Source of the DNA: Fimbriosthenelais zetlandica | Lineage: Eukaryota | DNA: 64,000 bases | Direction: 5' to 3' | Assembly: GCA_977030845.1 (NCBI GenBank) | Contig: OZ365114.1 | Span: 23,684,001-23,748,000, forward strand | Part shown: positions 1-64,000 of the stretch, one piece after another | Position numbering within the stretch: the stretch's first letter is position 1 | Layout: every line of letters starts with the position of its first letter | Notes under the pieces: model-generated | Databases searched by the model: none | What the model saw: the letters and a program-made list of their open reading frames with translations, nothing else | Told to the model about the DNA's origin: nothing | Program-made: the position numbers and the translations under genes

Positions 1-2389
1 AGGAAGGTTTTAAAAAATAAACTATGAAATAAAGAGGGCATAAAAAAAAACATTTTTATAGTTTTCATATACAGATTGTTATTTCAGAGGCCTACAATTA
101 TTTCTCAGTTTTCCCTAGGCTAATATGGTACAAATCTTTTCAACCCCGGGTCCCAGGGGTGGTTAAACCATTCCTAGAAAATCTTCCAGATGGAGATAAA
201 CAGTACACCCTACTGGGCCACGAGCCACACTTCTTTTTAGGTCATTTCCTTGTTACCATGCACATGTCAGGGGGTTTCTTTGTGCTCGGGCAGACCTGGC
301 AATGACCTAGTGAGGAGCTCTGGGAACATCCCCTACCCATCAATCATTGTGAAGGACACGCCCTCCCATCATGACACCCCTCCCTCTCTCTGCCCCCGCC
401 TTGGTCGATACGGTGGCAGTCACCACCCACCGTCCAGGTCACGTGACCGGGAGTGATCACAGAGATGTGACAGATGATCTGACAGAGTGTGACACGTCCC
501 AGAGACGAGAACATGGTGTGCCTCGCGTGGACACTTAGTAAACAAATGGTGAGTCTAAAGTTACACCAGCACGTGGCTGGCACTTCCTTATAAAGCAATG
601 ATCTACACTCCACGGAAATCATCCACAGGGGGTCGAGATGGGAGGGTGGAGGTTGGAGGCAGACAAGGAAAATATAGACGAAAGACAGAGAAAAGTTCAC
701 ATTGTCAAGACAAATAAATAAATGACCCATTGAAAATGATTCTATTTTTATATGAAAAGAAATTTATAAACCTTAATAAGAATTGCTATAAATTAAAACC
801 GAAATTAAAAATAATGAAAGGAAAAGATGGAGAAAATAAGGAATTCCTCCTTCACCTCTCTACAAAAGTCAGGAGGTCAAATTGGCCAGAAGTCAAATGC
901 CAACAACCAGCATAAGTAATGTACCACACATTCATGGCACTTTGAAAAAGGGAGAAAAGGAGAGGGTAAAATTATGATCATTCCCCGTCCATCCATTCCT
1001 TTCTAACCAGATGGCCACGGTTTGACCAGCTGCCAAAAGAGTGCATATATACATGTATGTAAAGTTGGCAGAGCAGTCATTGTTGACTGCGAGCCAGACT
1101 CACAAGGGTTGAGTGGGGGCGGCATGTGTGTGTACTCAGTGGAAAAAGGGAACTGCTCCCTGCTCACACCCTCCCCATCCCCCTGCAGCCTCCCACCCAC
1201 CAATCCTCCTCCACCTCCGCCTGCTCCAGCCTCCCATCCTGGGTCGTCCCTGACCCAGATAACACCTCCTCCAGGCAGGCAGCAGTGGAGAACACCTGGG
1301 TCAGCCTATCACTAAACATCTTCTGCTCAGGACAAAGTATCTAAAAGAAATATTTAAAGGGCTGTCGGAGAGATGGGCCAGAAATTATTGGGACAACAGA
1401 GGTGGGCGATGTGTGTGCCGGCCAAAACTTGCAGCATCAAGATCATTCGGTTACCTTAGCTCCCAGGGCAGGAGCTATATCGGTAGCATATCTATAATGT
1501 CAACTTCAATTCACACAGGAGATCTTTTACCATTCTAGGTTCCACTAATGGCTTGTTTTTTTAGAAAGAGTTGGAGCATGGTTTCTTGCCAAAGCTTCCT
1601 ATATTTCATATAGAAATCATCCATCTTCATGAAATGATAGTCTGGTAGGAATCCTCAGACAAATTAACAGCGTGTTAATAAAGGTAATACACACTATATC
1701 TCTGATACACTGTTTGAAGTTTATACTTCGGGATCTCAACAAGTCTGAAAAGATCCAACCAGTGGAAAAAAACAGAGAAGATAGCACCCAGGGATCTTTT
1801 ATTGCATCTAAAACTGAAACAGCTTAAGTTCCAGTCCAAAAAACAGGAAGCTCCCCGACACAAATCCTTCAGAGGAGCTGCTCGAAGGTTGAACAGAAAA
1901 AAAAGAAAATAAATGACCACAAGTGAATAATTGATTGCCTTCTTGACATCCATCTCTCCTGGGGTAGACTAGGTTTTCATGTATCACTGCTGTGTTCCTT
2001 ACAACTTGAACCACGCCAAAGTCCTAGACCAGAGAACTACTCAACATGATCAAATTTGCTTTGATTTTTAATTTGGTGAAAGGTCCCCAAGAGAACGGTA
2101 ATCAACAAGATTGAACTTGCTTTTATTTTAACTTCGATGACAGGCCTTCCTATTCCAGATTTATCTCACCGAAGATGCACTACTCAAGACTTACAGCAAT
2201 CGATCTTACCTAATTTACATATCCTTCTATGCGCTAAGACCATTGGTTTAAAACAATTGCAACATAAGAATAGATATTAGAGAACATTTTTATAGAGCTA
2301 TTGTTAAACTACCTAATAAAGAACGCTTATAAATGACTGTCACTCGTTTATGTATTTTTACTTGGGAATAAAATAAATTTTTGACTTAC

Positions 2390-3068
2390 CCTCCGATGCA
2401 CCTCCTTTGCTGGAGACAGTCTCAAGTCGAGTAGTGACAGCCTCGAGGCGGGCAATGAGGTTTGACAGGTCTGCAGACATCTTAGCGTTGTGACCACCTT
2501 TAGCCTGTTGTGCCTTAGCTTCAGAAAGCAAGGTCTTCCCTTCAGAAAGTAGAATATCCAGATCTGTGGATGCCTCTATACGCTGGAGGTATTCTGAGAT
2601 GGAAGCTGTTGCGGACCTATCAGGAGAAGCAGCCTTAGTTGTAACTACCTGACCAGGGGCTATCTTAACGGGAGAGGATGCCTTGCCCTTTTCTGGTGAT
2701 TTTCTGGTCGGGGAAGTTGCCTTTTGAGGCGAGGGGTCCCTGACTGGGGAGGGTTGTTTCTTTTTGGGGGATTCTTTGGTAGGAGATGGGGATTTAGAGG
2801 GGGACTTTCGGGGGGACCCTTTGGTGGGACTTGGGGTTCTCTTGGTAGGGGAGCCTTTTGGGGGGTTAGCTTCAGCAGTAGTGGCCCTCTCTTCAAGGAT
2901 TACCTCATCAGGGGTGGCAGCAGTATTACCAATGGATTGTCCATTTGTATGCGTTTCAGTAGGTGGCGGGGTCTTGGACTTAGTATTGTGGGCGTTTGCT
3001 TCGTTGGGTGGAGACTTCCTCTGGTCTTTCTCATTGGGTGAGGGTGGACGCTTACGACAACATAACAT
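2390..3068 (-). CDS. CAP: First coding exon of adenylyl cyclase-associated protein (CAP/Srv2 family). Canonical start MSADLSNLIARLEAVTTRLE at 2480, preceded in frame by a 196-aa extension from ATG 3068. Gene continues left of the window.
   Basis: Translation contains the CAP N-terminal RLE motif twice (LIARLEAVTTRLE). Strong donor GAGG|GTAAGT at 2390/2389, phase 1. No further CAP-like exon recognised in 1-2389. Confidence 0.85.
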
Positions 3069-6000
3069 TGTCACAATCCAGGTGTGTGCAGTGGTGGAAG
3101 TGGTGGTGGTGCAAAAGGTGAACTACCAGATAGCTTATAGTAATGGTCGTGTCTCTCACTCGATCCTCAGCATGAGGGGTCAACTGGTCATGAGATTTCA
3201 CTTCAGGATGTAAGAGCACTTTAATACTGTTCAATAAGGGGATCTCTCCACAGAGGACTATTGTACCAAGCTGCGAGCTTAACTAGGTCCTTGCTGCCTG
3301 TATGACAACACGACATCGTCAGCAAATTCCAGCAAAGGAAAGGAAAAGAAAACGGAAGAAAAAGATGTCCATCAATATTAATCCATCCTGCTCTCAATAA
3401 TCTTTGAGGTATACTAAAGACATCATTAGGGATTGTTAAGTCACAACCTGGTGTGCTATTCAAACAACTGTCTAAGGGAAAAGGGACTTAGGAAAATACA
3501 AAAGACCAACTGGTTATAGTTCTAGTGTCACAAACAAGAGTGGTGCTAAAAAAAATTTTTATTTCAATAAGATATGAAATATATAATTATAGGTCTGACC
3601 TTTCAGATTCTTTTCCAAAAATTCTATGTTCAGTTTATCGAATTCCAGATGCAAATTGCACCAACAGTCCGTCAACCATTGGTCAAGCTAGCATGGCTAA
3701 TAAATTAACTAGAAAACTTCTAAATTAAATAAATGTTCACTCTTGCATGACACCAGCTGTTTTTTTTTTAAATTTTGTTCTGGAAACATACACGTTTGTA
3801 TCAAAATGTGAGAAAGGTCAAACATTAAGAGAAAAGACCACTGCATGACAAAATTGAAAACCTCTCATTCAACTAGCTAGACCGACACAACAAGACAATG
3901 GTCGGGGTAAAGAGTAACACACACAGACCAATGAAAACCTGTCATTCCACTATCTAGACAAATGGAAAGTATAGAGCACACGGACACACAGTTTTGTTTT
4001 CTATTGGATTAATGTAGTGTGTATTCCTGTGAATCTAGGATTAGCAAGTGTAGCTGCAATGGTATTTACATGTGTTTGTGTAGATGTTTTTATATTAATT
4101 TTGAAGCAGCCAAGTTCTTAGTGCTTTCTCTTCTATACCCAGATTAAACTGCTGAAGATCTATATTAGCACACTATACCATTTCTTTACAATATTTCCCC
4201 CCACTCATCCTGCAATTTTCTAAGCTCATCATGAACCCTGAGGGAAGGTAAATGATCTAAGAAAGCACTTATGGCAGCAGAATTGAACTGTAGGATTAGC
4301 AAGGACCAGAGAGCACCAGTGGTGTAAAGGTGTAGCACAACTGGAAAAGGGGTGTACCCAAAACAAGAATAATTCCTCGCGCACCCAAAGTACTGGGACA
4401 GAAGTGAGAGACGTGACCAGAGGGTATTAGGGACTATTTATAATATATTCATCAACATACCAGATGTCTGAAATGAAAACTTGTCAACAAAAATGGCTTT
4501 AAAGAATTTAACCTATTAATTTCTCCACACCTTCCCACCAAGGCCAACAGCCCAGTGGATCATAGAGGGGTAAGGGACGGGTTTAAAATTGGACCAGAAA
4601 GAGGGCACTTGGCAAGGGGTGTTTTTAAGGATTGGGGACCAAGGTATTCCCGGTAGAAAGAAATATTTCATCAAAGTTCTTAAAATTGTTTTAGCTTAAG
4701 TTCAAACTTACATGTGTATATTACAGATCTATATTGTATATTTGTCTCACTTCAGACATTTATCTCTACTTAGCTTAAAGATTTTAACTGGACATTACAG
4801 CTCTCTCCAAGAAAAATATTTAAATAGTACGAACTTAACTAAGGTATGTACCACCTCAGAAAAATAGAATTTATGACTTCAGAGTCACAAGACATAAGTT
4901 TCTTTTCAAATTTCCAGGGTTATTAAGCTATTATTTTACATAACTTAACATAATGTGATTTGCATTCGGTAGGAAAGAACTGGTCAAGCGTTAGATGCAG
5001 GCCAGAAAGAGAGAAATCTAGTGAGGTTTTGGAAAGAGCTGGAAAGCCAGAGGCAAAGCTAGAAATGTGATCATAACAGCTGCTTCACCATGCAGACGAA
5101 AGACCTTGAACTATATGATTAATATAGAAGTCAACTCTAGTGATAGATCACTAAACTCTAGAGGATGTCATCATATGGATGTGTTGTATACACATGTAAT
5201 TAGCATGCCTTTATATATACTCTACATCTATTGAAGAAAACAATTCTATCACATCGTTAAATAGATTTAAAAACATGCATGATTATGTAATCATTTTAAA
5301 TACAAAGCAATGACTACTTGAGTATATATTTTCTAGATCTTATATAATTACGATTTCATGAAACAGTAATAATCATTTTAGTGCAGTGATAAGTTGACAG
5401 TGCTATATCATATTGTGCAAAGTGGTGAATACTGAAATGATATTTCATAAATGGTTCTAAAACGTTACCTCATAGTTATTTTCGATAAGGAAAATGACAG
5501 AAGTATTAAAACTCTTTTCAGGTGATATCATTTCAAGTGTAAGCACGAAATTTTGAAAGCCAATACAGCGCGAGAAGGAAGCCTAAATTTAACCCTAAAT
5601 TTAAGACTTCCACAAGCATACGGTACTGCTAAAATGTTTTAATTAAGCTCCGACATGAACAACACCATTTTCTAAAATTGTCTGGGAAAGATATACAATT
5701 CAGTGTCTGGTAGGAACAATCGGATACCTGGTATCGATTAGGCCTAGTATGAATACAAAATGTTATGTTAATAAATTTGCCGGATCTCAAGTCAAGCCTC
5801 AAAAACGCGTCAAAGAAAAAGGATTTCATATGAAATGAATACAGACACGGTAAAATAATGGCACCTGTCTGTCATGGCAAAGTCCTATGTCTATGCATTA
5901 GAAATTAGCCGGCGAATAAATTCAAGATTGTCCATTGTCTCCTTTCTATGTTGGAGTAGACAATGCTAATTGTTATTGAATGCAAATAAATACTACACCA

Positions 6001-6396
6001 GACAGCAATATCAGAGGATTATCAAGACCTACTTGCCTCATATTGGGAAAAAGGCAACTCCTCCTTCAGACTCCACAGGTATATCTTTCCCACGTTAAGA
6101 TTTTGACTTGAGAACACAAAACCCGGAAATGCTTTGCTCTACGAGTCACATCTGTGTCAAAACTGGGGCGGAACTGTCAAACGGTGTGTCATGTGCTAAT
6201 TTCACGATGTTTCTACAATTTACATACGGTTCTGAGGCTCCTACGAGCATAATTCCACAAGGTTTTCACCTTGGTGGGTCCAAGAAACGATACAGAATGC
6301 ATATATTTATACAGGGTTTTCGAATTTTCCAATCTTTACTAAATATGGCCATTCATTTCTAACCGGCGAATGAGGTAAGGCGTAAACAACATGGGG

Positions 6397-6630
6397 GCGG
6401 CCATCTTGGATGAGCTGACCTAGCCGTGGTAAAGTCTACTTCAGACACGAATTCGAACACTTAACGGAGCAACAATGATCCAAAATGGGTCCCTACCGTT
6501 ACCGAAACAACTATCACTCACTTCAGATTGCTTTTAGTCTTTGTACAGAGCTAAGAACACCGTAAAACCTACCTTTTCCTTGTAGTGTTTGAATCCTGTT
6601 TATCCCTTTAGAGGGCGTGGCTGACCGGAA
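6397..6630. promoter_or_regulatory. Promoter-like module (YY1-type motif, GC-box, ETS core); candidate CAP promoter or a mobile-element promoter
   Basis: GGCGGCCATCTTGG 6397-6409 (AAGATGGCCGCC on minus), GGGCGTGG 6613-6620, CCGGAA 6625-6630. Motif matches only. Confidence 0.3.
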
Positions 6631-9600
6631 CAGGAAATAGATGATGGGATGTTGACCTAGTTTTAGATTCCCGCCAGAGCAGACGAAATTTCTGCTCAGC
6701 CAGCAGTTTGGTACCGAAGGCAACTGTCTGTGTAGCGTACTTATAGCATGAATCAACGATGGAATGATGATAAAAACTGTCCGTGTTCTTATTATAAGAT
6801 TATTTCCAAAGTACATGGCTTTCTGAGTCTCTTTATGTAGGTAGCCTACTGAGTAGGCCTAGGCTACGTGGGTAGGACCTGGGAGGGACCAGGGCAGTGG
6901 CCTATGGAACGTCAAATGTAGCCCTATTCAAAATATCTATCTGAAGCATAGACTGCGTGCCTTTAATAATAATACCGGTATTGCCTTATTTCTTAGAGAA
7001 TTATAGGCCAATGTCCAAGGCATAATAAAGAAAAAAAGATCAAAAAAGCATCCCTTGAGTTGAAATCCTTGAAACCAGAGCCTAGACCTAGGACTTAGGC
7101 TATAGTCGGATGAGATAGGCCCCTACCGGTAATTTAAAACTTAGGCGTATAATTCGTGAATATTTTTCTCTTAAATTATGCCATGGAAATTAAGTTCTAC
7201 GCTGATTGATACATCTATTTGTCAGGTCTATAGCCTTGGCCTAACATTCACAATGGATTTTATTCACACAGAGAAAAAAAACTATCATGTTCTGGTTTCT
7301 CCAGCGACTCACCTTTATTATAGGATCAACTCGCCTTTATTATAGGACTAATTATTTTTACATGATGCAATTAAACATTAAATGTACCGTAGAACGGGCA
7401 CTAGTAACTGATTTTTGATAATTCTTAGCCTAGGCCTATAGGATACGTCAATATGTCTACCTTTCACAAATGAGACTAATTTGACATTTAGGCTTAGGCC
7501 TAATTCACATGCATGCATCCTGCAACCCTTGTAAAAACTATTATTCTGGTCCACATGCATTTAAATTACCGTAAGTGAACAAATAGAATATTATATAGGC
7601 CTACAATTTGTTTTTGAAATCAATTAATATAGTGGCAGCAGCTAACCATAAACTTAGGCCTAGGCCTACATTAATTACATTTATCAAACAGTCAACGTAC
7701 CTCATAATAATGTTGGTAGATTTATTATAATTTACTAGAGGAGTTACAAAATAAATTAACATTGTGAATACTATTGGTGTCTGTAGTTGCTTCTTCTGTT
7801 CAGAGTTTACTATAATCCTCAATGTGTGCTGGTTGACACATCATGACGACCACCTAAACCAACAGCAATGGAGATGAGCAGCTTCACTGAAATCAATCAT
7901 ATTGAATTTAAATATTAAAAGTTCAATGTGTAGGCCTAATTAAAGTAGGATGAGGTTAACAAGTTATTAAAGTAAACCTTCATCCCACCAAAAGCCGAGG
8001 AATAACTAATGGTTTGGGCCTCCTCCGTCGAGGGTTCGAGATGTCTTTTTTTCTAAACTAAAGAGTGAAAAATAAGACATCTTCCCTCGGCTACCGGCCT
8101 ATTATGTAACGTGGAGAAGGGGTCTGAAGTGGGCATTTGTAGGCCTCTATGGGCCTAGTAGCTAAAACATTTTATATTATTATTTAATAGATTCTCAAAT
8201 CAGTGTTTCAATAAGGTGCCTATACAATAATGAAAAAAATACAATCCATCAGTTAATAGACTATTGTTCATATACACATGTATTCTTAATAAAATCCTAT
8301 TAAACAGATATTAAATATATCTGTAAAGGCTCACTGTACCTACTAACTCATATAGACGTTGGATTTCGATTTCAAAATGCCCAGACCATACGAAAGTAAA
8401 CATATAATCTACACTGTCTATAGGCCTAAACTAAAATTACAACATATCTCAAATAAATTGTAATAATTATTTGATCTCTTCATGAGAATATTGAAATATT
8501 ATTTCATAAAGACCCTTTGGTAACAGTTCCAAAACAAAAGCAAATTGAGAAATCAAACGCATGCATACATATTCAACATCACTCTTGAAGCCAATCAATC
8601 ATCTTCATTTAATTTGATTTAAATAAACAGTGAAATAAATTATATTCCTAACCAGTTAAGATTCGATCAATGTAAACTAAAGTCAAACCCCAATTCTAGT
8701 TAAATAATTATGAGAATATTGAAATCCGATTGGAATCCAACTGAAACTAAATCTCCATGGTCGAAAACCAAACAGAAGCTGTTAAGATCTAACCTTCACA
8801 ATCAACATTCATATCAAACTAATAATTCTAAAAATCACAAGTCTAAAATTCCTAAATCTGTCCTTCTCCAGGATATCAGAATATTCCTCGACAAAGTATT
8901 TCATCATCAAGCATATAATATCCTGAAAATGAATCCAAATCAACTCCCTATCCTTCGTACAAGTCCAACAAAACAAAGCAACTAATTATTCTGAAAATCA
9001 ACAATTATTCAGCTCCAATTCCTAAATCTGACTTCCCCAAATTAATAGTCCTACCTCAATCTATTGTCGGACACAGCTAATCCTAAGCTGAGCTATTCTG
9101 AAAAAATTACACAGAGAAATAAACACCAACCTCTTAGTCCAGTGGTCAAACTTCCCGCCAATGTTAGAACCGCTTTGGGTGTAGGCCTAGGCCTATATGG
9201 CTTCGAAGGTTACGACCAAGCTACTTCGGGCTTTCTAACCTCTTTTTTTGTCAAACTTATTAAATGAATATCTTTTTTATCCCTTTATATATGGATCCCA
9301 AATAAATGCATTTGAACAAAAAATGATGTAATATTGTGAAGGTTGATTGAAAATAGTGAGAGAATTAGAATAGGGGAAAACGCCACCAGTGGGGAATATG
9401 GAAACTAACGGCCAAGATGGCCGACGGAAACACCAATATATTTATCAAGGGAGCCTTAGCACTAATCACTAATATCAGGAAAATATGGATAATAAAACAC
9501 AAGGATACACTCCACCGTTGATTGAAATATTATTCCAGATACAAATGGATGGTTGATGGACTATAGCTACTAGGCCCATTGGCCTAATCTAGGATAAATA

Positions 9601-9745
9601 TTATCTATAGGCGCGCGTAGACATAGGCAATATGAAAGGGTAGGCCTTAAATTTCGTTATATAGGCCTAAGCCTAGGCTACATGTACATATCACTCATAA
9701 GTTTATATTATTGCATACCGGGAAAGATGAGACGGGATGAAGGTG

Positions 9746-9792
9746 TCTCTCTCTCCCTTTCTCTCTCTCACTCTTCCTCTCTCTCTCACTCT
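9746..9792. repeat. Imperfect (CT)n microsatellite
   Basis: tctctctctccctttctctctctcactcttcctctctctctcactct read directly. Confidence 0.9.
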
Positions 9793-12700
9793 GTAGGCCT
9801 TGGCTATTATATTCATGAATCTGATGGATATGGCAGGTCCCTTGCAACCAGGAAAATAAAATGTGATCAATTTATAAACCCAAACACTCAAGAAATACAA
9901 GTATATATACTGGGTAGTATAGGCTACACTGGGTATAGGCTACACTGGGCAGAAATAGGCTACTAGAGAGAAATATTTATAAGAAGCTGCATGAATGGAA
10001 CAAAATTCATAGCCTACATAGCCTACGGCAAGAAAGTCGATGACAAGTCTGATATGCGTGAATCATTCATCATTAGCAAGGATGCGAGATAACACCTCAG
10101 GACTGCTGGCTTCACAACAGAGATGGCCATCAGTGTCTGCTCCTCGGTGTCTGCTGAGCAGCTCATGCTTTAGTTTGTTTCCCATCATCAGAGCAAGCCG
10201 TGGTCCCTGCTACAAAAGAAAATAAATGTCCAATGGTGCACATAGTTTGAGTGTAACATAGAATAGGCCTAGGTTACCCTAGGCTATGACTAATTATTAA
10301 ACTCCATCAGTCTATATTTCTTAATGTGGTAATTCTACTTTTCTTAGTTATGAGGGAACCCAGATAGAAATTGACCCCCTCTGCTTCTAGCAGTGTAGGC
10401 TACAAGGTCGTGCTGGCTGGCTGAGAGCTCAGCTCCACTCAGACGAGACATCCATCACCCACAATCTAATATATGTAATTGATCCTCAAATGAGCAGAAT
10501 CAAACGGACATTGACGCTTATTGAGGACAATGATCTAGCTGGCAGATCTATGAATCGGCATGCAGGCCTTTTAATACCCACCTGCCTTTTTTCTGAATTC
10601 CCTCTGTCCCAAATCACCGCCTGTAGGCTACAGTAACTATGTAACCTATGTCTACAAGTGAAAAAATTGTCGTTTTGAAAATATTATCATAGTAGTACCC
10701 TGGGGCATGGAGACCACAGAGCTTGTAAAGAGGCTTATAGGCCTAAGCTCTTTGTTATGACTTAATGTCTTAATCTCTGGTAATCTAGGCCTATTATCAA
10801 TTGGACCTGTCATGACACTTAATGTCTGATATATTTAGAAATTATAGTTCAAATAAGCGTCATTACCTTTACAAACAGAATATCAATTTTAATATTTACG
10901 AGATGTAGTTTTGACTTTCACCACTTTGCCGGACCGACTGGCTTCAAAATTAATGATGAACTTATGGCAGTAGTCTATATACAAACGATGTTTTTTTTCA
11001 TCCTCTGGAGGAATGACTTGATCGTTCAAGCTAAGACAGAAGTGAAGCAGAACTTCAGCCCCATCCAGTGTAGGCATGGCCTGGTTTAAGAAAAAAGATA
11101 CTAATTATAATGTGAGCAGGTTACAAATTTGGTAAGACCATAAATTTCACTCAAAGTTATCCTTGCATGGGAAGAGGTTTCTGACCCAATCTATATTGCT
11201 ATATGCCAGCCTCATGTTCCAGAGTATTCTTACTTCACAAGTGCCGAGAAAACAATACCAGGTAGAAAAGCAAAGTGAAAGAAGAAAGTGGTGATTAATG
11301 TCTTCAAAGGACTGAGTAGATATGGGGATTGCTCATCACTCTTCCACGGCCCCTACTTAAACGCCAGCTAGCACCACTATCTGTCACCATTCTTAATCCC
11401 TTTTCAAATTGAGTCTGATTTCCCTGTGATCGATCGGATCTGAATATACATCCGAGTAGGCAAAAATGCAGACTTTTCTCTCGTTAAATGCAGCGCATAT
11501 TATACAGTAAGTTCTCAGGTCAATTAGGGCACTTTTCGCAGGATGTATAGAGACAATTCACAAACTCGTGGAAAGCAGGCAGACATGGAGCCTGTTTGCA
11601 TGCATGGCCATGTGTTGCCAATGCGTTTTGTAAATATATTAGATTTTGTACACGACCCATCAAAATATTTACCCTGATAATATGGTTGCAGTGTTCTTGA
11701 TATCTTCTAGATATCACACTCGTTGTATACATAAGATCTGGGTCAATAGTGTGGATACATATGGCAGTTTCATTCGAGATGGTACATACAGAATTCATAA
11801 AAGCATTTTTGGTGGGTAGCCTACCATAGAATTTAATTGTTATAAAGTCGAACATGACTATTTCATAAGTGTATTTGTACAATCCATTCAAAAAATATTT
11901 TCAAGATGTGAAAATTCAAATAATAATGGTTCTGTGCAAAAATACTTGCACGAATATACATCGTTACCAATAGTTTTGACATGACACTGATGAATGAATT
12001 TTATCCATACATTGTGCAAGGAATGTGCAAAAATGTCTGATGTCTGAAAATGCAAATTTGCTTTTTGACAGACCAGCCATGCAAGCGTTGAAAAGTAAGG
12101 AGTTGGGAAGAACTAGATCCAGGGATACATCTTGAATGAATAGGAAACCATGTTGACTTGCAGGAGAGAAAACTCTGACGTTCGATGCCAGGGTTTAATG
12201 ATTCCGATTCCCAGAGAAAAAAAAACAACAAAACGTCCAATGATTCCTGCCTGTCCCAGACTCCAAAAAGCCTGATGAACAGGTAGAAGAATATTTCTTT
12301 GGATACAAACTCCAAAATGAAATTTTCTCTTAACGGCATAATTTCCAGGGAAAAGTACCCTTATGACAGGTCTAAATCCTAGTCAAAAAGCAAGGAAACT
12401 GTAGAAAAAAAGAGTATGAAAACATTATATATTTATTCTCGAGAATTTACATAGGCCCACAGGCAGGCCAAATGGAGGGGAGCAGATCCCATCTGTGACG
12501 GGTATAAGAGATCCGAGATGCATTTGTCACAACAAAGCTGGCACTGACGCGCCACCACGCGGCCGAGTAACGAGGCATAATGCTGGCAAATACAGCAGAT
12601 CTCATCATCTACATCTGCACACTTCCTCCTCGGCCAGCTGCATTACGGATAACCCCATTACAACTTTATGAAAACTGCAGTTGGATAAGATAAAAGTACT

Positions 12701-15700
12701 TTAACCAAAATTTGCGGAACATGAATGTTGTTGAAGAAGTAAATTACACAGATCTACCTGCTTCCATATGCAGGCTATAAAGTGACTCAGAATATAAGAT
12801 AGGATGGCATATGAACTTGCTTTTTTTTCTTTTTGAAGACATCTTTCTTTTTAGGGGGGAGCCTCTTCACAAAAAGTGAAAAGAATGGCAAAATGGAAAC
12901 CTGCTATGCAGCATCTACAAACAAACATGCATGTGTGGTCCCGTTTTACCAGCTCCCATTTTAGAGCGACTTCTTTTTCCCTGGGAAGACCTCCCCCACA
13001 AAAGTTGTTGACATTCATTTCTTCCAGGCACTAAACTTCGCCAATCATCTCATCTTGGACATGTGATTGTCAAAATATATGCCTTACCGCACCAGTCTGT
13101 GTATTCTCTAGGAGCCTGGCCCTATTTTCTTTACCTAGAAATCTCACTGTCGGTCTGCCATTGTCAAATTCCAATGTTTCGACGTGGCATTTCTTACATG
13201 CAGACACAGCTTCGGGTGACGAGCATAAAACTGCTTGAAGGGATGCTTTACATTAGTGAAAAACCCTCACACACATTGCGGTTCTTCTTTAAAAAGATAC
13301 AATCGTCATATTCTCACCTACAAAATATTTTCTTTGCTTCATGCTCTGTGGCATTTTGAAACTACAATTTTTGTTTCTGGGCGTAGGCCTATAATGGGTA
13401 TTTCCAATTTACAGTATCCAGCATAAGACATGGAATCTGATGCTAATAAAAGACACCATTCCAGTCAAACATGCAAATACACGAGGCAATCTTTTTAACT
13501 CGATAGATTAATAGGATGAAGTGGGGATTGTTCCCGGGCTCTCACGGCAATTAGATCACTTGTCAGGGAAAAATAATGCTTTATCCCCCTCTTCTTAAAG
13601 GTCGTATTAGATTGATTTGGAATACTAAATGGGCGGAGCCATGGAGGGTGTCGATTAAGCCCTAGATTACTTTACCTGGTGCCCAGCGTTTTTTACCCCA
13701 TGAAATCAGAAGGTGCCTGTGAAATTCAACACGGAAATTGGTCATTGCATTGCAGCACAGTTTCTGGGAGCATACTTCATGCAGGAGGAAATGCAACCGA
13801 CCCTCCAAACATCCATGACAATGACATTATAGTAAATATGGCAGGGTATACATGCACTATATGCTTTTACCAAGAACCAGAAGTAAGCAGAATATATCAA
13901 AATCTCCCATAAAATACTCATTAATCACATCTGTCTATGGCGACTACTGATGCTTGTAATCAACTCTAGTTGTTTCTTTCTTTTCACTCGCCCACCTTTG
14001 TATATATTTAATCTTCTCCAGGGAAAAATCATGAACTTCCACATTCTATATTATCCGATATACCTTTTTGTCCACCCTGATGATATACCTTAACTCACAT
14101 CCATCACTTTCTGGTGTTTTCATTGACAATTATTTGTTCGTCTTGGCATATGCCATCTAAACGCATTTCATAAAGCGCTAGTGGTGTGGGATTGGGAAAT
14201 GAAAAAATGAAAAACTAATCCAGTTGCTATCTTGGGAAATCTTTCGATTTTCCCCATCGGTGGGAGTTCTTACTGAAAGAGATAAGCAGAGCTAACTTCT
14301 TTGTAGGACCTCGTCACTTGGATTTCAAAGCATCCTATTCATCATATGTTTAAATTGGGTGAAATCGTCATAGGCTACATAATCATCCTAGAGACAAGAA
14401 CCTTCCAATTTCATATTCTCATTATTGGCCCATGGCTTTGCCATACCTGACATATATCTATACCCTTTGTGGCATCTTCAAAGGATGCCTGACCTCTGCT
14501 TGCCCCCTGAATCTAATCCTGCTTCGAATTATTCCAGGGAGTTTCCTCAGCATTCACGTAAAAATGTTCCTTTAAGGATTGATCTGGGTTTTTTTTCAAA
14601 ATCATTACACAAATCCCTAAGTTATAATGTTTTGAATAATGATCTAATGGTCCTTGAGAAGTTCAATGTCATGAACCACTTGATGACCCAAGGTAGAATG
14701 GAGGATACTATCGTTCATCCTGCCTTTGACAAGTGCAATATTGACGCTATCTCTTGCCAGTAGCCGGGATGCACACTGCCATGTGGAAATTTGCAGCCCA
14801 AAATGACTTACCCTATCCATAACCATCTCCCGGCTGACAGATGCCATATATTAGCCCTACTTCTCAGGTTTCGCCTTTTGACTCAAGGATTAGGCAACCC
14901 TCTACAAACTGCTTCCATACAAAAGGAATTTTGATTAAAATCCGGTGTAGAATCATCATCTGATAAATGCTAAAGACATTTTAACAAACTTTTAAAGAAA
15001 TAATTATTATTCTTTTAAAAGGTGTTAATTAAATTGTATAGGGTTTTGGAGAGTCAATGTATATATGGGCCTACTGCACTACAGCAGCAAGAAATTCTCT
15101 TTACTCAAAACATCATTCAGTCACTGTGTTTTGGTTAGTAAATGTGTCACTATTTTACAATAATTCAGAAATTGCCGTATAATATAATTATAATGTTAAG
15201 TTCACATATAGTTGCTTTACATCATTGAAGAGTAACAATTATTGTCACCAAGAGTTAGTATATCGGTATTGGCACTGGCTACCTTTTCTGAATGAATAAT
15301 TAAGAAGGGTGCTGATTATACCTCTTCCTGTACTCGAGAACAACCTCTCGGAACAAGATGCCCAGCTTAACTTGCATGCTGGATCAGTCACGCATGAATT
15401 GTCAGAGTTGAAGTGAAGCAGTGGCTATTGCCAACACACCAGGCCAACCATCACGCTCCACTGACCAACCGAGTCTGTCATTTGTCAAGCATTTTTACGT
15501 GAAAACCCGGAGCATCAATACATCTGAATATTTCAAATCCCAATGCATATTTCAGAATTTGTTATTGTAGAATAAATATATGGCCCTAAGGTCCCACCCT
15601 GTGGATAGCTGTTTGTATCCACATATATACATTGTTATGCTCAGAATTAACCTCTGTTGAAAGTTTAATCAGATTAAGCCTGCAATTCCCAATAGGTTTG

Positions 15701-16889
15701 TGTTATTCTCATAGCCTTCACATTCGGTCTCACATCAGATGTTGGCAGGTTATGGCCCAATCCCTTTAATGTACTGAGGTTTTCCACCTTTAAGTTAATC
15801 TGGGATGTGAACTGACGAGGGTGTATTCTCTGATGAGTTAAACAAGATTTTGATTCCTTGTGGTTTTCCAGATCAATTCTACAAAACTGCAGCATCTGGG
15901 CATCTCGATCTAAGTCAATCATGCAGAAATATCCGAGTGCATATGACTACATTATATTGAGTCTTCAAAGTTTTATATTTAGCATCGCCCCTAAAATCAT
16001 CCCAATCTAATCACAAAATCATTCAACAGATACCTCATAAAAAATATATGAATCGTCAGGCTGAACTCCACCTCGAGAGGAGTGATGGTGCCATGTATAA
16101 CCAGGTATACAAACTTTAGCATTAGAAGGCTTATATGGCTCATAAGGTCTCTCAGATGCATCTTCAGTATTGCTTGGAGCATGAGGTACTGTGAATGGTT
16201 CCATACACCATGAGAGGTACCGGGGTATGCTTTACTTTGGATTGAACTGACTTCACTCGTTCAGCACTAATCATGACCCAAACACTAATTACAATGAGTG
16301 TATTGCGTGAGCTGCAACAATGGAATCTGGCTTCTGGCATGGATGGAAGTGGCCCTCAAGATCTCCACAATTTACACAGGCACACAAATCCAGAGTCAGA
16401 AACCATGGGTTCTCCTGCCATTCCTCCTTTTGCACTTACGTTGAAACATTATTTAGAAGCTCATTTCATGTGTGAAAAATTAGAATACGCTCTGGAAAAG
16501 GTTGAAGATTATTGTCAAATATAATTTATGAAGGTTTGTGGCGTTCACTAGTTCGTAAAAATTAATCTGCCCCAATAGAAAATCCACAGGATTCTGATCA
16601 TTTAAACTAAGTCACAAAAGCAGAACGTCCCTTGCATGTCAATTGGGTCAGTGAATTACCACGACACAAGTGATGATGAAAATGTCAATGACTGACGTGT
16701 CAATGACTGACATTTCACCGTGCCATTTGCATGCTTGAGTACATGGATTGACACTATGAAGAGGTCATATCTGCATCATATTTATCAGTACTCCTTATCA
16801 TTATATTACACATCAAAAAACCTAAAGTATGTGTACATTTTTCTTAACGCTGTACCCATGTGGGAAATAATCGTAGCTAGAAGATAAAT

Positions 16890-17750
16890 CATCATGAATT
16901 ATATATTGAAACAACAAATAGCTTAAAAACTATTTTTACTTCATGTACTCCATTTCCATCTGGTTTTGTGTTCCTTAGACAAATATTTTTTCGGCCTCTG
17001 TTGAGATTAAAGACCCATAGAAGTCGATCGAAACAAGATTTAATCTTCAGAGGTGAATATATGTAGCATGAGAGGTTGAACGACTGACATTTACCTTCAA
17101 TGGGTTCTATCGTGCAACCCTGGGGAACCACACATCTTATGCTGCTGATCAACTTTTTATTTCATTGCACCGAGAAATAATTACTAATCGGGGCTTTTTA
17201 AAGTGAACTAATCAGTCACGCACAAAAAAGTAGGTTTGAGGATTCTCGTTACATGCTATATTAACATGAACTACTTCAGAGTGAAGAAAAAAACTAATCG
17301 GCAGATATATGACTATTAGGCAAGCTTTTTGGAGTAGGAATTCTACGCATTATAAGCTTGGCTGTGAAACAAGTGGCAGAGGTTACTGTAACACAATTTC
17401 ATGTATGTTCTAAGGATATTTAGATGTGTTTTTCCCTTCACATTATCTATACCTGCCCGTTAAGTTATCAACTTTTCCCTGGATATACTAGATTGCGCAA
17501 TAGATAAACAGCTTTCTTAATTATTTCGGTCATTTTCTTTACGTCTACATGTCAGATTTGAAAAGTGGAGATAGAACTTTTGAAATTCGAGGAAATCAAA
17601 TGCAAATGTGAGGAAAGTAGCTCGTAGATTAACCAGGAGCGGCGGGAGGAAGATCATGGCTAGAGATCACAAACCGAGAGCTCAAAGAGAAAGTGGAATC
17701 ATAGTGAGGAATGATTCATTATTTCTGAAATTGTGTAAAAAGAAATGCTA
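16890..17750 (-). mobile_element. Degraded non-LTR retrotransposon (CR1/L2-like) RT fragment
   Basis: SIRCVVPQGCTIEP resembles the LINE RT motif CGVPQGSILGP. Upstream AGIDNV...NLCHLFHSQ resembles GxD...PLxHLFNxS. Many stops and indels. Confidence 0.4.
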
Positions 17751-17849
17751 GCTTCAAGTTGAAGTCTATCTTTCATGCTTATAAGCTAGACTAGGCTAAA
17801 CCAGAGATTAGAAAATAAGGGGGGAAAGGAAATCCACCATATACCTGAT

Positions 17850-18650
17850 AGAATAAGGAATAGTGTAATAAAAACATATTACAATACAATAACAATGCAT
17901 TAGGGAGCTTTCGAACAATGGCCAACAGTCGCCAAGAGTCATCAAATCGATGCCATGAGTTGATCAGCACTAATTGGGTCAAATATTGATCTGTTCCTCT
18001 TGCCCAATGTTCCTATACACCACTCCCCTCACACTGATGAATGCCAAGAAACATCCATCAAGTTTCTCAAACAAAACGTACGTGGCTCCCCAACCCATAC
18101 CAGATGCATCAGTGTTGACAATATGTTCTGGCAGCATTCAATTGGCATACAGTATGATCAGAAGATCTCTGGGAGGAAAGATTTGACCAACAGTGACTTT
18201 TGGTAAGAAATGACTGATAAAAAAGTGTGAGATGGATGAGGAGGGTTTGTAGTGGGGTTTAGGGTTCGCATGGGATGCGTAGACGATGCATGAGTTAATT
18301 GAGCTGGTCCCTCGAGGCCCTTGGCACAATACTGAATAACCTTCTCCCCAAATTGTCTTTCCTTGATATAATATACATCAGATATAGGTCTACAAGAATT
18401 GCAAACAAATTCCTTATGGTTGAGCTTGAACGATATACCATGCATCTATTTATGTATCATAAAACGTAGAAGAACAAAAATGCAAGGTTCTCTGCTTTGG
18501 TAGGTGGCACGACCTTGACATAAATCCTGTAGCTGTAGATTTACTGGCCAAAGGTCTGGATTCATTGTTTTCTCACTAAACCAATTGTGGAGCACCTGTG
18601 ATCGTGGAAGAGAACTGCTGATGTCAGTAACCATATGCCATCAGAAAGAA
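17850..18650 (-). mobile_element. DIRS-like retroelement fragment (RT thumb plus RNase H)
   Basis: TDASGMGWGA encoded at 18084-18113 matches the DIRS RNase H motif TDASxxGWGA. Upstream DISSSLPRSQV and LLRFMIHK resemble LPFGLSSAPRVF and LGFxIN. Interrupted by stops. Confidence 0.5.
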
Positions 18651-21600
18651 AGAAGTGGTCTGAAAAAATGTTTAACATTCAAACATCTTGGCAAGACACT
18701 GTAGAATAGGTACTCGATATATACTGCCAGGCTATAGGCAGGCGCACGTATGATTGAAGGTTTTGTGCGAAGGAAACCATTTTTGCACTGATGCATTTCA
18801 CGCCAAGTAATGTTATACTTGGGTCATCTTTTTCAGGTTTCACTGAAGTTAATTTGAACAACAAAATATACTTACTGATATGTAAATACTATCCGGTAAT
18901 ACTCTTTTGCTCTCGATGGAAACAATATTCCTATGCATTGCACCATACTGTTAGCATTTCATTAGCCTACAAGTTTGCACTTCACACATATATATGCACA
19001 TGTATCTTAACATTTAATATTGTTTTACATACCTCAAATGCTCTCAAAAATTAACTAATAAATTTGAATTATTCTCTAGATTTCTTGTCTCTGGGACTTT
19101 GTCATCTGTCATAATAATGTCTAAGAATCTTGAGTTGAGTTCCCTAAATCTTTTTTCTCTGTCCCTCGGAGGGATATGTGTATAAGATAAGTATGCCCAC
19201 CCCAGGGATCCACTTTACCTCTTCACGGTGTTTCCAATGCTCTGCACAGTTCACTTTGGTATAGGAGTTTTATCCCCGAGAAGAGACTACACTTTCTCCT
19301 TGAGTTTGTCCTGCATCATGGAGTGTCAGGTGCATGACAGAGTTGGGCTTTTACATAAAGAGCTTTGAGTATGCCAGTTATAGCTTTTCAGTATAGGGTG
19401 ATCCTTCCCAATTAGAAATCAACAAGTTGTTAACCCAACAGGAAATGCTGTCACAAACAGTTTGCTCAACTGTGACTCTGAAATCCAGATGAAGAGAACT
19501 GTTGAAATTGTCCTATGCAGGCCTACATTTCAGGAGACCAATATAGTACAATTGATAATCACCTTGATATTTCCACCGACCCATATGGAACCCTCAAACC
19601 CTAAAATACACCACTCGTTTACTGACTATATAGTGGCAAAGGCATTACGGTGTCACAGGTAATGGTGGCCTTGTTATCTTTGACCATGAAAAAATGGAGG
19701 CCCACGTAGCATTGGCGTCAAGAAAATAAACATGACGTTCCATGCAACGCCTGCCTCCCAGGAAGTGGGCCGCCCATCTAACAGCATTTCTTCCTTCAGC
19801 TTCAATGCTTCTTAAATTAACATGGGATATAGGACCCACACCGCCTATTGTTTCTCTACACAAAATACAATATGTCAGTCAAGAATCGTTTAACATATAG
19901 GAAGTCTTGAAATTCATCTCATAACATTGTGTAAAGAGGTGTATGTAGGGGGTGGCAGAGATAGTTAGGTGAGTGGGTGTCAGAATGATGGGTCGGTGAA
20001 ACATATGCAGATACTTTGTTTGCCATTGACAAATGGTCTATATCCCTCCCTCAATACCCATCTCTTCCCATTATGTACAACATAATGAACCTGCTGCATG
20101 AAGCAGGATTCTTCATATACGAGGAAAAGGTGAGAGAATGTATTCGCTATTACCCCCATTCTGGCCTGCTTAATGACTTCAACTCACATGTACAAAATGG
20201 TGGGCCCTTAAGTGAAACCTTGATGTGGCTTGAGGAGGGGCTGGATATGACAGAAATCGGAGTGGCAGGAACAGAAGAAGACTAACTGGATGTGGCAGGA
20301 CAGGAACAGCCCGGATGAACTGCCATGGAAACTAACACCAAGAAAAATCATCAATTTTCCATTGGTTTGTGAGCTCAGAATTAGGCCTAAATATATCGAT
20401 CCATTCATTTGATTCCAATCAAAAGCCAATGACCACAATCGACATGGTATGTGCCAGACACAAATACTAATATATTGTACATGGAGAAGGAGGTTGTGAC
20501 CTTCATCAGAGAGTGCCGTCATTTTTCCCAAAGGGTAGCCACCACAGCTATGATTAATGCACAGAGTCTGCTGAGGCTGGTGGGAGTCTCTATCCTTTCG
20601 GCCTACGTTAAGAAGGGTTTGATCTTGCTCCAAAGCCATTAACATATTTACTTAACACTGAGAACCTGCATTGTAGAATTCCTCCCAGGAAGCCATAACA
20701 AAAACTCTCTAGTGCCCACTGCACTGAGAACAAAGAATAATTGTTGGCTCCAACTTCCAAAAGCTTTTCAAATGATAATACACAGTTATATCTCAATCGC
20801 GAATCGATAAATATGACACCAAAACATGTATTTCTGGATTTGAACTTAATGAGAATACATTCCATCTCTAAACAGGGGATTATGATGATCAATAGAAAGT
20901 AAATTATTGATGAAGATAATGCACTGATCCGAAACTCCTGGGATAATTAACGCGTTGGTACATGTACTACCATTATCAAACTAGATGGCCATTATTGGGA
21001 TGGCTATCAATGAAAGTACATTTATATGTATGATTATCTTTCTGGAGAAAGGCACCAACGCAGAAAAATGATCGTCGCAGTAGCGTTAAGTTAAAACTGT
21101 TTCAGAGAATGATTTGAATGGTACATCAGGTCGTTAAATAATAGATAGGTCCGCCATGGAGGTAATTACATCGCTCCAATGAACGCCAAAAACTTTAAAT
21201 GTCACCCAGCAATTCCACTGATACCAGAATACATCATTAACAAGAGAAAGGTACTAGAGTACAAGATCTATCCACAATAAGAACAGAAAGAATGGCATAA
21301 TCTTTTTGGCTTCGGGAGCCTTTTTATTATTTTTTTGAATGCTTACATAATTGTACATATATGTGATTATCGAGGCTTTAATTTCCGTTTTCCTTTCCTT
21401 GTTCCAGAAAGGCATCTTCAAAAGCATAAATATCGTCTATTGCCTCCTTTTTCTCTCCTATAAATAGCTCCTACACGATGGAGAATATATAACTTAATTA
21501 TGCTATACTCCCACCCCTCTACGTACATACCCCCTTATTATACGGTATTGTCCCCCTAACTTGTACAATAATAAGTTAGCTAGAAATTAGGCTGAAATGT

Positions 21601-22463
21601 ACATACAAGTCGTATTATCAAAATGGAAAAGATGAAAGTCGAGAAAAAAATAAACTGATTGTTCCTCATAATTAATAATACTAAAGTTCGCTAATGACCT
21701 TCTGTATAATATAACAAGTAAGCTACGCATAAATTATTAATAATAACGAATAGTTATAATAATATTCCTACAGCGTTGACTCTTCCTGTGTAGGTATAAG
21801 TCCACATACATTATTCTTGGTGGATAAACTACTACGCTAGAAACTAAAGTGGTATATTACAGTATACTAAGTGTAAATAGTCAACTACATCATACTACGA
21901 ATTAACTGGAGTGAACATATGGGCTAAAATAAAGGGCGATGATAATATGATTTAGGCAACTATTTAGCTTAAATTACGACGTAATTTTAATACAGCATCA
22001 GTATGATCTGTCCTAACAAGTGACCAACTTGCTAACAAAGTTAATTCATAACTTAGATTAACATATTTTAAGAACTTGGGTTACCTTAGATTATTATTAC
22101 CAATATCATTATCTAACATTGCAATGAAACTATGCGATTAATTACAATAATTAATTAACATTATGTCATTGATAAATTAACTAGATCGTGGACGGCGTCA
22201 CATAGGCTATGATTCTACGTGAAGACAATAATTAACGAGGGGCTTCATCCACTGTTCCTATTTCATAGCAAAGATGTACTACAAAAACCAATGGATCACC
22301 TACTGGCTAACATGGCACATCTTTTTCCTTAACAGGCCCTGTTCATTTAACATCTAACTGATATTTCATACATGAATTGGCCAGATGATAGAGTCTTTGG
22401 ATGAAGCCTTTAACATGGGGAGCAATGCCGTTTCATTTAGAGTCTAGAATTTCGACGTTGTGG

Positions 22464-22539
22464 AAAATGGCGCCCTCTGCAATCCGAGATGGCGGCCCTT
22501 CAACTCCATGCGCATGCACAGCACCTGAGTATTTCCGGT
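22464..22539. promoter_or_regulatory. Promoter-like motif cluster (two YY1-type motifs, NRF1-type, ETS)
   Basis: AAAATGGCG 22464-22472, AGATGGCGG 22487-22495, TGCGCATGCA 22509-22518, TTTCCGGT about 22532-22539. Confidence 0.35.
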
Positions 22540-23083
22540 TCCCCATAAGTGTCACTAGATTCATGAATCAAATCTCATGGAGTTCAATTATAATTTTGAG
22601 CACGATGTGCCCTGGCTACACATCAAAATATCATTCCCAAATTTCCTATTTTTCCATTCGCTGATAAGATTCTCTTGGGAAACACATGGTAATTCCCTCC
22701 TTTGGTTATGTCTATTTATTCTAGTCTATAACCTGAATTGACAGTCGCATTACATACGACCATCAAGAGTAGCTACAAAGGAAATCTCGACCTTACGGGT
22801 CCATACAATGATTCAGTGCTGAAAAACCGAAATTGGTAATAGTCTAACAGGATTACACATAGTGACGCCTGTCTACACATGTACGCTCTCTACCGCTTCC
22901 TCACATAAATGCACAAGAGATGTTAACTTCATGAACACCTCATACAGCCTGTCTTTGAGACACGTTAGAACACCTAGAATCATCACGGAGGAGTGTTGGA
23001 ACTTCTCTCAGAAGAAAGACACTTTACTTTAGTACATGGACGTACCATTTGCTAACGTAGTGCATCTTTCTTATGTTGAATTA

Positions 23084-23089
23084 TTTATT
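23084..23089 (-). terminator. Candidate polyadenylation signal of RBM24/38 (about 950-nt 3' UTR)
   Basis: First canonical AATAAA I found on the minus strand after the stop at 24037; an ATTAAA variant lies near 23704. Confidence 0.3.
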
Positions 23090-24036
23090 TAATCCTCCTG
23101 AATAACTTATAAACATCCATTGCAAAATGGCCCGACGAATATCTTAGATAATACAGGGCACCACCATTCCTTTTCACATCCATATCAAACTTCTGTAGAA
23201 ATACATTTAAAAAACATGTTCCTAACAATCACCGTGATGACAGTTTAAACTAATTTTACAAAGAAAAACGTTCATGTAATTCAAACAGTGCATGCCACTT
23301 TTTTCTTCTTTAAGAAAATTCAGGACGCCTGGCTTTCGGTGTCGCCATGTGGTTTGCTGAGGGTGCCAGCCCACTATGACCATGATCGGTACATGCATCA
23401 ATATTATTAATAATAATTATCATTAGCGTAATAATACATAAGGCATTCTAGGTAAAATCATTTTTTCCACTCTCGCATCTCCTAACATCCAACTCGAATC
23501 CATACTCACTTTTATAGAAGACCTTTGCATAGTATTAAGAGATCGTAACAAAACTTCTTTCCTGATACTCTCATACATGCTCTCACTCATCTTTATAGCT
23601 TTCACAGTCTTGACCACTGAGTTATTATGGCCCATCCGGCCTTCACCTTGACAAACGATCTAGACACCTGGCTGCGACTCAGATTTCGACTCTGTCACAA
23701 ATTTTTAATAAATGTATAATGCATACGTATGCTGAATACAATGAATCGATGTCAGGCAATGTCGGACGGATGGCATAAATATGATGGTTGCGATATATCA
23801 CCTTTGGTCTACAAAATATTATGACATTGTACTATATATTATACGGTGTATAAACAGTGCTCAAGAATGGACGGATGTGACGTTGCCTATGACGTAATAC
23901 TTGTCCATATTCGGCTTTAGCCGCGCGTCCATTATTGCAATTGACTAGAAGAGTACTCCAAGTCTCTTCTTTCTTTAAGCATTTGACCATCGAGACAAAT
24001 GGCCTTGTTTAGGAACACCCTAGACTAGTATTTGCT

Positions 24037-24325
24037 TCATTGCATTCTTTCTTGTATCTGTTGCGGCTGATAGTGTGCAAAGGCGCCAAGTGGCTGAGGC
24101 ACGGCGGCGTAGGAATACGGTGTTGGTGTGACGTAGCCTGCTGCAGTCGTGTATGGGTAGGCGGCTTCATATCCGTTCGGGAACTGACTGGCAGCATAAC
24201 CAGTAGGGTAGTCCAATGCGAACTGGCCAGCAGTTGTTGGCGACAGTGGACTATGTGGTGATACTGGTATGGTCATTCCTGGTGTCGAGGCTACGTATGG
24301 ACTAGGATACATGTACTGGGGCAGC
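24037..24325 (-). CDS. RBM24: RBM24/RBM38 last coding exon (Tyr/Ala/Pro-rich tail ending HYQPQQIQERMQ*)
   Basis: Acceptor TTCTGTTTGCAG| at 24326, phase 2, matches exon 3. C-terminus resembles vertebrate RBM24/38 YQPQQLQTDRMQ. TGA at 24037-24039. Confidence 0.93.
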
Positions 24326-27300
24326 CTGCAAACAGAACAAAACGTCAATCTCAATCTCAGTACAGATGATTCAAAACAAAAAGGTTATCAACACACATAT
24401 TTTCTCAGCATTCAATTGCAGTGATTTATAAAAGTGTAAAAAAGACAAAGGGTATTGTTTCACACTCCTAAACATATTCATCAACACCACTGAAAGGAAC
24501 CAAACGGAAAATAATCAATCTCGAATCAAACAGCATCAAATTCCAAAGTCAAAAAACCATCAAATAGCACCATTGGAACTTCTCAAACTTAATGTTAGAG
24601 GCAAAAAGACAGCGGAGAGAATAAATCCAAACCACCAAGAAGAAAAAAACCTTTGCTATCCAACTCTTGCATGGTGTGATGCCTGCAACCTTGGCAAGGT
24701 GTTCCACAAATGGGACTGGTTTGGTAATTTTAAGCTTAAGAAATTTCCTCTATCAACTTGGGAAGCCAAAGTTCCCTGTATCAAGTACAATGTACGTGTT
24801 AAATGCAATGGAAGTTCCCATCTATAAAACATGTACATGTATACCAACTACATGTAGTCTTCTTCATAAGGGAAATTGATCCTGATGCCATCAGATTTTA
24901 TTTTCGGTCTTTTTCCTTCTATCAATTGCATATAAGATTGAGAAGATCCAGAGAAGGGATCCGCCACTCGCTACTTTAGGTAGAAAGATTATGATCATTT
25001 AACATTTTACTGGATCACTTGTGTTCTGAAAGAGTCTGGAAGGATTAAAACCTTGGTTGAAGGACAAAAATGACAATGGAGGAGGTTGTGCTAGAGGTCC
25101 TCTAGGCCAGACAAGCGGACTATATGATTGTAATGACAGGACACTGCAACATAGAGAGGCTGTATAGCTTCTTACTTCCGTTCCATGTTCTACTATTCGC
25201 TGCAGCCATGGGGGAAAGATGACATATTCTTCATGTTCAAAAGTACAAGGACATGAGAAATTTTCTCTCCACGGCCTCACACAGACAAATACAGTTTTGC
25301 TTGTGTTTTTGGAAGTTTACCATATGCGACAATATGCGCTCAGGATTCTTAGGCTGAATGATTTTAATTATAACTACACATGTGTTTCTTTTATTTAAAT
25401 ATTGGTCCCTGCATCACATCAGCTTGGATAGCATCAAACCACACCCACATAATGAAAAAAAAATCAAACTATCCATGGTTTTGTCTAGGTGGATCTAGAG
25501 AAAGCCAGACCAGAGCCACTCCCATGCCAACGAAACGGGTTATAAGTGTCTCTTCACACATCTCACATGCAGACCTGGTGCGGGGTGAGCATCCTTGTTC
25601 AAAATTGTCCTTACTACGCAAAATCTCCGACCTTCATAACAATGATACCTCAATAATTCGCGGATGGGGTTCTCCCCAACAAGGGGAATCATCAGTAAAC
25701 TCTAGCTGCGTAGGTGCTCTGATTCTCAGCAGTAGTGATAACTCTGTTATGACTATACATATTCTTGACTACAGGTGGATATCTGACTAGAGATAGAAGA
25801 GGTCACAGATGAGGTGGGATAGTATATTTATATAAAGTCAAGGGAGTGTTGCACACGCATGCATTTCTTATACTCTTACACACATGTAATAGTCTTATGA
25901 AAGAAAAAAGTAAGCTTATACTATGTTAAATTTAGTCCCTGTATATATGTAACTTATTAAATATGATCTTCGGGAAATGGGATTTAAATCGTTCCTGCAA
26001 GTGCTGTCATTCCAGCTCTCTTTGACCTTAACAAGCAGATGGGAGGTGTCATTTTGGGACTGTCTGTCCAACATGTTGAGCATAGAAGCTAGTAGGGAAT
26101 GAAGAAGCTTTTTTTTGTAACTCGCAAAATTTTAGTTTGGAAACAACTCGCCACCAGTCTTGCCCTGGTACCTCATTCCACCCTTTCAGAGCATTTGATA
26201 TGACATCAAGTGGGTTCCCATCTTCACTGTCAACATTCAACATATCACCATATCAAAGAGGACAGAAGCTGGCTCCATTTTACATTATTATTCTGTGCTC
26301 CTGGCTATTTGTGTGACCTATGTTACAGAAAGGTGTATATCTTGCCCACAAGCCACCTTTCCTGATTATCAAATTTGTTATCTATTTGTATGGAGCTAGA
26401 AAACCACTTTGGTATCATTCAGAAATGCAATAAAAATATATTGCCCTGAACCACATATATATATGTTCTCTCTGCAGGCAGGATATGCCAAGCAAAAGTT
26501 AAAAAGGCAATTCGGCCTTTTTATGCTTTTATGTGAGGAGGGAATAAACATACTGGTAGTGGGTATCTCTAGGAGTTTTTGAGTTGACTAAATGCACATT
26601 ACTGCTGGGTTGTTGATCTACTTGAGAGACCACTCGTATGGCACCTCTGGTGGTGGTTGATTCCTACTTGCTGAGACATCACAAATATCACAGAGATCCA
26701 GTAGACTCCAATAATATCCTAGACACCAAAAAGATCTACTTCCAAATAACCATTCTGATGTGAACAAAACTAATTTGGTTAAGATGAGGGAGAGTGCAAG
26801 TTTTGATGTTGTAATCAATCACGTTCATCGATCCTCAAAGTTACCAGGGCACGAATCAGCACAAAGCCTCGAAAAGCAAAAACCTAAACCTAAAACAAAA
26901 CTACGATCCAAAGTTCAAGAATGGGAAAGTAGACAGTAGTGAATCGTGTTCATATTCGGCATGGAGAAATACATATCCAGGACATAAATCCTCACTTAAA
27001 ATTGGGGTCTCCACCTGTGGATTCAAGTTCTGGCCTTGGGATTGGGTGGTTGGATCTTTTTTCAGTTATGAGGTACTCTCGAGTGTATGATATATTCACA
27101 TGTTTATCTGACATGTTCTGCAAAAGGTCATTATCATTCATCATAAGGAGGGGGTCCAGATGTACCAGGTAGGTCTGTCTCTGCCCCCTAACTCTCTAAA
27201 CCTTATGCGTTTAGCATAGGTCAGACAGCAAGCTGATGACATTTACCGCCTGACATACATGTGCTTGGCCATATTGTGTGCTGCATTGTCTTAAATACAA

Positions 27301-27354
27301 TGCATGGGAGTCCAACGCCCGACTAGACACGTATGACGTTGCTTTTCAATTTTC

Positions 27355-28560
27355 AGCAACTTTATTTAATCATTTAAGAGGAAATTAAACATGGAAGACT
27401 ATTCCGGGATGTGGTCCGCAGGGACGTATTAGATGACATCCTAAGGGAACAGGTAGGGACTTCTGCAGCCATTGTTCATTGTGCTTCCCATGCTTGCCTT
27501 GATGGCAGGATCAGGTTTCACTAGGCAATAATATCTGACGAAACAACAGAAAAACCAGCAGGGTTAAATCAATCGATGATACCAGTCCCTTTAAGTTTGT
27601 CCAGCTCAAACATCGAACCAACCCGCTGCAGTCCCCAATACTGTACTATTGAAGGCAATGCAAGAACTCGAGAATCAATAGTTACAGTCTAACCTCTTCC
27701 TCTTTCAAGGCAAACAGATTGAGATATTGATGACAAAACATAGGTCAAAGGCCTTCTTATAATATTAATAACAAATGATTCAGAGGTCAAAGAAGTACAT
27801 GAATATAATGCAGGAATGAAGAGTTTGTGTCTCTAGAAAATTTAATGAGTACTTGGGACACTTGTAGACCACAAGTTGATATTGATCACTCTTGGAGGCA
27901 AGTGTTATGGGGTTCACAGGTATTTTTTTACGTACGATGCCTCCTTTAAAACTGAAGGTCAGCCATTGTCTCGTGGGCAACAGTTAACTAATGAAGGCAG
28001 GTAAGACCTAGTGCCTCGTACTACATACATCAGAGTAGTCAACCTGCAGCATTGGCTCAATTGCCTTTCACCTTGAGGTCAACGAAACCTAATTACCCCA
28101 TAACTAAGTGCTTGATTGAATGAAAGAACATGTAATAAGATAGTCCTTCCCCTACCCCAGCTACAGCAGCAGAGACAGATTGTCCGAGGTTTCTATAACA
28201 GACTCTTCTGTCTGGGGAGGGGCTGATGCCTTCCAAGCAATGTAATGACAATAAAGGGCGCCCCTTCCATAGCTTATTCTTCTCCTAATATATTACTGTA
28301 TCGTCCTCATCAGGATCTATTTTTGAAGCACTCCACGTGGCCCACCGACCTAAAAGATGTATTAGGCACGTCATCTTGAAATAGATACATTGATAAGTTG
28401 GTGATATTGGCGATGTTATATTCATAAACTTGTAAGGGAGGGAAGCCGTCAAGAATGTCAATGGAGCTATCAAATATTCATCCCTCAAATTTGAGCTATA
28501 ATGGGATGACTGTCTCTGGCTAGGGTGACAATATCTGGCTGATATAATGTTCATAGACTA
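27355..28560 (-). mobile_element. Degraded LINE (L2/CR1-like) 3' portion in RBM24/38 intron 3
   Basis: RKKIPVNPITLASKSDQYQLVVYKCPKYSL resembles the RT C-terminal ..PIxIxGxxVExVxxYKYLG segment. Ends in TAAATAAAGTTG at about 27355-27367. Confidence 0.35.
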
Positions 28561-31003
28561 TTTATATTCATGTATCTAAATCTTCCATGTAATATGCTAA
28601 TCACAGCCCAGGCAATTGCTTACTATCACACATCTCCCAGTCACATGTTCACCGTTAGTGTCCTTGTATTATGCATAAGACCATCTTGTAGAGGGAATTT
28701 ACCGCAGACAAAAAGGTAAACAGGAGTGAAAATAGACCAAAAGAGATAGAGATTAAGGTAATTTGAGAGTCCCAATAAAATGGATTCCCTGAGGCCATCA
28801 ATAATGGCCATATGTCAGTTCTTTTTCAGGGCTGGGTAAACAATTAGTATAACCCGATTACCTGGAAGAAGGCTAGAACAGGGGATCATCTGGCCATGCA
28901 ATTATCTGGCCTAAATCCCTTTATAAATCCTCTTTGGATGAAACAACGATTATGGAGCTTGGAATTCATCACATGGGGATTATTTTGGATGGAACCAATT
29001 TCCTTTGTTGGAAAATATGTTTCCTAGTGTAGTGTGAGTAAGGCTAGACCTAACATAATGGAATAAAAACTAAACTAAATAAAAGGTTCATCCTCTACCA
29101 TTTTAGTGTAAACGTTATTCTAAGTTAGGATGTCTTGGTCTGATTTCAATGACATCGATAGAGTAAGCTAGAGTCCATGTTTGGACGAGGATATTTTTAT
29201 CACTGTAAATTCAACTGGACCATCATGTTTAGAATTCAGGTAAAACGATACCTACTCATGTCCAAGATCAGCTTTCTTAGCACAGTCTTGCTATCAATAT
29301 TGTGTTTCTCTTTACCATCTCCATGATATTCCATCCTTGCAGACCTTGACATGGAAGGGTGACCCACCATGACCCTACGCACACCTTACTGCAACCATAG
29401 AACGTGGAAGCAGCCATAGTTTGAAACTGGAACACCTACTGCATGCATGGGTCTTCTTTGTCTATGATGACGAACTCGGCTTATACCTGCTTCAACTTAG
29501 ATGAGTTTCGCCATGTTCAACTTGGTCAAATCTAGGTGATGCATCGATCAGGACTTTCGATCAGACTGAACTACCTGGATATTGTTGACAGGTGAGAATT
29601 CCATGCTCTGAACAATAAAAAGCATCAGACAATTGATTTCTGTCGCATGATCCCCTGCTGGGCGATAGAATTCTTGGAGTTTTTTTGGCTGCCTTATGGA
29701 GCCTATTATTAATATCTTCCAGCCATACAGAGTTCTGAGTTGTTACAATACGGTAACATAATAGAAGATATGCCATAGGAATAAGGATAGCTTCTCAAAT
29801 AGATTTTTTAGTAGACAGGAATGGTCACACACAAAAAAATCGGCCAGGGAAGCTAAGAAACAGGGGTGTGAAAAATTACGGCGATGACTGTTGCTTACAG
29901 CTGGCTATCCTGCCAGGTTTCTTGTGATGTTTTCTTCGCCAGGAAGATTTAAGATAGCACCTCTGTCCAATAAACATGACTCTGTAACATATTTGTGAGA
30001 GTGCAACAAACAAGCTTCGTTTTTCCTCTATAGGTGGCTGCACGTTGTGGGTTAGGGAAGTAAATACACTTTTAGTCCTATCAGAATCAGGGCAGGCCCA
30101 AACCAATTTACCCGTCTAGACAGATAAGAAGATGTTACAGTTTGAGAAATTTCTCAATTTAAACATTCTTTCAATGTCCAATTAGTACCAAAACAAAAAA
30201 TTGTCAGATCCATTCTTTCATGATCCATCTTTTATGAGGTCAAGTACCACTATTGGTATACTGCCTATATGGTATCTATCGTTTACAAATGGGCATTCAT
30301 ATCATAAATGACTTGTGGAATAATTAGTCAATTTTCTGAGATTTGTTCAATAGTGCAATGTAGGACTACGGATTGGCGTTACCAATAGTTCGAAGATGCT
30401 CGTGAGATACTTCCTTCTGAATGAAAATTCAAGTTAAAGAAGGAAACAACAAACTGACTTTTCAGGACAGGCCCAGGACAGCCTGCCATATCATGTAAAA
30501 TTGTGTACACAAACAGTGAACAGTGCTGAATGAGCCAAATTTTACGTGCTCAAAGTTTTCTGTTTCCTGTCATGGCCTCTACAATTAGATGTTTCCTCAC
30601 GTGGAAGTTTGCAGCTAACTTGGAAAGGACTCTGGCAGAAGTTGCATTTTAGCAAAATCTATAAACCAATGGCATGAACTCAAATCAACTAAGCCAGGGA
30701 CAACCGACTAAAGCCAAGATCACCCCTACATCAAGATAAAGAGATGATCAAGCCAAGTTCTTTTTTAAACAGCCAACAAAAATGGAAACAGAGTGTACTT
30801 CATTTTGGTTTTAACCTATAGTGAATTGCCTACATCGTCCATTAATTTCAACCCAGCATCCACACCATCTCTGGTTCTAACCTAATGGCCACATTCCCAG
30901 CGAAATAGAAAATAACCTGTGCAGGAAACCTGTTGTTTCTCAGTCAGTACTGGTATAAAAATATAAGAAAACCATCATCACTGCAAAACTCTTCTGAGCA
31001 AGT

Positions 31004-31111
31004 CATCTGTCCTTCAAATAAGTCATACCCCATCAGGCTTTCAAACATGTCATAACTCAATCGTCCTTCAAACAGGACCATACTCATCAGTCCTTCAAAG
31101 TAGTCAAAGCT
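31004..31111. repeat. Degenerate 27-bp tandem repeat, 4 full units plus a partial fifth
   Basis: Units 31004-31030, 31031-31057, 31058-31084 and 31085-31111 share catc-gtccttcaaa---gtcata-c. Confidence 0.85.
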
Positions 31112-32001
31112 ATGAAAAAGGTCATAGCCATAGAATAATATTCCAGGCCAACAACTCCTCCTGCCTGGGTTTTCACCCTGGCGCCCATCACCCCCAGTCC
31201 AGAAGAGCAGCTCGTTTTTCTGGCCCACTTTTTGTTACTTTCCCCCTGGCTGGGTATAGCAAGGGCTTGTCAGACTAGCATCTTCCTGGTGACAGCTATA
31301 TTTATAGCCCAGATGCTCTAGTTTTGATGGTCTTTGTGCTCACCAGCGCCTGCTCATCACCCTGTCCCCACGCACCAAGAGCACCAGCGTCCGTCATCCG
31401 TCACTTCCGACCCGGGCATGACTTCTGGCACAGGCTCGGGACTACTTACTGAACTTTGGTGGCCCCGCGAGCACGTGTATCTCACCGCGCTGCGCCTCCA
31501 AGAGTTTCTTTTTCTCGGTTTGAGAACCCCAAAGGAGAAGATAAACAAAGGGGGTCAGCACTGTAATGTAGAGGAATTATTGCCTCCACTTCCGGAGTGC
31601 CATATTATTCATAGACTTCCTCAACACTGGTATGTAGCGTAATCGATGGGCATGTGCCGCTAATGAGAAAACCAGCAACTCTGGGGCAGCATGAATCATA
31701 TTTGGGTTATATATTATTCGGAATAGGAAGAGGCATTAATCAATGACTTATGATATAGAGGAGTCCTGGCATTAGTAAATGAATCTGAATGAATGAATCA
31801 TTGAATTTCTGACTTGCATATAAGGTGTTGTCAAACTTTGAACTCTTAATAAATCTTTCACTGCTCCAACAGATCAAAGGAAGACGCGCCCTTATGACTT
31901 TCTAGGCCAAAAACATGTGACGCTGGAAACGATTACAAGTCCATGACAAGCGCTCGCCATCGTCAGCAATTCATGATATGTGGGCTATTTCACCAGTGAC
32001 T

Positions 32002-32046
32002 GTCGCCATGGAAACGCTATCCAGAAGTCTGCGTTACCATAGCAAC
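32002..32046. promoter_or_regulatory. Paired RFX X-boxes (candidate intronic enhancer)
   Basis: GTCGCCATGGAAAC 32002-32015 and GTTACCATAGCAAC 32033-32046 fit the X-box consensus GTYNCYATRGNAAC. Confidence 0.5.
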
Positions 32047-35000
32047 CAACGCTGCCAGATGCTTATGTGCATCATGAGGAGGTTGGGGGTTGGTTTAGGG
32101 GGTGGGGGTTTAGTGTGGCTGTTGCTGCGTCATGAGACAAAGAAAAAAGGGCACACGTGTGGTGATGATGGTGATGGGAAACAACCGACACAGCAGGACA
32201 TTAGAAAGAACAGACATATACAAACGTCACCAACCTAGCAATCTGAGGCTCTAGCCAACAAGACGCTTGCATTTCCCCAGATTTAAAAGCTTTAGTTTAT
32301 CAGTAAAAAAACAGTAGTAGTACTGGTATCTATGCTCTTTATCTATGACCCAAATCCCCTCAGGAGGGGTTGCGCTGCACGAGGCAAAACAATGTAATCT
32401 CTGGCTTGCTCTCTGGAGAGTCAGCCAGGCAGCAGGAGGCCAGACCGGAAGTTCATGTCATGGGACGCTGACATCTATTTATTTTGGTCCAGGAGGATTG
32501 CTAATCTATAATAGGATGATGTTAAGGTTATGACAAGAGTGGGCACCTTTGAGCTTAAGATTTAAAGGTGTGAATATAAAGGTTAAGGTAGACAATAGAC
32601 TGCCTGCTAGGGTGATTATGGAAGGACATGAAGCCATATGTAGAGCCACCTTAAATTAAACTCTTAAAGAACCCACAACTACATACAAGTCTACTCATAG
32701 AGCTGTATATACGCATTTAATATGAGACCAAGATCTACAGCATAGGACACGTAGGTTATTTGAACTAGTCTGAGAAGTCATATCCCCTTCCTTTTCGCAG
32801 GTTATCATGAGCACCCGTGATATATTCTTTCACCAACCGAGGCACATCGTGATGATAATGAGTGTCTTTTTGACGAGTTATTTCCTATCTGATATCACAT
32901 ACCTTCTGAGGCGCAGCATCTAACATCTGGCTGAGCTGTCAGGTAGACAGATATGAGGCCTCCCACCTTTTCCCACACACAGCTGTCAGTCAAGAAATCA
33001 TAATGCATGGCCGAGGTGCATGGCTATGCATAGGACAACATGGTAAAGAGAGGTCTGTGGGGTGTGAGATATCTGCGAGACTCCAGCATGGCTGGCATCA
33101 TGTGCTACTGACTAGGATATAACTCCATGTAATATATGTCTGTTAGGGGGGATTGAAGATCAAGAAAATGATCGAGCTTTTCTATTCTAAAAATAAGCTC
33201 ATGTCAATTTTTAGATGTTTTTCCGCAAGGGTAAATGTCCATCAAAAGTAAATGTTTTTGTTGCGTCTGGAAGTCCCCGTCTAGATTGTCCAGATTCTCT
33301 AAAATAACATCAACTGCAGCATTCAGTAAGCAATATTTTCTTAAGCCTCAAGAGGAGGACACGAGCCCTTGCTCATTTTGGAACAGGGACCAGATTCTAC
33401 TCCCAACAGTAACCAAATTGTGATAAGATATACATCCTTTAAGGCAGAATATGAAGAAAACATCACTATAGACAAATTTAATCTATTTCTATTGCTGCAT
33501 AGTGCTCTGCAGCACATTATTATTCAAATCTCAGGGCAAATTGCAGAATGACAGGAATTTGATGTTGGTTTTTATCTATCTCAGGCTAACCTCCCCTTAG
33601 GCGATGTAGAGACTGATCGTCTTGTTATCTGTTGTTGCTCTTTCCTTGCCCATCCTCCCAGCAGGACTTGCTCTAGTTTCGTTTTTCCTTTCAAGAATAT
33701 AACTGTTAAACCCGCTTCTTTGAACTCAAAGAAGTGATTTTCTAGGCAGTGATTGAATATGTCATGGCTTATTACTTTAGTGCTGTGCTCAATGTTCTAG
33801 TATACGCTTTTAAAATTCATTCATTATTTATTTGCTAGAGAGGGGGACGCTGACCAAAACTCCCCAGTGACCTATATTGATAAGGTCGGCGTGGGCCCCC
33901 CTGGGCCTTGCATGCATCAAGCAATGATTGTTTTGTTCACATATCAGCTAACAGAATGCACTGCTTGTTCATTTGGGAAGAGAAGATTTCAAGCCGTTCT
34001 AGCTCTTCAAAACACTTCCTAGCACTTTAACAACTCCTCTTGAAGTTGATTAGTAAGGGCACTTCAAGAAGAAGGCTCAGATTAGATGTTTTAGTGCTTT
34101 GGATTGAAAAAGAAAAATACTTGGCTTCTGCTGGTTTTGAATAAGTTTTCTTGTTTAATTCTGAAGACCAAACATTATACTTAACCATGCATCCAGCAGA
34201 GCATATATCGGAAGTCTTATTTATGACTAACATACATAAGTAGAGAGAAAAATGAATGAAATGATTGCTTCTTGGTGTAATACATGCCACCAAGCAGTAT
34301 TTCCATCAGGAGAGGGGCGAACCTCACATGTGCTATCCATTAAGAGACACTGCAAAGAACCAGCAAACGTGGTCAAGTCTTCCACTGATATGTTTGCCTT
34401 TCAGTTCGTTCTGCTCACACTTGAACGGGTTGCTCGCTGACTCACAAGCAAAGAAAGGTTTTGCTCCATAATGTGCTCGGGCTAGACGGCCTCCTAGTTC
34501 TAGATGCAGGCTGGGGTGTTTGGGGTTGCTGCCAGAAAGTCGAGGGGGTCATGGTGCAGGAGGAACAAACAAATATGAAGAGAGGCGATGATGAGAACTG
34601 TTCACTCCATGGGGCTTTCACTATTAATAATAGGTGTGCCCTAGTTGTCCCTGAAAGCCCCCCACCCACTGTAGAGCAGCTCAAACTGAGAGAACAATCA
34701 GGTCTGATTGTTTACAGGTGACTATTATTTGGGAGGGCAGCACCCCAAGCCAAAGTATTGCGCATGGTATATATGTGTGGTGCATCCTATACTAGCAAAA
34801 ACTCAAGGATCAGTTGGCGGAGAAAGCTGTGGCATATTTATGGCAGTTTCTGCTGCCAATGTTAAAAGTTGGGGTATAGATTTAGGCTTATAAACAAGTC
34901 TGAATGTAAAAGGTTTCAGCGGCTATACATGTAATACTTTACATGGTATAAATTTGATCCTGGTTATTATAGAATTATAGGAGCGCAGATTAACACAAAC

Positions 35001-35499
35001 CATGACCACACATTGCCTTTTTATCTTGACAACAATAACTGTCATATTGTCATCATAAGTTTCGGATAAGAAGTGTCCCATATATATCACTAAAGTTTGG
35101 GTCAAAGGAACAACATCAGAGAGGCAAGAGGACGCACATAAAATCATCACAATCTCATAAGGTGACCGTCGGATAACTTTTTATGGATAATGATTTATGC
35201 ATGCATGCTAGGCTTCATCATTTCTTCTTCAATTTGCCCCCTAACAACAATAATACCAGCCACAGAGACGGGCCTCCAACAACATTTGTGGCCGCCAGAT
35301 GCTAAACCGACCGGAAGTAAAAGGTCACGTGGCTGAGGTGGAGTTCACGTGTCTGTGTCCTGGGGCCCGATCAAGGCTGATTACGCGTGGGCTGGGCTGT
35401 GTCACTTAGAGCTGGATCTCCTGTGAGATGTCAAGCAAAAGGCGCCATCCTAGTCTTCTCTGCCCCCTCCCACTTCCTCCTCCTTCCATTTTCCCCCAA

Positions 35500-37900
35500 T
35501 GGATTCAACCAGCCAGCTTACATCCTGCTCTGTAAATGACTCCAGTCCCCACTTGACTTGCCGAGTGCGCTTTAATTGCCCCAGGACATTTTAAATCTTT
35601 TAAGATCAAGAGTGCATCCTTTCGTATAGCAACATGTTCAAATAGAGGAAAGGGTACAGGTGCCAAAGAGAGCTTGTTTTGGGTGTTGAGACTTTTCATC
35701 CTGATTCTATCTTGTGTTTGGTATTCTGGTCAATGCTTGATCGTGAACTCCTCAGCGAGAATTGATGCAAGCTGCAGGTCCTGGAAGTTATCGCACACGG
35801 AAACTAGAACTCATCCAAACTGTAAACACTGCACCCAGTGAAACTGTCACAGGTTACTTGAGAGAGTAAAAAGCTGGAGATCAATGGAAGCCACTGAGCA
35901 TATATGTAGGAGAAGACCAATAAGAGAAGCTTGTGGTGGCCTCATTCCATGCTTTGATTGGAACCAGGGTACACAGTTTACCCAGCTAAGGGGCACACGG
36001 CGGGGGCCAGGAGCATCCTTCACGGCAACAACTTTCAGAACCAGGTTGATGCCTGCCTCATGTAATTTGAAATATAGATAGATCATTTATACTGTAAATG
36101 AAAAATATGTTCCCTATTTAGTCTCATGCCCCCATGCGCAGTTGAAGCCCTTGCAGACAGATCCATCCTTCAAATTCTTATTTTTTATTTAAGCCCTCTA
36201 TAACTACTGAATTTTAACAAACTTTGTGGAAAAGAAATATGAGGGATATCTGTCCACTGTATGGTCAGGGGACAGGAATAAACAAACTTTTTTATTCTGG
36301 GAAATCTGAAATTCTATTCTAAATTATTCTATTATCTGCCTCGATATAAGACCACGCCAAGAGTTATGATTCATAGAAAATATCCAGGTGGGACTGAATA
36401 TTGATAGAGCGATCCAACGTGCACTTGTCTTGGATGGAGAATATGGGGAAAAGGCTTTTCTTTTCTACCCATTCACTTCCAGGGTCACATGGCACGGTTC
36501 CACCCTCCAGGGTGCCTGACCTAGAAACTACGGCGTCGATGGCAGACGGGACGCACATTCCGAGAAATTCTTCTCAGTACATTGACTGCATGGGACTACT
36601 GTGACAGCTGCAGAGAGGAGAAGTGCTTCCCTTGGCTAGCCCCACCACTAAACATCTACTCCTAAATATTTGGTCTTCCATGTTTTGTTTTTTATACACC
36701 CACACCTCCATCCCTGCCCCTAAAATCTCTCTCACACTTACTATTTTTCCTCCAGTGAACATCAAGGGAGGGTTTTTACAGGGGGAGAGGAAACCCCCCT
36801 GTTGGGTACGTGAGTTGTTGGGGTTGATGGCAAAATGTTGTTTGTATATGGAACTGGGAGATATCATTGAGTCGGACTTGGAAGGGCCCTTTTCCCTTGG
36901 CTCTTACATTTCTTTGATTACACGACTCATCAGCACATTTCTTTTCTGGAGTTTATAAGCTCTCCATTCCAATGTGATGAAGGAAAGTTTTCATGAGGCC
37001 TCCTCGGTGTGTTTTTGACTGTGAGCTGCTCTCTGAGTCCAATACAGCTGCTCTGGTTACCCATCCCCACTGACAGGAATATTACACGGGGGTATCTATT
37101 ATGTAGTGTGTATAAATATCAAAACAATAACTACCTAGACACAGAGAAATCCATCCCTCCCTTCCCCACGCCCATCCCCAAGGGAAACAATACCGAGCAA
37201 GGTTTTTGATAAGTCTTTCTTATCCATCCATCTATCACACCTGGGATCTAATGGCAGGTTGGAACCGAAAGTTTTTAAAATTTGTCCAAGGTTCTTGGTA
37301 AGGAGCCAAACCAGTTATTCCTTATAGGTTATTTCACATTTGGCTTAATGTGAACTAGGGTTTTGATGTCCCAAATCGAGGATGTAGTCTACATAACCTA
37401 GTATACCAAGTGAAGGTGGTAAGCCATCAGAAGGCTGACCTCATTCAGCCAAACTGCAGCTCCTCAGGGCCCGCCCTCCTTGCTAGCTTTTAAGTTATTT
37501 GAGCCTGGTCGAGGGGATGAAAGGCCAGATTGGACATACTGTAACAACCTCACCATGTTTACACAGGCTTAAAACAGACTTTCCCTTCGAAACATTCCAT
37601 TAATGAGCAGATATGGCCCCAGGCTCAACATCCTGAAACTGACTCGCCAACACTCAACCTCACCGACTATAATCCGAAAACAAAATCTGCTCCAAAGGGC
37701 CATATTACTGTTGGAGCCAATAATAAAGAAACTGACAGAAACTACATTTGGCATATTGATACCTAAAGGCGCCCACGTGGCCACCAGCACCGGAAGTTCC
37801 TCGAACAAAGGCTTGGGCCTCGGCACTGTATTGAAAGCCTGGTTCTCATTGGTTCACTCGCTTAGCATGTCACGTCATCTGGTGAGCATTAAGGGAATGT
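35500..37900 (-). mobile_element. Decayed DIRS-like (tyrosine-recombinase retroelement) relic in RBM24/38 intron 3
   Basis: HFAINPNNSR...PPLMFT...GMEVWVY and SPMQSMY*EEFLGMCVPS resemble DIRS RT segments (HIPIHPxHR, APRVFT, PTQxIEFLGM). IKAHS and GDWS near 35540-35580 resemble recombinase motifs. Heavily disrupted. Confidence 0.4.
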
Positions 37901-39090
37901 GTTTGATAATGACAGGAGTTGGTGTAAAAACATTACATGCACTGAGAACGACTCCATGTAGATAACTAGAATCTTATCTGACATTCCCCCTTAGACTCTC
38001 GCAGTTTGCCCCGGATATAGACTACAGGAGTTCAGTATCAAACTAGCAGTAGTCCAATACAAATCAATTGCCTAGAATAGTAAAGATATCCCAGATATCC
38101 CACCATTACTACAATTAATACGGAAGGCCATCAAATTGAACCTTGTTAGAATCTCAATAATAGCATCCTTCTAGTATAGAGATACCTCTTCCCAATATTT
38201 GCCAAATTAGGTCTATATTATATCCAGATCTCAAAGATGTTTTTGTAGGAAGTCATATGGCAGATAGCCAAGAAAAAATCAGAACAAGTCTTTGATTATG
38301 ACTTTGGTAACATATAAATTATAAATCAAAGGGGCTGGGCTTTGGACTGGGGCACCTGTAAGAATTTTTCTATTGGCTGTGTACGTCTGGGCCTTGAGGG
38401 GCTGAGTCTTGCTGCCAAAATCCAAGCGTGAGCTCAAGGAGGATGCTGGCAGTGAGCTCAACACATGAATGGTCGGCCCTCCCTCATGAGCTACTCTTGT
38501 TTATTCCTTGTCTCTAGACATGTATAATGTGAAGCAACTCCACACGCTGTCCCAACAAACATAAAACACATAACCCCTTACCGATAGATATATACCAAGC
38601 CTATGCTGGAAGCCTTGCTACAAACGCAGATGTACACAGCCGTGGCGTCGTTCTACTGCGAAATGCTCTTAACCTAGGCTACAGGTGTATCAGGAAAGTC
38701 TTCCCACGAAAACAGTTAATGCTGAAGACCCTTCCCTATGTTCATTGCCCTGGCTGATACCGTCTATACCAGGTATCTTATATACATAGTGAATTGATTG
38801 GCATGCAACTTGGTATAGTGCCATATCTTATAGGTAGGTCAGTATAGGGGCCTTACGTTTGGTCACATGAAACCATAAACACCAATAAACATACAGAGCA
38901 AAACCGTGTTTCTGCCCGGGTAGCTAACATACTATGACGTCATCCAAAGGAAAATGGCGTCTGGAAGTTTTTATCATACTCTGGTTCAGCACTTATCATT
39001 CACACCTTTAACAAATAACTTACGTAGTTCGAGGCAAAATATAGGCTGTCAGTACCCATTTCCCGATTATCTAATATCATTGATCAACCA

Positions 39091-39145
39091 ATTCATTCAT
39101 TCATTTATTCACTCACTCATAGATTCATTATAAATAATTCATTCA
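39091..39145. repeat. Imperfect (ATTC)n microsatellite
   Basis: attcattcattcatttattcactcactcatagattcatt read directly. Confidence 0.8.
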
Positions 39146-40107
39146 GCAAACTAGATAAATCATTTATTTACCTGAAACAGCTAACTAAACTAAGCCAGAC
39201 TCCTCTTGAGTGGTTACGGTGGCTTTATCACTCATGAATCATAAAACACTTGAACATCATGTTAATAGCGCTATCAAATAGGCGGAGCTAATGTCAGTGA
39301 GATGTATGAAGAGAGACTGCGATTGTATATTTATGAATAGGCAGATATGTCTGATTATACATGGATTTTTCTGTTATCTTGGTTAGTACACCGAGGATAT
39401 CACAAAGTGGCTCCGGGTTCCGAGAAGGCAATCTGTAATGTGGCGTAAAATGGCCAGCATTAGTGACTCTCTTCACAAAAGAGTATGTAAGAGAGTGACT
39501 GAGTGGATATAGAGAGAGGGCGAGAGAGAGGGGAGAACGTGAGGTACGGAGATGGAAGGGAGGAGTTAAGATGTTAGACGTTGATTTAAACCCATGTTTC
39601 ATTGACTGGTGTTTTAAGTGGGAGTGACAGTTTGAACTTTTGGTCAGGAATTTTCTAGAAACAAAAATGGGCAAAATGTACTAAGGCCCATAATACTGGC
39701 AAGGGAGGGTATCTACAAAATTAAAGCACGACTCAGTGGATAGACATATATAAATAAAGTTCATATAATGAGGTAACCCTGATCAACACTTCTATAATTT
39801 GCATGTCGAATATAAAGAGGAAGACATAATGAAATGTAAATGTAAACGGATGAGATAAGACATATTACAGAGGAATAAACTCTTGGGAATTTCACGATAT
39901 GCAGCACTGACAAACGTGGATGAGCTTTTTTCATTTCACTCATCCTGTTCACGATAACTGCAACAAGAGATGTACACAACACAAGCAAGCAACAAACCCA
40001 ACAAAAATCAACTAAATACTATGGAAACAGCAGAAAACGCAAGCAAAGTGAATCACCGGTTGTATTTGGGGGACTGTTGGACTGTTGCTGTTTTGTGCAC
40101 GTTTACA

Positions 40108-40223
40108 CCGGAAGTGGATCATTGCGCGTGCGCACCAACACGTGACCATTATGTGGCGTCACGAGGTTTGGTTTGGTTGGGTATAGTTTTCTCTTTATCA
40201 TCCAGCGGTCAGCCTCACCCAAT
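40108..40223. promoter_or_regulatory. CpG-rich housekeeping-type promoter module inside RBM24/38 intron 3
   Basis: CCGGAAGT 40108-40115, TGCGCGTGCGCA 40123-40134, CACGTG 40139-40144, GTGGCGTCAC 40153-40162, CCAAT 40219-40223. Confidence 0.5.
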
Positions 40224-41352
40224 CACCACACAGCGCAGGGGATTGTGGACCTTTGCAAGTATACCTGCCTGACCACCAGAGAGGCTGGGTAGCGTTGCCA
40301 TTACTCGTTAGGGGCAACGGCTGAGAGGAAGTCAACAAAAAGAACAGAGACATGTGTCAAAAGTATACTCCCAAGTGATCACTGATTCTGTGTGCAATAG
40401 TAAAACCATACACACTATTCCTACGTGGTATACATTTTTTCTCTTTTTTGACTTTTTAAATACTTGCATTTTCTTTATATAATGCTATGACATAGAGGAA
40501 CTATATCTATGCGGCAGATTACTAAGTAAAAGAATCTATGTAAATGGTATACTATGAATGACATCATATCCCTTGTTTTTCTTGAATAGTTATTGCAATT
40601 TCATTGAGAAGAAATACAAGATTTTGAATGAGAAAGCGAATGAAGAAAAGGTCTTAATTCTTTAATAGAGAACGTAGGAGGATGGATGGGGTGGGTGGGA
40701 AAAGAGACCACCCATTTAATCATGGGTGTCTCACACCCAATTAGATGGAGTTGGGATCCAAAGTTCAAATCCTTCCACTCATCATACAAAGACACATAAT
40801 ATTGTATACTTTCGCGCTCACTTTTTCTCACAAAAACTCTCTGAACCAGGCACACTCCCAAATGAATATCCCCAACACTCAAACAAAGGCAATGATATGG
40901 GGAGTACAACACAGTTCTATGGGAACATCCTTAAAATTGATTCTGGCATGAGCTCATGGCCAAAATATCCTACAAAAATCATCTAGTAAAAATGTCTTCC
41001 AAACTTAATCCACCAAAACAATTCCCATCCCATGAATAACCTCATGTAAAATGTAAAAGACCGTCACAACAAAAGCCTGCTACCTGATCATATTCTTCAC
41101 CTCAACCAGGTAACAATAAAATTGTCCCCCTAACGGCATGGATCGATAAACAAATATCCGTCTACACACTTGACGGTATTGGTATACACGTGTGTAAAGA
41201 TCGTTGGGCTATTGACTGGTAGATGTTTTTTTTCTGTTGGTGTATTTCTACAACAGTCTCAGTCTGGCAAATTTGTGTGGGCAAGGTATATACGTGTAAG
41301 GGGTACGAGGGATATAAACACATACGACACAGGACATATTAATGTCACTTAC

Positions 41353-41410
41353 CCATATTGTCCAGGTACAAGGCTGGGGTAGGCGCCCTTCAGTGCAAGC
41401 GGCAGAGCAG
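41353..41410 (-). CDS. RBM24: RBM24/RBM38 coding exon 3 (AALPLALKGAYPSLVPGQYG)
   Basis: TTTTTTTTCCGCAG| acceptor, GG|GTAAGT donor, 58 nt. Phase 1 in and phase 2 out join exons 2 and 4 in frame. Confidence 0.9.
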
Positions 41411-44400
41411 CTGCGGAAAAAAAGACAACTTATTAATATTTCACACTTTAAGAAAAACAAATTGTATCGACAACATATGCCCCTGTACTCTTCTTATCTG
41501 AGAATCACAAAGTGGAGTTAACTGAGTTCCAAACGTTAAATCATCACTTCAAGAGTTTACAAAGTTTTACGAGCTCTTTATAAAAATGTGATCTGAGATG
41601 AGGATATATATATGAAGGAGTTTTTTCTTTCCACAACCAACAATAACTCTGCCACATCAAAAGTCCCGGTAGACATACAGTGTACAATTACACTGTACTC
41701 CAATGAGTCAAGTAGGTCTTATAGACAAGGATTTACCCCCGTCCTGATAACTAATATCATATAGTATGGCCATCGTGCCAGGTGGGGCTATTATTTGCTG
41801 TGAACATATAGCATTGTTACATCTAATCGTATAGCCAGCTCGGGCAAGATGGGACATGTCACGGGAACTCTTTGTCTGGCATGGTTCAGTGAAGAGACCG
41901 ACAATCCTAGATGAGAGAATGGTGGTGGGGTTTGTGTACATACAATGTTATAGACTGTAACCACTGATAAGTACACACATTCAAATAGTAGTGGTATGTT
42001 ATAAAGAGAATAAGTTTACGCCCGGGGGTATGAGGTCAACAGGGGGTTGTAATAATATAGGACCTCTATGACATAGCGGACCTCAGGTAAGTATTGGGGT
42101 GCGCCCAGGTGATTAACCCAGCTTGTCACAGGTGGTGACGCAGTCTCCGTGACCAGGGACGTGTCATTACTGAAGCTTTGTTATGCATTTTAATGATGCT
42201 CATAATAAAGTATGACGGCAGGGTATCCTGCACTGATGAAAGATTCAGCGAACCAGACCAATTGTTAAAGGGGGCATTTAGGGAAGTCATCTTCCGTCCA
42301 TATGACGTCGCATGAGTCATAAATACTTCATTACAATCTCTGATTAAGAGATCAAAAAGTGACTGAATGTACCAGCACCTCAGCCATTGGACTCTGTTCA
42401 GGCACTGCCTGTCTCTGAAACAACTCATGTTATTCCATGCTCTCATCTGGATTGCTTCCTTCTCGCCTTGTGAATCGACCTCAAATCAGAAGGGTTCAAT
42501 TGGAAATAATTCACACCCTATTATATGTAAAATATTCAAAATAAAAAGATCTCTGCTGGATATACTATTTAATGTCTAAGCTCGGGGTGCCTAACTGTTT
42601 CGCCCTGCTTCTAAGATAATATTCTTATAAAGAGATTATGGCAAGATGTCAAATTCAGTCATGTCCCACCAATGACTGAAATGGCTGAATGCATTCCAAT
42701 CCTCTCAACGCAAGTATTGTTTAATATGTGAAATTTACATTAATTCCCTAGTGTGATATGATTCCAGATTCATCGGTAAAATATAATAAGTAATCTGGCC
42801 CTCTAATGAACATAAGCTTTCTTGGATTGAAAGCAACTGAAAACATATAGCCAGATAATATGGGCAGCAAAACAAACAGAAGCATTATCTTCTTGGGCTC
42901 TTAAAATGTGCAAGATCAACAACCTGTAGGCACGTTCCTAGTGAAAGAATATACATGTATTCCATTCCACGCCCACACTACATCGAGACTCCAAGGTGTA
43001 CCAGGGACACTGTGAGAAGTCATTTTTTTCCATTTGAAAGGATTGGGAATGGAAATACTTTCAGTATACCAAGACTCATACTCGCATATAGGTTATACAT
43101 TCTCGCGGGAGACTGAATGCTCCGTGGAATGGTTCCCTGGGAATTCCAATGACTGGGCATGCCCTTCATGATAACTCTTTCCTGTTCTCAGGGGGTTGCT
43201 TCAGTAAGAGGAAAGGTTCAAAGGGACACAAGCTATCTATTGGCTTGAGATGGTCTCCACTATCTTGATGATAGATCACGACCTCAAGAGGCAGATCAAA
43301 CTGCATTAATAAATCACAAGAGGTAGTCATGCTCTGCGCACATGCATCATTGTGAGCGAGAACTGCCATAAGTTTTCATTTTAATCATTTCTTCGTGTGT
43401 GTCGCAGTTTAGGATGGCTTTGGGAAAAAAATAAGGCTAGCCTACTAGTCTTATAAATTAAGATACTACTAGTAGTCCTAGTCAACATCTTACGTACTAG
43501 TGTTAATAATTACTAGGCTATAACATAGAACTAGAGAGACTCTCGTTGGAGAGATGGAATGCAAAGTCCACCGGAAGTTGCATTGCAACCTACGCTGGAG
43601 GTTGTGTCCGCGAGAAGACGCGAGAATTCGCGCGAGACTTGGGGAAGTTTACTTCCGGTTTGTACTCCCGCGCCTGAAAATGTGATCTTTTCTTGGCTCG
43701 ACATAGGCATAATGACAAATACAACTCTCTAGTTCTATGGCTATAACTATCTAGGATTGCACGTATACCAGTTAGTCTGAGGTTCATGACTAGACTAATA
43801 CTGATATAGTCTAGTCTTAGATCTAGTCTTAGATGCCAGTTACACCAGGCCTACTGCCGTTCGATGAATCACGAGATAAATTATTTCTATATAAAGAGAC
43901 TTAAATACATTTTCTAACTTGTAATAGGATCATCATATCAAAAGTGGGCATAGAAATGCCTTGTTCTATCTTTCTTATCAGTTTGAGAGTATATATAAAA
44001 TCTTGCCGTGTTTCAGTCTGGCTATCTTAGAGAGGTGACCTAGCGTGATGATGAGGTCATTGTTTATCAGGGCAGTAAGTTATTATAGACTAAGTGATCT
44101 GTATGTAACAGGTGTACTTCTAATGAACCTCTTATACTACAGATAACATACGGTGGCGGGAAATCAGAATCTAAAGTGTTTGCGGGGCGATACCAGGGTC
44201 TGTTGCCAGGGATGATTTACAAACTCTGAGGCATACAATTGAAGTCTGGGATAAGGGTGGGGCTGAAGAGGTCTTAATCCAGTCCTTGTATGTACCTCAA
44301 TGAACTGACCTACGGTTTATATATAGCTGAAAGCTTTCTTCTCATAATTATCTCCCCAAAATCCTACCAAGCTAAATGCACTTTTTAAATGCCAGATTGG

Positions 44401-45344
44401 CCGTTATTTCACCATACGAAGATGGTCAAACTTCAACAAGTCCACATTAGAAATATGGGTCGAGTGATCTACCACAAAGTTAAAAAGGAGCGACTTTTTT
44501 TCAAGTGACCTCAATGTAATCATTGAAAATGAAACAGATTCTCATGTAAAAGTGAGAGGTCAAAGCCAAGAACTGTTACAATCACCTCACCTCATTTTAT
44601 GAATCTGCAAAATCTGCGATATACACGATCTATATTAATAGGCACAGGGAAGTAAAATGGTCAAAGGGGCTACCTGAAGGGGGATAACTAGAAATTGAGA
44701 GGGTCTTTATCAAATCGTGAGAAAAAACAACAACGCCCCTTGTAATACAGGGTCACACGATGTATATGATATACGAGATTCTAAACGTCACTTATCTGGT
44801 AGTTAATGTTTATCATCGTAACAATAACAGACTCAAGTAGCTATCCTACCACTTACTAAATGTCTAGGTCTAAACATCAATGGTCAACAACCTTTCTAAA
44901 ATTTCTTGTCTAAAAGGGGATTTTTTGCGTTCAGATTAGTACGGTTGGTGCTCAGTTAGCTACATACTAAGTGGGGGGAGTTCTATTGACAATATTTACA
45001 CCAATGACAGCAACACAGATCAAATGAATAACTTGAATATGCATAGCTATAGCTCTTGAGGAAATACAAGGGAATTTGGCGTACATACCTGAACTGCTAG
45101 TGAATGCTTTAAAAAGATGAGTGATATCAATTTTTAATGAGAATTCAAGCTAATTAACTACAGATGTGTCTCATGTGTAACTGGCATGTGATTTAGAGGA
45201 AAATCCATGAGTCATGTTCGAGAGTTGAGTGTTATGCGAAGGTCAGGAAGAAGAGTCGGATGGAAGCCAATGTGGGGAGTGGGATTAACACAGTGGGTGT
45301 TTTGTATTAAGTGAAAGCTTATAATACAAGATGAGAATGCTCAC

Positions 45345-45468
45345 CTGTTTGTATACCACGAGGCTTGGCTCCCAGGTAGGCGAGGTTCACGTTAGCTTTA
45401 CGGCCATCAATAACAGGGTTTGGCTCCTTGCACGCCCGTTCTGCAGCAGCTCTATCTGCCATCGTTAC
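45345..45468 (-). CDS. RBM24: RBM24/RBM38 coding exon 2 ([41 protein letters not shown])
   Basis: Near-identical to the second half of the vertebrate RBM24/38 RRM. TTTTTCCTCCAG| acceptor, G|GTGAG donor, 124 nt. Confidence 0.97.
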
Positions 45469-48400
45469 CTGGAGGAAAAACAAAAGGAAAATAATGAATA
45501 TAATAATCTGAAAAGTATCTTTTTACAGAAATGAAGGAGGAAAGAGGAAAATGATTATATTGTTGTGCGGATAACTAGTTTAAGAAATATCAGCTTAGAG
45601 AAAGCTAAGCTTAATTAATATGGGCTTTGAGATGTAAGTCCCCAAACTACAAAGGCTGATTTTTTTCATGCATTATGATCTGGATTTGAACAATTATTTC
45701 TAGAGGTTGAAAAATAGCCCTATGGGGGTCATATGGAGGGGATCACAGAAGCAGATGCCCAGGAGCAGTGCATATGAATAAGAATTGATCCAAGTCATAT
45801 TTTCCCAACTTAGGCCAGTCGGGCAGGGCAGGGGCGAGCACGAGCATCATGCTTATTGAAACTAGTGGCAGGCAAGATCTAATTTGCTCCGGTCAATAAG
45901 ACTAAATCCACTTCACACACCCTCTGCTCGCTTGAGGATGGGGCCGCTCGCCTCTAATAAACTGTGGCAGAATAGCATCATCATTGCCTCTCCAACTCGC
46001 CATTCCTTGGCCAGACCCTCATTGGATTCAGCCATGTAATACATCCATCAATGTAAGGCAATGCCTTGGGATTCTTGTCATGATATTCCCAAACCCTGGG
46101 TCAGAGAAAATTAGAAAAGCATCTGTACCAGGCTTGAACGTAGTATTCCCTTAATATCTGGGGCTCTTGCCCATATCTCGCCTTTATGAGAAATCTGTGA
46201 TTCAATTAGGAAATGCTTTCCATCCATTGACTTCCATTACCATTCATATATATTCTCAATGATGTTCTGTGGAAATAATGTTGTCCTTATCCTATTTTAT
46301 CATTCCCAGTAAACTGCCTTTGTCTTTTGGGTTAACCTTGATTAATAAGAGTCTGTTCAAAACAAACAGGAAAGCGTTGACAGGAAATTGCCCATGCTTC
46401 TTCATTGAAGCTGACATGGGAGATTCCTTCCTAATGTCATTACAGTACCTCTCAATGACAGAGATTCTATTGGTTGCAAAATTTAATTAACTGCATTTAA
46501 CTGCTGTAAAAGATGACTGTTAGATAATAGAGTGCTAGGCCCTATTCGCCCATCTGTCTCCATATCATCCCTCTTTCTCATGACACGTCCCTATTTCACA
46601 ATGCTGTAACGGTAGCAGCAATTGCCTAATTGCATGCCTGGCTCCAACATAAGGAGCAAGCATAAAAGAGCCGCGTAAAACTTCCCAAAATCCACGAGAG
46701 CACTCCTCTCCTACCATACATAATACCTTATATACTCAGTATCAAAAGAAAGAGGCATATTGTCAGAATTCTCTCTTCTCCGCTGCTTTCATTTGTTAGC
46801 TACTTCCACCTCGATGACCTATAACGTTAATTACATCCATTATTCTCTCATTTTACGTGCAAGATTTAATTAGGCCAACCTGTTAATGAAATGCCCTTGG
46901 CACGAGGGAAGCACAGGCCACGGAAACTGTTCATAATAAATCTTGTCTTTAATTCGATTTGCAAAGAGAGAAAAGTTCATTTGATACGCAGAGGGGATAA
47001 CTCCAGGTTAACAGTTGGATTTCATCACCAGAGTCACGAAAGCAGTGCTCCAACCCTTTTTAGGGCTTTAAGAATGAACTAATGCAATATTAATGCGCCT
47101 ATAAATAATCTACCCTGTTATACCCTAAGGATATCGGGTAATGTCCTTAAACCCAAAACCTGCATTGAAATGAGAGTTTGGTTCTTTATTGAAAATGTTA
47201 AAATGCCAACAAGGTGTTGTATTTGAAAGTATATAACGTTAGACTTTATTATATAGCTCGTGGTTGAGTTATTAGTTGCGTCACAGCGCCATAAGGTGAA
47301 TTGATAACGACTGCAGATAGCTCGAACCAACGAGTATATAGGCCTACTCGTTGCACGAACTGACAAAAGGTGAGCAAATGGGACAGGCCTGAATAGATAG
47401 GGGAACCCATATAGTTAACTAGAGCCAGGGGTTAATTACATCTTCAGGGACTTGCATGAGAGTCTACCCTAATCATGACATCCTTTGATGGATGTCATTG
47501 CACGCCCATATAAAGATAGAATCAAACTCACGCCAAGCACATCTGGCAAATGCAACAACATAAACATACCATAAAAATTTCATCCACCTCGCGTTAAGAT
47601 TGATAGAGCAATATGTTGTGGAATTTATACTGGCTTCCCGTTACAAAATAGAATGGTTTGAAGTGGGGTGCCAAAGCACGACCCCTCACACAAAAGAGAA
47701 TCAGTTCCTGCCCACAGAATAAAAGGGGGTATTCCGGAGGGAACTGAATAATTCAAAATTAAAGTTCCTGAATAATTTCTCACTGCAACGGCTAACCTCT
47801 TGAGTGCAAGATGGATCTTCCTCCCGAGGATAAAGTTGAGGAGAAAACAATGAAACACACCCTAACGTGTGTTTTAGGTCAATTGATCAGGCGACTTTTA
47901 ATACATTTTCCCTTACTATCACCCATTAATCAAACCAGTCAGCAGGAGTCGGTGCAAATACATTACCTCTAAAAGATTGATTTGAAAAAATTAAGCTCGT
48001 GTATAAAGCAACTATTCATCACGTCTTGCCTTGAATACCTCGGATGAAATGCAAATAACTTGATCTAATTCACGTGTAAATCAGGTATTTATAATTTTAA
48101 TGGCCTGTCATGCCATCAAGTCATTTGTTGGTAATATATCTTTTTGCTGTAGAAATGTATGGAGTCTGGGAGGGCAATGTTGGTATGTGAATAACCCCCC
48201 ACAATATCTAAAGCAATCAGGGCAGTCGCTTCCATTGTTGTACCTGGAGGAAAGCCAACCCACCAACCTCGTTGCTCCAGCGTGTGAGTCCATCACTCTC
48301 ATCCAAGAACTAGACTTGCATATTCCCCAGCTTTGAAAGTAATTATTTTCCATTGATTTTAAGCTTTGAATATCTAAGCTCTCTGGAGATGATGAGGGTT

Positions 48401-48508
48401 GATTGGTAGTGCTCGGGATGGAAACATGTTAAGAATAATTGATAAGATATGGTTATAGGGAGGATGGCAAGGCCAATATGGTGGGCATGTGAAGCAATGC
48501 TGGGAGCG

Positions 48509-48534
48509 CCCCCTACCCCCTACCCCCTACCCCC
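48509..48534. repeat. (C5TA)3C5 tract, i.e. a G5-TA x4 G-quadruplex motif on the RBM24/38 sense strand
   Basis: ccccctaccccctaccccctaccccc read directly. Confidence 0.9.
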
Positions 48535-51479
48535 GTTCTCCTTTTCTCCACACCGCAACCTCAGCGCCCGCCTGTGGTCGCACGCGCACCGGCTATGATT
48601 TCCTGTCACGCGAGCATCTAGCTCCAAACTGACTCCTATAACAGGCTGATTCCGCAATTACACTTGTAGAGCAGCATCACATGGGAAAATGGCTTGTCTC
48701 AATAGCCAATAATCTCATATTAAACAGTTTACGTCGACAACAGGGACATTTTCCTCACTTAACCATCATCTGAGAAGATGATTTAATAAGAGCGAGGGAT
48801 GGAGACAATGCAAGTTTGAAAAGGCTCCAGACTTTTTTTCAGCAAAAGTAAATAATGAATCAGTGAAGGAACCAAAGTCCAAATCATCTAAGTCGATCTT
48901 ATGCATCAAAAAAAATCAAAATCAATCGAAGTTCCCTATCACGTGGTAAATATTTAAATAATGTTAAAAAGTGCAATGGAAATAACCGGCATCAGTTGAT
49001 TTAAAGTAAGGACACATTCTGAACAAAATTGGACAAAATAAGAATAGTGATCGCGTTATGAAATAGGTTTAGATAACCAGATCTAGACTGTCTGAGAGAA
49101 GAAAACCCCCTAGTGATTCCAAGCACAATCGACATACATCATGCAATGAAACACCGAAGTGCCCCCATTGATGAACAGATCTCATGAGGTGCTGACCACA
49201 AAAAGCAATCTTTTTAGGATCCAACTCCTTTCCTCAGCCAGAAATCTGGTTCATATAAAAGAACAGTGACGCGAACTGCGTGCATGACTTCTGGACATGA
49301 GGAGTGTTCCACCTTTGTAAATAAGATGATTTCCGATGAAAATGGGCGATTGGAAAATCAAGTATGGTTATTTGTTCACACCCGAATTTCAAAAGATTCA
49401 ATTATGTTTGTTTTGAGACCCTTATGGCCAAACGCAAGTCAGTGGCATTTGCCAAGGTATATGGCCCACACTCGATTACTTTATAAGTTTTCTATATCAG
49501 ATTGTTTCAAACAATCGCATTCAGGCTATTCTCTCATTGCCAATCCAAATCTACTGCTATCATAGTCAGGTCATTGCCCCACCAAAGAAAGAATCGTCCA
49601 AATAGTTGATGAGCTAAAATCATTCTGGCAGGACACTCACATTGAAACGGCACATATCAAAAGCAAGGGTCAGTTGTATAGCCAAAATGTTTGAACCAAT
49701 GTAGCCTAATATATTCTCAAACTGACCCATAAGTTCAAATGCCATGCATTAGTTTCAGCCATTGAAGTTTAGTTGCAATTAAAGGAGAGAAACGGCCTTT
49801 ATAAACAAAAAGGTCAGGCAGTACAGTTGTACAAACAATTTGTGATAAATGAAGGTAAAACATCTTCAACAAAAGAAGCCTGACCACTTAAAGTATGCAA
49901 TGTTTTGCCTAGTTGGGCTTCAGTCATACCTAACGTTTCACAGATAGTAAAACATGCCCTAACAGAATGCTTCATACAGACAATATGGAGGGGAAGGAAC
50001 AAGCATTCAACTACTTCCCATTCATAAGCTTCTTATAGTATATCCAATACATTTTCCATATCGTTTGAATGGGAAGTAATACGTATTCCCCTTACAAAAT
50101 TAAGTCTTGTCATGAATCCAAGACAATAATGCTTTTAGATCCATGGTATTCTTTTCAATTCTATTCAAATTGGGAAAAAAATAAGATTATCACTTACTCC
50201 CAGCCTGTAAAATAGTCTATTCCACGGCAACCGGACCAAAGCAGGGGTATACATAGGCTATATGTTGTTATGTTGCTATGGGGGGTCTGAGGTGTCAAAA
50301 ATGGATTGGCATTATGCAATGCTCTATAGCATATGAATACCGAGACACCATTCATACCCAAGACTAATTCAACTGTGTGTTGCATAAGCTAATCCACTCC
50401 ACAATTGAATGGCTTTCATCCAGATTGGAGAGCAAGATTTTAAGTTTGAGCATTATGCAATGCCCATGTCTTGAAACTAGGTTGGTATACCACTTGTATG
50501 AAAGGGTTAGCTGTATTTTATCCATCTCTTTACTCTAATAAGGGTTATGACCTTCACAAAATAGTCGGAATACATGCGATATTGGTGCACATTGCATGGA
50601 TTGGTGGCTGAGGCCTTCCACCAAATCTCTCGAATAGAAGAAAGGTGTATAGAGTCATAGAAATTAGACGGGCTATTATCTGGTTTACCAGATGTTTCAC
50701 CAACAGAATAAACACTCAAAAGCCCAGGCAACCACCCATCCATCCATCCACCCATTATACACGGTTTCCTGTTTGATTTAGAATTTAACACACCGTTCAC
50801 AATGAATTCCTTAATCATGATTCTCATTCGTCGTTACTCTTGAAGTTCCTCCGCCGTTTGACCACATGCCGAAACATCAAAGGACAAAAGGGCCTTAATG
50901 TAAGCAAGCAAGACGAGAGAGGGGTTTACTTAATCAGGCGAGCCCTGCAGCCCTTTAGGGTTACCGCAAGATGGGACACATAGACAGCAACAGATGCAAG
51001 GGACGTCTGTTGCTTTCCCAGAGCAGTTAGTTAGGGTTAGCACATGTTAGCACATTATGACATGCATCCGAGAGAGTGAGAAGGGGGTGAGGAGAGAGAC
51101 TAGGAGGGATTTTATACTATACTGGGCATCGGGGGAGCAGTTTGAAGCCTGGTGTTCGTTATATAGATTCTATATGACTTCAAGTCATAAAAGCCATATT
51201 TGTTAGACTTTTGTGCATAAAAATTACTGCTATAATTAAAGTCTTCCGAGTAAGCATCTCAGAGGATATAGTAGGTCATATCTACATTTATCTTGGCTCT
51301 TACTACATGGGGCTCACGTAACGTGGCCAATCCCCCTGAGAACTGTACAGACTCGGGCTATGTAAATTGGATAATCAATGAGTGTCCAGTCCACGTGTAA
51401 TCCACCCTTAACGGAACCCCTATAGAGCCCTGGGCCACCCTTTATTCCAAGGCTTAGAAAATCAGATCCCAGGCCATGG

Positions 51480-52760
51480 CCATCTTAGGCACGCTTTGTA
51501 TACATGTACGGACCTGGGTAGTATAATCTATGGTGTATTGAATTAACATTGAAGGCGTATAGATTTATATATTCCAGAGAACCAACTCCGTGGGGCCTTC
51601 CGAAGAATGCCTGTGATACATACTTGACTCTATTAGTGGGGATTTGGTTCCCCCAACACCCAGCGACCATATGGCTGAAAATTAATTACACGTGGTAATA
51701 TAATCATACCAGAGGGTGCTCTCCACAGTGTGTTGGCAGCAGCCATATTATTTACTGCGGGGCAGGTCCTTGCTCCAGGGGATCCCAGGCCAATATCATA
51801 CACCTCACGGGAGTAGCCCCCAGGGAGGACTGAGCGTCGGGGTATAGCCTGAAGTGGCATATACCTGTGATATTGAACCCCTCCAAACCAATCCTGGAGA
51901 ACGAGAATCCCTCCCGCGTCATATTAGTTTATTATTTCTGGATATTGATCAAGTATTGTTAAAATTACTAATAAAGATAATATATATGATAGAGGAAGGG
52001 TCGTTGGTTCAAGCTTGGTCCTTCAATAGTGGAATATGGCCTTATAGTTTACTAGGTGGCTCCCATCACGTTTGATGAAGTTATGGCCATACGAGATGCA
52101 TAATGCTCATCCATGGAGTATGAATGGCGTAATGCTAGGCCTTATGCCAAAAACCATACATTATTCACCAAGATCAAACGATCATGGAGAGACGTTCCGT
52201 TTTCCAATGATGAACTTTCCCGAGGGGCACATGAGAATGGGGAGGCAGGCATGCCCAATCATATAAATATGGGCCATAGATCTTTAATTAAATCATTCCT
52301 TACGTGCAATAGCTTTGGTTTCTTTGTTTGCCTTTGAGGGTTGAGAAGAAGCGGCCTTCCGCCTCCTTCACTCAACGACTGGCATTTCGGAAATACTCTA
52401 TTCCTTTTGAATTATATGGGACATGACCGTATTTCTAAATGCAAACCGTGTAATTCGAGGAAGGAATTCAGGAAGCGTTTCTCAACCCAAGCCAGTAGAT
52501 ACAGAAACGGGGTAGTTTTGTAAAATATTGCTAAACATATTCTCATGATTCCACATCAAATTGTTAAAGCCACGAGCAGTGCATGCGGCAAACCAATAGA
52601 GATACCCTGTATACTTGGTTTGTGGTAGTGTTTTACTGGCTCAATATCATCAGTTTCATCGAATTTCTTCCACAAGACCATGAATCGATGTATTTGAAAC
52701 TCCTTCTTCAGACCTCTACACTTTTCTGGGTGAAGTAAGCTCGGGTTTCACAATAAAAGT
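51480..52760 (-). mobile_element. Decayed Ty3/Gypsy LTR-retrotransposon pol fragment in RBM24/38 intron 1
   Basis: In order: PILMCPSGKFII (RNase H start, cf. PILxxPDxxKPFIL); LHG*ALCISYGHN (cf. YLxGxxFxxxTDHN); VLPGGYSREVYDIGLGSP and HMVAGCWGNQIP (integrase Zn-finger region, cf. VPxxYRxEILxxAHxxP and CQxVGKPNQxIP). Many stops; no LTRs identified. Confidence 0.5.
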
Positions 52761-55520
52761 CTACTCATTTGCCCGGAGTTGTTGAACTTGGGCATATAGT
52801 GGTGTTGTGTGTTATAACGAACGCTGGGGGTGGTAGCTGCTCTCCGATTCTTTGTATATAGCCAATCGTGACCCCAGCGCCCCGAACACCTAAACAGAAC
52901 AAGCTGGCAAAAGACAACAGCAACTTGAAGAGCAGGGATGTGCTCGTTCAAGGGTGGGCATGATGGGGGCAAAGATGGATGCATGGCAGAGGTGGATACA
53001 AGACGTTAGCGTCCTTCTCAATAGACATGCTCATGTCTAATGCCATTTTAAAATTATCCCCAAGGACAAAAAATTTAACATATGAAGACCATAACACCCT
53101 AGAATAATACAAATGCGGACGCTCGGGTATGAATGAAAGATACTTCAGATTGAAAGTAAATGACTTCACGCACATGCTTGCATTAAAGTATGGACATGAT
53201 GGCACCTGAAGCCAGGCAAGCATATTGCTTATCCCCATTTAGACAATGCAACTAGCCAATAACTCGGAGCTGCTCCCCTGTTCACCATGTCTCAGGTGAT
53301 TTATGGTTGGAGTGCTTCCACCACTCGGAAGAAGATTTTACGACATCATTTGTGGGGGTAAATATGGCAGGGGAGTCAGGGGTGCTGCTCCAGAAGACCA
53401 CAAAACAAAGGGGCAATAAAGTGTTGTTGCCGGCACATGCGAACCTCCATTTCCGCCAAGATTGCTTGAACCAAAATATCGGCTTTCCACATTCGGAGGA
53501 TGTAAAAGAAAAAAGGTGAAACAGGTTTTCCGACACAAGGCAAAAAAATAAAATAAAAGACAATGGAGAACTCAAAAGCGTCATTAAATCTTTCAGGAAA
53601 TGTTCTATCGGCCCTAACTATATTCGATACACATCTCTGCCATCTTAACCTATTAAATGCTAATGTAGGAAATTGATAGGTACAATGTGCAACATGCTTC
53701 AAGTTCTGACTTCACTTTTTCTGCACTCCTAACATTTCTCCTCATTTTTCCCCCCTCACCCCTCGCCTTATCTAGAACCAACCACCCTCCTCCATCTCCC
53801 TTCCCCCTCAGCTGCTGTTTACATCATGAGCCCTTCAAACACGTCAGTATTGCCCGACATAACCATCTTTCCACGCCTTAAAATTAGCTCTATATACCAT
53901 CTTCACACTTCATAATTATACACCACCATAAGCTATAATTGTGTGTCAGGATACAAAACCATGTTATAAGCCAGGAACAGGTAGAGTTCTCAGGTATGTA
54001 GGGGATATATGTTTTCACTTAGACCATGAGAGAGGGTGAACAGGAATCATTATCCGCGATTATTACAGAAAGTGAATCCCTGATAGACTCCATGCTATTT
54101 TGACTAGGTGGGGAAGAATTTTGGCCTGGTTGCTTGGATTGATGGAATGGCATATGGCCAGCCTGGCTGTATAGTTGGCCTTGCTTGAGTTATGGCCCCC
54201 GTGCAGGGGGTTGAAGATGAAGTTGAGGAGAGGTGGGTGGGGATGGGGGTAGGGGTGGTAAAGGGTGGGGAGGAGGGAGATGGTAAGCTTGGGGTGAGTG
54301 TGTGTGTTTTTGTTAGGCCTAACCTATATCCTTGGCTGGAGGGATTAGTACACCAACCCAACCCCCACCCGTCTCTGAATCTCCTCCTCTCCCTCTCCAC
54401 TTTCATCCTCTCTCACATGTGAGGCAAGAGAAGCTTTGGCAACACTGAGTGGAAGATAATGGGGCCTGCAACAAGGCATGCCCTTGCCACGTTCAGAGAA
54501 CATGTGGTGGGAACTATATGGCCACGGGGGACGCTGAGTGGGAGACATGGGAGAATGGCTGAGGTAGACAGCAAGACAAGAGTGAAAGAGAAAGGACATA
54601 TATATGCAGCAGAAAGGAATGAGACTCTAGAGGTTAAGTAAAAAAACATTAAGAAGGAAATGTGGAGATCAAAGGAAGAGAGAGAATAGAGAGTGAAGTA
54701 GTTCAGTCATGAGTGACTCACAATCTGCTCGACCAACATGCTCCTCCAGCAGGGAGTAAGCTTACAGCTTTGTTTCATGACCCAGGCCATGCATACACAC
54801 ACCCATCGACCACTCTCTACTCCTTCCTCGATGAATTCAATATGTTATTGCAATATATTACACCTTGGCTTGCTCCCAAAGGAGCCAGCAGGCCAGACCC
54901 ACTTACCCCAGTCTGCTACTAATATAATATTATATTCAGTTCACCTATAAGATATTCTCCATGCTGGAGAACACGTGTACTAGACAGGCTCCCGTTTATA
55001 AAACTAAGGCACAGAACCTGTGGGGCCAAAATGCTTAAGAACTGATGCATGATATCCTTCTTGACTCACTGATATCTACATTTCAATGCAAGAAAATGGA
55101 TAGAAATCCACAAGCAAGCCTACCACTAATTGGAGTTAGTTAGATGATGCTATTTAGTACAAGAAAAGACCTCCACAAAGGACCTCTATTCCCCTGCCCA
55201 GCCATGTCTATTATGTCTCCGTTAGGAGAGTAAATAAGCAACCCGGGAGCAAAGATGGAACTAGGGGAAACCCAGATTGCCCTTCTTGAATGTTCAACTC
55301 CAAAGGACATATGATCTTCATAAAACTATCAACTTCAGCTAGTTCCTATACAGTAGATTGCAAGTCCATTTGTTCTTTTTGAATGGATATGATTATGTGA
55401 TTAGAAACAGTTCAAAAAGGCAATTACAGAAGAAACATATAGTTTCAGCAACAATTACTTTAGGTGATTGCCTTTTAAAAACTTTTGTTTGTGCAAGAAG
55501 TAAGAAAGTTTGAAACTTAC

Positions 55521-55700
55521 GAAGCCATATCCTCTGGACTTGCCCGTCTGTCTGTCAGTGATGACCACCGCTTCTTCTATCTCTCCAAACTGCTCAAAGA
55601 ATTCTCGGAGACTTTGATCCGTGGTGTGGTAGGGCAGCCCTCCAACAAAGATCTTGGTGAAGGTGGTGTCCTTCTGTTGGACTCCGGCGGCGTTAGCCAT
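55521..55700 (-). CDS. RBM24: RBM24/RBM38 coding exon 1 from the first AUG ([28 protein letters not shown]...KSRGYGF)
   Basis: [20 protein letters not shown] is the RBM24/38 signature (RNP2); KSRGYGF is RNP1. Strong Kozak gccATGg; donor TTC|GTAAGT. Likely a single pro-orthologue of RBM24 and RBM38. Confidence 0.97.
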
Positions 55701-56102
55701 GGCGAGAAGGGTTGAGTAGTCCGTGGTGGCGATTGGGAGAGGGGCAAGACCCAGAGAAGAATTTGAAGAAGTAATTGTGGTGTTTGCAGCAGCAGCTGAA
55801 GACTGCAAGACGAAGGCCGGGTGGTAGACCGGAGGTGCACTGAGGGCTTGTACTGGAGAAGATATGACGCCTGTGGGACAGCCAGGTACTCCTGCTTCTT
55901 CTCCGGATACTCCTCCTGTCTCTGTGAGGTTCTGTTGGAGGTGGTGGTGGTAGAAGCTCGGGGACGAGTTAGCTGCTGCTGCTGATGCTGCTGCTGCTGC
56001 TCCACCAAGTGATTCAACAAGTCCGTCCAGGTTGAAAGCGTGGTGGGATGATGTGCCAAGTGAAGCGAGGAAATTTGCCAAGAAGAAGTCACCTCCTATC
56101 AG
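55701..56102 (-). CDS. Candidate AUG-less N-terminal extension of RBM24/38 (134 codons from CTG 56102, or 127 from TTG 56081)
   Basis: Open and in frame with the RRM; Ala-, His- and Ser-rich tracts; bounded by TAG at 56103-56105; contains no ATG. Confidence 0.55.
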
Positions 56103-56610
56103 CTATGATACAGTCAGAACTGTAATATGTACAATACTCAATATAAGCACACAGAACTTGGTATCAAGTGGTAGGCAGTAGTATAGAATAGTGTAGCTGT
56201 TGTAGGTGAGGGATGAAGTGGGATGTTTCTCCTCAGTGTTATCTGTAGGGGAGTTTCGTGTATGCTGGAGGAGTCGTTGTAAAGTGGAGTGTTTAAGCCC
56301 TTTATCTGAGACGATTTGGAAGATTTCCTCCTGGCTTCAGTTTCCTAGACCCGAATGTGAAGAGAGCTGGTGGGACTATATAATATTGGGCTCGGCCTTG
56401 GCTTTCTCACGCTTCTGTATAGTGTACAAGCGTTGCTACTCCACGGCTTCTCCTTTGCCCACACTCCTCCACTGTTTCGCTCACGACTGTGGGACCACCT
56501 CCAGTAGCACCCAAAGGCTTTGACTTCCTCTTCTCCACCTCCACAGAACCCGGTAGGATATAAGCTCCTCCCTCTACTCCCGTTATCCACGCCTACCTAC
56601 ATAGATTAGC

Positions 56611-56650
56611 AGTCACGTGCCACTACCTTTTCCCAGCCAATCACGTGGAG
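56611..56650 (-). promoter_or_regulatory. Probable RBM24/38 proximal promoter (two CACGTG E-boxes and a CCAAT box)
   Basis: GTCACGTG about 56612-56619 and CAGCCAATCACGTGG 56634-56648, immediately upstream of the AUG-free leader. Confidence 0.55.
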
Positions 56651-56878
56651 CAGCGTCATCCAGAGGCTGTATTGACCTTCGACCTTCTAACCCCTTAAGA
56701 CCGATTGCTGATGACCTCTGGGGAGATGAAGGAGGGGAGGGGGTGGAGGAAGGGCTTTTGGGGCTCAAAGTGAGCCGACGCAAGAAGTCATGGAGATTTG
56801 TAATAACTATAACCGCGGGGTCTTTTGATTATAGTGCAAAGAAATACAGACGGCACGCTCGTATTTCCTCTGAGTTAT

Positions 56879-56908
56879 GTTGTCATGGAAACATGCCCCA
56901 GCATGCCC
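56879..56908. promoter_or_regulatory. RFX X-box overlapping a p53-family response element
   Basis: GTTGTCATGGAAAC 56879-56892. AAACATGCCC CAGCATGCCC 56889-56908 matches RRRCWWGYYY x2 at 19/20 with no spacer. Confidence 0.55.
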
Positions 56909-58074
56909 TTATGGTATGTTTCCGCTTTGTCTCTGACTTCCGTACTATATCCCTTGTTAAAAGGGCAAAAACTGGAGAAGACCTTTTCTTAACACGAAAA
57001 ATAGACATGCATTTATATATGATTGATGAAAATTAGAAGATAGACAAGCGAACAATAACCCTATAGGCTTTTCCCTTTGAAGGTACATAGCCTATTTCTT
57101 GTAAAATCATGGATCTAAAACACCGATTCTATCCAGCTTTAAAAGTATTAGGAAAGAATGGCCAAGATGAGTGCATTCTGTCTTATTGGAACCTTCTCTA
57201 TACGATCCTAATTAAACATAAACATATATCAAGAGAATAGCAACAGCCATTACTTCTCAATAAACATGGAGCTGACGAACTCATTGAACGTCTGATAAGT
57301 TATTTTTTGCTGTCTCTTCATTCCAGGGGGGCCAATTTAAATCCTTCAAGGGGGTGTAAAGGTCAAATATTGTATGCGTGCACAATGGATCCCATTGAAA
57401 TTCCCCACCTCTTTTATGATGCATGTAAATATGGTTCTTGATTAAGAAATGGTATGGTATATAAAATATATTATATGGCAGCTGTACTGTAGTTTATTCT
57501 TTCTGATATATTATGAAAAGTGTCAAACATTAAAATCTGGATGTGTATTGGCAAGTACGCTTTACGATATTGAAACAGACGCATGTGCATTGCCTATAGG
57601 CCTATTAGAATGGACATGCATGTGCCAAAATCATTAATATGGATTAAAAGTTATTATGATGGCATTATAGTTAAATACGTCTATATACATTGTAATTATA
57701 AAGAGGATTAACCTTAAGAACTTTATAGATTCTAACAATATATGTTACTTTCTACAATAAGATGTATGACGAGGGGTTTAATACCTAGGTTTCTCTAAAA
57801 CAATTATATTATTGCCCTATGTTACGTCATTTGAATATTATGTTTTAATACCTTTAATTACCACTTCAGTCGCTATAGACCACATTGTGCTGTATAGCTA
57901 AGCCTGGCTGGTGGGGGAGATGAGCAACGACAGGTGGGGACATGATCTGTGTAGACCTACCGTTCACACACAGTCCTTCATATTATGTGTCACCACCGAA
58001 GGTTGGAGCTCCGTCCGCCGTACGATCCCAGACGACACGAGCGGCCGCTCCCTCCTGTCATCATTCCACTCAAG

Positions 58075-58088
58075 GTTGCCATGGCAAT
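58075..58088. promoter_or_regulatory. Near-perfect palindromic RFX X-box
   Basis: GTTGCCATGGCAAT (13/14 to GTTGCCATGGCAAC) at the edge of a small CpG-rich patch. Confidence 0.45.
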
Positions 58089-60834
58089 CTACAGGAGCAA
58101 AGAGACCATAGAGCATTATTGTTCTCCCTTACATGTAATTATCTATAAAAACCAATTCGCATATCATTAGATACATTGGACTATGTCTTATATATGTGGT
58201 GAATATATAGTGGCCATTAAGAGGCAATAAAAGTTAAAATGAAACATTTAAAGTTTTAGAAATATATGTTATAGGGGAAGTAGAATATCATCTAGGTATA
58301 TTCCATTAGCCTCATAAGAACAGAAGGGAAAACATGTCAATTCATTGTCATCCATTCACCCATGGAGTCTTGTAATGGGCACCCTCTATTTAACTGCAGA
58401 TGGCTCCAATGCAAAGGTTGACCGATTTTATGATGGCCTTTGTCATGTCATCCTTTAACAAATTGTTATAGCTTCACAGCCACGGGTTACGCTCCACAGA
58501 GACTGGAGACAGGCATGCAGGTTACCATGTGTTGTCAGGGAATCAGTATAAAATATGTATTATTCACTTCAGAGCATCTATCACTCATCTCCCTTCCCCT
58601 CTGTCCCATATGTGCCCCCACACACCTCTTCACAGTCGACTTGCCCATATGGAACATCTCAATAATACATGGAGTTATCCAAGCAGTAACTAATATAGCA
58701 AGGCACTAAACCTGCATGCAGGCACAACAAATCGGTTCAATTTTAGAAAGAAATTCAAAGGGTATCGGATGCAGTAGGTATAATATGGCCTGTTTCCTGG
58801 AATTAAATTGCAATGCAGCCCTTTAAAAATGAGATAAATCTTACAAAAGTAGGTTCGCAAGTTTGTTAATTGATGACTTCTATATGATCTGCACTGCACT
58901 AATACATATGGCTCATATTTTAAGTGTAAATTGTTAGATGAGAGCCGTTTGTCATTACAGGCTGATACATAGGAATTTAGCATTAGCCTATGCGGGACCT
59001 CAATGATTTAATTAGAGGTATGATCCGAGGTGAGCGACTGATCAAACAATGAAAGAGAAGGACCGCAGTGAATACGGCCACACATTGGATAATAATGTTG
59101 GCTGATTTAACACCCCCGATAATACGATACCTGAATCTTAATCAGATAAGAGTATTATTAAGGGTTTTTTTTGCCACGATAACTGAGTGTTTGCTCATTC
59201 GAGACGACAAGATTAATATGTAGTACGCGGTAGATACTCCAGGGGCATCTTAGCTTATACATGTACATGAAGGTTACTTTCGCAGTGTCGGAGACTGGTG
59301 GCAGAATCGGAAAGTACAACTGTCGGGTGAAGATAACATTAACCTTGATAAAGTGTAGCCTATACGAGATGGGTGGGTCGGTGGAAGTAATAAACACTTC
59401 TATTTACATGTATATTTATGGTAGATGTGTTCAGAAAGAAGAGATTCGTGAAAACTTGATAAAAACGGTCATTGTCTCTAATTACTTTATTCAGGGACCC
59501 CTTTTATGACATGGAGGTGGGTGAGGGCAATAGTGGCAATAGTACATATATATTTATCGTCTGGCGTATTTAGGATACTTGTTCGTAGTAGGAAAATTTT
59601 CATCTACGTTACCTCTCTTAAATTCAGGGATGACAATTAACCTATACGTGTTTCTAATTCTTACAAGACATATGGTCACGGTAATTATTATTTTGGTAGG
59701 ATCAAAGAAGTAATCATGATTGTATAGGGATGATTAGCTGGTGTAATACTATGAGCATCTATAACGTAGGGGGTCTGTGCCCCAATGCTCTCCCGAACAT
59801 ATCCGAAAAGAAGGACACATCAAAAGTGATAACATAATTAGGTATGTGTACCAGACTTGTCAATGCTATTACAAGTGGCCTGCATTTAATATTCCTGGTT
59901 TTATAGTGTAACATATATAGGCCTGGGGTCAATATATGCTACCAGCATCCCTGAATTGTATATAATGTAGATACCGAGATCCACTGGCCATTCAAGCACA
60001 TCCCACGACTCGGGCGCATCACGTCACACACTAGACCGGAAAATTCACAGCCAAAAATATAACAAAACTGGGACAATCCTGGGACCGTTCAAAATAGTAG
60101 AGAGACATCTCTCAAGCAAACGGGAAGAATCAAGGCGTAGGCCTACATTGCAATATAGATACAGATCAGGCCATTTAAAGTAGGTTTAATTTTCAATGTC
60201 ACTTTCTACCAGAACCAATTCATATAAAATTCTTCGGGAGTTTCCAATCACTTTAATTCTTTGGTGAGATTTTCTAGACAACTGGAACTATTATTGTTCG
60301 TATTTGGTTTCCTCAATGATCTCTATAAAGCGAATTATAAATAAAACTGTTTATAGAAGCATAAATTTATATAAAATCCGAAATAGAGGGACTTTCATTG
60401 CCAAAACTGGTCCAAACATTTTTTAAATTTTGATTGTTCAGTTGGATGATGATAACTTATATGTGCGATTCATAACCAAGTCAGACATATCTAATTTATT
60501 TTATCTCTAGTAGTTAACGACTGCCTATGATATGCAGTGAAGTATTATGATAAGATATGGTTATTACTTTTGTGCCATCATATAGCCTAGGTCTAGTGCC
60601 TATTGTTACTTATCGTTCAAATTCCGATGGAAAAATACCGTGAATTCACTCAGTCTGAAGACAGGAAAATTACCTGAGAGGTCAAGCTCGGAAAACTAGT
60701 ATAAAGTAAAGAATTCCCAAATGTTTGTGCATTCCACATCAAAGGCGATTTGGTTCTGTGTGCGTATACACTATAGGCTGTGGTAAAAAACAATAACGCC
60801 ATTGTCAAGCTTATTTCATGCAGAAGCTATAAAT

Positions 60835-61075
60835 ATGCTAAAGAATACGAAAGAAAATGAGAATGGTATCGTGGAAGAGCAGGCTGTATTCAAACAAAAG
60901 GCTTCAGATAAAAACTCTGTCGCTCCAACTATTGAGGAGGAGCTACAAGCCAAAGCAAGCAAATGGGGGAAGACAGTGACGGGCGCCGAATTTGCCAGGA
61001 AGATGGATGAAATGGATAATCTTGCCCATCTACGAGAGGAATTCCATTATCCAAAATGTGGTGGTCTGCCAGACA
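60835..61075 (+). CDS. KYNU: Kynureninase coding exon 1
   Basis: MLKNTKENE...DEMDNLAHLREEFHYPK resembles KYNU DEEDKLRHFRECFYIPK. Donor A|GTGAGT, phase 1. Possible acceptor at 60823 suggests an upstream non-coding exon. Confidence 0.9.
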
Positions 61076-61618
61076 GTGAGTCCAATTCTTATTGATAGTT
61101 ATACTAGTTTTTGAACTGCATATATATAGGCCTGGAATACGTGAATACGTGCGTATGTCGTACAGAATTGATATTAAATGAATTACTTAGATAGAAAGTG
61201 GCAACAATAACTTGGATCGAGTGGGCATATTCATCGCTATTGTTCTCTGGCTCATGTACATTGTGTTTACCCGTAAAATATAACTTATGATGGTGGTAAA
61301 TAAAATTATATTAATCGATAGCTAGCCGCTACGTCTAAATTATATACAAAGGGAATGCCATTTTGCACTGCTTGGGCTATATATATCATCACCTATAGTG
61401 CCACAGTAAATCATCATTGCTCCACTCCCTATCAATTCATCCCAGATAAAATAGCCTTTTACAAGCCCATATTCATTACTAATATATAGCTGAATCTGTC
61501 CAGTACGGAATTAAAAATCATCCAGAAAAGATGTTTTGTCAGTGCGCGGAACATAATACATGTAAGTCTGTTTCTAATGAACAATATCTAATGAACATCT
61601 TCATCCTAATTGTTTCAG

Positions 61619-61739
61619 TTGACTTAACTCTCGTGGATAAGGACAGTGACTGTGTGTATTTCTGTGGAAATTCCCTGGGACTTCCTCCCAAGAAAGTGAA
61701 AACATACATAAAGAGGGAGCTCGATAAATGGGCTACGAT
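61619..61739 (+). CDS. KYNU: Kynureninase coding exon 2 ([39 protein letters not shown])
   Basis: YFxGNSLGL signature; AG/GT boundaries; 121 nt, phase 1 to 2. Confidence 0.97.
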
Positions 61740-62358
61740 GTAAGTAAGCTACTCATGCCATTGTACAACCATAGGATAATGCACTGTTGTACAATGACCT
61801 TAGCGTATATAATTTTTAAGCTCTCGCAATGCGATTGGACGTCTCTTTCGTATAGAATTAGGCAGCCATGGATCAATTGTCTTCGCATTCGTGGGCAATT
61901 TCAAATCTACTGCCACGCTTCCGGAGTCATGGCTACTTCCGGTGTTGGTATTGGCTATAGGGACTGAATGGTGAACAGATTGTCTACCAATGTGAGGCGG
62001 TACAATGCCGCTCTGATTTAAGAAGAAAACTTACTTCTTATTCGTTTATGAAAGGGATAACTTGGGTGAAGTTTCCTACTGACAGTACGCCTATTAATAT
62101 GTTGAAAGGCTGCTGAACAGGGCAGATAAAATGAGTTTATGTAGGGCCTCTATGGTAGCAGAATATAGGGTGTCTACAACTCCCTTTGCATTCAGAGACA
62201 AATCAAAGACTAGCTGAAAGTGGGGGAACTAGAACTGCTATCTGTAATGGATGGCGTTAGTTATCTTAGCATTCAGCAGTTAAACAAATGTGTATGCCTG
62301 GTCCTCAGCCTGATAGTTCTCAGCCTAATAGACAATTGTTTATCTTTGTTTTATACAG

Positions 62359-62441
62359 GGGGGCACATGGTCATTTCGTGGGGGAGCTACCCTGGGCACT
62401 TGGTGATGAAAAACTGATTGCATCAGCCTCCAAATTAGTTG
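62359..62441 (+). CDS. KYNU: Kynureninase coding exon 3 (GAHGHFVGELPWALGDEKLIASASKLV)
   Basis: Matches KYNU GHEVGKRPW..DE segment; 83 nt, phase 2 to 1; donor GTCAGT. Confidence 0.93.
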
Positions 62442-62693
62442 GTCAGTTGATTTTTGTTCTGTTCCCCACAGCTTCTTAATTTTATTTGAATTTCTATATA
62501 TAGCACTGTCTATGTAAATAGATCTTTTTTTATGTAAATAGAACACTTTTTTCATGGAAACAGAACACCTTTCTATGGAAATATACTACAGTTTTTTTTA
62601 TATAGAACGCTGTTTACAGGAACATGCTGGTAGTATTATTGATATCGCCTGTGTTATTTATGGTCTTATATGTGATTTTACTCTGATACTTAG

Positions 62694-62755
62694 GTGCAAA
62701 CACAGAGGAGGTGGCACTTATGAATGGTCTGACTGTCAATCTGCATTTACTTTTG
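62694..62755 (+). CDS. KYNU: Kynureninase coding exon 4 (ANTEEVALMNGLTVNLHLLL)
   Basis: MNxLTVNLHLL motif; 62 nt, phase 1 to 0. Confidence 0.96.
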
Positions 62756-62866
62756 GTACATAGTTTCTATGATCAAAATAACTTGATCAAACTTGTTTCA
62801 ATTATTCACTTATTTTGATATAAGGCAATTAGGTTTCTGCATAAATTCCTGTACATTTCTACTCAG

Positions 62867-62938
62867 ATTTCATTCTATCAACCTACACCGAAACGTAAGA
62901 AGATATTACTTGAGAGCAAAGCATTCCCTTCAGATCAT
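62867..62938 (+). CDS. KYNU: Kynureninase coding exon 5 (ISFYQPTPKRKKILLESKAFPSDH)
   Basis: KILLExKAFPSDH motif; 72 nt, phase 0 to 0. Confidence 0.97.
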
Positions 62939-63353
62939 GTGAGTCGAGTATCTATTTCTTTTTCTTTTCCACTTGACCAACTTATTTCAATAGATGTGTG
63001 TAACATCACCGATATTCCTTTGTCTAGTGATATGTCGTACACCATTTATGTCCTTTCCAACTCTTCAAATGGCACAGTTGAGTAAATATAGGCTATACAT
63101 TCAGTTATTAGCATAGAACAAGACTTAGTACGAAATATCGATTTATAGGACCGAGAAACGACTGATTTAGAGCAGTTGTAATTTTATCCTTCTTGTAAAG
63201 CCCTGTTTATTTTCCAGTGCGTGAGATATATTGCGTCGTGTACGAAATTTAAGTAAGGTATAACATAGAAAAGACCCATTGAAACCCATCTTATGACAAT
63301 CGGTCTTGGTCTTACAGTGCAGGCCTTGTATTTCTTCGCTGGTCTCTTTTCAG

Positions 63354-63428
63354 TATGCAATCGAATCCCAAATAAAACTAAAAGGATATGATCCGCAGGA
63401 ATGTATGATTTGTATGGAGCCAAGGGAG
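63354..63428 (+). CDS. KYNU: Kynureninase coding exon 6 (YAIESQIKLKGYDPQECMICMEPRE)
   Basis: YAIESQ...PRE; 75 nt; canonical splice sites. Confidence 0.96.
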
Positions 63429-63604
63429 GTGAGATTAAATCTATTAAATTGTCCAGAATTATCAGAGCAGACATTACTGAAAATAATCTTAAAGGAGATG
63501 TGTGCTTGGAGAAACCCCGCATTAATAATTACTTATAAATACCAAAATAATTCAATCCGATCAAATCCCGAAACCCTCATGACGAAACCGCAAGCGCTTT
63601 TCAG

Positions 63605-63751
63605 GGAGAACACACACTGAGGACTGAAGATATTGTGAAGCTTATCGAGGAACAAGGTGATGAAATAGCGACCATCATCTTCTCGGGTGTTCAATATTAT
63701 ACGGGTCAACTGTTTGACATTGAAACTATCACTCAGGCTGGACATAGAAAG
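63605..63751 (+). CDS. KYNU: Kynureninase coding exon 7 ([18 protein letters not shown]...[24 protein letters not shown])
   Basis: FSGVxxYTGQ motif; 147 nt; canonical splice sites. Confidence 0.97.
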
Positions 63752-63894
63752 GTTAGTCCAAAAAACTTACATATATAGTACATGCACCATTGAGGTCATT
63801 ATGGCCTACTGTCGATTTAAATGCAAGGAAAGGATTTGATAGCCTACATTATAGCAAAGAAAGTCATTCATTTTAGAAATTGTTTTTGATCTAG

Positions 63895-63999
<105 letters not shown>

Positions 64000-64000
64000 C

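What the first reader, a model, noticed from the sequence alone, without database searches (positions are those of the whole stretch)
2481..3068. CAP with a 196-aa extension: GAP-43-like MLCC start plus a dense SPx[K/R] array
Seen: an open frame from ATG 3068 (A at -3) runs 196 codons into the canonical CAP start. It begins MLCCRKR and has 15 SP dipeptides, 12 fitting SPx[K/R] (SPTK x3, SPRK, SPSK, SPKK, SPVR, SPQK, SPTR, SPEK, SPVK, SPDR), then a short helical-looking segment (ISEYLQRIEASTDLDILLSEGKTLL). Established: GAP-43 starts MLCCMRR and is palmitoylated on those cysteines; SPx[K/R] is the full CDK consensus; SPKK-type repeats occur in sea-urchin sperm proteins; the CAPs I know start near the RLE motif. 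Inference: a membrane-anchored, phospho-switched long CAP isoform, possibly germline, ciliary or neuronal. A pyrimidine-rich AG at 2540/2541 could generate the short isoform.
Basis: partly seen in the sequence, partly recalled or inferred. Interest (0 to 1): 0.72.

Follow-up and report, generated by a model that had tools for sequence, protein, structure and literature searches.

The report
CAP protein with lipid-anchor head
This animal's only gene for CAP, a protein that recycles actin, very probably makes a longer form with a fat-attachment signal at its tip and a floppy tether; 13 other sequence groups (the one named source is an annelid worm) keep this layout, and no animal study of it was found.

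Summary
On the minus strand, ATG 3068 opens a frame of 196 codons that runs without a stop into the canonical CAP start (Met at 2480-2478). It has 15 SP and 12 SPx[K/R].

The extension is almost certainly coding:
- A relative whose synonymous sites are saturated keeps the same frame, the same start and the same first 14 residues.
- Only this frame is open in four sequences.
- Every copy checked has an in-frame stop just upstream.

Thirteen further sequence groups carry a CAP first exon with a Met plus Cys cluster (MLCC, MNCC, MFCCC, MSCCC and similar). One is an annotated annelid protein. Their linkers are 17-216 residues long, and all keep the canonical Met.

The conserved core is therefore the Cys cluster. 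The dense SPx[K/R] array is special to this lineage and one relative.

Best reading: a CAP tethered to membrane by S-acylation, through a disordered basic linker that is probably phosphorylated. A short cytosolic form may also start at the retained Met.

A working precedent exists only in Toxoplasma. No RNA runs were listed, so isoforms, tissue and the proposed AG acceptor remain untested. This scan holds no other note on this stretch.

The parts
3123..3125 (-). In-frame stop codon (TAG) 57 nt upstream of the long start, with no ATG in between
   Evidence: An equivalent in-frame stop lies 57 nt upstream in L011 and L012 and 30 nt upstream in L013. In L014 a TGA lies 6 nt upstream.
3048..3068 (-). 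Start codon and MLCCRKR head. Cys3/Cys4 plus a basic patch form the predicted S-acylation (palmitoylation) signal.
   Evidence: The first 14 residues are identical in L011/L012 despite 5 nucleotide differences, all between synonymous codons. A Cys cluster within the first 12 residues is present in 14 of 14 groups.
2610..3047 (-). Disordered linker, residues 8-153. The whole 196-residue extension has net charge +15. The linker includes an SP at residue 10, next to the Cys pair.
   Evidence: AlphaFold2 pLDDT is below 50 over most of residues 12-149.
2616..2852 (-). Array of 12 SPx[K/R] sites (residues 73-151); predicted targets of proline-directed kinases
   Evidence: About ten sites align with SPx[K/R] sites in L011/L012. 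The array is sparse or absent in other lineages.
2499..2609 (-). Two confident helices (residues 154-166 and 170-190) just before the CAP oligomerisation helix
   Evidence: pLDDT above 90. Conserved in L011/L012 and P0003, more loosely in L013, and helix-like in P0083.
2478..2480 (-). Canonical CAP Met (residue 197), kept as Met in every lineage that has the extension; a possible second start
   Evidence: The context is aagATGt, with A at -3.
2397..2480 (-). CAP N-terminal conserved motif, the oligomerisation helix
   Evidence: Pfam PF01213, E = 1.4e-5, above the curated cut-off. Helix 195-221.
2384..2390 (-). Exon end (G at 2390, phase 1) and the 5' splice site GTAAGT (2389-2384)
   Evidence: A donor in the same phase is conserved in L011/L012 (G|GTGAGT). 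L013, L014 and L015 also end the exon at a GT donor (GGTAAG or GGTGAG), but their phase was not compared. The next exon (ALTASVQAYDDIVNGPF...) lies at about G000:C21:23683250 and fits phase 1.
6565..6685 (-). Tentative: a conserved non-coding block about 3.5 kb upstream that ends in a donor-like AAG|GTAGGTTTT. It may be a leader exon or a promoter element.
   Evidence: It aligns with L011/L012 although synonymous sites are saturated.
6334..6410 (-). Tentative: a second conserved non-coding block holding CCAAGATGGCCGCCCCCATGTTG, which resembles a YY1 box
   Evidence: 79% identity over 77 nt to L011/L012. Indels of 1 and 2 nt just after it argue against coding.

Best explanation
What it is. The region 3068-2390 (minus strand) is the first coding exon of this genome's single CAP gene (cyclase-associated protein, an actin-turnover factor).

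The product, shown by comparison. Translation from ATG 3068 gives a CAP with a 196-residue N-terminal module made of three parts:
1. A head, MLCCRKR.
2. A disordered, strongly basic Ser/Pro/Lys linker of about 145 residues with 12 SPx[K/R] sites.
3. Two short helices that abut the CAP oligomerisation helix.

Mechanism, inferred.
- Cys3 and Cys4 are S-acylated by DHHC enzymes. Leu2 and the RKR patch supply the first weak membrane contact, as in GAP-43.
- CAP oligomers are thereby tethered to a membrane on a long flexible leash. This concentrates actin-filament disassembly and monomer recharging at the cell cortex.
- The basic linker probably adds electrostatic membrane affinity.
- Proline-directed kinases (CDK or MAPK type) probably phosphorylate its SPx[K/R] sites, which would weaken that contact.
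- The canonical Met is kept in every lineage, so a short cytosolic CAP is probably also made from it. An internal transcription start or alternative splicing is more likely than leaky scanning.
For: Part of CAP.
- The CAP_N-CM motif follows in frame.
- HFD and CARP exons lie downstream on the same strand, and this is the only such locus in the genome.

Coding.
- L011/L012 keep the start, the frame and the junction at 51-56% protein identity, with in-frame indels only.
- Against L011, pS is 0.75 (saturated) and pN is 0.31 over 192 codons.
- The first 14 residues are identical although 5 nucleotides differ.
- Flanking DNA is essentially unalignable apart from short blocks.
- Only frame 0 is open in all four DNAs. 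The chance of that under shuffling was 0 in 2000 for the window and about 0.01 for the others.

Family.
- Thirteen more groups have a Met plus 2-3 Cys within 12 residues, a linker of 17-216 residues, and then the CAP motif.
- One is KAK2166283.1 of the annelid Paralvinella palmiformis, whose annotated CDS includes the extension.
- Upstream reading frames in CAP genes that lack the module look like junk and have no Cys-Cys.

Anchor.
- MLCCRKR is close to GAP-43's MLCCMRR, and MLCCMRRTKQ is used as a transferable S-palmitoylation tag (PMC7768372).
- In Toxoplasma, a 36-residue CAP extension with C6/C8 gives a membrane-bound apical isoform. It is lost in the C6,8A mutant, and a short isoform starts at M37 (PMC6785269).

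Disorder and helices.

Retained Met: 14 of 14 groups keep it, and there is one other in-frame Met in 1,579 extension residues.
Against: - No transcript, ribosome or peptide evidence exists for this species: no sequencing run was listed.
- S-acylation is inferred from sequence alone; no predictor or assay was available.
- The SPx[K/R] array is lineage-specific, so any phospho-switch cannot be the conserved function.
- Some relatives have near-neutral linkers, for example P0009, P0013 and P0016. That weakens the electrostatic part of the model for the family.
- The window extension holds four out-of-frame ATGs, so a short form cannot easily arise by leaky scanning.
- The transcription start, and whether ATG 3068 lies in exon 1 or exon 2, are unknown.
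Confidence: 0.65

Rival explanations
1. The 196 codons are an untranslated leader that happens to be open. CAP is made only from the canonical Met at 2480.
For: Low T content makes stops rarer here, and antisense frames of 105 and 149 codons also stay open. There is no RNA or protein evidence. Two tiny upstream ORFs precede ATG 3068.
Against: - The frame, the start and the first 14 residues are conserved at saturated synonymous divergence.
- The shuffle probability of an open frame is below 1/2000 here and about 0.01 in each of three other DNAs.
- The same Cys-cluster start recurs in 13 other groups.
- Indels between relatives are in frame.
Confidence: 0.04
2. The extension is translated, but the Cys cluster is not a lipid anchor. 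It could bind a metal, form disulfide-linked oligomers, or act as a redox sensor. The S/P/K-rich linker would then bind actin, microtubules or nucleic acid directly.
For: - A conserved Cys in the CAP oligomerisation domain has been implicated in covalent dimers (review PMC7543520).
- KSP/SPKK-type basic repeats bind polyanions in other proteins (my own knowledge, not tested here).
- Cys number and spacing vary: CC, CCC, CCxxC, CxxC.
Against: - Two to three adjacent Cys right after Met1, with a hydrophobic residue 2 and flanking basic residues, is the classic S-acylation layout. It differs from GAP-43's proven signal at two positions.
- The only CAP tested with such a head is membrane-bound through its Cys residues.
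- No His/Cys partners for a metal site lie nearby.
Confidence: 0.15
3. The long form is the only product in this lineage. The retained internal Met is structural and no short isoform exists.
For: There is a single CAP gene and a single exon carrying the CAP motif. Four out-of-frame ATGs block leaky scanning. The proposed internal AG acceptor is not conserved.
Against: The Met is invariant in 14 of 14 groups while its neighbours vary, and in-frame Met is nearly absent from 1,579 extension residues. Toxoplasma makes both forms.
Confidence: 0.3

Closest known systems
Toxoplasma gondii longCAP / shortCAP (Hunt et al., eLife 2019, PMC6785269)
   Same: A CAP with an N-terminal extension carrying two Cys. 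Those Cys are needed for membrane (apical) localisation. There are phosphosites in the extension, and a second in-frame Met at the canonical start gives a cytosolic short form.
   Different: The extension there is 36 residues, against 196 here. The Cys lie at positions 6 and 8, not at 3 and 4. The paper reports it as restricted to Toxoplasma, Neospora and Hammondia. By my own knowledge, apicomplexan CAP has only the C-terminal half, so the extension there does not precede the oligomerisation helix. The two are most likely convergent.
GAP-43 / neuromodulin N-terminal palmitoylation signal (MLCCMRRTKQ)
   Same: Met-Leu-Cys-Cys followed by basic residues. The GAP-43 decapeptide alone is used to drive membrane targeting of reporters (PMC7768372).
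   Different: Only the head resembles GAP-43. No Neuromodulin or IQ domain was found at E up to 1. The rest of the protein is CAP.
Canonical animal CAP1/CAP2, Drosophila Capulet, C. elegans CAS-1/2
   Same: The oligomerisation motif, HFD and CARP domains are present in the same order.
   Different: The described proteins start at the oligomerisation motif and have about 475 residues. The 2020 field review describes no extension and never mentions palmitoylation (PMC7543520).
KAK2166283.1, hypothetical protein LSH36_40g12005, Paralvinella palmiformis (annelid)
   Same: An annotated CDS with a 170-residue extension, a Cys-Cys pair near the start (residues 10-11), SP-rich disorder, a helix, the retained Met, and then CAP.
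   Different: The Cys pair is preceded by 9 residues. There is only one SPx[K/R]. The model is partial (303 residues) and uncharacterised.
Multi-site proline-directed phosphorylation arrays (CDK substrates, neurofilament KSP tails) and polybasic electrostatic switches such as MARCKS
   Same: Dense S-P-x-K/R sites in a disordered, basic segment next to a lipid anchor. The comparison rests on my own knowledge of those systems.
   Different: No phosphorylation data exist here. The array is confined to two or three lineages and evolves by in-frame repeat expansion.

Membership tests
CAP / Srv2 (cyclase-associated protein) | N-terminal conserved oligomerisation motif (Pfam PF01213) | tested here: met
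   E = 1.4e-5, 25.8 bits against a cut-off of 19, at residues 203-224. It is the only hit above the family cut-off at E <= 0.001 in the genome; a second place, on C1, scored 21.9 bits at E = 0.098 with two stops inside.
CAP / Srv2 (cyclase-associated protein) | Helical folded domain (PF21938) and CARP domain (PF08603) downstream in the same gene | tested here: met
   Exon-wise hits on the same strand at C21:23680782-937, 23672729-821 and 23641232-23642020. Further HFD exons were read directly. That the exons are joined in one mRNA is inferred, not shown.
GAP-43-type N-terminal S-acylation signal | Adjacent Cys within the first residues after Met1, a hydrophobic residue 2, flanking basic residues, and no Gly2 | tested here: met
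   MLCCRKR. 14 of 14 groups have 2-3 Cys in the first 12 residues.
GAP-43-type N-terminal S-acylation signal | Cys residues actually acylated and required for membrane binding | not testable with these tools
   Needs acyl-biotin exchange or metabolic labelling, plus Cys-to-Ser mutants.
GAP-43 / neuromodulin protein family | Neuromodulin N-terminal region with an IQ motif | tested here: not met
   A Pfam scan at E up to 1 returned only CAP_N-CM and a weak unrelated hit. This is not a family member; the resemblance is limited to the head.
Dual-isoform CAP of the Toxoplasma type | A second in-frame Met at the canonical start | tested here: met
   Met197 is retained in 14 of 14 groups.
Dual-isoform CAP of the Toxoplasma type | Two protein isoforms actually produced | not testable with these tools
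   No RNA run was listed. Out-of-frame ATGs are not depleted, so leaky scanning is not favoured.
CDK/MAPK multi-site phospho-cluster | A dense [ST]-P-x-[KR] array in a disordered region | tested here: met
   12 sites in 79 residues. None of 5000 shuffles reached this. pLDDT is below 50.
CDK/MAPK multi-site phospho-cluster | Conservation of the cluster across orthologues | tested here: inconclusive
   Kept in L011/L012 (18-20 sites) and partly in L013 (4), but only 0-2 sites in the other ten groups.
SPKK DNA-binding motif proteins (sperm histones) | Repeated exact SPKK units attached to a histone fold | tested here: not met
   One exact SPKK only, and no histone domain.

The most novel reading that the evidence does not exclude
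Many invertebrates make two CAPs from one first exon. One is an ancient long form, S-acylated and tethered to membrane. The other is a short cytosolic form that starts at the retained internal Met. In this lineage the tether has grown into a 12-site SPx[K/R] array. That array would act as a cell-cycle or MAPK-driven electrostatic switch, releasing CAP, and with it actin disassembly and monomer-recharging activity, from the cortex.
Probability: 0.3. Interest if true: 0.7.

Novelty: new variant of a known kind. Interest (0 to 1): 0.55.

Why it matters
CAP is a core, universally conserved factor in actin turnover, and in animals it is treated as a soluble cytosolic protein. A conserved, lipid-anchored long form would give cells a direct way to place filament disassembly and monomer recharging at a membrane.

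So far this idea has been tested only in Toxoplasma. The head is small, transferable and easy to mutate, so it can be tested directly. The module also shows how a short anchor plus a freely evolving disordered tether (17 to 216 residues, with repeat expansion) can be bolted onto a housekeeping protein.

The module sits in public data as ORF fragments and one 'hypothetical protein'. The papers searched here do not describe it for animals.

Tried and rejected
RNA evidence. Two searches for sequencing runs (kinds rna and any) listed none. Read laying was therefore never used, and isoforms, transcription start and tissue remain open.

Searches that found nothing useful.
- ESM Atlas search: no usable hit.
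- Rfam on the whole window: nothing.
- Paper search for the sample accessions: nothing.
- Paper searches for CAP with palmitoylation or S-acylation: only the Toxoplasma work.

Limits on the relatives.
- No DNA was available for P0003, so its upstream frame is unknown.
- P0004's long N-terminus is a gene-calling artefact: a TGA was read through. With the standard code the ORF starts MFSCC.
The length filter ties candidates to the query length and no spliced reference exists, so the taxonomic spread is a lower bound.
- The organism could not be named.

Ideas tested and not supported.
- Leaky scanning. Out-of-frame ATGs are not depleted: there are 4 in the window, and P(<=observed) is 0.85.
- Internal acceptor at 2541/2540. 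It is not conserved in L011 or L013 and is only moderately pyrimidine-rich. This is unsupported but not excluded.
- A tandem-repeat origin of the window's SP array. No DNA repeat was detected here, unlike in L011.

No complex prediction was run, because no binding claim is made.

Full report
**1. Observation**

On the minus strand an ORF starts at ATG 3068-3066 (context gacaATGt, A at -3) and reads MLCCRKRPPSPNEK... It runs 196 codons into MSADLSNLIARLEAVTTRLE. The exon ends at G 2390 and is followed by GTAAGT.
- Pfam places the CAP N-terminal conserved motif at residues 203-224 (E = 1.4e-5, above the cut-off).
- The extension has 15 SP dipeptides.
- None of 5000 amino-acid shuffles reached either count.
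- The reading frame is the only one of six without stops (0 stops, against 3-20 in the others).
- None of 2000 dinucleotide-preserving shuffles left it open.
- An in-frame TAG lies 57 nt upstream with no ATG in between.

**2. Gene context**

The window is G000:C21:23684001-23748000.
- The genome has one CAP locus. The only CAP_N-CM hit above the family cut-off at E <= 0.001 is this exon; a second place on C1 scored 21.9 bits at E = 0.098, with two stops inside.
- HFD exons lie at C21:23680782-937 and 23672729-821.
- CARP exons lie at 23641232-23642020. All are on the same strand, so the gene spans about 46 kb.
- Reading the DNA below the window shows the next exon (ALTASVQAYDDIVNGPF...IGG) at about 23683250. 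It fits the phase-1 donor. Two further HFD exons were also read.

The gene looks intact. That the exons join in one mRNA is inferred.

**3. Is the extension coding?**

*Closest relative.* A protein search found two ORFs, P0001 and P0002, on long contigs of one ENA assembly (loci L011 and L012). Their flanks are nearly identical, so they count as one lineage.
- They cover 96% of the query at 51-56% identity.
- They start with the same 14 residues, MLCCRKRPPSPNEK.
- They keep an SPxK-rich middle and a conserved helical segment.
- They run into MSSDLTNLITRLE and end at a donor in the same phase.
- Against L011, synonymous sites are saturated (pS 0.75), while pN is 0.31 over 192 aligned codons (0.19 in the CAP motif).
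- The 14 identical first residues hide 5 nucleotide differences, all between synonymous codons.
- At DNA level, blastn finds only two blocks inside the exon: around the ATG (85% over 54 nt) and the CAP motif. The 5' flank and the intron are essentially unalignable.
- All protein-level indels are in frame. L011 and L012 differ from each other by an 11-residue repeat unit.
- L011's array is a 33/66-nt tandem repeat.

*Other DNAs.* In L011, L012 and L013 too, only frame 0 is open (shuffle probability about 0.01 each), and an in-frame stop precedes the ATG.

I put the probability that the extension is translated at about 0.9.

**4. A family, not a one-off**

An exhaustive profile-free search and two profile searches added more first exons of CAP genes from metagenome and genome assemblies.

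| Source | Start of the ORF | Extension length |
|---|---|---|
| L013 (standard code) | MFSCCMKDPE | 146 |
| P0005 / L014 (TARA) | MNCCRKR | 90 |
| L015 / L016 | MPFCCRRSRR | 17 |
| P0008 | MFCCCRQD | 64 |
| P0009 | MLCCCPSS | 96 |
| P0010 / 11 / 14 (Arg/Asp/His-rich linker) | MSCCCPDS | 128-162 |
| P0012 | MLCCVKQK | 93 |
| P0013 | MLCCCRER | 77 |
| P0016 | MLCCVGCK | 93 |
| P0045 | MFCCCRQD | 86 |
| P0052 / 53 / 83 | MSKSSFRDLCCF | 170 |
| P0067 | MPGCFAC | 107 |

- P0083 is KAK2166283.1, a 'hypothetical protein' of the annelid Paralvinella palmiformis. Its annotated, spliced CDS includes the extension.
- In all 14 groups, counting the window, there are 2-3 Cys within the first 12 residues and the canonical Met is kept.
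- Extension length ranges from 17 to 216 residues.
- The alignment also shows an (E/D)SP about ten residues in, a VSPxSVx(L/I) motif, and a (L/I/V/F)D(P/A)KM junction. These point to a common origin rather than convergence.
- Many other CAP first exons begin directly at MSGDL... Where an ORF happens to extend upstream in those, it looks like translated leader and has no Cys pair.
- The dense SPx[K/R] array is not a family trait. There are 12 sites here, 18-20 in L011/L012, 4 in L013 and 0-2 elsewhere.

**5. Anatomy**

AlphaFold2, run on a five-row alignment, gives the following:
- pLDDT below 50 for most of residues 12-149.
- Three confident helices (pLDDT above 90) at 154-166, 170-190 and 195-221. 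The last is the CAP oligomerisation helix.

The extension has net charge +15, and +16 within residues 69-151.

**6. Mechanism**

*Shown:* a conserved coding module whose invariant part is a Met-proximal Cys cluster with a hydrophobic residue 2 and nearby basic residues.

*Inferred:*
- S-acylation of Cys3/Cys4 gives membrane tethering.
- The head differs from GAP-43's MLCCMRR at two positions. The decapeptide MLCCMRRTKQ is in routine use as a transferable S-palmitoylation tag (PMC7768372).
- In Toxoplasma gondii, CAP carries a 36-residue extension with two predicted palmitoylation sites. The long form is membrane-bound and apical, and the C6,8A mutant is cytosolic. The extension is phosphorylated on egress. 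A short cytosolic form starts at M37 (PMC6785269).
- The basic linker would add electrostatic affinity that phosphorylation at SPx[K/R] could lower. This last step is the weakest, because the array is lineage-specific.

**7. Is there a short isoform?**

- The canonical Met is invariant in 14 of 14 groups while its neighbours vary.
- Only one other in-frame Met occurs in 1,579 extension residues. This fits continued use as a start codon but does not prove it.
- Out-of-frame ATGs are not depleted (4 in the window), so leaky scanning is unlikely here.
- About 3.3-3.6 kb upstream lie two conserved non-coding blocks. One ends in a donor-like AAG|GTAGGTTTT. The other holds a YY1-like CCAAGATGGCCGCC.
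- A pyrimidine tract with a conserved CTGAC precedes a possible acceptor near 3298. ATG 3068 may therefore lie in exon 2 behind a leader exon. This is tentative.

**8. Comparison and novelty**

The protein is a CAP by all tested domain criteria. It is not a GAP-43 family member, since no such domain was found.
- The 2020 field review describes CAP as starting with the oligomerisation domain and never mentions palmitoylation (PMC7543520).
- Four paper searches found no animal CAP with an acylated extension.
- The concept, a lipid-anchored long CAP plus a short form, is known from Toxoplasma. The module here is different and much longer, sits in front of the oligomerisation helix, and is widespread among invertebrate sequences.

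I rate it a new variant of a known kind.

**9. Limits**

- No RNA runs were listed.
- The organism and most relatives are unnamed.
- Full-length annotated long CAPs could not be searched because of the length filter.
- Acylation and phosphorylation are predictions.

Noticed in passing
window 6565-6685 and 6334-6410 (minus strand): Two non-coding blocks are conserved with L011/L012 although synonymous sites are saturated. The first ends in a donor-like AAG|GTAGGTTTT and holds a GCCACGCCC box. The second holds CCAAGATGGCCGCCCCCATGTTG, which resembles a YY1 box. They may be the CAP promoter or a leader exon.
   Followed up: partly
window 3150-3175 (minus strand), and L011 about 5968-5994: Tiny upstream ORFs lie in the leader before the long start: 3 and 5 codons in the window, 7 codons in L011. 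They may tune translation of the long form.
   Followed up: no
L011 6220-6478, compared with L012: The SPxK array of the relative is a 33/66-nt tandem repeat (3.9 copies of 66 nt, 89% matches). It differs by one 11-residue unit between the two haplotype-like contigs. The tether therefore evolves by in-frame repeat gain and loss.
   Followed up: partly
L013 259-438: The database protein P0004 starts 60 codons too early, because the source's gene caller read through a TGA as in an alternative genetic code. With the standard code the ORF starts at MFSCC.
   Followed up: yes
window 2724-3213 (plus strand): Antisense ORFs of 105 and 149 codons overlap the extension. They are by-products of the C-rich, T-poor coding strand. 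In the relative that carries P0003, a gene caller chose a similar antisense ORF in place of the extension.
   Followed up: partly
alignment A7; P0005, P0009, P0016, P0012: Two short motifs recur in the extension in several otherwise divergent lineages: (G/S)SPSKENLV about 20-30 residues in, and VSP(D/N/S)xVx(L/I) about 20-45 residues before the canonical Met. Their function is unknown.
   Followed up: no

What the first reader, a model, noticed from the sequence alone, without database searches (positions are those of the whole stretch)
55701..56599. AUG-free 900-nt leader and a 134-codon in-frame extension: candidate non-AUG-initiated RBM24/38 isoform
Seen: no ATG in any frame on the minus strand from 56599 to 55701 (scanned by eye; roughly 10-15 expected by chance). 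The proximal 402 nt are open and in frame with the RRM and encode regulatory-type low complexity ([34 protein letters not shown]). Candidate starts are CTG 56102, directly after an in-frame TAG, and TTG 56081 (ttcTTGg). Established: CUG/UUG initiation produces N-extended proteoforms, and leaky scanning to a downstream AUG requires no upstream AUGs. Inference: two proteoforms, one with an extra disordered domain. Alternative: an upstream AUG exon splices in at the weak AG at 56097/56096.
Basis: partly seen in the sequence, partly recalled or inferred. Interest (0 to 1): 0.75.

Follow-up and report, generated by a model that had tools for sequence, protein, structure and literature searches.

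The report
AUG-free leader, likely CUG-started RBM24/38 extension
The first exon of an invertebrate RBM24/38 RNA-binding-protein gene has a roughly 0.9-kb leader with no AUG at all, and comparison with a related species suggests, without proving it, that some ribosomes start early at a conserved CUG and add a floppy 110-residue head to the protein.

Summary
On the minus strand no ATG starts between 56601 and 55701 (901 nt). Dinucleotide shuffles expect 8.2, and 0 of 5000 had none. TAG 56105-56103 is followed by 134 open codons in frame with the RRM.

The gene is a four-exon RBM24/38 orthologue of 216 aa. One spliced RNA contig from a related species (L001; 97.7% protein identity, dS 0.63) also has an ATG-free leader of at least 728 nt (2 of 5000 shuffles). 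Its distal part cannot be aligned to the window.

Conservation begins 5 nt before an in-frame CTG (56030; A at -3, G at +4 in both species). It continues as three frame-preserving blocks in an open frame. That frame shows codon-like periodicity, and differences favour third codon positions.

L001 gives no support to an upstream AUG exon.

Best reading (about 0.55): an unspliced, uAUG-free scanning leader. The main start is AUG 55700 (gccAUGg). A minor CUG 56030 start adds 110 residues (71 in L001). An ACG at 55724 is a further possible start.

There are only two species, and no reads were listed for this one. Five more distant orthologues lack the extension. If real, this is a new member of a known kind.

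The parts
55701..56601 (-). ATG-free transcript leader (901 nt with no ATG in any frame); probably one unspliced 5' exon segment
   Evidence: 0 ATG against 8.2 expected, 0 of 5000 shuffles. The related transcript L001 has at least 728 nt without ATG. ATG density is normal again from 56602 upward.
56556..56647 (-). Promoter-like motifs just above the ATG-free run: CACGTG 56647-56642 and 56619-56614, ATTGG (inverted CCAAT) 56641-56637, TATA-like CTTATATCC 56564-56556. Implied start of transcription is near 56530 (inference only).
   Evidence: Read directly. GC is raised from 55550 to 56900. The 5' end of L001 aligns weakly with 56487-56455 (E 0.43).
56103..56105 (-). In-frame TAG that closes the frame upstream; 134 open codons follow
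56028..56030 (-). Conserved in-frame CTG in a strong context (ttcaacCTGg; L001 ctcaccCTGg): proposed non-AUG start, 110 codons before the AUG
   Evidence: Nucleotide conservation with L001 begins at 56035, 5 nt upstream.
55970..56035 (-). Conserved block B1: CTG, LDGLVES and a (GCA)n poly-Ala run; 85% identical to L001 511-576, same frame
55873..55899 (-). Conserved block B2 (..GVPxCPT..); 81% identical to L001 599-625, same frame
55701..55746 (-). Conserved block B3 ([15 protein letters not shown]); 93% identical. All 3 differences are synonymous third-position changes.
55722..55724 (-). Conserved in-frame ACG in the context gccaccACGg, 8 codons before the AUG. A second possible near-cognate start; it sits where the intronless relative P0197 has its first Met.
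55521..55700 (-). Exon 1 coding part from the canonical AUG (ctcgccATGg): [21 protein letters not shown]..., the first half of the RRM. The splice donor GT is at 55520.
   Evidence: RRM_1 E 8.8e-15
45345..45468 (-). Exon 2 (second half of the RRM)
41353..41410 (-). Exon 3
24037..24325 (-). Exon 4 coding part, ending in TGA 24039-24037

Best explanation
The stretch is the 5' part of exon 1 of an RBM24/38 (SEB-4-type) RNA-binding-protein gene on the minus strand.

The mRNA carries an unspliced leader of roughly 0.83-0.9 kb that selection keeps free of AUG, so scanning 40S subunits reach the coding region unhindered. Most of them start at AUG 55700, which has a strong context (gccAUGg), and make the 216-aa protein.

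A minority is proposed to start 110 codons upstream at the conserved CUG 56030 (A at -3, G at +4), and perhaps also at ACG 55724 (gccaccACGg). With no AUG in between, leaky scanning would then give two or three proteoforms from one mRNA. The long form carries an Ala/Ser/Thr/Pro-rich, presumably disordered N-terminal region with three conserved short motifs (LDGLVES, GVPx[21 protein letters not shown]).

Shown: the ATG-free run, the gene model, and the comparative signatures in two species. Inferred: the transcription start, initiation at CUG or ACG, the ratio of forms, and any function of the extension.
For: 1. ATG-free leader.
- Window: 901 nt, 0 of 5000 shuffles.
- Related spliced RNA contig L001: 728 nt, 2 of 5000 shuffles.
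- The two distal leaders cannot be aligned (CDS dS 0.63). The absence of ATG is therefore maintained, not merely inherited.
- Five further orthologue transcripts are also poor in uATG.

2. The frame is open from the CTG to the AUG in both species: 110 and 71 codons, shuffle P 0.058 and 0.11. In L001 the other two frames have stops.

3. All three significant nucleotide blocks keep the frame. The length differences between them are 48 and 69 nt.

4. Conservation starts 5 nt before the CTG. CTG 56030 and ACG 55724 are the only in-frame near-cognate codons with both a -3 purine and +4 G, and both are conserved.

5. Differences inside the blocks fall 3, 4 and 10 on codon positions 1, 2 and 3 (P 0.027). 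B3 has 3 synonymous and 0 non-synonymous changes.

6. The peptide alignment scores best in frame 0: 140 against 102 and 92.

7. Three-base periodicity (G at position 1, C at position 2, as in the CDS) gives p 5e-8 and 6e-7 in the two extensions. The window's distal leader shows none (p 0.39).

8. An intronless relative, P0197, begins MDYTMLLAMANA. This matches [12 protein letters not shown] here, so these residues are read as protein in a relative.
Against: - Only two species carry the extension, and they are close.
- Five more distant orthologue transcripts have in-frame stops 2-40 codons upstream.
- No protein anywhere resembles the extension.
- Overall omega is 0.45, and B1 taken alone is not codon-like (omega 0.68).
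- B1 and B3 are also more conserved at synonymous sites than the CDS (pS about 0.2 against 0.43). This fits RNA-level constraint as well.
- The leader is rich in triplet repeats, which produce 3n indels and periodicity without coding. With the (GCA)n run removed, periodicity weakens to p 0.0045 and 0.057.
- The (GCA)n hairpin after the CTG is no more stable than shuffles and starts about 28 nt downstream, not the roughly 15 nt that favours non-AUG starts (PMC3105428).
- No RNA or DNA run was listed for this species, so the transcription start and the lack of splicing are inferred.
Confidence: 0.55

Rival explanations
1. It is an ordinary long 5' UTR kept free of uAUGs, and translation starts only at AUG 55700. 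The three conserved blocks are RNA-level elements: start-site context, protein-binding or structural sites, and a triplet microsatellite. The open, in-frame reading and the periodicity are by-products of C-rich triplet-repeat sequence. At most, ACG 55724 adds 8 residues, as a relic of an older AUG.
For: - B1 and B3 are conserved beyond synonymous expectation (pS about 0.2 against 0.43 in the CDS).
- B1 shows no codon bias in its differences (3, 2, 4).
- Triplet repeats also occur in the non-coding distal leader of L001, which shows weak periodicity (p 0.03).
- All three frames are nearly stop-free in the window.
- More distant orthologues manage without any extension.
- No homologue of the extension exists.
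- The first Met of P0197 sits at the ACG position. A short ancestral coding stretch could therefore explain part of B3.
Against: - It needs several coincidences: both spacers differing by multiples of 3, and the frame open in both species while the other two frames of L001 carry stops.
- It also needs 10 of 17 differences at third positions, with all 3 in B3 synonymous, and frame 0 giving the best peptide alignment.
- The conservation edge lies exactly at a CTG with A at -3 and G at +4.
- In B3 the 21 nt upstream of the ACG are conserved too, further than a start context needs.
Confidence: 0.32
2. The extension is translated, but from a normal AUG supplied by an alternative upstream exon or promoter that the one available transcript does not show.
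For: - It cannot be excluded without reads from this species.
- Long AUG-started N-terminal extensions exist in RBM24/38 genes of other invertebrates (P0035, P0006, P0064, P0073).
Against: - The related mRNA L001 is continuous through the shared GGAGGTGAC motif and has no ATG in 728 nt. It carries an in-frame TGA right at that motif, so a splice there would end at once.
- There is no AG in 56045-56028, where conservation begins.
- The ATG-free run extends unbroken for 500 nt above the proposed acceptor. That is expected of exon sequence, not of an intron.
- The other invertebrate extensions show no significant similarity beyond poly-Ala.
Confidence: 0.06
3. The ATG-free run and the open frame are chance features picked out after scanning many windows.
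For: The finding was selected after the fact from a genome-wide scan. The open frame in the window alone has P of only 0.03-0.06.
Against: - 0 of 5000 shuffles reproduce the ATG-free run.
- An independent, unalignable leader in a second species is ATG-free as well (2 of 5000).
- The comparative signals were not part of the selection.
Confidence: 0.03

Closest known systems
[quoted passage not shown] 2011, PMC3105428; classic cases FGF2, MYC and PTEN-L, the last three from my own knowledge)
   Same: - An open frame upstream of the annotated AUG, closed by an in-frame stop, with no in-frame AUG.
- Conservation ending at a near-cognate codon (CUG, the most used) in a good Kozak context.
- No AUG between the two starts, so leaky scanning can give two forms.
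- A Ka/Ks near 0.4 is also seen in accepted cases such as ANKRD42.
   Different: - It rests on two close species rather than a deep alignment.
- There is no ribosome or protein evidence.
- The extension is low-complexity and restricted to this lineage.
- The whole 0.9-kb leader, not only the stretch between the starts, is free of AUG.
RBM24 / RBM38 (RNPC1, SEB-4) family of single-RRM post-transcriptional regulators
   Same: - RRM split over exons 1 and 2, followed by an Ala/Pro/Tyr-rich tail ending ...QPQQIQERMQ.
- 66-75% identity to proteins named RBM24 or RBM38 in molluscs and brachiopods.
   Different: Isoforms described for the family arise by alternative splicing (one search lists such papers). 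No paper in the library links RBM24 or RBM38 to non-AUG initiation.
AUG-started N-terminal extensions of RBM24/38 in other invertebrates (P0035, P0006/P0115, P0064, P0073/75/80)
   Same: Extra low-complexity residues (about 60-260) encoded in the same exon, directly before the ..[13 protein letters not shown] start of the RRM.
   Different: They start with AUG. They show no significant similarity to this extension beyond poly-Ala runs, so they are probably independent.

Membership tests
[quoted passage not shown] | At least 50 open in-frame codons upstream of the annotated AUG, closed by a stop, with no in-frame AUG in between | tested here: met
   134 codons after TAG 56105 in the window; 87 codons after a TGA in L001. 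There is no ATG in any frame.
[quoted passage not shown] | The extension lies within the mature mRNA, and no transcript supplies an upstream AUG | tested here: inconclusive
   Met in the related species: spliced contig L001 has a 728-nt ATG-free leader. For the window's own species no sequencing run was listed.
[quoted passage not shown] | The frame is uninterrupted by stops or frameshifts in orthologues, with amino-acid conservation | tested here: inconclusive
   Held in the one close relative: three in-frame blocks and 47 of 73 aligned residues identical. Five more distant orthologues have stops and no extension.
[quoted passage not shown] | [quoted passage not shown] | tested here: met
   CTG 56030: aacCTGg here and accCTGg in L001. 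Conservation begins at 56035.
[quoted passage not shown] | Purifying selection on the peptide (Ka/Ks below 1, third-position bias) | tested here: inconclusive
   Omega is 0.45 over 71 aligned codons, 0 in B3, 0.22 in B2 and 0.68 in B1. Ten of 17 differences are at position 3 (P 0.027). The numbers are small.
[quoted passage not shown] | Initiation at the non-AUG codon, or the longer protein, observed experimentally | not testable with these tools
   No ribosome profiling, proteomics or even RNA reads could be reached for this organism.
RBM24/RBM38 (SEB-4) family | A single N-terminal RRM with the family's near-invariant sequence ([11 protein letters not shown].., RGYGFVTM), followed by a low-complexity tail | tested here: met
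   Pfam RRM_1 E 8.8e-15. Best named hits are RBM24 or RBM38 of molluscs and brachiopods at 66-72% identity.

The most novel reading that the evidence does not exclude
In this lineage a stretch of triplet-repeat-rich 5' leader of the RBM24/38 gene has recently become coding. A CUG in a strong context now feeds a 70-110-residue disordered head onto an otherwise extremely conserved RNA-binding protein, while the old AUG form is still made. That would be a caught-in-the-act example of a new protein region born from a UTR through non-AUG initiation. The strict absence of AUG over 0.9 kb would be the condition that allows it.
Probability: 0.35. Interest if true: 0.6.

Novelty: new member of a known kind. 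Interest (0 to 1): 0.45.

Why it matters
RBM24/38 proteins are dosage-sensitive regulators of splicing, mRNA stability and translation in muscle, heart and p53 pathways. Their known isoforms come from splicing.

A conserved CUG-started long form would add a translational way of making isoforms in this family. It would also give a tractable invertebrate case of how a disordered N-terminal region arises from leader sequence.

The 0.9-kb leader without a single AUG, maintained in two species while its sequence drifted, is itself a clean example of selection on scanning. The practical value is modest. It is a well-defined, cheaply testable prediction, not a new mechanism.

Tried and rejected
- **Reads from this species.** Two searches for sequencing runs (RNA, then any) listed none (one search failed as busy). 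The transcription start and splicing could therefore not be checked directly, and read laying was not used.
- **Homologues of the extension.**
  - The word-indexed search restricted to residues 25-134 found none at E up to 10. The candidate list may have been swamped by poly-Ala proteins.
  - The exhaustive HMMER search of 1.84 billion representatives found none at E up to 0.001.
  - Two scans of JGI metagenome contigs found none.
  - Pfam found only the RRM.
  - The ESM Atlas gave only weak low-complexity look-alikes, score 0.82 at best.
- **Homology to AUG-started N-extensions of other invertebrate RBM24/38.** Motifs such as LPTIATASHTLI looked similar by eye. Smith-Waterman scores against shuffles were not significant, apart from poly-Ala matches to insect proteins. 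Rejected.
- **A start-enhancing hairpin after the CTG.** The (GCA)n run folds in both species, but no better than shuffles (z +0.5 to -0.6) and about 28 nt downstream. Not used as support.
- **Known RNA families in the leader.** Only a sub-threshold n-myc IRES hit on the opposite strand (12 bits against a cut-off of 40). Noise.
- **DNA of the intronless relatives P0004 and P0197.** It could not be fetched because the sample file is too large.
Rejected as conserved features.
- **The + strand ORFs near 60.8-61.7 kb.** My guess that they are kynureninase exons got no Pfam support. Dropped.

Full report
**1. What is there**

Reading the minus strand shows the first coding exon of an RBM24/38-type gene. 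ATG 55700 opens [60 protein letters not shown], followed by a GT donor at 55520.

With the help of a related transcript the full model is:
- exon 1 to 55521
- exon 2, 45468-45345
- exon 3, 41410-41353
- exon 4, 24325-24037

This gives a 216-aa protein. Pfam finds RRM_1 at E 8.8e-15. The nearest named proteins are RBM24 or RBM38 of bivalves, gastropods, cephalopods and a brachiopod at 66-72% identity. The organism is an unnamed invertebrate whose nearest named hits are molluscs and a brachiopod. Its genome is 447 Mb in 79 pieces.

**2. The observation**

On the minus strand, ATGs start at 56602 and at 55700 and nowhere between, a gap of 901 nt.
- Dinucleotide-preserving shuffles of the stretch contain 8.2 ATGs on average, and none of 5000 had zero.
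- The window's own density would predict about 20.
- Scaled by density, this is the largest gap of any trinucleotide on either strand of the 64-kb window.
- The in-frame stop is TAG 56105-56103, and 134 codons are open up to the ATG.

**3. Evidence from a related species**

Protein P0001 (216 aa) is 97.7% identical to the window's protein. It is encoded on a spliced RNA-derived Logan contig, L001, with 728 nt before its ATG.

The two coding sequences differ at synonymous sites by dS 0.63 and hardly at all in protein (dN 0.011). Unconstrained sequence should therefore be close to unalignable. Four things follow.

- (a) The 728-nt leader of L001 also has no ATG (5.75 expected; 2 of 5000 shuffles). 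Its distal 510 nt do not align with the window, apart from a weak colinear match of its first 33 nt to 56487-56455 (E 0.43). The absence of ATG is thus kept while the sequence changes, which points to selection against upstream AUGs.
- (b) Significant nucleotide similarity is confined to three blocks:
  - 56035-55970 (85% identical)
  - 55899-55873 (81%)
  - 55746-55701 (93%)
- (c) All three blocks are in the same frame relative to the ATG in both species. The spacers differ by 48 and 69 nt.
- (d) The frame is open in both species from a shared CTG: 110 codons here and 71 in L001. In L001 the other two frames carry 1 and 3 stops.

**4. Where the frame would start**

Upstream of 56035 there is no conservation. 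The one shared motif there, GGAGGTGAC, is read GGA GGT GAC in the window but A GGT GA C, with an in-frame TGA, in L001.

Listing every in-frame near-cognate codon shows that only two have both a purine at -3 and G at +4. Both are conserved:
- CTG 56030 (ttcaacCTGg here, ctcaccCTGg in L001), at the very edge of conservation
- ACG 55724 (gccaccACGg in both), 8 codons before the AUG

The AUG itself has a strong context (ctcgccATGg). According to PMC3105428, CUG is the most efficient non-AUG start, context is crucial, and a conserved near-cognate at the edge of conservation is the final criterion for such extensions.

**5. Is the stretch coding?**

For:
- Inside the three blocks, differences fall 3, 4 and 10 on codon positions 1, 2 and 3 (P 0.027). 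In B3 all three are synonymous. For comparison, exon 1 of the CDS has 0, 0 and 21.
- Peptide alignment is best in frame 0: score 140 against 102 and 92.
- Base composition has a strong three-base period in the ATG frame (G at position 1, C at position 2, as in the CDS), with p 5e-8 here and 6e-7 in L001. The window's distal leader has none (p 0.39).
- This xCx codon bias also explains why the other frames of the window have few stops.
- An intronless relative in another assembly, P0197, begins MDYTMLLAMANA, against [12 protein letters not shown] here. Its first Met sits at the ACG position.

Against:
- Omega is 0.45 overall and 0.68 in B1.
- B1 and B3 are more conserved at synonymous sites than the CDS, which suggests RNA-level constraint as well.
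- Triplet repeats (GCA here, CTA/CCA in the distal leader of L001) generate 3n indels and periodicity without coding. Without the GCA run, periodicity drops to p 0.0045 and 0.057.
- Only two close species are available.
- The extension has no homologue anywhere.
- Five more distant orthologue transcripts (L002, L003, L018, L019, L020) have in-frame stops 2-40 codons upstream.

**6. The leader as such**

The ATG-free run ends about 40 nt above a TATA-like CTTATATCC (56564-56556). Two CACGTG boxes and an inverted CCAAT lie at 56647-56614. GC content is raised from 55550 to 56900.

This fits a transcription start near 56530 and an unspliced leader of about 830 nt, because an intron would not be kept free of ATG. 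This is inference.

The other orthologue leaders are also poor in uATG. For example, L018 has 3 in 798 nt against about 12 expected, and L020 has none in about 330 nt. The intronless paralogue in this genome has about 360 ATG-free nt after its TATA box. Avoidance of upstream AUGs thus looks like a family habit, taken to an extreme here.

**7. Mechanism proposed**

The proposal is cap-dependent scanning along an AUG-free leader. A minority of ribosomes would initiate at CUG 56030, possibly also at ACG 55724, and the majority at AUG 55700.

One mRNA would then give a 216-aa form and a 326-aa form (287 aa in the relative). The extra part is Ala/Ser/Thr/Pro-rich with three conserved short motifs. 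I put this at 0.55.

The main rival, at 0.32, is a plain regulated 5' UTR whose conserved blocks act as RNA. An unseen AUG exon gets 0.06 and chance 0.03.

**8. Comparison with what is known**

It works like the conserved non-AUG N-terminal extensions catalogued in mammals (PMC3105428). It meets their sequence criteria as far as two species allow. The experimental criterion is untested.

No paper in the library connects RBM24 or RBM38 with non-AUG initiation. AUG-started extensions in other invertebrate RBM24/38 genes are not demonstrably related.

**9. Verdict**

The kind of thing is known, and this would be a new, lineage-restricted member that awaits one RNA and one ribosome or protein experiment.

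Noticed in passing
L004 (G000:C19:16888717-16889436, minus strand); not in the window: An intronless paralogue of the RBM24/38 gene sits in the same genome. It has 67% identity over all 216 residues in a 248-codon open frame with no stops. It begins MLLAMANS.., with a TGA three codons before that ATG. It has its own CCAAT and TATAAAGG boxes and about 360 ATG-free nt before the start. It is probably an old retrogene that kept the last residues (LLA) of the parent's extension.
   Followed up: partly
P0004 and P0197 (ENA assembly ERZ26222911; no DNA obtainable): Two intronless copies in another species begin MLLAMANA and MDYTMLLAMANA. The first ATG of P0197 lies exactly where the window and L001 have ACG in the context gccaccACGg. 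The start codon may have moved between AUG and ACG during evolution.
   Followed up: partly
L018, L019, L020, L002, L003 (orthologue transcripts): The leaders of five other RBM24/38 orthologue transcripts are poor in upstream ATGs: about 3-5 seen against about 25 expected in total. L018 has 3 in 798 nt. Avoidance of uAUGs may be general in this gene family.
   Followed up: partly
window 56556-56647, minus strand: Two CACGTG E-boxes, an inverted CCAAT box and a TATA-like CTTATATCC lie directly above the ATG-free run. They look like the core promoter. Another first-stage note (s1-193491) places an RFX/p53-like element at 56879-56908, which I did not test.
   Followed up: no
window 55701-56030, minus strand: All three reading frames are almost free of stops: 2 seen against about 8 expected (P 0.002). 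This is explained by the xCx codon bias (C at 47% of second positions), not by multi-frame coding.
   Followed up: yes
L001 262-297 and window 55928-55956: Runs of CTA/CCA triplets occur in the distal, stop-containing leader of L001, and a similar CCA run lies inside the window's open frame. The triplet-repeat material seems to move or arise independently along these leaders.
   Followed up: no
window 60802-61743, plus strand: ORFs that look like the first exons of a neighbouring, divergently placed gene. Pfam gave no hit for the two fragments tried, so they remain unidentified.
   Followed up: partly
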